From the IMG/VR virus record IMGVR_UViG_3300010354_000288, positions 1 through 34,278 of that record: DNA of 34,278 nucleotides; one strand, 5' to 3'. The notes beneath the pieces are model-generated. The model saw nothing but the letters and a program-made list of their open reading frames with translations, made no database searches and was not told where the DNA came from. The DNA comes from a virus (Duplodnaviria > Caudoviricetes). Shown piece after piece: positions 1-34,278 of the stretch. Position 1 is the first letter of the stretch; every line of letters begins with the position of its first letter. A program made the translations under genes and the position numbers.

Positions 1-59
1 GCCTCACTCCACGCCTCGGAATGTGACTTCAACTTCGCCAGAAATTCTTTGCTCGACAT
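1..59 (-). CDS. 5' end of a gene truncated by the window edge (MSSKEFLAKLKSHSEAWSE...); by position after the Sak4-like ATPase, possibly an ssDNA-binding protein
   Basis: ATG at 59-57, preceded by a GGAGAG RBS and a sigma70-like promoter; open to position 1. Function is inferred from synteny only. Confidence 0.55.
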   Translation of the reverse strand, partial: MSSKEFLAKLKSHSEAWSE

Positions 60-101
60 AAAAACTCTCCTAATGAAACGGGTGAAAAACAACTAAATAG
101 C

Positions 102-129
102 AATATAGCTATCGACTGTTCTGTGTCAA
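102..129 (-). promoter_or_regulatory. sigma70-like promoter TTGACA-N16-TATATT
   Basis: Consensus -35 at 129-124 and near-consensus -10 at 107-102, in the intergenic gap upstream of the RBS and ATG at 59. Confidence 0.55.
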
Positions 130-134
130 CAGCA

Positions 135-1028
135 TCAACGAATTTTCTTCTTCTTGACAACTTTGTCCTCTGACACATGGTCAACGTCAAACAACTCGTT
201 GTTGAACGAACTGATGATGTTTCCCCATGCTTCCTGCGGGCTATTGCCCATTGGGATTCGACGAACTGGATTTCCATCCGGGTCGAAGAAGTGGGGAGTG
301 CTGAGGTCAACTGAACACTTAGTCCAGATTTCCTTGGTGTTACGAACTGTGATCACTCGCTGGTCGTTGTAATACTGCAAGTAGAACGCATAGTTCGTAC
401 ACTCCTTGATCCACTTGAACGCACCTTTCTGGACAGCAGGCTCAATCCGGTCGTAGGTTGAGTCATCAGCTTCCTTGACTTCCTTGGTTGCGTTGTGGCT
501 GACCAAGACAAGTCCTTTGTCGTTGTACAGAACCTTGTTGAGCATATCGCTGAATTGATCAGCGATGTCTCGCCAAGTCTGACCAAAGTCATTCTGTTCG
601 TTTGGGTCTTTGATTCCCAACTTCCAACAGACATGACGAAAACAGTGTTCGTACAGCAAACCGATGTTGTCGATTGCAATGCACTTCACAGAGTCATCTT
701 GGAGCGCACGCTCGATGGTGGCGCAGGAAATTTGCCACGGTGAATGTTCTGGTCGTTCACGCTTCATCTCGGATAGAGACATATCCTTGATTGCTGATTG
801 ACGAACACGCAGAGACTTGCGATTGGGGTCACATTGAAGGATGTAGCATCCAGGAATCTGGCTGACCACACTGGTCTTACCGATTGCTGATTCGCCGTAC
901 AGCAACACACAGTAATCGAGGAAGTTTTCCGATGGTTCTTGGAATTGACCATCTTCCATGTAATCAACTTCGATCTCTGCGGGTTCTTCCTTCCGAACCT
1001 TGTTCGCTCTAACTTTCGACACTTTCAT
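135..1028 (-). CDS. phage P-loop ATPase, AAA_24/Sak4-like single-strand annealing recombinase
   Basis: Walker A LLYGESAIGKTS, Walker B-like IAIDNI, DFGQTW and LVLVSH motifs typical of AAA_24 proteins. AAGGAG RBS before the ATG at 1028. Adjacent to an exonuclease. Confidence 0.8.
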   Translation of the reverse strand: MKVSKVRANKVRKEEPAEIEVDYMEDGQFQEPSENFLDYCVLLYGESAIGKTSVVSQIPGCYILQCDPNRKSLRVRQSAIKDMSLSEMKRERPEHSPWQISCATIERALQDDSVKCIAIDNIGLLYEHCFRHVCWKLGIKDPNEQNDFGQTWRDIADQFSDMLNKVLYNDKGLVLVSHNATKEVKEADDSTYDRIEPAVQKGAFKWIKECTNYAFYLQYYNDQRVITVRNTKEIWTKCSVDLSTPHFFDPDGNPVRRIPMGNSPQEAWGNIISSFNNELFDVDHVSEDKVVKKKKIR

Positions 1029-1061
1029 TTCAGGCTCCTTTCGATTGAGCAGGGGGAACAA

Positions 1062-1089
1062 ATGATACTGTTTGCGGGTTCAACTGCAA
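1062..1089 (-). promoter_or_regulatory. possible promoter TTGCAG-N16-TATCAT
   Basis: Intergenic position upstream of the ATPase RBS; same spacer length as other promoters in the window. Confidence 0.35.
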
Positions 1090-1119
1090 CACACAAAATG
1101 TAGTGGCTGCTTCTGGTCT

Positions 1120-2304
1120 TTACTCAAGGTATTGGTCTAGTGCTGTCAGGTCAGAATCGAGTTCAGGAAACGCGAATTGACGCTGATGGAACTGGTGATA
1201 GTTGCCATTTGCGATGATTTCAAAGTAGTCACCGCGCTGATGGTGCATCATCCCGTCATAACAACCAAACGGTCTTTCGTAGTGGTGCGGGTTAGGGCCG
1301 AGGGGGTTTCCATCGTCGTCGTGAAGCAGATGAGGGGCGAAAGGATTTTTTTTTACGCTGTCCCACCAAGTAATCATCTGGTAGAGAATCGGATTGAGCA
1401 TCTTGTTCTGGAAGTCATCCAAGTCCTGCTTGGTAATTTCAACCTTCCATCGCATGAAATACCATTCTGGTCGAGACTGGATGTCACCACGAACACGATC
1501 AGCAAACTGACTGGCTGACTCACTGACACGAGGTCGTAAGCCTGTGCGACGAATCACGTTGTACAAGACACCATCAGGCATACGACCGTACTTCTTCCAG
1601 ACGTTGAGCATGTAGAACCCGGTCTGAAGGTCTTTGTTCAGACCACCCTTGATTCCGTCAACGTCGATGTCACCTTTGGTCTTGTTCTCCATCACCCAGA
1701 GATTTGGTGACTTGTGATTGAGACGGAACACACCGTCAATCTTACCTCGGCAACGAACTTCTCTGGAAGAAAGAAGAACCGGTACTTTGTGGGTATTGTC
1801 GAATTGGTCTTCCTTGGCAACCCAGTCGAACTTGCCTTCAAAGTAGTCGGCGCCGCCATGAGACATCGACGGTACACGTTGCCAGTATTTTGTGTATTCA
1901 TCGAATGTAACGAACGATACTGCAACCAGGCGCTGCATATCCGCGATGGTATCAGCATCAGCCACATTGGCTAACCGCTTATCGGCGTACTTCATCCCGA
2001 TGCGAATCATCTCACGTTCACTGAAGTTGTGTACCTGCGCCTCTGCGTAGAGATGAAACAGGTTGCCGAACTCAAGTGGCACAGAGACATTGTTAGATGA
2101 CCAACCTTCGACTTGGCTCAACCGAAATCTCTCACGGCAATTGAGAAACTTGGACATCGAGGAGTAAGTGACCCCATCGCGTTCCATGTCCCAGAGAGGG
2201 TCAGTGTTGCGCTTTTTGGTTAGCTTTGTCTTGCGCAGACTCTTTGTGGATTCTTTGAACCTCCGCAATGAGTTTGTAGTCTTCTTCGTTTGTTTCTTCG
2301 CCAC
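1120..2304 (-). CDS. PD-(D/E)xK family (RecB/Cas4-like) exonuclease
   Basis: N-terminal YSSMSKFLNC...FGNLFH motif, catalytic RGKIDGV...MENKT, Q..FY helix. AAGGAG RBS before a GTG at 2304. Confidence 0.8.
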   Translation of the reverse strand: MAKKQTKKTTNSLRRFKESTKSLRKTKLTKKRNTDPLWDMERDGVTYSSMSKFLNCRERFRLSQVEGWSSNNVSVPLEFGNLFHLYAEAQVHNFSEREMIRIGMKYADKRLANVADADTIADMQRLVAVSFVTFDEYTKYWQRVPSMSHGGADYFEGKFDWVAKEDQFDNTHKVPVLLSSREVRCRGKIDGVFRLNHKSPNLWVMENKTKGDIDVDGIKGGLNKDLQTGFYMLNVWKKYGRMPDGVLYNVIRRTGLRPRVSESASQFADRVRGDIQSRPEWYFMRWKVEITKQDLDDFQNKMLNPILYQMITWWDSVKKNPFAPHLLHDDDGNPLGPNPHHYERPFGCYDGMMHHQRGDYFEIIANGNYHQFHQRQFAFPELDSDLTALDQYLE

Positions 2305-2485
2305 AGTCAACTCCTTTAATGATGACAGCCTGTAAATCAATCTCGCCTAAATGTTTTAGAAGCTCGACAATGTTTGGGACGTAATAATCAGCCATTCCAG
2401 CAGTACCTTGGTCAGTCAAGTACACAACACGGTAACAGCGATTACTTCGGCTCAAGAATCTTTGGTCTGGATTTTCCATTGCCAT
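2201..2485 (-). CDS. hypothetical protein (94 aa) overlapping both neighbours
   Basis: GGAG RBS just upstream of the ATG at 2485; fills the otherwise empty 2305-2441 gap in a co-oriented operon. Confidence 0.5.
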   Translation of the reverse strand: MAMENPDQRFLSRSNRCYRVVYLTDQGTAGMADYYVPNIVELLKHLGEIDLQAVIIKGVDCGEETNEEDYKLIAEVQRIHKESAQDKANQKAQH

Positions 2486-3032
2486 GCTTCTCCAAGAACG
2501 CCAGTAGCTTGTGTTTGTTCCTTCGGTAAACCAAACAATCATGCCCACCGCTACGAAGGATAAACGATGGATGATCTAGCTCCAGATGATAAGTTACGCC
2601 GGTAGGTGGATTTTGTTTCGCTGTTTTACCCAGAGAAATGTACCAAGATGGTTTGACAATCTCGATTAACTCATCCAGACGTTCCCGGCAGTTCTTCATC
2701 TCATCATCGGATGGTGGACGGGACTTACCTCCTTTCTCTTTTGGGTAACAGATAATGGTGTTGGTAATGATGTAATTAACCATACCAACATCCTCGATCA
2801 ATTGATCAAGCAATTGACCGGCAGCACCAACAAAAGGTTTTCCGATTACAGATTCAGATGGGCCGGGTGCTTCGCCAATCAGCATATAGTTGCAGTAGTC
2901 ACCGACAATACGATGATGGGATCGCATCTTGCAAGCAATCTCACACCGTTGACACTTGTTCCACTTGTTCTTGTGGCCGGTGAGATGCCGAGTCCGAGCT
3001 AAGTTGAATGGGTTCATAATACCTTTAACCAT
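2442..3032 (-). CDS. udg: uracil-DNA glycosylase, family 4 (Fe-S type)
   Basis: CxxC (CQRC), IGEAPG, PFVGAAG, TN..IC.P, R.P...E...C and HPS motifs characteristic of family-4 UDG. Confidence 0.9.
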   Translation of the reverse strand: MVKGIMNPFNLARTRHLTGHKNKWNKCQRCEIACKMRSHHRIVGDYCNYMLIGEAPGPSESVIGKPFVGAAGQLLDQLIEDVGMVNYIITNTIICYPKEKGGKSRPPSDDEMKNCRERLDELIEIVKPSWYISLGKTAKQNPPTGVTYHLELDHPSFILRSGGHDCLVYRRNKHKLLAFLEKHGNGKSRPKILEPK

Positions 3033-3442
3033 ACGCCGGGGTTCTCACGGTCTAAGCTATAGGGGCCGAATGATGGAACGATGATGTCACAGTTGTCGTC
3101 AGGAATCCATCCATGCTTGACCATTGCATCTTGAATCGTTTGTGCTGGATTGATGTAGTCAAACTTCCTCTTACTGTCTCGGACAAAGGTGAACTCAATC
3201 TTGAGAGGATAATCCTTGTCCTCAATCATTTTGAAGAAAACATCTCGCAATTGAATGAACTGCTCTTTTGTAGCTTTCTCCCAATTGCGAGTTGTCTTGC
3301 TTGAAACCAAGAACTTACCCGTCCATTGTTTGCTGTTCTTGCTGCTTGGCACGTTTCCGCGCAAGAAGATACTTGTTGTCTCCCTTGAGCCAAGGGTTGT
3401 AATACTTGGCTTCGTGTTCCTTCTGTTGCTCATCGATCTCAT
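3014..3442 (-). CDS. rusA: RusA-like Holliday junction resolvase
   Basis: GNVPSSKN, FVRDSKRKFDYIN...IQDAMVKHGWIPDDN pattern matching the RusA D..N...D......DD signature. Start codon uncertain. Confidence 0.7.
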   Translation of the reverse strand: MRSMSNRRNTKPSITTLGSRETTSIFLRGNVPSSKNSKQWTGKFLVSSKTTRNWEKATKEQFIQLRDVFFKMIEDKDYPLKIEFTFVRDSKRKFDYINPAQTIQDAMVKHGWIPDDNCDIIVPSFGPYSLDRENPGVWLKVL

Positions 3443-3851
3443 CCTTGGTCAGCTTCTTTGGAAATGCGTACCGAGGATTGATTGCGTCACCATCATCATC
3501 AAAGCAGAAACACTTGACTTTCGGTGGCCCCTTCTTCCTCAGCAACCTTCCGTAATTGTAATCGTTGCGAAGCAGATGGATCGTTAGCCGGTCAGGATTA
3601 GAGAACTTCTCTTTGTGCTTTTCGATGTGGCCGAACTCAATCAGGATTTGACGGGCGATTTCACCGTCAGTCATTTTGCGACTACGAGGTAACTGAGTGC
3701 TGTTCAGGTAGAACAGGTTGTACACGAACTCACTGAAGTTCAATTTGAACTTCTTACCTACGTTCTTTCGCCGGTACTTTGACCATTCCAGTGATGGGGT
3801 CTTCTCGACTTTGAGGGTATTGAGGTTCATCGGGGGTGCTTTTTTGGGCAT
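3315..3851 (-). CDS. hypothetical basic protein, first gene of the leftward operon
   Basis: 178-aa ORF with an AGGAGA RBS, directly downstream of a strong promoter. Confidence 0.65.
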   Translation of the reverse strand: MPKKAPPMNLNTLKVEKTPSLEWSKYRRKNVGKKFKLNFSEFVYNLFYLNSTQLPRSRKMTDGEIARQILIEFGHIEKHKEKFSNPDRLTIHLLRNDYNYGRLLRKKGPPKVKCFCFDDDGDAINPRYAFPKKLTKDEIDEQQKEHEAKYYNPWLKGDNKYLLARKRAKQQEQQTMDG

Positions 3852-3887
3852 GGTATTCTCCTAATGGGACACGTTTACGACTGGATT

Positions 3888-3916
3888 ATGGTAACAATCT
3901 GGGGTTTTTCTGTCAA
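3888..3916 (-). promoter_or_regulatory. strong sigma70-like promoter TTGACA-N17-TACCAT with extended -10 (TGn)
   Basis: Perfect -35 at 3916-3911, 17-nt spacer, TGt-TACCAT; located in a divergent intergenic region. Confidence 0.7.
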
Positions 3917-4047
3917 CTCTTGGGAATTTCTGAACTTTTTCCGCGAATCTGTCCGATGTAGCTTGTGTGTATATCAATCTATAGTTAAGATTGATTCCTG
4001 TAGCGGCGAGTGCCGCATATCGAGTTCCCTATTCAGGAGTTTTTGTC

Positions 4048-5607
4048 ATGGCCTATCGCATCAAGTCGAAGAACACTCTGCCACACATCGTTGTCGAAGC
4101 ACGCGCAGGTACTGGTAAGACCAGCACCATGATCGCTGGGCTCAACCTGATGTTTGGCAACGAACCAAAGTTTCCTCCAACTGAAGAACAGAAAGCAATC
4201 TGGGAAGCAATGTCTTCTGGAGGAAAGCCAAGCAGCATCATCTTCGTTGCGTTCAACAAGTCGATTCAAATTGAACTGCAAGAGAAGGTTCCTCAAGGCG
4301 TTGATGCCAAGACTCTGCATGGTCTTGGCTACAGCATCTTGGCTAAGAATGGATACAAGATTCAAGCAACAGCAGAAGCAACCCGGTACATCGTGCGTGA
4401 CCTTCTTGGATATGAGAAGGGCGCCCACATGAGCAAGGAAGACTATCGCGACTCGATGGTCGTTGAGAAGATTGTTGGCATCTGCAAGAACAACCTGATT
4501 GGTTGGACTGACGAAGAACTGGAAGTTGTGATCGCTGAGAATGACGTTGATGTCAACGGCAACAAGGCGCAAGTCTTCAACTTGGTCAAGCAAGTTATGG
4601 ATAAGACATCCAAGTTGGTTCGCGGCAAGACAAATTGGATCAGCTTCGATGACATGATTTGGCTTCCAAACGTCATGGAATTGAAGCAAGACAAGTTTGA
4701 TTTGATGATTGTTGACGAGTGCCAAGACCTCAATGCTGCACAGCAACAGATGGTTCTCAAGTTGGCTAACCGTCTGATTCTCATTGGCGATAGCTTTCAG
4801 AGCATCTACGGCTTTCGTGGTGCTGATGTTCGCTCCATGGAACGCATGACTGAATATCTCGCCAACACCAAAGTTGGTGTGCAGACCTTGAGTCTGACTA
4901 CCACATGGCGATGCCCAAAGTTGCATGTTCAGAATGTCAACAAGTACGTTGCTGACATCAAGGCTGCTGACAACGCAGTTGAAGGTAGCATCGAGAGTTC
5001 AAGCAAAGGTGACCTCATCAAGAACGCAAAGTCTGGTGACATGGTTATCAGCCGTATCAATGCCAACTTGTGTGAAGTGGCGTTCAAGTTGATTCGTCGT
5101 GGAACGCCATGCCGGATTCTTGGCCGCGACTATGGCGCTAACCTCATTAGCCTCATCAAGAAACTTGATACTGACAACAACATCGAGTCTCTGGTTAAAG
5201 CACTTGCAGATTGGCGAGCCGATGAGGAAGCCCGTATCAACAAAGCCTACACCTTCCCCGAGAAGCAATTGAATCTTCTGGCAGAGAAGTATCAATCTTT
5301 GCTGCACCTCGCTGGAGGGCTCAAGCAAGTCAATCAATTGATTGACCGTATCGACAGCCTGTTCAGCAGCAAACTGACTGCAAGCCAGTCTGTAACGCTC
5401 TCAACAGTACATAAAGCCAAGGGTCTTGAATCAGAAGTTGTGTACATCCTCAATCGCGAAAAGATGCCACACCCAATGGCTAAGAAGGAATGGGAGCGAC
5501 AACAAGAAACAAATCTGATCTACGTTGCTGAGACACGCAGCAAGGATCGTTTGGTGTATGTCAGCGATGACATGGATGATGAACCAGAATCTGGTTTTGC
5601 CAATTAG
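4048..5607 (+). CDS. superfamily 1 UvrD/Rep-like DNA helicase
   Basis: ARAGTGKT Walker A, VAFNK, IVDECQD, IGDSFQSIYGFRGA, TTWRCP, STVHKAKGLE and YVAETRS motifs. AGGAG RBS before the ATG at 4048. Confidence 0.92.
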   Translation: MAYRIKSKNTLPHIVVEARAGTGKTSTMIAGLNLMFGNEPKFPPTEEQKAIWEAMSSGGKPSSIIFVAFNKSIQIELQEKVPQGVDAKTLHGLGYSILAKNGYKIQATAEATRYIVRDLLGYEKGAHMSKEDYRDSMVVEKIVGICKNNLIGWTDEELEVVIAENDVDVNGNKAQVFNLVKQVMDKTSKLVRGKTNWISFDDMIWLPNVMELKQDKFDLMIVDECQDLNAAQQQMVLKLANRLILIGDSFQSIYGFRGADVRSMERMTEYLANTKVGVQTLSLTTTWRCPKLHVQNVNKYVADIKAADNAVEGSIESSSKGDLIKNAKSGDMVISRINANLCEVAFKLIRRGTPCRILGRDYGANLISLIKKLDTDNNIESLVKALADWRADEEARINKAYTFPEKQLNLLAEKYQSLLHLAGGLKQVNQLIDRIDSLFSSKLTASQSVTLSTVHKAKGLESEVVYILNREKMPHPMAKKEWERQQETNLIYVAETRSKDRLVYVSDDMDDEPESGFAN

Positions 5608-5652
5608 TGACGATTGACAGAACTTTTACCGACAGTCACAGGAGAATGTATT

Positions 5653-5874
5653 ATGTGCGATGAACAAAACAAAGTCCTTCAAGAAGTAGCCCAAGAGTAC
5701 CGGGTTGATTTTCTGGAGAAGAACAGCGACCGATGGAAGTCTGGTACTCTGACGTTTGATTCGCGGGAAGAAGCAACCCAACATGCAATTGATGTGGTCA
5801 ATGCTGAGTTGACTATGTTTGTTGAATATCAGGTTGTTCTGGCAACGGAGCCTGTTGATCAACTCGTCTTTTGA
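5653..5874 (+). CDS. small acidic hypothetical protein
   Basis: AGGAGA RBS before the ATG at 5653; follows the helicase on the same strand. Confidence 0.55.
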   Translation: MCDEQNKVLQEVAQEYRVDFLEKNSDRWKSGTLTFDSREEATQHAIDVVNAELTMFVEYQVVLATEPVDQLVF

Positions 5875-6064
5875 AGCAACAGTTTGAGCAGAGCATAATC
5901 CGTTGATTTTCTTCGTAGGGAATCACGGTAGCTTCAACAAACTTCTCACAATTGAAAACTGTAACGGCAGGCTGGAAACCACAACATCCAGCCTGCCTTC
6001 TTTTTGGCTCTCCACGAAAATCGCATGGAGCGCGTTCAAGAACAGTCAGTTCAATCATGTTCAT
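5813..6064 (-). CDS. small Cys-rich hypothetical protein, last gene of the glycosyltransferase operon
   Basis: ATGA overlap with the upstream GT stop; Cys pattern C..RG...GCCG...C...CSNCC. Confidence 0.6.
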   Translation of the reverse strand: MNMIELTVLERAPCDFRGEPKRRQAGCCGFQPAVTVFNCEKFVEATVIPYEENQRIMLCSNCCFKRRVDQQAPLPEQPDIQQT

Positions 6065-6789
6065 AGGTTGGACGCTTTCAGAAACTCAATTGCCAGCTTG
6101 ACGTAATTCTGTTGCCATCGAGGTTCAAGAACTACATCACCCGCGACGATTGGTTTATCTCCAATTCTATTCCATTCATTCTTATTAAGAGATAAATGGT
6201 TGTGACTGATATTCCAACGATAAATGTAAAACATCATCCTTGGATTTATTACTTCGCCATTCAATGGATAGCCAAGTCTAACAAGTGTTCTATTGAAAAC
6301 TTGATCTTCATCTCCCATTGCATGTAAGTGCATCGGATAGCCGTTGCCAAACTTACCAAGAACTTTCCTCGACCAGATACTCATGTTATGAGAGTTGCCG
6401 GGAAACTGAGTCATCTTGACAATTCTGTTCACGTTCCAGAAGTAATGATTCTCACATCGCCATTCATCCTTGTCAGCCATCCTCATCGCTGAGAATGACA
6501 ATCGCCAAGGCATTGAGATGTCATCGTCATCCCATCGACAGAAAGCATCACCTTCAGCGTGCGCGATCATGAATCGAAGTTTGTGAGTCAGCGATTCAAA
6601 TCTGTCTGGCACGTTTAGAACTTTTACGCTCGGATGACTGAAGTGTAAGAACTGACCCGGTGTGTCATTGCAGATGATAAGTTCTTTGTCTTCGTAGTTC
6701 TGAATCAGGAATGAATTAACAGCCTCATTTACCAGATGGATTTGTTCTGGATAACGATTGTATGTCGGGAGTAGGCATGTAATTTTCAT
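6061..6789 (-). CDS. glycosyltransferase family 2 (GT-A fold)
   Basis: ITCLLPTYNR, S.L.Q.Y..KELIICND, WDDDD (DxD) and EDQ motifs; ATGA coupling to the upstream gene. Confidence 0.88.
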   Translation of the reverse strand: MKITCLLPTYNRYPEQIHLVNEAVNSFLIQNYEDKELIICNDTPGQFLHFSHPSVKVLNVPDRFESLTHKLRFMIAHAEGDAFCRWDDDDISMPWRLSFSAMRMADKDEWRCENHYFWNVNRIVKMTQFPGNSHNMSIWSRKVLGKFGNGYPMHLHAMGDEDQVFNRTLVRLGYPLNGEVINPRMMFYIYRWNISHNHLSLNKNEWNRIGDKPIVAGDVVLEPRWQQNYVKLAIEFLKASNL

Positions 6790-8786
6790 TGCTTCTGACT
6801 TTCCTCTGCTCTACGAATTGCTTCATCGACAAGAGAACCAAACAGGTCAGAGATTTTAATCTTTCCTGCAAATGAGCAGGTTGCTGACCTGATACCGGCA
6901 AACAAAAGTTCAGTCCATTTGTATTTGGTGGAATTGTCCTTCAAGCCCTGAACAATTCTTGATCTCTCTTGACGGCAACCATCTACGCCGAGGAAGTCCA
7001 TTTCAGCGGCAAGACGATTACAAGAACAGTTCTCTGCTGGCTTGATGCCAAGTTCAGCGTTCATCGCCTTTAACTCTGTACCCGGCCCTTTGCCAATCTT
7101 CCAAGCCATTACATTTTGCTTTGGATGGTCTTCTTCTCGGCAACCAAGAATTGTCAAACCATATTCATTGGATGTGTAGAAGATTGGTTTCCATTGAGGA
7201 TTGTCATCACAGAACGCGCGGAGAACAAAATTCAACCCTTGGCTACCAGTTGAATCAACATCACCGTAGACAAACGTATCGTGAATTACGATGAATCGTT
7301 TGATTCGATTGTGATAATTCGTCAGGTGTTGCTGAAGGGTTGATGACTTTCCATCAGTATCAATAAATAGAGTGTCAAATTCATCTGGCACATTGTGATA
7401 CGGTTCAGCATGATTCTGTACACGATTTAGTGTAAGTGTTACCGGCTTGTTGTAGGTAGTTCGTTCCAAGACGCTATTTAACGAATTGGTAACATCGTCC
7501 AGTTCTGATTGGTATGAAACCAGAAGTGATGGGCCACCAGCCAAGAAAGCAATTGTTGATTCACGACGATGCGTGAACTCGACAACACTATTGCTACGTT
7601 CAGCAACCATCTTTAGTGTTGGGAAGTGTTTATCCAAGTCGCGAGGAACATTTGAATAGTAGTTGTAGAGGTCATGCACTACACAAGTGTTGAGATCGGG
7701 CATGGTAACAATTCTTTGTTCCGATTGCTTTTTCTCAAGCATCTCTTTTGGTGACGCTGTGTTTCTTGCTTTATAACCTACAGGGTCATCAACAATCTTT
7801 TGCCATTCTGTTTCTGGAAGTAGTTTGTTGGAAACAAAATGGTTGTAGATTGAGTCAAGTGGAAGCCCAACTTCATTGAAAGCAAGAACATAGTTTCTGA
7901 CCTTGTTACGACGATCAACTGAATAGTTGATGTCTTCAGGGCCATTGAACTTATGATTCCATTTAAGAAATGGAAGACAGATACATCGCCTGCCAGCATT
8001 TCGGTATTTGGTGTGAATATAACCTTCTTCACCACCAAACCCTCTCATGTGTGGGTTGAACCCCAGCCATGACTCAGTTCGAGCCAGAAACAAACCAAGA
8101 CCCATGGCTGGGATCTCAAACTCATAGCCACGATCAATTGCTGTTTGATACCCAAGTTGTTCAAGAATTGATTGGTGGCCGTAGTACAAAACCTTCTTAC
8201 CAAGGTTGTACTCAGTTATCTCTGGAGAAAGTTTGATGAACTTGCAACGAGCGTCTTCAATTGGGTGCTGAATGACTGAGAAGTATTCACCGTTCTCATG
8301 ATCCCACCATGCAGTTCCCCATTTGCCCCACATCTCAGAATCCCAGATGAGATCAAAATGTGTTGATGCAGTAACAAGATCATCCATCATGATTGGGCCA
8401 CTCATCAAATCATCGCGGTGAACCTCGCCTGTGTTACCTTGCAACTGGCGAACCAACTCTTGTAATGCGCCTGGTACAAGCAGAATGTGCGAATCAATGC
8501 ACATCGTCCACTCTGTCTCTGATTTGTTAAACACCATTTGCCGGGGTTGTGTTGTCCCAAACAATTCTGGAGGACAAACAAAATATCGACATCGGATGTC
8601 ACCAGAATGATTGGCTAAGAATGTTTGTGTCTTCTTGCCGTCAACAGTATCTGGTGCGTTGTCAACAACGAGAATTTCTACCGGCAAATTGTATTTCACA
8701 ATCTCCATCTTCAATGCTTGAACCGTAGCCCACAGCATTTTGAAGTCATTGTGAACCGCCATTCCAACAGTGAGGATGTTTTTCAT
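6786..8786 (-). CDS. multidomain protein: N-terminal GT2 glycosyltransferase, class I SAM methyltransferase-like domain, C-terminal CxC domain
   Basis: LTVGMAVHND, EILVVDN, CIDSH (DxH), GFGGEEGY; then VVEF...STIAFL, LFIDT, FIVIHDT..YG, YGLTIL (Methyltransf_24-like); then GPGTELK...CSCN...MD.LG.DGC. Confidence 0.8.
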   Translation of the reverse strand: MKNILTVGMAVHNDFKMLWATVQALKMEIVKYNLPVEILVVDNAPDTVDGKKTQTFLANHSGDIRCRYFVCPPELFGTTQPRQMVFNKSETEWTMCIDSHILLVPGALQELVRQLQGNTGEVHRDDLMSGPIMMDDLVTASTHFDLIWDSEMWGKWGTAWWDHENGEYFSVIQHPIEDARCKFIKLSPEITEYNLGKKVLYYGHQSILEQLGYQTAIDRGYEFEIPAMGLGLFLARTESWLGFNPHMRGFGGEEGYIHTKYRNAGRRCICLPFLKWNHKFNGPEDINYSVDRRNKVRNYVLAFNEVGLPLDSIYNHFVSNKLLPETEWQKIVDDPVGYKARNTASPKEMLEKKQSEQRIVTMPDLNTCVVHDLYNYYSNVPRDLDKHFPTLKMVAERSNSVVEFTHRRESTIAFLAGGPSLLVSYQSELDDVTNSLNSVLERTTYNKPVTLTLNRVQNHAEPYHNVPDEFDTLFIDTDGKSSTLQQHLTNYHNRIKRFIVIHDTFVYGDVDSTGSQGLNFVLRAFCDDNPQWKPIFYTSNEYGLTILGCREEDHPKQNVMAWKIGKGPGTELKAMNAELGIKPAENCSCNRLAAEMDFLGVDGCRQERSRIVQGLKDNSTKYKWTELLFAGIRSATCSFAGKIKISDLFGSLVDEAIRRAEESQKQ

Positions 8787-8792
8787 CGGGCA

Positions 8793-11489
8793 TTATCCGG
8801 GGACAAGGGTTGTAGTTGTCGTTGTCGATGATGTTGTGGTGGTAGTTGTTGTAGTCGTAGTAGTGGTGGTTGTGGTCGTCGTTGTAGTAGTTGTGGTTGT
8901 GGTAGTTGTAGTAGTTGGAGAAGCACATGGGACTGTTGTTGGGTCATCACAGTAAGTTCCAACAACATTGTCTGGACAACCACATTCAAGTAATGCGCCG
9001 CCACCACAATTCGATGAAATTAACACATAGGCATTGTTGACGCAACTGTAAACACAGCTACCTGTACATTCACCATAGCAGGCGTCACAAACTGTTCCAG
9101 CACCAAGCCAGTTGCCGACATTTGCATTGCACTCTGCTTCGGTTGTGATTGTGCAACTATCTTGTGGGTAGTCACAGCAAGCACCAGTTGGTGTGGCAGT
9201 TGTAGTCGTAGTTGTTGAAGAAGTGGTTGTGGTTGTTGTCGTTGATACCCTGTTACAACCAACCTTAATTGAATCACCAGCGCCTGTTGGGCTCCGGTAA
9301 GCAGGCCCGCAATAACAATCACCGTTGCACTTGTCTACCGGCAGTTCATCCCAGAATGTTCCTGTTGATGATCTTCGGATGCAGTAAGAACATTCAACTG
9401 ATGGTGTTGTAGTAGTGGTGTAACACTCATCACAATTTCTACAGCCACGATCACCTTCGCAGTCAGTGTAATAAAGTTTACAAGGATCTGGGTTTGTTAT
9501 TGAAGGTGGTGTTAGACAACCACAAGTTCTTGGATCATCAAAATCACAAGTTAATGACTGGCATGTATTACAAATGTTAAACCAACATAAATCGTCATCT
9601 GCTGGTGGTTGCAAATCTAAACCTGAACATGGTGCGTACACCCATGTACAAACACCATTACAACAAATTGATGGATTTATACATTCGCCTTGACAACTAG
9701 AATGATATGTGTCACCACAATCAGGGTTTTGTGGCAAGTCAATCGGGTTTATATCACTGCAATTGCAAGCGTTACAATCTTGCGTTCCAGAATACCCAAC
9801 ACAACACAAATCATAATCTGCTCCGCAATAATCTGGTGTTCTGTTATCTACACCAACACCGCATTGCCAATTAGTTAAATACCATCTAATTATTGTTTCA
9901 CCAGTACAATTTGTTGATATGTCTTGGTAAGCAATAAAATCACAACCCGGCCTGCTCGCACAGTTAGAATAAAATTTAGTTGTCGTTGTGTTGCAATTGC
10001 ATGTGGTTGTAGAGCAGTATGGTGGGTCGTTGTCATCCACGTTGTCAGTGCAATATGTGATTGTCACATCACCATCTGCATCACCGCAGAAATCTGGATA
10101 CTTACATTCACACGGAACAGTTGTAGTTGTTGTTGTTGAGCTATGCGTTGTATAGCAATCTTGGAAGTCAGGGTCTGGTGTTGTGCTTGTTGTTGTGCTG
10201 GATGTACTGGTAACAACATCTGCGCAATTATCATACGAGATTGACCAAGCCTTTGTTGGTGCATCCCACTCCCAAGTACAATAGCCAGTGCAATCAGCAG
10301 TAACTGGTGGTGGTACAGATGTTGATGATGTAGTACTGGATGTTGTAACTTCAGTATCCATAAAGATTTCGATCTCGCGATCAAACTCTGGAAACTGATA
10401 GTTCATCATGTCAAGTGATTTGACTTGAGTGAACATCCCGGACTGACCATTGTAGATTCCGTGGAAGAACTCAATGTAATGGCAAGAAGCATCCGGCTTG
10501 AACGGGATGATGCCGAAGTAAGTTGCATCTTTTCTATTCAGCGGTGTAAACGAATCGTAGTACAACGTGCTGAGGATACAGGCGAGAATTGTAAGTTCTT
10601 CAAAGTATGTCGATGCGCGTGCATGGTCTGGATCGTAAATGTTATAAACATTCAAATCCTTCTTCATACCATCTTTGAATGTTTCTGTACCACCGTATGT
10701 ATTTGGGCATACAACCGGGTCATTCCAGAATGTTGAATTGAATTGCCGGTACTTCACCTGCAATTCTTCTGGGAGATAGGGAGCAAAGATGGTGCTATCA
10801 AATTTCTTGCTGACTAGCCTGCCAACATTGTCATCAAACAAATCCAAGTTTGTATTGTCGATATAAGAATTTCGTTTGATGCTGAATGTTGAACCAACAC
10901 CATGATCTTTATAAACCTGATGACTGGCAAGCTGAAGAACATCATTCAGCATGTTCCAATCAGAGTTGGTTGTTTGTGTGGCAACATCCCGCAGCATGAT
11001 GGCAGGAAACTTGGCATTGGTCTTATCAACACCAGCCCAAGCTGAATTGATGTTTGTGTTGTTCCAGTAAGTCTGTAATGCGGCTGACCAACTGGTTGCC
11101 CTTCCTGCTTGGCTGAATTTCTCATGCGGTGGGAACGGATCAAAATTCAATCTCGTTTCATGGTGAAAAGCCACATGCCGCTGGTCTGCAATCTTGACCA
11201 AGAAAAGCTGATTCGTGCTATTGACCGGGTTAGAAGCATTAACCTCGGTGATCATCAGATTGTTGATGGTAACAGTTTCGTTACCATCAGAGATTTTTAG
11301 CTGCAAGTCATCGCGGTTGATGAGGGCTGGTAAATCATCCTTGAGAAGCAGGACATGCCCGTAACCAGACATCCTGCCACCAACCAGACAGAAGCCAAAC
11401 CGCACCCCATTTTTCTGGAAGAAAGAAAGGATTTCGTCGGTTGGATAGACACAAGCAACCCCGCCGAGGGATGTGTAGGCAGCGCCCAT
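8793..11489 (-). CDS. large putative virion/tail protein with a C-terminal Cys-rich region interrupted by poly-Thr (mucin-like) tracts
   Basis: About 900-aa ORF. The first ~380 aa are globular. The remainder has dozens of Cys in CxGxCxW/Y and GACC-type modules separated by Thr/Ser runs. AAGGA RBS before the ATG at 11489. Confidence 0.7.
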   Translation of the reverse strand: MGAAYTSLGGVACVYPTDEILSFFQKNGVRFGFCLVGGRMSGYGHVLLLKDDLPALINRDDLQLKISDGNETVTINNLMITEVNASNPVNSTNQLFLVKIADQRHVAFHHETRLNFDPFPPHEKFSQAGRATSWSAALQTYWNNTNINSAWAGVDKTNAKFPAIMLRDVATQTTNSDWNMLNDVLQLASHQVYKDHGVGSTFSIKRNSYIDNTNLDLFDDNVGRLVSKKFDSTIFAPYLPEELQVKYRQFNSTFWNDPVVCPNTYGGTETFKDGMKKDLNVYNIYDPDHARASTYFEELTILACILSTLYYDSFTPLNRKDATYFGIIPFKPDASCHYIEFFHGIYNGQSGMFTQVKSLDMMNYQFPEFDREIEIFMDTEVTTSSTTSSTSVPPPVTADCTGYCTWEWDAPTKAWSISYDNCADVVTSTSSTTTSTTPDPDFQDCYTTHSSTTTTTTVPCECKYPDFCGDADGDVTITYCTDNVDDNDPPYCSTTTCNCNTTTTKFYSNCASRPGCDFIAYQDISTNCTGETIIRWYLTNWQCGVGVDNRTPDYCGADYDLCCVGYSGTQDCNACNCSDINPIDLPQNPDCGDTYHSSCQGECINPSICCNGVCTWVYAPCSGLDLQPPADDDLCWFNICNTCQSLTCDFDDPRTCGCLTPPSITNPDPCKLYYTDCEGDRGCRNCDECYTTTTTPSVECSYCIRRSSTGTFWDELPVDKCNGDCYCGPAYRSPTGAGDSIKVGCNRVSTTTTTTTSSTTTTTTATPTGACCDYPQDSCTITTEAECNANVGNWLGAGTVCDACYGECTGSCVYSCVNNAYVLISSNCGGGALLECGCPDNVVGTYCDDPTTVPCASPTTTTTTTTTTTTTTTTTTTTTTTTTTTTSSTTTTTTLVPG
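8808..8915 (-). repeat. poly-threonine tract (T28-SS-T6) encoded by mixed ACN codons
   Basis: Direct reading of the NGT triplets on the + strand; all four Thr codons are used. Confidence 0.95.
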
Positions 11490-11552
11490 GAGATGATCCT
11501 TGTACAAACCAGTAATTGGTTACATGGTACAGGGATACTTGATAATCATCTA

Positions 11553-11669
11553 CAAGGATCATACTTACGGTAGTATACCCTTTGTTCGTATTGTAATTGT
11601 TACTTCACTTCGTTCAGTAACAATTACACTACTCTCTACAGGGTATACATACCTCCAGTATGATCCTTG
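11553..11669. repeat. long nested inverted repeat (arms of 13, 4, 9 and 13 bp) able to form a hairpin or cruciform
   Basis: CAAGGATCATACT(11553-65)/AGTATGATCCTTG(11657-69); GTATACCCT(11573-81)/AGGGTATAC(11640-48); TGTAATTGTTACT(11592-604)/AGTAACAATTACA(11616-28). Confidence 0.9.
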
Positions 11670-11915
11670 ATCCTGATCTACCAACCATACCCCACACCCC
11701 CCAAACCCTCGCTGCGCTCGGGTTTTACCCCCCAGTTCCCCATCCTGTCAACACCCAACCTCTGATTTTCCTCCAGAAAATTGGGGAGCCGGGGGTACTT
11801 TGGCTAGGAGCCTCAAATTTGACCTATAACGAACGATCTCAGTTTGGGGGTGCTGAGATACCACCTAGACCCAGAAAACGCTTCTACGGGGCTGCTAGAG
11901 GCCAAATTTGAGATA

Positions 11916-13193
11916 TTAAGCCACCAGACCAAGCTCAGTTTCACCTTCTGGTGGCATTTCCTCCCCTTCCGTGGGTTGTTCTGGAGGTTGACCGGGCTGG
12001 GGAGGCTGACCCGGCATGACTGGGGCTTGTTCGGTTGGGAATAGCTCACCTTCGGTTCCGGGCGTTCCGGGGGCTGAATTGAGGGGGAACGGCATCGCGT
12101 CGAAGGTGTCGTAGGGGAGTAGTCCTAGCCGGGCGTTAATTTGCACCAGAGGCTTGATAATCTGGTCTACAACGTCATTAAGAAGATTCAGCAGTAGTTC
12201 GTACAGGACACTGTAAAACGCATCCTCGGGGATACTACGACCGGAGGATGACCCGAATCCTTGTGAACCGGATGACTCGATGACTTCTGGAGGGATGCCG
12301 AGGGCTTCTAGGATTTCCACACGAAGGGACTGACCGTATTCAAACAGACCTGATGGAATTGTATTTCCTCGGGCTGCTTCGTAGTCCCAGCGTTTGTTAC
12401 CTCGCTGATCAGTGTCAGAGGGGAGAGTCATGACAGCCCCAGCCCGTTTCTTTTCAATCATCTCTTGCGCGATGTCTTGGTATGAACGGATTCGACCATC
12501 CGGGAGTTGAACGGTTCCTTGTGGGTGTCGCATGATGCCACCCTCAAATGCGTTCTTGTAGAACCACAGACGGCGTACATCGCGGTATCCACCTTCACTC
12601 CAGATTTCATTCCATGGGACATGCGCTGCATACAGACGGGATAGACCGTAGTGCTTGTTGTATTCCTTCCAGTGAACGTGATGGAAGGCTTTAGGGCCAC
12701 CAAGGTAAACAGCTTTACCGGGGGCCATGTTGATGGTCTGGTAATTGGATACCAAGATGCCAACACGTTGACCTTTGTTGGTGACTACTTTGACTGACGG
12801 TGGTTCAAAGTCATTGAGCTTGCAGTAGACAACACGACCTGTCTTTTCATCTTGTTCGTATTCCACTTCGCAACCACTGTACCCCCATTCGATTGCTTTG
12901 AGAGCTTGGGTGACTCCTTGCCGCCAGAATCGTTTGATTTGATCTTGGACGAACTCTTGCACTTCAGGGGTATCTGATTCAACTTTGAATCGAGCCTTTG
13001 CCATCAAGTGACCTTTGATGATCCAGAGTCCAAACCGGACACGAGGGTCAATTAGCATCTCCCTGATGGTGTAAGTGTTGAATAGCGGACGGTTGCGGGT
13101 GTACCCCCATTGAGCCCAATAAGTTCCGGGAACGTAGTCAGTGACTTGGGTGTTTAAGAGGTCATTGATGTTGACCAGCATTTCGCGTGGCAT
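11916..13193 (-). CDS. portal protein (DUF935/Mu gp29-like)
   Basis: 425 aa with EMLIDPRV, LKAIEWGYSGCEVEY and YGLSRLYAAHVPW motifs, plus a Pro/Glu-rich low-complexity C-tail, typical of this portal family. Confidence 0.75.
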   Translation of the reverse strand: MPREMLVNINDLLNTQVTDYVPGTYWAQWGYTRNRPLFNTYTIREMLIDPRVRFGLWIIKGHLMAKARFKVESDTPEVQEFVQDQIKRFWRQGVTQALKAIEWGYSGCEVEYEQDEKTGRVVYCKLNDFEPPSVKVVTNKGQRVGILVSNYQTINMAPGKAVYLGGPKAFHHVHWKEYNKHYGLSRLYAAHVPWNEIWSEGGYRDVRRLWFYKNAFEGGIMRHPQGTVQLPDGRIRSYQDIAQEMIEKKRAGAVMTLPSDTDQRGNKRWDYEAARGNTIPSGLFEYGQSLRVEILEALGIPPEVIESSGSQGFGSSSGRSIPEDAFYSVLYELLLNLLNDVVDQIIKPLVQINARLGLLPYDTFDAMPFPLNSAPGTPGTEGELFPTEQAPVMPGQPPQPGQPPEQPTEGEEMPPEGETELGLVA

Positions 13194-13452
13194 TTTTTCG
13201 TTCCTCGTTGATGAACTTGGCTTTCATCAGTTCTGCTTGGTAATCGTCCCCGGTTGCCCTGAGAACGAGGTTGTAAATTCCATCTGCCGTCATGTGTGAA
13301 GAAGCCGATCTGACCCGCGCTTCTTTGTAAGCGTTGATCTTATCGGCTTCCAATCGAAGGATGTGCATAGCGTCATCAGTTAAGAGTCTGTCAGGGATGG
13401 ATTCAACTCCAAACTGACAGGCGAACTCAACCAATGGCTCTAACTTTTTTTT
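13162..13452 (-). CDS. tail assembly chaperone, frameshifted C-terminal part (gpGT-like)
   Basis: Open in the -1 frame from the A9 run at the end of the upstream ORF (…KKKLEPLVEFACQFG…); no convincing RBS/start of its own. Confidence 0.7.
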   Translation of the reverse strand, partial: KKKLEPLVEFACQFGVESIPDRLLTDDAMHILRLEADKINAYKEARVRSASSHMTADGIYNLVLRATGDDYQAELMKAKFINEERKNATRNAGQHQ

Positions 13453-13763
13453 TGCTCGACAAACAGTTCCGAGATTACACATGCAATCCGGTAAGCTGCT
13501 GGCTCAGAGACAAATGTTCCAAATCTTTCGCTCAAGTTCTTGGCGTAGTACGGAACATAGTCTTCATCTTTCCGAACTGAATAGGCTTCGTGCTGTGAGA
13601 TTAACATCATGCGATGTAGATCACAGACAGTTGATTCAATCTTTCCTTTGGTTTCACCATTGAAATGCAGATTGAATGAAACCTTTCGGTCATCGGACAT
13701 GATGTCAAATGACTGATTTTCAGTTTGAGATTGCTCTTGTTTCTTTGCGGGTTTCTTAGCCAT
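13440..13763 (-). CDS. tail assembly chaperone (gpG-like)
   Basis: 107 aa ending EQKKS*, with slippery CAA AAA AAA AGT TAG; AGGAAG RBS. Confidence 0.7.
   Translation of the reverse strand: MAKKPAKKQEQSQTENQSFDIMSDDRKVSFNLHFNGETKGKIESTVCDLHRMMLISQHEAYSVRKDEDYVPYYAKNLSERFGTFVSEPAAYRIACVISELFVEQKKS
13444..13454 (-). other. programmed -1 ribosomal frameshift site (C AAAAAAAAA G)
   Basis: A run of nine A just before the stop of the 107-aa ORF; the -1 frame stays open for about 95 codons. Confidence 0.7.
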
Positions 13764-13781
13764 TGTTTCTTCCTAACAGAG

Positions 13782-15740
13782 TTACTCTTTGTGTTTTTTA
13801 TCACCAGATTCTTTTTTTGCCCGTGACAAGTCGCCTTCTGGTTTTCCAAGAACTTTATATCTTCGTTCCCAAGTGGTAGCAACCATTGGGCAATCACCGG
13901 CAGATGAAATGACATGATGACTGATGATGTCTGCCTTGGCTATTGGTTTGACTTTTTTTCCGCCAATTTCTGCCCATATAGGCGGGTCTGTTTGCCCTCC
14001 AAGTCTAATTGCATAACCACGTTCGACAATTTCAAACTCATCTCTTTTGTAGTCTTGAGTAAAATAAGATTCTTCCGGTGAATCTCGAAAATACTTTAAC
14101 ATTGTGAACTTATTATCAGTAGTTGGATCAGCATTTAATTCTGGTCGAGAATATGTGTCATCTACGTTGTATCGTTGGTATGTTTTTTCACCAACATCGC
14201 CAACTACATAATACTTTCTTTGATAGTCAACCCAAGATGAACTTTCTGGCGGGCATTTAGCGCCAAACAAACTAAATACAAAGTCAGCAGGAAAGCCTCT
14301 TGTTGTTTCTAAATTTACATCGTAGTGCAAATTTATTTCGGATTGATTGCACAAAGTTGTTTCGTAATAAGTGCCTCCGTGTTTACCCGGAACAAGAGGG
14401 TACGCACCATTGATTGAGTTGCTGGACAATCGCATGTCTGTTGTCCAGTCAAACCAGTTTGTTGACTGCAAAGGTTTTAGAAGTTGAGTTTTGTCAAAGA
14501 GGTCATCTTGAGCAAGATCAATGTTCATCATCCATGTGACTTTGAACTTGTATTCATGCGAGAATAGTTCTTCTTCAAGTTCAATCTCAAGGATCAATGG
14601 AACTTTTACACGAGTTATGTCTCCAAACGGAAACTCACGTTCAGTTTCGTATTGAAGACGTTCATTTAGAATTTGTGTAAATATGTACCATGCTTTGATT
14701 GGGTTTACGTTTGGCCGCAACGTAATTGTTGCTGACATTGAGTTAAGCCATTTGAAATAACCAACAGTTGCGGCTGGGTTTTTTGATTCACCAAATAGTG
14801 ATGACCTCAGGTTGTGTGAACATCTAATTGATGTGACACCATTTGGAAACGCATTTGGTGATTCAATTTCTGTGTAAAGTATGCTAAAGTTGCATACTCG
14901 GTGATCAGGTGAAAAGTTAAGCTCATGCTCAACTTTATAACCTTGCATATTTACGCCAATCAGCTTTTGAATAATTTCTTTGTGCTGTTCTTCAATACGT
15001 TGTGTATTGCTGTAGTTGGCGATCGCGTCTTTGCCAGACATCAATGCCGATTGACTAGATTGAACTCTTGGTAGAGATACTTCTAAGTAACCATTTCGTT
15101 GGATTACTTTATAACCGTTTGAGTTTGTTTTGATATTTGTTGTTACGTTAAAATCAACAATACCAAGTGTTTCTCCAAGACCTCTTTGACAATACTTTGT
15201 TCTGACAAGAATTTGATAGACAATTCTTGCTGCCCTATTACCACCAATTGGTTCAAACGAAAGCATCTTCGGCATTGGGCCAAAGATTATGTCTTGCCTT
15301 CTTTTACTATCTTCTGTGCTGCTGTCAAAAATTAAATCTTCACCAGCGCCTTTAAGTGAGTAGACAAATCTTCCACCCGGTTGCATCAGATGTCTTCGTA
15401 TGACGCGAATTGCTTGATCTGCTGTGTAGTTATTTTGAAGCGATGTGTTCATTGGTGCATATAATGTTTCTTTTGCGTACCCTCCTCCAGTAGTGGCTGA
15501 ATTAGATGTATCTGGGTTTATATTTAACGCGTTTCCACCAGTATCATTTTGTGTAATGATTGCTTCGATGGTAAACAAGTATTCTTCGTACTTAATACCT
15601 GTGCCAGCATGATTTGGTACTGCGCTGATTTCAAGTTTGGTTTTTACCATTTCATTGAACACATAGCCGTTGTATTCAATGTAACCAACTGGTGTGATTG
15701 CTGCTTTTATTTGACTTCGTGTATATGCTGCACCAGCCAT
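13782..15740 (-). CDS. putative minor tail (tail tip/hub) protein
   Basis: 652-aa beta-rich ORF immediately after the tape measure; AAGGAC RBS. Function inferred from position. Confidence 0.55.
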   Translation of the reverse strand: MAGAAYTRSQIKAAITPVGYIEYNGYVFNEMVKTKLEISAVPNHAGTGIKYEEYLFTIEAIITQNDTGGNALNINPDTSNSATTGGGYAKETLYAPMNTSLQNNYTADQAIRVIRRHLMQPGGRFVYSLKGAGEDLIFDSSTEDSKRRQDIIFGPMPKMLSFEPIGGNRAARIVYQILVRTKYCQRGLGETLGIVDFNVTTNIKTNSNGYKVIQRNGYLEVSLPRVQSSQSALMSGKDAIANYSNTQRIEEQHKEIIQKLIGVNMQGYKVEHELNFSPDHRVCNFSILYTEIESPNAFPNGVTSIRCSHNLRSSLFGESKNPAATVGYFKWLNSMSATITLRPNVNPIKAWYIFTQILNERLQYETEREFPFGDITRVKVPLILEIELEEELFSHEYKFKVTWMMNIDLAQDDLFDKTQLLKPLQSTNWFDWTTDMRLSSNSINGAYPLVPGKHGGTYYETTLCNQSEINLHYDVNLETTRGFPADFVFSLFGAKCPPESSSWVDYQRKYYVVGDVGEKTYQRYNVDDTYSRPELNADPTTDNKFTMLKYFRDSPEESYFTQDYKRDEFEIVERGYAIRLGGQTDPPIWAEIGGKKVKPIAKADIISHHVISSAGDCPMVATTWERRYKVLGKPEGDLSRAKKESGDKKHKE

Positions 15741-15751
15741 GTGTTGTCCTC

Positions 15752-17356
15752 TTATAAATTAAACGAGAAGATTGGCTTCTTGTCGTTTGGATCTGAGTTG
15801 TCATTTCCAATTGATGCTGGTTGCATATTCAAAAATCTTGCTAAATTTGTAGCAATTGTATTTTCGCCAGTTGTGATTTTGTCCTTATTGTTTCTCAAAA
15901 ATTCTTTTAAGTCTGGCATGACCAGAACACCAGTAGCAAAAAAGTTCATAATGTTTTTAATTTCATCTTGTGTGAAATTAAAGTTTCCACTGAGCAGTTT
16001 TCCAATGATGTCAGCTATTGAACTGAGTTCATCAACGGCAACAGTTAAACCATTGTTAATTGATGTTAGAAGAGGCGCAAATGCCATTGTTAATGAATCA
16101 CCAAATTTAGTCATTGCTATATCAAGTGATGTTTGAGATTGCTCAAATGAGGCGAGTCTTTCTCCAAACTTTCCTGCTCTCTCGATATTGAACCGCATCA
16201 TTCTCATTTGAGTTGTGATGCCAGATGCAATTAAAGCACCAGACCAATTTCTAATCGAATCAATTGCATTATTGAATCTATTTGTTAGTAATCGTGATGC
16301 AAGAATAAGACCGCCAAACACACCAGCAGTAATTCCAGCGGCGACACCAATTGAAAGTAAATTTCCTGATATAAGCCTCATGGCGCCTGCCATTAAGCCG
16401 CCACCTCCACCACCACCTGCGCCGCCTGCTGCACCAGCGGGTGAACCACCAACAGGAGGTAAACCACCAATACCACCAATTCCTCCAGCAGCACCACCCG
16501 GCTGAACGGGAACAGCCATTTTGATATTGGCTGGTTGCAACGCCGGTACATTACTTCTAATTCCTAGTGGTTTGTATTCACCAGAAATCATTTGAGCCAT
16601 AGACTTTAATCTATCTCGTTCAGTTGGCTTAAATCCTTTTGGTTTATAGCCCCACCACCAAGGCATATCTTCTTCTGGAGGGGAAACAGATGTGATTGTT
16701 TCTTTCGCCATCCCGGCGGCAGCAGTTGTAGCCGGTGATGTTGTTATGACTTGTGACGCCATGCTTTTTGCTTGTGCGCCACGAAAGAAAGAACCTGTCT
16801 GACCAAATAAGGTTTTTAGCCCATCAGACAAAGATTGAAGGATTCCACCAACTCGCTGTTGAACTCCTTCACCTTCACCCGGAACACGGGATACATCACG
16901 CTGTGATGTGATACCGGCAGTATTGAGCAAGCCATAGATGCTGCTCATCCGATATTGGAATGTGGAATTTGGATTTATCGCACCGAGAACATGCCGAAGC
17001 ATCATTTCCCGATGTCGATCTTGTTTATTGATGTCGGCTTCTCGTGCGCGTTGCTGTTGTCTTATTACAACATCAAGTTGCCGTTTAGCTTTCATTTCCT
17101 GAACAGTCAGGCGAGTTTCCTCAATCTCCTTTTTCTTGACAGACTTCTCTTCATCAAAGGTCATCTTTTGATCTTTGAGAAGTTGTCTACGACCTTTTAA
17201 TTCTTGGTTCTCTTCAAATTCTTTTGCCCGCGCAGCAGCCTTCAATCTGGCAAGAGCTTTATTGAACTCTCGTACAGATGCAAAATCATCCGGGGATAGA
17301 GCAGAAGCGCTTCCATCCCCAGAGTCGATGATTTCAACTTCCAGTTTTTCTGACAT
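15752..17356 (-). CDS. tape measure-like protein
   Basis: Follows the tail tube gene; N-terminal coiled coil, Gly/Ala-rich linker, hydrophobic segment, helical C-terminus. Confidence 0.6.
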   Translation of the reverse strand: MSEKLEVEIIDSGDGSASALSPDDFASVREFNKALARLKAAARAKEFEENQELKGRRQLLKDQKMTFDEEKSVKKKEIEETRLTVQEMKAKRQLDVVIRQQQRAREADINKQDRHREMMLRHVLGAINPNSTFQYRMSSIYGLLNTAGITSQRDVSRVPGEGEGVQQRVGGILQSLSDGLKTLFGQTGSFFRGAQAKSMASQVITTSPATTAAAGMAKETITSVSPPEEDMPWWWGYKPKGFKPTERDRLKSMAQMISGEYKPLGIRSNVPALQPANIKMAVPVQPGGAAGGIGGIGGLPPVGGSPAGAAGGAGGGGGGGLMAGAMRLISGNLLSIGVAAGITAGVFGGLILASRLLTNRFNNAIDSIRNWSGALIASGITTQMRMMRFNIERAGKFGERLASFEQSQTSLDIAMTKFGDSLTMAFAPLLTSINNGLTVAVDELSSIADIIGKLLSGNFNFTQDEIKNIMNFFATGVLVMPDLKEFLRNNKDKITTGENTIATNLARFLNMQPASIGNDNSDPNDKKPIFSFNL

Positions 17357-17359
17357 GAA

Positions 17360-17986
17360 TTAGGCTGATACAGTGAAGAATCGGTAAGCAGCAGAACCGG
17401 TTGAATCAACAAAGAAGATCATAAATTCAACTGGAACAACGCGAGGCTTGTTGTTGAGGTTGATCTTGGATACTGAGTCTGGAGTCAGAATAGCGCGATG
17501 GAAGGTGATGGTGTTCATCGCAACATCAGCAGGGCCGGTGGTTGACCATGACGGTGTTCCAATGTTGTTATTCCAACCGTGATTGAAACCTTCGCCTTGA
17601 ACGCTGCCAGCATTGAAATGGCAACCAGCCTTTACCAATACAAGTGGTTTGGCTCGGGTGTTACCTTGAGCGTCAACTGCACGAACTGCTGATTGACCAA
17701 TACAAAGCATCTCACCAAAGGTATCAACACCTGTGCTAAAGGCTGGGGCGCCCCATAGTGCTGACATCAACCCAGGCGCATCCCATTCCTTGATAATGCC
17801 GCGAACACGAATCTGGGCTCCACGACCAATCATGTCTACTTCATTGTCACCGGATTCTTCAACAGAAACCATCATGCCTTTGTGGATGATGTCGATTTCC
17901 CAACCGTCTTCTGTTGCGCCAAGATACAGTCCGTTGTAATAGGCGTTGTAATGACCTGACATTACATTTACTACAGGTGTTGCCAT
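17360..17986 (-). CDS. major tail (tube) protein
   Basis: 208 aa with YLGATEDGWEIDI and ITFHRA...VPVEF patterns typical of siphoviral tail tubes; GGAG RBS. Confidence 0.65.
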   Translation of the reverse strand: MATPVVNVMSGHYNAYYNGLYLGATEDGWEIDIIHKGMMVSVEESGDNEVDMIGRGAQIRVRGIIKEWDAPGLMSALWGAPAFSTGVDTFGEMLCIGQSAVRAVDAQGNTRAKPLVLVKAGCHFNAGSVQGEGFNHGWNNNIGTPSWSTTGPADVAMNTITFHRAILTPDSVSKINLNNKPRVVPVEFMIFFVDSTGSAAYRFFTVSA

Positions 17987-18028
17987 GTTATGTTTCTCCG
18001 ATTGATGGAATTATCTTCTGGGGATTAG

Positions 18029-18382
18029 TCAGGTTGCGGGTTGTTGCTTGCCATCAATGACAATGATTCTTTCACCAAGACCAAGTGCCATGAGGGAATG
18101 ATAGTCAGTCACTGCTTCGGGGTCAGTGGTTGTTGATACATTTCTTCCTGTTTCAAGGATTTCGTTCCAGACTTCCTCGGAGGTGTATTTCCAGCGAGTT
18201 CTGCGACCAAATGGAGGTCTGGTTTCAAAATGATATTTGTCATCAGGGCTGGTTACAACATTGATGTGAACCAGACGGTAGACAGGAATGAAATCGCTGG
18301 TTGGCTTGGCGCCATTGATGAAAGCATAGAAACGGTTGGTTGCGATGTCCTCGCGGGACTTGTACAGGGGTATGTTGGGCAT
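18029..18382 (-). CDS. hypothetical protein in the head-tail region
   Basis: 117-aa ORF starting 1 nt after the upstream stop; AAGGA RBS. Confidence 0.6.
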   Translation of the reverse strand: MPNIPLYKSREDIATNRFYAFINGAKPTSDFIPVYRLVHINVVTSPDDKYHFETRPPFGRRTRWKYTSEEVWNEILETGRNVSTTTDPEAVTDYHSLMALGLGERIIVIDGKQQPAT

Positions 18383-18383
18383 A

Positions 18384-18965
18384 CTAACAATCCTTTTGCT
18401 TAGTGATCTTGGTTACACGAAACCGGCATGTTTTAGTCATACCAATGTAACCAAAAGGTTCAATTCTTGTATTGCGGGTATTGTATGTTCCGTGGAACCA
18501 TTCCTCATTTCTGAGTTCAGGGATGGCTGTAGTGCCAATCCATGTGGGAACATTGATAAACTTCTCACCAGCTACAACAGATAGATAATCTGCATCATCC
18601 TCTGCCGTAAGTAGTGTATTTGCTGTGATGATTGGTGCTGATCTGTGGTGGATTGCAGCGACTACAAACCGGCATATCTTACCAAGACCAGATGCGGCAT
18701 TGATGTAAACTGCTTCAGGGAATCTGTCTTCGGGGACTGCTTTGATTCGCTTGGTGATTGTAATTCCAAAAGTATAAATTTCCTCGATTAAACCACCGTC
18801 ATCAAATTTACCTGTGCTGATGTCAATCATGTGAATGGTGGCATGGTAGTCACCAGTCATTGGTGGTGGATTAGCATTTACTTGCGCACCACAATTCTTC
18901 TCATCGAACATATTGAATGTTCGGAGGTATGTTTGCAGGCCAAATAAAAGAGCGTGTTCACTCAC
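18384..18965 (-). CDS. putative tail terminator/completion protein
   Basis: GTGA coupling with the upstream gene; size and position between the morphogenesis gene and the tail tube. Confidence 0.5.
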   Translation of the reverse strand: MSEHALLFGLQTYLRTFNMFDEKNCGAQVNANPPPMTGDYHATIHMIDISTGKFDDGGLIEEIYTFGITITKRIKAVPEDRFPEAVYINAASGLGKICRFVVAAIHHRSAPIITANTLLTAEDDADYLSVVAGEKFINVPTWIGTTAIPELRNEEWFHGTYNTRNTRIEPFGYIGMTKTCRFRVTKITKQKDC

Positions 18966-19555
18966 CGAATTGCCTCAATCAATCGTTTCTTGGCTTGTCC
19001 TACTGCTTCTTGAATTGCCTCTGTAACCCATTCACCAGCGTTATCCGGGATGACGGGTCTGGTGTTATTGTGGTACTTGGCGTATTCAACATTTGTACCA
19101 ATCGTAAACTTACCTGTTGTCTGGTAGACAACTTGATCTTCACGAGGAGAATAATACCCCATACCGCGAATGATAGATGGTCTTAGGCTTTTGATAAGCC
19201 TATCTGTTTCACGCATAATCAACCTACGTTGATCGCGAACAGAACGTAGCCCACCAAGAGACTTACGTTCTCTGGCACGAAATGAACGTAATGCCGATGT
19301 GGGTCGTTGTTTCAGATCAATGGTTGACTCAGCCAATGGTTCCCATGTGTTACCAAGTTCATCAGAACCGCCATAAGACTTGATGACATAGGCTTCGTAT
19401 ATTTTCTGGAATAGATAAGAGGTTAGTGTGTTCCAGAAGACACGACCGATCCCATAGTCATCTGTCTTTCTTCCAGAAATATATCCGCCAATGCTCCGTG
19501 TAATGTTTTTGATACGGGCTATGTCAGATCGCTTGACTTGGATTCTGGTTGCCAT
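18962..19555 (-). CDS. virion morphogenesis protein (Mu gpG / tail completion S-like)
   Basis: WEPLAESTI...K, IMRETDRLIKSL and IGTNVEYAKYHN motifs; TAATG coupling to the upstream gene. Confidence 0.8.
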   Translation of the reverse strand: MATRIQVKRSDIARIKNITRSIGGYISGRKTDDYGIGRVFWNTLTSYLFQKIYEAYVIKSYGGSDELGNTWEPLAESTIDLKQRPTSALRSFRARERKSLGGLRSVRDQRRLIMRETDRLIKSLRPSIIRGMGYYSPREDQVVYQTTGKFTIGTNVEYAKYHNNTRPVIPDNAGEWVTEAIQEAVGQAKKRLIEAIR

Positions 19556-20064
19556 TAGAGCCATCCCCAGAAATAGCCAAATGAGATGTCTTGACCATCA
19601 TAGGAACCGCCAGTGCTAATGTTTTGTCGCACACGAATCTTAGCCGAGATAAACATCTCATCCACATACACATTTGACATGGATGGGATGATGGTATCTC
19701 TGGTTGGGATGTCTACCAGAGGATTGATCTCACCAGATGCAATTCCATCCAGTTCACGGAGAGCATCTTCATACAGGTCAGCGAAGTAATGTTCGTTACC
19801 TCTGCGCTTTGACAGAAGATGTGCTGCAATCCATGTGGCTCTGCTCTTAACCCAATTACTGTTGGCTAACGCAGCGTTGGTGTGAAATTTGTTTAACCTG
19901 ACAATGATGGTCTGTTCAGCATCAAAGATGATCTGAGACATGATTTCATCAATATCACCCGCTGCTAGGTCATCAAGAATGTTGGTGTAGCCTGTAGCAC
20001 CATACAATGCTTTCACATTGTCAACATTGGTAAAACCGTTGGTTGTAAATGTGTTGTACGGCAT
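19555..20064 (-). CDS. head-tail adaptor (Mu gp36/DUF1320-like)
   Basis: Helical 169-aa protein with DAEQTI...L, WIAAHLL..RR and YEDALRELDGIASG patterns; GAGGT RBS. Confidence 0.65.
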   Translation of the reverse strand: MPYNTFTTNGFTNVDNVKALYGATGYTNILDDLAAGDIDEIMSQIIFDAEQTIIVRLNKFHTNAALANSNWVKSRATWIAAHLLSKRRGNEHYFADLYEDALRELDGIASGEINPLVDIPTRDTIIPSMSNVYVDEMFISAKIRVRQNISTGGSYDGQDISFGYFWGWL

Positions 20065-20138
20065 TGCTACACCTCAGTTTCTATTACTACGACCCGCTTT
20101 AGATTCTTCTCGCCAATCACCCGCATGAGACACTGCCT

Positions 20139-20549
20139 CTAGTTCAGTTCCGGTTGTGGAATATAGCCCTGCTCAATCGCCTGCTTTCGTGTCAGCACGT
20201 ACGGTTGCCAGCTTGGCGGAATCATGCTGCTTGGTGCAAACCGCTGACCAGCCAGCATCTGAACTGCTGCAACGATGCCGTCTAGTTCCGCCTGTGTGAT
20301 TTGCTGCTGTGCGACAAACGGTTCAAGCACCGCGACCAGCCCAGACGGGTCGGCGGCAAGGTGAATCGGAATCGTATCCTCTTCCGGCAGTTCCAGCACC
20401 GTGAACGGAATCTGTGGGTGGACGTACATGCCGCAGTAGAACTCGCTAACGTTGCGAGGGTCACGAACGTCATCAGGCTGGGTCAGCTTGTAAAGCTGGC
20501 GGTTCAGTTCCGCCGCTGAATCGTTGTGGACTGGCACGTAGATTGCCAT
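20139..20549 (-). CDS. hypothetical protein within the GC-rich insert (possible fibre chaperone)
   Basis: ATG immediately after the stop of the lectin-like gene; GC-rich codon usage. Confidence 0.6.
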   Translation of the reverse strand: MAIYVPVHNDSAAELNRQLYKLTQPDDVRDPRNVSEFYCGMYVHPQIPFTVLELPEEDTIPIHLAADPSGLVAVLEPFVAQQQITQAELDGIVAAVQMLAGQRFAPSSMIPPSWQPYVLTRKQAIEQGYIPQPELN

Positions 20550-21476
20550 TTACGGTGTCCCCCAAAATGTCTTCGCATTGGCTTCCCATGTCGTGCGGCT
20601 GGCTGTGCGGTCGCCTGACCAAATAACCAGCTCGCAGAACGTGCCATCAAAAGGCAATGCCCCACTTGGATACGCCAGAATCGTGAGATTGCCAGCAGCA
20701 TTTTCAACGAACGGAACACCAGTTGCGGCGTTTGCTGTTGCTGACGCTGTGCCGTCCTGCCACACAAATACACGATTCGCAGCCGTTCCGTTGTCTGGGT
20801 CTATTGCAACAGAATTCAATCGCATGTTGGTGGTACTTGTTCCAGCTGCTGAAATTACGACAGAATTTCCAGTGGTGGATACTCCCCCGCTGTCAATTTT
20901 GCTAGCCCTGACGTCAAAACTTTCTGTTGTTCCAGACATTAAAGTGAACCCAGCTTCGGCTGATAGGCTGCTCGCTGTTCCAATCAATACTTTTCTGACC
21001 GCTGTGTCGGCTGACGCATGAACAGCGTACAAAGTCCCGCCAGTTGTGTGCAAAAAATTGTACGTGCTTGTTGAGCTGGCAACACTCATTCGCCTTGCCG
21101 CTGCCGTCGTCGTCGAACAGGCGAGAAATCCGTTTTGCGTCACAGCCACGCCGGAAGATACGCAAATGGGCTGAAGCGTTGTGGTCGATTGTGTCAGATT
21201 GCGAGACAGTCCCGACTGCCCGTAGATCGTCGTCAGGAACCCATCGCCCGCGCCGCAAAAAGCCGCAACCGCTGCCGCACTCACCGCACCATTGGCACCG
21301 CTGCCACTAAAATCCTGTTCCGCATTGTCGCTTGACCGGCGAACGCGAATGACTGGCCCGCTGTAACCAGCCCGTAAACGCCGACCGACCGACCACGCAG
21401 ATTCAAGACCAGAACCGAGCGTGTCCAAGGAACCACGAAAGCCAGCATTTCCCATCAACAGCAGCAATCCCATCAC
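20550..21476 (-). CDS. lectin/concanavalin A-like (arabinofuranosidase-B N-terminal-like) virion protein
   Basis: AWSVGRRLRAGYSGPVIRVRRSSDNAEQDF...YGQSG..RNLTQ and FDGTFCELVIW motifs of LamG/AbfB-like phage fibre proteins. Confidence 0.7.
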   Translation of the reverse strand: MMGLLLLMGNAGFRGSLDTLGSGLESAWSVGRRLRAGYSGPVIRVRRSSDNAEQDFSGSGANGAVSAAAVAAFCGAGDGFLTTIYGQSGLSRNLTQSTTTLQPICVSSGVAVTQNGFLACSTTTAAARRMSVASSTSTYNFLHTTGGTLYAVHASADTAVRKVLIGTASSLSAEAGFTLMSGTTESFDVRASKIDSGGVSTTGNSVVISAAGTSTTNMRLNSVAIDPDNGTAANRVFVWQDGTASATANAATGVPFVENAAGNLTILAYPSGALPFDGTFCELVIWSGDRTASRTTWEANAKTFWGTP

Positions 21477-21820
21477 GCCCTCCAGTAGCGGCTGCGAAGC
21501 CAGTTAAGAAAATGCGGACCGAACTCAGGACCACCGCCAGCGGCGTGATAGATTTCTCTGGCGATCCGGCTGTGGTGAAACTTGTCAGCGGGTGGTGAAG
21601 CACGATAACCAAGGAAGTGCATGGTTTCATGAATCAACCAAATACAGGCAATCTTGGCTGTTACCCCAGCACGACTGCATGGTGTCACGCCGTTACTGTC
21701 TTGGTAGAGCGTCGATATCTGCGACGGGTCCAGCCACAGGCCCTGCTCGTTGTTACTAAATAATTCTTGTCGTGGATTAAATGACCTTTTTCCACCAAGA
21801 GGGCCAAGTAGTAATGACAT
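21473..21820 (-). CDS. apparent chimeric or truncated gene: LamG-fibre-like N-terminus fused to an HExxH-containing C-terminus
   Basis: GLWLDPSQISTLYQDSNGVTP (typical start of LamG-like fibre proteins) is followed abruptly by LIHETMHFLGY. Confidence 0.5.
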   Translation of the reverse strand: MSLLLGPLGGKRSFNPRQELFSNNEQGLWLDPSQISTLYQDSNGVTPCSRAGVTAKIACIWLIHETMHFLGYRASPPADKFHHSRIAREIYHAAGGGPEFGPHFLNWLRSRYWRA

Positions 21821-21874
21821 AATGTTCTATCCCAGAAGGAAACAAGAATCGGGCGTAATCTTCTCTGGATGAAA

Positions 21875-22219
21875 CTAACGAACAATTCGCAAATGATAAC
21901 GGAAGGTTCTAGCACCACCTTCATTACCAGATGCTTTCAACCGTACATATCGCATACAGTTGGTGCTGAAATAATCCAAGTTAATGAACCTAGCTTGACT
22001 GGCTGAAACAGTAATCGTGTATTGAGTTCCATCATCTTTGAACACAGGAACCCAAGTTGAGTTATCTTCACTCATCTCCAAAGTCCATGATGTGTTAGTT
22101 AGTGCTGCCGGTGTTGTAATTGCACCAAGATTTCTGTTCTTGGTGTCAATGCTGCTACTGACAGCGGCGCCGTTGGCAACAGTAAACGAACCAGAGAAGG
22201 TCTTGATAGGTCGAGTCAT
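21875..22219 (-). CDS. small beta-rich putative virion protein
   Basis: 114 aa, Ser/Thr/Ala-rich beta pattern (…MRYVRLKAS…); AGGAA RBS. Confidence 0.6.
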   Translation of the reverse strand: MTRPIKTFSGSFTVANGAAVSSSIDTKNRNLGAITTPAALTNTSWTLEMSEDNSTWVPVFKDDGTQYTITVSASQARFINLDYFSTNCMRYVRLKASGNEGGARTFRYHLRIVR

Positions 22220-22236
22220 TTTCAGTTCCTGCTTTG

Positions 22237-22611
22237 TTAGTTGCTGTTGCCATTGTTTAGCTTTTGTTCAATGGCTTCCAATGTTTTGTTTTGCTTGTCA
22301 GAAGCATTATTCAATTTGTCGATACCAGAATTGAGAGATTCCAATTCTCTGGCAATTACACCATTGTTCTTTTGGTGTTCTTCGACAATGTATGTGATTC
22401 GTTCGACTGACTTTTCAACCTGATTGATGAACTCAATCTGTCGTTCAGTCAAAGGCTTGAGAATGTTTGACCCTAGCCATGTGGAAGAATTATAGATACC
22501 AATTCCAACCAGAATCAAAAGAACCGTTGGTAGCCCAAGTTGCTTGGTAGCGACAACCCACCATGGTTCCTTCTCGATAAACACTTGCTTTGTTTCCATC
22601 TCTACCGACAT
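22237..22611 (-). CDS. holin-like membrane protein
   Basis: One N-terminal hydrophobic segment (LGLPTVLLILVGIGIY) followed by a coiled coil. Confidence 0.5.
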   Translation of the reverse strand: MSVEMETKQVFIEKEPWWVVATKQLGLPTVLLILVGIGIYNSSTWLGSNILKPLTERQIEFINQVEKSVERITYIVEEHQKNNGVIARELESLNSGIDKLNNASDKQNKTLEAIEQKLNNGNSN

Positions 22612-22636
22612 CTTGTTACCTGAAAGATAAGGTTAC

Positions 22637-22676
22637 AAAAAAAGCCGATGCCGATCTTACAACCGACACCGGCTTT
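22637..22676 (-). terminator. Rho-independent terminator after the major capsid gene
   Basis: AAAGCCGGTGTCGGT-loop-GATCGGCATCGGC followed by T7 on the minus strand. Confidence 0.85.
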
Positions 22677-22712
22677 CGCAAAAGGAACCCGCAAAGGAAC
22701 CTGATTCAGTTG

Positions 22713-23897
22713 TTACGTTCCAACGTAGCCGTAGCCGATGCAGTTAGGAACGTACAGGACAGGGAGGTAGTTGTCCAAGAACTTGAGTTCATACCCCGGC
22801 GGGTCGATCACTCGGGTTGCCCAGTTGGTAAACCCTGTCGCAATACGACCTTGACTCATCAGGTTCTCAGCAATTGGTTCGCTGCCGAGAGTCATACCAA
22901 TCCATTCGTCCGAAGGATCAGGCATGGTGATGATGTAGTCATCGGGGATGAGGTATTCCACACCAGTCGCACCAAGGCTGGTAACAGAATCTCGGGTGTC
23001 ACCAGTGGCGCTGAGAACACCGTCATAGATGTGGAAAGTGAACAAAGGCAATGCTCGGAACTTGACATCGAAGCCAGTGTCCGGGATACCTTCTCGGCTG
23101 GTAACCGTTCGTCCCGAGAGACTTTCAAACACAGTTACCGATTGACCACCAAGTTCATGGAGTCCATCGTTGTTCAAGCACTTGTTATAAGTGTTGGTGT
23201 TCATCCAGATGTGCCGCAGAGGACGACCTTGGATTCGGCTATAGGCGGCATTGATCTTGTTCAATTGGCCTACAACGTCTGCCGATGGGTCACCCCAATC
23301 ACTCAAGATGTCAGAACCAGTTCCAAGCTGCAAACGGGTCTTGTTGTCAGCAGGGATCTGGTAGTCAACGATGATCTCGTCGGTAGCTGCACCGTTGTAG
23401 TTCTTCAAGGAATAGGATTCACCATCCCGTTCCATGTTGAAACCACCACGAAGCAAACGAGACAGCATCCACTCACGTTGGTTGCGGAACCGGTCAGTGA
23501 GGAATCGAACTTGACGGGCTACTTTCTTCTGACCGCGAACATCAACAATGTTCCCGAGTTGCCCACCGAGGTCACGCTGATTGAAAATCTCTTCGTCCAG
23601 AATCAGAACTGATTCATGGGCTCGGAAGAGGTGAGCCGATGCGTAACCAATCGGCTTCTTGCGTACCCGTACTGGGCCTGCGGTTGGAGCGCGTCCAGTG
23701 GCAAACTGACGGGTTGAATCGAAGATGTCCCAGCCGAAGTCACGGCCAGTTACAGTGTCGGTGGCAGAATCATTGTCGCCCGACATGAAACCAAAGAACT
23801 TCTGAAACAGGCTGAGAGGCGTCGAGATCCGGTTTACGATCTTCGTGATAACCGGAGCCGACAACATCTCGTTGACGGTAATACCTTGAGTGGTCAT
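22713..23897 (-). CDS. major capsid protein (phage capsid E-like, HK97 fold)
   Basis: 394 aa after the protease and decoration genes; REWML..LL.G, VDYQIP and LPVL..P motifs resembling the Phage_cap_E family; AGGAGA RBS; terminator downstream. Confidence 0.8.
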   Translation of the reverse strand: MTTQGITVNEMLSAPVITKIVNRISTPLSLFQKFFGFMSGDNDSATDTVTGRDFGWDIFDSTRQFATGRAPTAGPVRVRKKPIGYASAHLFRAHESVLILDEEIFNQRDLGGQLGNIVDVRGQKKVARQVRFLTDRFRNQREWMLSRLLRGGFNMERDGESYSLKNYNGAATDEIIVDYQIPADNKTRLQLGTGSDILSDWGDPSADVVGQLNKINAAYSRIQGRPLRHIWMNTNTYNKCLNNDGLHELGGQSVTVFESLSGRTVTSREGIPDTGFDVKFRALPLFTFHIYDGVLSATGDTRDSVTSLGATGVEYLIPDDYIITMPDPSDEWIGMTLGSEPIAENLMSQGRIATGFTNWATRVIDPPGYELKFLDNYLPVLYVPNCIGYGYVGT

Positions 23898-23948
23898 GAA
23901 AAAATCTCCTGAATGATTGGTTGAAAATCAACGGTGGCTGTCTCTGGA

Positions 23949-24740
23949 TTACAGAGATTCAACCAACCACAAAGAACCGTTACCACGAATACGACGAACA
24001 GTACCATCAATCGACAACGAACTTGCTGCCGATGAGTTAGCGACCTTGATGTTCGACGAACCCGAGGTCAGGGTGATGGTTGCAGAAGTTGCGGTGTTGC
24101 TGAAGAAAGTGAACTCAATTCCCTTGTAAGCAACCAAAGAACCGAGGGCAATGGTAACAGTTCCACCAGTGTTGAAGTAATACTTGTGGCTGTCATCATA
24201 GTCGAGGGTGATACCACCAGATTGCTGTGCAGCAGACACGTTTACCACGTTGTATGCTGGGCGACCTTTGTCGAAATCATCATCGAACATGAACCGCGAA
24301 CGCATCATAGCGCGAGCCAGATGGTTGTTGGCAGCAGAGGATGACAGTCCGAGAGCAGTAGTTCCTGGAACAATCAGGCGAGAAGCACGAACACCGCCAG
24401 TCAGAACAATGGCGCCAGTGAGACGATCAGTGCTGGTGTTGTTCATCAGCATCGAACGGCTTTCCTTCAGAACACCAAAGATGTATTCCGAACCATCAGT
24501 TGCCGTTGGATCCCAAACCTTGAGCTTGTCAGTCGATTCGACTTTGCCCATCAAGAGGCCAGCACGAAGGATGTGGGTGTAACTGGTGTTACCAGTGTCT
24601 CGGGTAGTTCCATCAATCAGCATCCCGCCGACTTCATGGTTCTCCCATTTACCCCAAGTAAATTCATTTTCAAAAGTTTCAATTGCAGCGGAAATGCCCG
24701 GTACACGGTCACGACCACCATAAACCATTTGCATTGACAT
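23949..24740 (-). CDS. head decoration protein with a C-terminal extension
   Basis: GLLMGKV..TDKLKVWDPTATDGSE..FGVL motif of lambda gpD-like decoration proteins; position immediately before the capsid gene. Confidence 0.75.
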   Translation of the reverse strand: MSMQMVYGGRDRVPGISAAIETFENEFTWGKWENHEVGGMLIDGTTRDTGNTSYTHILRAGLLMGKVESTDKLKVWDPTATDGSEYIFGVLKESRSMLMNNTSTDRLTGAIVLTGGVRASRLIVPGTTALGLSSSAANNHLARAMMRSRFMFDDDFDKGRPAYNVVNVSAAQQSGGITLDYDDSHKYYFNTGGTVTIALGSLVAYKGIEFTFFSNTATSATITLTSGSSNIKVANSSAASSLSIDGTVRRIRGNGSLWLVESL

Positions 24741-24788
24741 ATCTATTACTCCAAGATTGTTCTTTGATCGAAAGAGAGGTGGTCAGGA

Positions 24789-26027
24789 CTACAGCTTGCC
24801 GAGCAAACTGTTGACGATTTCATCAGCACGACCATCATCCACCAGACCAGCATTGAGCGTCTTGTTGTTCTCAATCTGGAGTTGACCGTTGGATTCGTTA
24901 GCCATTGCGATAACTGGATTGACATTCAGATTGGGAATGACAACGCTTTCCAGCGCTTCAATCTTGCTCTGAACCAGCGGATTGACAGGCGAACCATTGT
25001 TGTCAAACGACATCTGGATGGATTCGATTTCACTCTCGTATCCAACCTTGGTTTCATCGTTGATCACGTTTCGTTGACGGAGCTTGGCAACTCGGCTTTT
25101 CAGATCAGCCTTCAGGTTGTTGGCAAGCAGAGACAACATGCCTTGGTTTTGGGATTGAATGGACTTGAAAGCTGGATGGCTCATCACAGTTTCAACGTCA
25201 ACCAAGTTCTGCTGAACCTGTGCGCCACCATTTTGCTGATTAACTGACATGACTACCGGAACCTCACTGATTTCGGATTTAGGAGGTGGTTTAAGAACAG
25301 TTCCACCAACACTGTTGTTGCCTTCAGACAACTGTTTCTGGAGTAAAGCAGCAACAAGGGCTTCTCGGAAGTCCTCGTCTGATGTGTTCGGTGGCAGTTT
25401 TACTTTTGCAACCTTCTCCAGAAGCATGAACACATCGGTTGTATTGATCATTTGAGGACTGTTATTGCCCTCATCATCATTGTCTTCCAAGTCATTGACA
25501 TTTCCAGTCAACGTAGAAGCGAAGTCTTCAACACCCATGCTGATAATCCTGTGACTCATGGCAATTGCCAATTCGTTGTTAGCTGGCTTGAAGTTGTTTT
25601 GACCCGGTTCAATTGGTTGAGTGCAACAGGCAATGTGAGTAATCACGTTGTTCCATTCACGACCCAATCCATCAACAAACTTTGGTACAGCAAAGATTGA
25701 TGTTTCCTTGACGGTCTTACCAATCTTTTCTGCATCAGATTCAAGAGGAACATCAAGCACACCAACCAGTTTGCCTGATTCGTCTTGCTTGAGTTCTTCC
25801 CAGAAGCCAAAGTTCTCTTTCGATGACGATGGTTTGTTTTCCGGGACAGCCTGTTTGTCATGATATGCCGGCGCTGGTATGTTCAAACCAGACTTTCGCA
25901 TTTCATTATGCTGCTTGACCCAATGACTGATCATCTCTTTCGTGATCAGCTTTGCATGACGATTGCCCTTCGCATCAGATACTGCGTACAGGCCGGGTGT
26001 CAGAATCTCTTTCTCGAACTTTGGCAT
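24789..26027 (-). CDS. capsid maturation protease/scaffold (Mu gpI-like)
   Basis: N-terminal protease-like region (YHD, GFW, ETSI, THIACCTQP) plus an acidic, helical scaffold-like C-terminus; first gene of the head operon. Confidence 0.7.
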   Translation of the reverse strand: MPKFEKEILTPGLYAVSDAKGNRHAKLITKEMISHWVKQHNEMRKSGLNIPAPAYHDKQAVPENKPSSSKENFGFWEELKQDESGKLVGVLDVPLESDAEKIGKTVKETSIFAVPKFVDGLGREWNNVITHIACCTQPIEPGQNNFKPANNELAIAMSHRIISMGVEDFASTLTGNVNDLEDNDDEGNNSPQMINTTDVFMLLEKVAKVKLPPNTSDEDFREALVAALLQKQLSEGNNSVGGTVLKPPPKSEISEVPVVMSVNQQNGGAQVQQNLVDVETVMSHPAFKSIQSQNQGMLSLLANNLKADLKSRVAKLRQRNVINDETKVGYESEIESIQMSFDNNGSPVNPLVQSKIEALESVVIPNLNVNPVIAMANESNGQLQIENNKTLNAGLVDDGRADEIVNSLLGKL

Positions 26028-26065
26028 TATCTGTTCCAGAAAAAACTATCGTCACAATCATGACA

Positions 26066-26093
26066 AGCATATAATCGCCCAAACACCTGTCAA
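26066..26093 (-). promoter_or_regulatory. sigma70-like promoter TTGACA-N16-TATGCT for the head operon, overlapping a + strand TATAAT (26070-26075)
   Basis: Divergent intergenic region 26028-26121. Confidence 0.5.
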
Positions 26094-26121
26094 ATACATT
26101 TTCTCTGGGAGAAAACGGTCG

Positions 26122-27390
26122 ATGGCTATTAACTACGCAAATCTTTTTGGTGACTTAGGTGATATTTATAACACCATAGAAGATATAGAAACATTTGGCG
26201 CAACGATGCTTTCTAATAAAGCAACAGTTATCGCGCAACTTACTGCATCAGGTGAAACTGATCTCATCACACAAGCCAATTCAACCTTTGATACCGCGAT
26301 CTCTTCTATCAACACCATGCTTTCAAACATGGTCAACTTATCGCGTCGAAGACTGGTCAGCAAAGCCAGCATTTTGGAGCAACTGCCATCACTTACATCA
26401 AACGACTACAACAACGTGATGTACGAACTAATTGATGACATGGTTGCAAACTCACAGACGATAAAAAAATCTACAGTTACTATTGGCGCAATTACAAAGA
26501 CAGCGACAAATGCTAACTCTGGTAGCCTAATTGTGACGAAAAAACTTCCCGGTAACACTTCTCCCGGTGAAGGAATGTATGCGCATCCTGATATGACAGG
26601 TCAAGATTCTCAACTTACTTTGACTGATAGTTTTGTTGTAACTGTTTCCAATGACAATCAGGCAAGTGGTGGTGGTGGTGAAACATTTCAGATCACCAGT
26701 TTGCCTGCTGCTGCTGGGCCATTTACTGTGCAAGGTGGTGGTAACAGGGGTGTTAGCACCTTTTCACCAACCAAACAGCGAAGCATTATCAGCAACTTCT
26801 TCTCATCTTTTAGTGGAACTGTTCCATCGGGATGGACTGCGCTGGATGCAAATGACTATGCAGTAGAAACATCTGTCGTTATGTTCGCCGGTACAAATTG
26901 TTTGAAGATTATTTCAGCCGGTACTCTCAGCTACGACTTCAGCACAGCAGTAAGACCGGGACAAATGTTGTGCTTATCCTTCTATCTCAGAAAAGTTGTT
27001 GGTGAGACTGGTAGTATAAACGTCAAGGTCTACATCAATGGTTCAGCAGTTGTAAACCAGACAATTGTTACTGGCTCAGTATCTAGTTCAGCGTGGACTC
27101 TATTCAACTATGATGTCGCTGTCACCAAGGAGACTGGAACCTGTTATATCGAGATCATCTCAACATCAATTACAAACGGTTACTACATCGACAACGGCGC
27201 CTTGAGTCCTTATCACCATCATGCTGGGCTTGGGTTCGCAGTTACAAGAGGAACCGAAGTCTTTGTCAAAGGCGACGATTTCAGGTTCACAACAACAAAC
27301 GACAACGCTGGTAAGCAGCAACGATTGTTATCCAGAATTGTTGGTTTCCAGCCACCAACAGCCAATACTGGTACTATCGCAGAACCCTAG
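26122..27390 (+). CDS. putative structural protein with a C-terminal carbohydrate-binding-like beta-sandwich, encoded opposite the morphogenesis module
   Basis: GGGAGA RBS before the ATG at 26122; helical N-terminus; Thr/Ser/Gly-rich C-terminus with VPSGW, LSFYLR and YYIDN CBM-like patterns. Confidence 0.6.
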   Translation: MAINYANLFGDLGDIYNTIEDIETFGATMLSNKATVIAQLTASGETDLITQANSTFDTAISSINTMLSNMVNLSRRRLVSKASILEQLPSLTSNDYNNVMYELIDDMVANSQTIKKSTVTIGAITKTATNANSGSLIVTKKLPGNTSPGEGMYAHPDMTGQDSQLTLTDSFVVTVSNDNQASGGGGETFQITSLPAAAGPFTVQGGGNRGVSTFSPTKQRSIISNFFSSFSGTVPSGWTALDANDYAVETSVVMFAGTNCLKIISAGTLSYDFSTAVRPGQMLCLSFYLRKVVGETGSINVKVYINGSAVVNQTIVTGSVSSSAWTLFNYDVAVTKETGTCYIEIISTSITNGYYIDNGALSPYHHHAGLGFAVTRGTEVFVKGDDFRFTTTNDNAGKQQRLLSRIVGFQPPTANTGTIAEP

Positions 27391-28928
27391 TAGAGGGGGT
27401 GTGATGGTTTATATGTACCGGGCAAGTCATGGTAATCAACAGATACCGTGTTGCTATAGCTCTCAGGCTTAGTAAGTACATTATGCCATTTCACATAGTT
27501 GCAAGCTCTGGATAGCGTATCCACGATGTCATCCGTTTCATTCGGATAACCTTGCCATGTAAATATCTCATTCTCGGCTGTCTTGCCCCAGTCCGAGTAT
27601 TGAGGAAACCAGATTCTGCCATTTTTCATTTGGATGATCGCTACAGTTGCGTCACGTAACTTATCTGTATCCTTGAATACACCTTCTACAACCATACCCA
27701 AACGATTGGCATATTGGACTACACCTTTACCAATGCCATTTTCTTCAATGATGACTTTACTTGGCCTCCAGCGGTAATACTGCTCCCACATCCTATCAAT
27801 CACTTCAGGGATCTCTTCCCTGAACCGTTCCATGTGTAGCCAGAGCAGGTTGTAACATTTTGTAATTGCCCATGTACTAATTACAGTCCACGATGGGTTG
27901 TACCTTGGGTTGAAGTCAGTATCACCCGGCCCTTCTGTAAGACTGGATGCGCTATCAATCGTCTGGAACACTTCAGCAATATCACGTTGCCAGTTTAAGT
28001 GTGTGCCAGTTCTGTTTGGGCCTAAGAATAGCAAGTCACCAGATTCACTAAAGAACCTTTGATACTTCTGCTGGAATCTGGCATTAGCGACAAACCCCCA
28101 GTCACCATCTTGTAACTGCGCACGGTGTTCTTCTGTCAGATTGGAAAGTGACTCGCTGTACTCTTCCTGATTCAAGAATGGGTTGTCGTTCAGAAATGAT
28201 GGTATGAATGGTCTGGTTTTATCTTTACCAACCCATCTAACAACCTCTCTGTCATTGATAGTTTGTTTTTCAGGCTGAATCTTGAATCTGGCTTGAACCC
28301 ATCTATGACCTACACCGCCGGGGTTAGTGGTGGCTCTCATTCTGATTGGGAGCGATGCCATCATCCGGCAAACATTACAATCAGGGTCATAATCCTGTTT
28401 GTGATCAGGACAATTACACTTACGCAAACGGGAAAACAAATAAGTGTAGTCAGCTTCACTATGCTGAGTCACTTCATCAAACCCAACCATTTGCAATTCA
28501 ATACCCTGATAACGCGAATAAGCATTGGTATCGCCAATGTAACCAAATGTCAGAGATGAATCCTGTAGTCGTTTACCTTTTGAATCAAAGGTCTTGAAAT
28601 AGAACGCATGATCAGACGCAGAGTAACGAACTTCTTTGGTTCGTAAATGTGGTGTCAGCCATTCTGTAGCGCGAGAGAGAAGCGCATTGGGCAATTTAAG
28701 ATCAGCCAGCGTCTTTCTCATCAGCATACATGCGTAACCCGGAACATCGGAATACTGCAATGCTGCCATCAAGAGAGCATCTGATTTACCACCACCAGCC
28801 GCACCACCAAACAATGCCTCCTTCTGGGGGACAAGGAGAAACGCGGTTTGTTTGATGGTGGGCTTATGTGGAATGAACTTAGTCAACCGTGGTTTAAGGA
28901 ACCCGGCGATCTTGTTCAAATCTGTCAT
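27387..28928 (-). CDS. terL: terminase large subunit (Terminase_6 type)
   Basis: GGAAGGGKS Walker A, YQGIE..VGFDE Walker B, RATTNPGG coupling motif, DNPFL; RNase H-like nuclease domain with IDSA, IEENGIG and DDIVD. Confidence 0.93.
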   Translation of the reverse strand: MTDLNKIAGFLKPRLTKFIPHKPTIKQTAFLLVPQKEALFGGAAGGGKSDALLMAALQYSDVPGYACMLMRKTLADLKLPNALLSRATEWLTPHLRTKEVRYSASDHAFYFKTFDSKGKRLQDSSLTFGYIGDTNAYSRYQGIELQMVGFDEVTQHSEADYTYLFSRLRKCNCPDHKQDYDPDCNVCRMMASLPIRMRATTNPGGVGHRWVQARFKIQPEKQTINDREVVRWVGKDKTRPFIPSFLNDNPFLNQEEYSESLSNLTEEHRAQLQDGDWGFVANARFQQKYQRFFSESGDLLFLGPNRTGTHLNWQRDIAEVFQTIDSASSLTEGPGDTDFNPRYNPSWTVISTWAITKCYNLLWLHMERFREEIPEVIDRMWEQYYRWRPSKVIIEENGIGKGVVQYANRLGMVVEGVFKDTDKLRDATVAIIQMKNGRIWFPQYSDWGKTAENEIFTWQGYPNETDDIVDTLSRACNYVKWHNVLTKPESYSNTVSVDYHDLPGTYKPSHPLY

Positions 28929-29284
28929 TTCTTGGCTGCTTTGCTGGCGAATGAATTACAAATTTCTTCGTGGAGTACGGTTGCAAAATCAATGATAGCT
29001 TTTGCATCTCGTCTCACATAATTTGTATTGTCAGCAGCCTTCCTGACAATGTTTGGATTGGTTCGGATGTGATTCAGCATCGCAATTTCCAAACACTTCT
29101 CAAACTGAATTTGCAAGTCCAAACCAGCCACACCAGTTGGTTGTTTGAACTCTTGAATCTTCTTGACCTTGGAATCAAGCTCGTTGAACAGGTCAGTCAT
29201 GAACTGAACCCTAGCTTCCAACTCACTGATCTTCTCAAACAAATCTTGTTCTTCCAGAGTTGCGGATTCCTTGCTTTTAGCCAT
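28925..29284 (-). CDS. hypothetical coiled-coil protein coupled to terL (small terminase position)
   Basis: AAGGA RBS before the ATG at 29284; ATGA overlap with terL. Confidence 0.55.
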   Translation of the reverse strand: MAKSKESATLEEQDLFEKISELEARVQFMTDLFNELDSKVKKIQEFKQPTGVAGLDLQIQFEKCLEIAMLNHIRTNPNIVRKAADNTNYVRRDAKAIIDFATVLHEEICNSFASKAAKK

Positions 29285-29319
29285 AGATGTTCCTTTTGAT
29301 TGAGGATGAGATTTCTTGA

Positions 29320-29347
29320 AGTGTACCAATATACATCTTACCGTCAA
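29320..29347 (-). promoter_or_regulatory. promoter TTGACG-N16-TACACT with extended -10
   Basis: Located directly after the terminator and before the terminase operon. Confidence 0.55.
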
Positions 29348-29384
29348 TAAAAAACCCCCATCCAGACCGGAGCCTGAATGAGGG
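29348..29384 (-). terminator. Rho-independent terminator
   Basis: CCCTCATTCAGG/TCTGGATGGGGG stem (with G-U pairs) followed by T6. Confidence 0.7.
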
Positions 29385-29411
29385 TGACAGAAAGGAGCTT
29401 CCAGAATGATC

Positions 29412-29630
29412 CTACTTATCCTTTTGATGCTCGTCAATTGCTTTCAACATATCCTTGACTGTTGCATCAGCCAAATCACGCACTTCACCATGATCTGCAA
29501 TTTCGTGTAAATATCTGTATGCACTCAATTTCTGGATATTCTCTGTGTGTCGTTCCTTCCAAGCCTTCGATCCAACCTTGGTTCGATAATCAATCTCATC
29601 CAAGTGGCCCCATTTGGGTTCTTTAGGCAT
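29412..29630 (-). CDS. hypothetical protein
   Basis: 72 aa; GGAGG RBS; overlaps the MTase stop. Confidence 0.6.
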   Translation of the reverse strand: MPKEPKWGHLDEIDYRTKVGSKAWKERHTENIQKLSAYRYLHEIADHGEVRDLADATVKDMLKAIDEHQKDK

Positions 29631-30381
29631 CTATTTCCTCCAATCTCTGTTTGATCGATTCACAATAAGCCTCACTTACATCGCAAGTAATGCTATTCCT
29701 ACCAAGTTTCTTGGCAACTGCGCTGGTAGTTCCAGAGCCGCCAAATGGGTCAAATACAGTGTCATCTGCATTGGAATAGGCTCTGATAATCCTTTCCAGA
29801 TACTTTTCCGGCAATTGGTTGTCATGCAACTTCCTTCTTTCCTTGTTATTCCCTTGAATACGACCCCAACCAGAACCATCAATCTCAGGAATACCCCAGA
29901 CAGTACCCGGTAATCTCATTCCACCTCGTTCTGTTTCGTGAACCCGCTTGTCCTTGTACTTGGTTGCCCTAAGCGATGGAACAAGTACATCATCTGGGTT
30001 CCATGTTGGGCTAGAACCTTCTCTGGAAGCAACCAACAGGTGGGTTCTCGCGTCAACCCAATTGGTTCTGCGGCATTGACCAAACCCGTAGTACAGGTTC
30101 ACCCAACTTCTCAGCTTCCATCCAGAAACATCCAACCATTTCAGGTAAATCCGGCAAAGTTTATCCGGGCCATGCAAGCAGAGCGTTCCATTCCTTCTTG
30201 CATACCGCGAAACATGGCTGATTCTCTCCAATAACCACTGTTCAAACCGTGTTTCTTCCATTTTATCGTCATGTGTGTCGTACTTCCTGCCGATGTTAAA
30301 CGGTGGATCCATGAACCCAAGATGGTACTTCCCATGCCGGTAATCCAAACAATCTTCGCAATAAACCCGATGTTCTGTCAT
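29623..30381 (-). CDS. site-specific DNA methyltransferase, N6-adenine/N4-cytosine beta class
   Basis: Catalytic DPPF near the N-terminus, H.NQLPE, SAM-binding FDPFGGSGTT; GGAGG RBS before the ATG at 30381. Confidence 0.9.
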   Translation of the reverse strand: MTEHRVYCEDCLDYRHGKYHLGFMDPPFNIGRKYDTHDDKMEETRFEQWLLERISHVSRYARRNGTLCLHGPDKLCRIYLKWLDVSGWKLRSWVNLYYGFGQCRRTNWVDARTHLLVASREGSSPTWNPDDVLVPSLRATKYKDKRVHETERGGMRLPGTVWGIPEIDGSGWGRIQGNNKERRKLHDNQLPEKYLERIIRAYSNADDTVFDPFGGSGTTSAVAKKLGRNSITCDVSEAYCESIKQRLEEIDA

Positions 30382-30401
30382 TTTTCCCTCCAGAAACCTT
30401 G

Positions 30402-30431
30402 TTGACATTGACGATAGATTGATGTTAGTAT
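30402..30431 (+). promoter_or_regulatory. sigma70-like promoter TTGACA-N18-TAGTAT (TGn extended)
   Basis: Divergent intergenic region upstream of the rightward operon. Confidence 0.55.
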
Positions 30432-30469
30432 ATCTATCTACGTTTCACAACCATCATCAGGAGGTCATT

Positions 30470-30670
30470 ATGACTGTTCAACGAACCAAGCGCAACTGGA
30501 AACTTCTCACCAACGGCAAAGAACACAAGTTGGTCAAGGGCAAGGACTTCAATTCCTTCCTTTCCATGCGTACTGCCATCTACAACAAAGCCCGAGACAT
30601 CGGACTGCAAGTTACCACCCGTGTTGAAGGCAACAACCTGTTCATTCGCTTTACCAAGAAGGGAGCCTAG
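30470..30670 (+). CDS. small basic hypothetical protein, possible DNA-binding protein
   Basis: AGGAGG RBS; 66 aa. Confidence 0.65.
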   Translation: MTVQRTKRNWKLLTNGKEHKLVKGKDFNSFLSMRTAIYNKARDIGLQVTTRVEGNNLFIRFTKKGA

Positions 30671-30672
30671 TA

Positions 30673-31077
30673 ATGCAAACTTTCCTACCGCACCCTGATT
30701 ACTATCAATCCATGCTCAGTCTGGACAAATCACGACTTGGCAACCAAGTCTGGAGAGAGGGTTTAACCCTCATTCGTGGTGGCTGGCCTAATCACCCAGC
30801 ATCCAAGATGTGGAAGGGCTACGAATACCACCTCGGTCTGTACCTGTTAGCTGGTATTGCTGCTCTCAAAGTACAGCGCAACAAGCATTATGTTGAGGTG
30901 GAGAAGAAGATTCGTGCTGAGATGGAAAAGCATCCAAACAATGGGCCTCCACCGTGGCTTGGTAACGAGCAATTCCATGCCAGCCATAGAAGCAACCTGA
31001 TTCGCAAGAACCCAGATTACTATCGTTCGTTTGGCTGGACAGAACCTGACAATCTTCCCTACGTTTGGCCGGTATAG
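30673..31077 (+). CDS. pyrimidine dimer DNA glycosylase / MSMEG_6728-like protein
   Basis: MQTFLP, LD..RLG.Q, W.NHPA..MW.GY, PPWLG, H.SHRSNL.RK.P.YY and LPYVWP family motifs. Confidence 0.85.
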   Translation: MQTFLPHPDYYQSMLSLDKSRLGNQVWREGLTLIRGGWPNHPASKMWKGYEYHLGLYLLAGIAALKVQRNKHYVEVEKKIRAEMEKHPNNGPPPWLGNEQFHASHRSNLIRKNPDYYRSFGWTEPDNLPYVWPV

Positions 31078-31088
31078 GAGACAATCAC

Positions 31089-31187
31089 ATGACAGCGGAG
31101 TTCATAAACATCATGGCGCATCTAATTCTGGTCGTAATCATGCTGACATGGACAAGAATTATTTTGTTCAATCGACGGGAGAACTAA
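31089..31187 (+). CDS. 32-aa membrane peptide (MTAEFINIMAHLILVVIMLTWTRIILFNRREN)
   Basis: AGGAGA RBS; fills the gap; single hydrophobic helix; not in the ORF track. Confidence 0.55.
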   Translation: MTAEFINIMAHLILVVIMLTWTRIILFNRREN

Positions 31188-31189
31188 CG

Positions 31190-31807
31190 ATGAACGTGGA
31201 TGAGGCGATGCTGGTGGCAGCGAAGCAGGGCGGATTGCCAGAAACAGATGAATGGCACGACGAAGTGATTGATGCACTGGATGTTTTATCCTCCGAAGTC
31301 GAGCGACTGCGGGCCGAATTAGAGAAAGAAAGAATTAGGCTTGCAGCTTGTGGCGTAGTAGCTATGTCAAACACAGAAGATAGTCTCAACAAGATTTTTT
31401 CTGACATACATCCAGACTATCTTTGCGCTTCTCTTCAAGACGTTAAAACAGCAGTTTGGCGAGAGATTAAACTCCGTCTCGAAGTCAAGCGGCTACGTTC
31501 CGAACTGGCCGCTTGCCAAAATCTGTTAGACGAAACCAGAACGGAATTGTCTATTTGCGGAGCGTTCCATTCTCTTGTAAAAGAAGGATGGCAGTTGGAA
31601 GTGGAAAAGGTAAACAGGCTTGAAGCCGAACTGGCCGCAGCGAAAGCGGCGAGCGTTTGTCCTGTGAGCTGGAAATCGGCAGAGCAATTTTTCCAAAGCG
31701 GTGCAGACCGTGGCAACCAGTGGGGCGTTGAGTTGTGGTTTGAAAACAAAGAGCAGCGTGAGCAGTTTTATAAGTGGTTGGCAGACAACACCCCACCCAC
31801 AACCTAA
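31190..31807 (+). CDS. hypothetical coiled-coil protein
   Basis: GGGAG RBS; repeated EVERLR/EVKRLR/KVNRLE segments. Confidence 0.65.
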   Translation: MNVDEAMLVAAKQGGLPETDEWHDEVIDALDVLSSEVERLRAELEKERIRLAACGVVAMSNTEDSLNKIFSDIHPDYLCASLQDVKTAVWREIKLRLEVKRLRSELAACQNLLDETRTELSICGAFHSLVKEGWQLEVEKVNRLEAELAAAKAASVCPVSWKSAEQFFQSGADRGNQWGVELWFENKEQREQFYKWLADNTPPTT

Positions 31808-31824
31808 ACCGGGAGGTAACTTGA

Positions 31825-32280
31825 ATGAGCAAACTTGATGTCCATTTCAGTAGCCAGAAGATGGACTGGGAAACACCAGATGACTTGTTCCAGCAATGGA
31901 ACAACATTTATAACTTTGACTTGGATGTATGCGCTACCAAGCACAACGCCAAATGCAAGAAGTTCTACTCACCTAAGACCAATGGATTGAAACAACGCTG
32001 GCGAGGTAACTGCTGGATGAATCCACCATACGGCAGAGAACTAAAGAAGTGGGTGGAGAAAGCACATCGATCATCCATGACCGGCAAGTGCTGTGTAGTC
32101 TGTCTCATACCAGCGAGAACAGATACCAAGATGTTCCATGATTACATCTGGGACAAAGAACTAGGTAGACCGTATCCCGGCATACAAGTTCATTTTCTGA
32201 AGGGAAGAGTGAAGTTCAAAGGTGCTGAAGCATCTGCGCCATTCCCATCCATGATTGTCGTATTTGGAGAGAAGCAATGA
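31825..32280 (+). CDS. phage N6-adenine DNA methyltransferase (phage Dam family)
   Basis: W.TP..LF, FDLDVCA, WMNPPYG, LIPARTDT, FLKGRVKF and APFPS motifs; GGAGG RBS. Confidence 0.9.
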   Translation: MSKLDVHFSSQKMDWETPDDLFQQWNNIYNFDLDVCATKHNAKCKKFYSPKTNGLKQRWRGNCWMNPPYGRELKKWVEKAHRSSMTGKCCVVCLIPARTDTKMFHDYIWDKELGRPYPGIQVHFLKGRVKFKGAEASAPFPSMIVVFGEKQ

Positions 32281-32543
32281 CAACACCAACAACAGAAATG
32301 CGATTCTTGCCCAGAGGCTTGTCAGTTAGCATGTCACTTTTCCAATCTCTGGATATTATCCAGCATGATGAGAATGACACATTCTTTGATAACGTATGGA
32401 ACATGCTAAAACCGGGTGGGATATATGCTGCTCCCAACGGTTCAACACCAATGATGATCAAGAATGAAACGGACAATGGTTGGGTGCTGGTATATGACAG
32501 TAACCATCCAAAATCACATTTCTGGTCACAAATTGGCAATTAA
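32277..32543 (+). CDS. hypothetical protein
   Basis: ATGA coupling; GGAG RBS. Confidence 0.55.
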   Translation: MTTPTTEMRFLPRGLSVSMSLFQSLDIIQHDENDTFFDNVWNMLKPGGIYAAPNGSTPMMIKNETDNGWVLVYDSNHPKSHFWSQIGN

Positions 32544-32553
32544 GGACGATACA

Positions 32554-32688
32554 ATGGATGACATCACCGTAGGATTTATTCTCGGAGTGATCGCAACCAG
32601 CGCAATCTGGTTGTGGAATGGATTGGTAAATCTCATTGATCGATCACTTCGCGAATACGATGATAAACATGACAAGACGGGTTCTTAA
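32554..32688 (+). CDS. small membrane protein
   Basis: AAGGA RBS; hydrophobic helix [18 protein letters not shown]. Confidence 0.55.
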
Positions 32689-32743
32689 TCAGCATGTGCT
32701 GATAACCGTCAAGTTGAATAAGCATGACAATGGAGAAACTATC

Positions 32744-32890
32744 ATGCCGATGAAGAAGGGTTCCAGCCAAAAAGCAATTTCCTCTAACATCAAGACGGAG
32801 ATGAAAAAGGGCAAGCCTCAGAAGCAAGCCGTTGCAATTGCCATGTCCAAGGCTGGCAAGAGCAAACCATCCATGAAGAAAGGTAAGTGA
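32744..32890 (+). CDS. small Lys-rich phage protein ([16 protein letters not shown]...KQAVAIA)
   Basis: GGAG RBS; resembles a recurrent small basic phage protein type. Confidence 0.75.
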
Positions 32891-32891
32891 C

Positions 32892-33011
32892 ATGGCTAAA
32901 GACAACGGTCGTTGTTGGACTGGTTATGAACCTGTAAAGGGCAAGAAGCCATACAGCAAGGGAAGTTGCAAGAAATCCACCAAGTCATCCGGCAGCAAGA
33001 AAGGCAAATGA
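32892..33011 (+). CDS. 39-aa Lys-rich protein (MAKDNGRCWTGYEPVKGKKPYSKGSCKKSTKSSGSKKGK)
   Basis: Read directly between its neighbours with 1-nt gaps; CW.GY...GSC motif; not in the ORF track. Confidence 0.7.
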   Translation: MAKDNGRCWTGYEPVKGKKPYSKGSCKKSTKSSGSKKGK

Positions 33012-33012
33012 C

Positions 33013-33288
33013 ATGGCTAAATCAGCAGCATGGCAGCGCAGCGAAGGTAAGAACCCCAAGGGTGGTTTGAACGAGAAAGGACGAAAGTCTTATGAACGAG
33101 AGAACCCGGGTTCCGATCTCAAGCCACCTGTCAAGAAAGAGCAAGCAGCCAAGTCACCAAAGTCTGCTGCTCGCCGCAAATCATTCTGTGCAAGGATGAA
33201 AGGGATGAAGGCCAAGAACACCAGCAGCAAGACTGCCAAAGATCCTAACTCACGGATTAACAAATCCCTCAGAGCATGGGACTGCTAG
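33013..33288 (+). CDS. basic phage protein, DUF6321-like
   Basis: AWQR.EGKNP.GGLN.KGR and RRKSFCARM...DPNSRINKSLRAWDC motifs. Confidence 0.8.
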   Translation: MAKSAAWQRSEGKNPKGGLNEKGRKSYERENPGSDLKPPVKKEQAAKSPKSAARRKSFCARMKGMKAKNTSSKTAKDPNSRINKSLRAWDC

Positions 33289-33317
33289 CTAGCTGTTAGA
33301 AGCCTAGATTTCACCAA

Positions 33318-33347
33318 GGGGCCATGGAAACATGAGTCCCTTTTTTT
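33318..33347 (+). terminator. Rho-independent terminator
   Basis: GGGGC-CATG-GAAA-CATG-A-GTCCC followed by T7. Confidence 0.8.
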
Positions 33348-33401
33348 GTTTAATCGTTATAATTTCCCCATGCCGCCCGGCATCTTCTCTGGGAGAAAAC
33401 C

Positions 33402-33647
33402 ATGTCCAAGAAGGCCGATAATGACCTTCTGTCTTTAACCAAGCAACGTGCCGTCAACAGGAAGACAACAACATCTTGGTTTGATCAGCTACCACAATCA
33501 GATCAAGATCAGATCATGGCATCCCTTGACCAAGTTCTCAAGCAGAACCTTCCAATTATCTGCCTAGCCGAGGTTATCAAAGAGAAATACAAGATTGGTT
33601 TCACGCCCGAATCCGTAGCAAGAACAATTACACGGAGGCGTAAATGA
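33402..33647 (+). CDS. hypothetical protein (possible HTH-like)
   Basis: GGGAGA RBS, upstream TATAAT at 33358-33363; ATGA coupling to the next gene. Confidence 0.6.
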   Translation: MSKKADNDLLSLTKQRAVNRKTTTSWFDQLPQSDQDQIMASLDQVLKQNLPIICLAEVIKEKYKIGFTPESVARTITRRRK

Positions 33648-34278
33648 CTAATGACCTGATAACCAAAGCGCAGGAACTGTTAGACCGCAAACTGGATGAC
33701 AAACTAAGAGCATCCCAATCTGTCATTCGCGATCTGCGCGGTCAGATTAAATCCAAGGAGCTAAAGATCGATGAACTAGAGAAGACCATCGATCTAATCT
33801 GCCTCCTTCAGAACTCAACAGACAAACCTAAGCCAATCATCACCGCCAAATCAGGGCGCAATCAACTACTGCCTATCATCCAATGGTCAGACTGGCATGT
33901 TGAAGAACTGGTTGATTCCCGCAAGACACAAGGGAAAAACAAATACAACTTGGACATCGCCAAACAGCGGGCTGAGAAATGTGTTCAATCAACCATCAAG
34001 ATGATCCGTCATGCGGGAACATTCGGGAAGGTATCCTCGATGCTTCTAGTCCTCGGGGGTGACTTCATCACTGGAGACATCCACGAAGAACTGAGCGAAA
34101 CCAATCTGCTCGGCCCCTCGGAAGCCTGTGTCTACGCATACGAACTTATCAGCAGCGGGCTCCAAGCATTGGACGCTGAACGCTATCTGAAGGAAGTCCG
34201 CATCCTCTGTCTGGTTGGCAACCATGGTCGTACTACCAAGAAGATGCGATTCAAGAACGGGGCTGAGAAGTCCTTTGA
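33644..34278 (+). CDS. calcineurin-like metallophosphoesterase with an N-terminal coiled coil (3' truncated)
   Basis: Translated from the ATG at 33644: WSDWH, LGGDFITGDIH and VGNHGR motifs; open to the window end. Confidence 0.85.
   Translation, partial: MTNDLITKAQELLDRKLDDKLRASQSVIRDLRGQIKSKELKIDELEKTIDLICLLQNSTDKPKPIITAKSGRNQLLPIIQWSDWHVEELVDSRKTQGKNKYNLDIAKQRAEKCVQSTIKMIRHAGTFGKVSSMLLVLGGDFITGDIHEELSETNLLGPSEACVYAYELISSGLQALDAERYLKEVRILCLVGNHGRTTKKMRFKNGAEKSF

Follow-up and report, generated by a model that had tools for sequence, protein, structure and literature searches.

The window, 34,278 nucleotides of IMG/VR record IMGVR_UViG_3300010354_000288, comes from an uncultured freshwater phage and contains what is, with a probability of roughly three in four, a mobile glycosylation cassette. 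As predicted from sequence comparison and structural models, an enzyme resembling the ppGalNAc-Ts would glycosylate the Thr tracts of the phage's own predicted tail hub, and a second glycosyltransferase would extend the glycan. The earlier note on this DNA had proposed a glycosylated, mucin-like tail protein. That idea gains strong comparative support, and a more specific form, from the hub fold, the ppGalNAc-T-like enzyme and a two-way co-occurrence of enzyme and tracts; the GT2 label given to the first enzyme is not retained. A literature search, with most subscription papers outside its coverage, found no published description of this cassette.

Four genes on the minus strand form the cluster. 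These encode the 898-aa predicted hub protein (8793-11489, read from an ATG; an alternative TTG at 11507 gives 904 aa), a 666-aa transferase fusion (6786-8786), a 242-aa second glycosyltransferase (6061-6789) and a small Cys-rich protein (5813-6064). A 6-nt gap separates the stop of the 898-aa gene from the ATG of the 666-aa gene, and ATGA overlaps at 6786-6789 and 6061-6064 join the three downstream genes. The ORFs, the gap, the overlaps and the Thr/Ser tracts are all as first described. The gene overlaps, and only these, suggest that the four genes are coupled on one transcript; promoter and terminator scans gave chance-level results only. The region is recovered in contigs of four other studies, in which single contigs cover 7021-11733 and 6822-11288. 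The gene order is therefore not an assembly artefact.

The small gene (5813..6064, minus strand; 83 aa, 7 Cys) is real and conserved but lineage-specific. Copies are present at the same position in loci L002 (75% identical) and L003 (33%) and in none of the remaining loci compared at that point. It occurs only with the three closest phages and falls outside the widespread cassette, so its proposed membership of the system is dropped. Neither this protein nor the 898-aa protein has a Pfam or PHROG match.

Residues 1-380 of the 898-aa protein (10350..11489, minus strand) form a predicted tail hub with the Tal / gp27-like / VgrG / Mu gp44 fold, based on AlphaFold, VIA and Foldseek. The AlphaFold model has a pLDDT of 89.7 and a pTM of 0.88. 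In VIA, the model aligns over 307 residues to 9gtr_q (Z 17.6, rmsd 4.1) and has a Z of 14.5 to Mu gp44 (1wru_A). The best viral Foldseek match is a Mu-like gpP (E 4.8e-12), and Atlas concurs. The gp27-like four-domain fold of tail hubs, Tal and VgrG is predicted in these residues, and the hub alignment has no match in Pfam or PHROGs. Only 5 of 62 hub relatives carry the Thr/Cys extension, which indicates that the extension is exchangeable; the N-terminal parts to which it is attached belong to at least nine unrelated families. A hub-anchored locus search returned the three closest phages only, and the cassette is present in all three. The tract-free hub relatives are sequences without gene context and were left out of the scoring of enzyme presence.

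In the remaining 518 residues (381-898; 8793..10349, minus strand), Thr/Ser tracts alternate with Cys-rich modules. This extension is the putative glycosylation substrate. It contains six tracts of 5-36 residues (382-391, 427-437, 450-457, 691-695, 749-764 and 859-894), two more of 4 residues, and 59 of the protein's 64 Cys, and it terminates in the 36-residue tract. All four Thr codons are used in that tract (ACA 12, ACT 10, ACC 8, ACG 4) and a tandem repeat within it matches at 73-75% only, so it is no clean microsatellite; the mixed codons speak against a microsatellite origin. None of the 33 other ORFs in the window has a T/S run longer than 5.

Two of the Cys-rich segments differ in distribution. 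Module A (C-x-G-x-C-x-W-x-W...W...C; 10218..10301, minus strand), found by alignment between tracts 1 and 2, accompanies the transferase. The pattern is present in 31 of 49 transferase clusters and absent from 18; among anchor clusters, it is found in 12 of 15 that are transferase-positive and in 0 of 42 that are transferase-negative. The central Cys-rich block (residues ~504-694; 9410..9979, minus strand) is flanked by two Thr tracts and is swapped between strains. It is exchanged for 574 other letters in contigs from two of the four runs compared (two studies). Identity is lowest here in 5 of 6 relatives, yet reaches 97% in P0001. This block is a candidate binding module.

The first enzyme begins with a ppGalNAc-T (GT27)-like GT-A domain (residues 1-340; 7767..8786, minus strand), a predicted initiating polypeptide O-glycosyltransferase. 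All 32 Foldseek matches listed within ranks 1-50 are ppGalNAc-Ts. In VIA, ppGalNAc-Ts score Z 22.1 (rmsd 3.2, 264 aligned) and 21.4, and the next family 18.6. The family profile aligns to ppGalNAc-T10 over both motifs (E 2.1e-6). D98-x-H100, E254 and H278 are invariant in all 117 family members, and the Gal/GalNAc-T motif region aligns, reading FGGEE here and WGGEQ in ppGalNAc-T10. Both transferases match the GT2 family PF00535 in Pfam. When only sequence profiles are compared, GT2 enzymes score at least as high as GT27, but just over the N-terminal half. The GT2 label nevertheless does not fit the first enzyme: the modelled fold, with the invariant DxH, the GGEE and the C-terminal His, places it beside the mucin-initiating ppGalNAc-Ts (GT27), minus their lectin domain. 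A phmmer search of the 666-aa enzyme against PDB sequences has no match, and its relatives emerged by profiles and folds only. No relative is present in 50,697 annotated phage records.

A type II membrane anchor is a feature of GT27 ppGalNAc-Ts. This anchor is absent from the phage enzyme, in which the GT-A fold begins at residue 1 and the top 19-residue hydropathy is 1.14; neither transferase has a transmembrane or hydrophobic segment. GT60 enzymes have no lectin domain. The GT60 family PF11397 has no match, in filtered searches, at E<=1 in five enzyme-carrying records (a loose first look) or at E<=0.05 among 30 family members, and no GT60-labelled chain is among the PDB matches listed. The GT60 polypeptide alpha-GlcNAc transferases resemble the first enzyme in the DxH motif, in the polypeptide Ser/Thr acceptor predicted for it and in the absence of a lectin domain. 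According to the available text of PMC7185993, DxH replaces DxD only in GT27 and GT60, both of them polypeptide Ser/Thr families. The ricin lectin domain, a defining part of ppGalNAc-Ts in the available text of PMC4202792, is absent here; residues 370-552 have a methyltransferase fold and residues 560-666 are helical.

In VIA, residues 370-552 (7131..7679, minus strand) have the fold of a class I O-methyltransferase; their SAM site is remodelled. The closest matches are 8c9v_A (Z 15.9, rmsd 3.1, 164 aligned), MeT1 (14.2) and SpnH (13.7), and the seven-stranded Rossmann-like fold of this class is present. The earlier suggestion of a transferase fused to a methyltransferase-like domain is thus confirmed at the level of the fold. 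Class I SAM-dependent O-methyltransferases have a glycine-rich motif I and an acidic residue after strand 2. Here, motif I reads EFTHRRES against EFGxRxGxS in canonical relatives, with both glycines replaced, and Q426 stands in place of the acidic D. The canonical G405 and D426 are both retained in only 3 of 117 family members, and 60 of 70 domain clusters depart from the canonical pattern. To judge from these residues, the domain is likely a pseudo-enzyme or a sugar-binding module. An O-methyl cap, also part of the original proposal, is doubtful in this phage since the usual SAM-binding residues are missing from the fused domain, and the cassette has no separate glycan methyltransferase. Such a methyltransferase, canonical in its residues, adjoins the altered-domain enzyme in five relatives (L009, L010, L015, L058 and L059).

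An active fused domain that caps the glycan with O-methyl, like chlorovirus A064R, is improbable against this background, though it is the alternative that fares best. The fold is close to that of sugar methyltransferases, D476 is retained in 112 and D503 in 97 of the 117 members, and RRES, the motif found instead, is conserved in its own right (E409 in 109), which leaves room for a non-standard SAM site. A GT2-methyltransferase fusion is also present in Che8 (gp108), and A064R is a precedent in the available text of PMC9614988. The replaced glycines and acidic residue, and the relatives that have a second methyltransferase, favour a domain that no longer methylates.

The first enzyme ends in a small helical domain (GPGTEL..CxC..C; residues 560-666; 6786..7109, minus strand) with three conserved Cys. 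Phages that lack the first enzyme also have this domain, as a gene of its own or attached to different transferases. In Atlas, it matches unnamed phage proteins only, with scores of 0.88-0.89 (below the 0.9 mark). The second enzyme (6061..6789, minus strand) is of GT2 type by Pfam (PF00535), with DDD 88-90, D162 and H198, and is the predicted chain extender. Its closest solved match is a heparosan synthase (E 4e-13). Of 56 viral loci with room for it, 47 have it, and annotated phage records contain two weak matches to it.

The first enzyme and the Thr tracts co-occur in both directions, as the earlier note would predict. Of 76 viral loci with room, 71 have a Thr/Cys gene upstream of the enzyme, as do all 41 clusters, against a background of 5 in 926 ORFs; approximately 690 viral stretches match the search patterns. 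In the reverse test, 79 loci anchored on other tail genes comprise 27 with both, 50 with neither, 2 with tracts only and 0 with the enzyme only. Of the two discordant loci, one has a poly-Ser protein and the other an ORF that is probably spurious. These 79 loci represent a handful of independent events, and both anchor genes were originally picked up beside the enzyme. One anchor tree has four separate changes. On the tree of the larger of the anchor sets (13/0/0/17), the enzyme-plus-tract state needs no more than one change (1-3 in bootstraps), so that table is close to a single event. Glycan-tailoring genes follow the enzyme in relatives and include canonical methyltransferases, sulfotransferases, MptE-like genes with a cytidylyltransferase, and an epimerase.

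The concordance in 77 of 79 anchor loci bears on a second alternative, in which the transferases act on a host surface glycan (superinfection exclusion) or on phage DNA and the tracts are unmodified flexible linkers. Phage transferases with host-glycan or DNA roles do exist (PMC12619734, available text). Among chromosomal relatives, 38 of 43 GT-only ones and 7 of 21 fusions lack a Thr/Cys gene in the 4 kb upstream, and other acceptors are therefore possible for the family. An unbiased converse scan of poly-Thr viral genes, which covered 3 of 64 collection parts with flanks for 80 of 125 partly overlapping loci, found 76 of the 80 without the first-enzyme family. The earlier note had counted common homologous poly-Thr proteins without glycosyltransferases against its idea; most tracts in this sample are non-homologous to this one. 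The polypeptide-transferase motifs are invariant, neither enzyme has a hydrophobic segment, and no base-modification gene is recognised in the window (Pfam/PHROG) or on visual inspection of the remaining record. Taken with the concordance, these observations make a different acceptor quite unlikely.

Least probable, despite the distribution of module A, is that the enzyme modifies folded Cys modules, as do the Notch EGF and thrombospondin-repeat transferases, or S-glycosylates Cys: the module pattern is absent from 18 of 49 clusters, the nearest solved enzymes modify Thr/Ser in mucin peptides, and in three other viral loci a stand-alone 285-300 aa form of the enzyme has poly-Thr genes poor in Cys close by, in two of them as immediate neighbours. 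Cys-rich proteins are present in 23 of 42 enzyme-negative clusters, and the enzyme is missing where fibres are Cys-rich but have no tracts; the enzyme thus follows Thr and not Cys. A predicted complex between the 666-aa enzyme and residues 380-510 of the 898-aa protein scored 0.01 and carries no weight either way.

The closest proven system is the virion glycosylation of mycobacteriophage Che8 by gp108-110 (Freeman et al. 2023, as described in citing papers). Both phages have overlapping, phage-coded transferase genes, one of which encodes a fusion to a methyltransferase-type domain (in Che8 the GT2-methyltransferase fusion gp108, with PF00535 and PF13578), and the second enzyme resembles the gp108 GT2 domain (HHalign 71.5%, E 3.6e-5). 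The initiating enzyme and the substrates differ. Che8 glycans, according to the same citing papers, are on virion proteins at the C-termini of the capsid and tail tube, whereas in this phage the capsid is tract-free and the candidate substrate is the multi-tract hub extension. The essential gp110 matches GT25 (a Pfam reading; the published classification may differ), with an HHalign probability of 0.1-3% against the GT27-like profile. No gp110 homologue is found here, with a probability of 0.1% for the first enzyme and ~1 bit against the second-enzyme profile. The eukaryotic ppGalNAc-Ts (PDB 8v9q, 2d7i) share the fold, the DxH and the metal-binding His near the C-terminus, and align over the Gal/GalNAc-T motif region; mucins likewise have Thr/Ser tracts interrupted by Cys-rich domains. 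Identity is ~15-17%, however, and the phage enzyme is predicted to be cytoplasmic, reads GGEE, and carries methyltransferase-fold and Cys-containing domains instead of a lectin domain and anchor. Chlorovirus PBCV-1 A064R / A061L, in the available sources, is also a virus-coded transferase-methyltransferase fusion acting on its own structural protein, but this concerns an N-glycan of an algal virus capsid, rhamnosyltransferases and an active methyltransferase.

The proposed mechanism starts from the predicted components: a hub with a Thr/Cys extension, a GT27-like domain with intact Mn/UDP-binding residues, and a second GT2 enzyme, with no transmembrane segments. The first enzyme would act in the cytoplasm at a late stage of infection and transfer host-made UDP-HexNAc (GalNAc or GlcNAc) in alpha linkage to tract Thr/Ser; no sugar-synthesis gene is recognised in the record. 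The GT2 enzyme would then attach a second sugar by inversion. More weakly, the methyltransferase-fold domain might grip the attached sugars, as the ricin lectin domain does in ppGalNAc-Ts. Three copies of the extension would hang from the hub trimer, with glycosylated tracts as stiff, protease-resistant spacers that bear the Cys-rich modules, and the swappable central block would be the best candidate for host binding. We tentatively prefer this spacer and host-binding function, at somewhat less than even odds, over pure shielding or the glycan itself as bait. The host is probably a planctomycete, although of 301 genomes from the Schlesneria phylum no more than 4 have hub matches, and these are weak.

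A broader proposal, less likely than not, is that hundreds of aquatic phages, mostly planctomycete-infecting, run a self-contained cytoplasmic mucin-type O-glycosylation. It would comprise a prokaryotic sister family of the ppGalNAc-Ts, a dead sugar methyltransferase used as a lectin, densely glycosylated tail-tip 'mucins' and lineage-varying caps (methyl, sulfate, nonulosonate). The same enzyme family adjoins Tat-signal-like Thr/Cys proteins in Chloroflexota chromosomes. If the proposal is true, these chromosomal pairs would be a living model for a prokaryotic origin of mucin-type glycosylation.

To our knowledge, proven virion glycosylation is limited to a few mycobacteriophages. With this cassette, a large set of phages from aquatic habitats would join them, using another enzyme and another substrate, and the glycans would probably act where the virion binds its host. 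The first enzyme could serve to make mucin glycopeptides in E. coli. A soluble, lectin-free ppGalNAc-T relative working in the bacterial cytoplasm would bear on the origin of mucin-type O-glycosylation.

The four minus-strand open reading frames of the cassette encode an 898-aa protein (8793-11489), a 666-aa enzyme (6786-8786), a 242-aa GT2 (6061-6789) and an 83-aa protein with seven Cys (5813-6064). The 6-nt gap, both ATGA overlaps and, in the 898-aa protein, the Cys-rich C-terminal half with six tracts of 5-36 Thr/Ser are all present as the earlier note described. Codons are mixed in the long Thr tract. The gene order is reproduced by contigs from four other studies. The cassette is real, widespread and apparently undescribed; a literature search for a description of it found none.

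The 666-aa enzyme has at least 519 relatives, and 117 of the 120 listed entered its alignment. The model folded from this alignment (pLDDT 94.3) matches polypeptide GalNAc-transferases in all 32 Foldseek rows shown. In an independent structure aligner, two polypeptide GalNAc-transferases rank highest (Z 22.1 and 21.4), followed by a chondroitin polymerase (18.6). A profile built from 30 rows matches human ppGalNAc-T10 (E 2.1e-6) at the DSH motif, in the Gal/GalNAc-T region and at the metal His. The same profile aligns with GT2 enzymes over its first half only, and one GT2 enzyme outscores ppGalNAc-T10. D98, H100, E254 and H278 are invariant among the 117 family members. The available text of Taujale et al. 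(PMC7185993) limits the DxH motif to GT27 and GT60, both of which glycosylate Ser/Thr in polypeptides. That of PMC4202792 describes a lectin domain common to all GT27 members. The 666-aa enzyme, unlike these, has no lectin domain and is therefore not classed as GT27, but it likely works like a GT27 enzyme.

Residues 1-380 of the 898-aa protein, folded from a 38-row alignment (pLDDT 89.7), are most similar to tail hubs and VgrG/gp27-like proteins (best Z 17.6 with 307 aligned at rmsd 4.1; Mu gp44, Z 14.5). Each of the top 40 rows in the fold search is a tail, baseplate or injection-system protein, and a viral structure library agrees. Only 5 of 62 hub relatives have the Thr/Cys extension, and in other phages it is attached to nine or more unrelated families of N-terminal domain; it is thus a mobile module. 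Genes that bear it usually come last in the tail module. Ahead of the second tract stands module A, a short Cys/Trp motif. The central Cys block (9410-9979) is the least conserved segment in five of six relatives. In strains from two studies it is replaced by a 574-nt alternative with breakpoints at the flanking tracts, which may double as recombination joints.

For forward co-occurrence, 81 viral loci were taken: the window phage's own record and the best 80 of 534 confirmed. The 76 that extend at least 1.5 kb upstream were scored, counting any same-strand ORF within 4 kb with a T/S run of at least 7 and at least 10 Cys per 100 residues. In the reverse direction, 135 loci were fetched via two other tail genes, and those with a downstream flank of 6 kb or more, 79 in all, were scored. 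The pairing of transferase and poly-Thr/Cys genes that the earlier note suggested testing holds in both directions (71/76 forward, directly adjacent in 67; 77/79 concordant in reverse), but the enzyme family is absent from 76 of 80 poly-Thr viral loci, which tells against generality. In the other four, the enzyme is near the tract gene. By cluster, the forward count is 41/41, against a background of 5/926 among other ORFs. Two of the five negatives have a Thr/Cys gene directly downstream; another, L029, has Thr-Pro repeats under the threshold, and L036, also negative, is its close relative. The reverse loci comprise 27 with both genes, 50 with neither, two with the tract only and none with the enzyme only. 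In the tree of the larger anchor set, one change suffices (bootstraps 1-3); the smaller set, which includes two rows added from the enzyme side, requires four. The signal therefore comes down to about five events, with separate lineages in addition. A Thr/Cys gene accompanies 14/21 fusions of the GT27-like and methyltransferase-fold domains versus 5/43 relatives with the transferase domain alone, among the best 80 of 295 genome loci.

On Chloroflexota chromosomes (Thermomicrobiales and kin; L112:6469-15171, L156:7059-9947, L125:1345-3956, L147:9308-11686), the same GT27-like enzyme neighbours proteins that are rich in Thr, Cys or both and whose N-termini are twin-arginine-like. No phage genes are evident at these four loci, and L112 also has an NAD-dependent epimerase. 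The related viral loci L029 (14097-15476) and L070 (15628-16995) each encode a Volactin (PF25216) actin-family protein, adjoining in L029 a gene for a DNA polymerase III alpha PHP domain.

Residues 370-552 of the 666-aa enzyme have an O-methyltransferase fold by structure comparison of the model, and the fused domain of some relatives matches PF13578 or PF04989. The O-methyl cap raised as a possibility earlier is not borne out in the window, where motif I reads EFTHRRES and strand 2 is followed by Gln; an active methyl cap from this domain is unlikely. Both canonical residues are kept in 3 of 117 family members, and canonical and altered forms fall mostly on opposite sides of one weakly supported split. 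Acidic residues 476 and 503 are retained. We infer, as an unproven reading, a sugar-binding pseudo-enzyme. On the Schlesneria chromosomes L104, L101, L110 and L151, the fusion has a canonical methyltransferase motif and no Thr/Cys gene upstream.

Among 89 downstream proteins scanned, some relatives have separate methyltransferases or sulfotransferases behind the enzyme and probably cap their glycans; the window phage's cassette has neither. In L032, L035, L039, L059, L062 and L054 (12959-14250), the transferase is followed by phage-coded sulfotransferases (PF03567), or by an MptE-like gene together with a cytidylyltransferase, which suggests sulfated or nonulosonate-capped glycans.

The 242-aa GT2 retains DDD and H198 as well as D162, its putative base; it is similar to heparosan synthase and to gp108 of mycobacteriophage Che8. 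Of the 56 viral loci whose downstream flank is 4 kb or longer, 47 have it together with the first enzyme. Among the loci compared, the 83-aa protein occurs only in the three closest phages, and its proposed membership in the conserved system is not supported. Phages that lack a GT27-like enzyme also have the C-terminal GPGTEL..CxC..C domain of the 666-aa enzyme, either alone or joined to a different transferase-like domain (L315:6137-6679, L335:11960-13321, L338:10510-13362). There its genes often follow Cys-rich fibre genes, and this unnamed family may be a fibre partner.

By family matches, the fragment derives from a tailed DNA phage with terminase, lambda-type capsid and decoration proteins, a Mu-type portal and head-tail adaptor, and recombination and helicase genes. 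Among the matches listed, near-identical DNA occurs in at least 20 aquatic, pond, aquaculture and sludge runs from 11 studies, two of which may be where the fragment itself comes from. No match came from the family search for the genes at 17360-17986 and 15752-17356, which are labelled putative tube and putative tape measure from their position. The portal gene (11916-13193) is embedded in the tail module far from the terminase, with the putative tape-measure region on one side and the hub on the other; a 434-aa gene occupies the same place in L003. A 475-aa gene (25963-27390), inside the head module on the opposite strand, weakly matches the carbohydrate-binding module PF02018, below cut-off. 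One of the head-completion genes (20550-21476; 308 aa, Ser+Thr 24%) matches a virion-protein PHROG and, over residues 25-99, the arabinofuranosidase B catalytic family PF09206; its product is a possible second carbohydrate-binding appendage.

Of the best 80 of 295 genome loci, 16 combine the fusion with a Thr/Cys gene; 12 of these carry the label Planctomycetota, and some lie on contigs between 165 kb and 1.07 Mb long. In the Schlesneria phylum, 301 genomes gave four weak matches to the hub profile. The host is probably a planctomycete.

According to the available text of PMC12619734, PMC11256854, PMC13445384 and PMC12363180, enzymes encoded by Che8 itself put glycans on its capsid and tail tube. 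Che8 gp108, like the window's first enzyme, is a transferase-methyltransferase fusion, but its transferase is a GT2; gp110 matches GT25 in a Pfam search. By profile comparison, no tested Che8 glycosylation enzyme is related to the GT27-like domain. The chlorovirus transferase-methyltransferase fusion A064R is active, as reported in the available text of PMC9614988. The cassette would represent a further form of virion glycosylation in phages, in which the hub tracts are probably O-glycosylated (probability about 0.75); a spacer role for the glycan is conceivable, at somewhat less than even odds.
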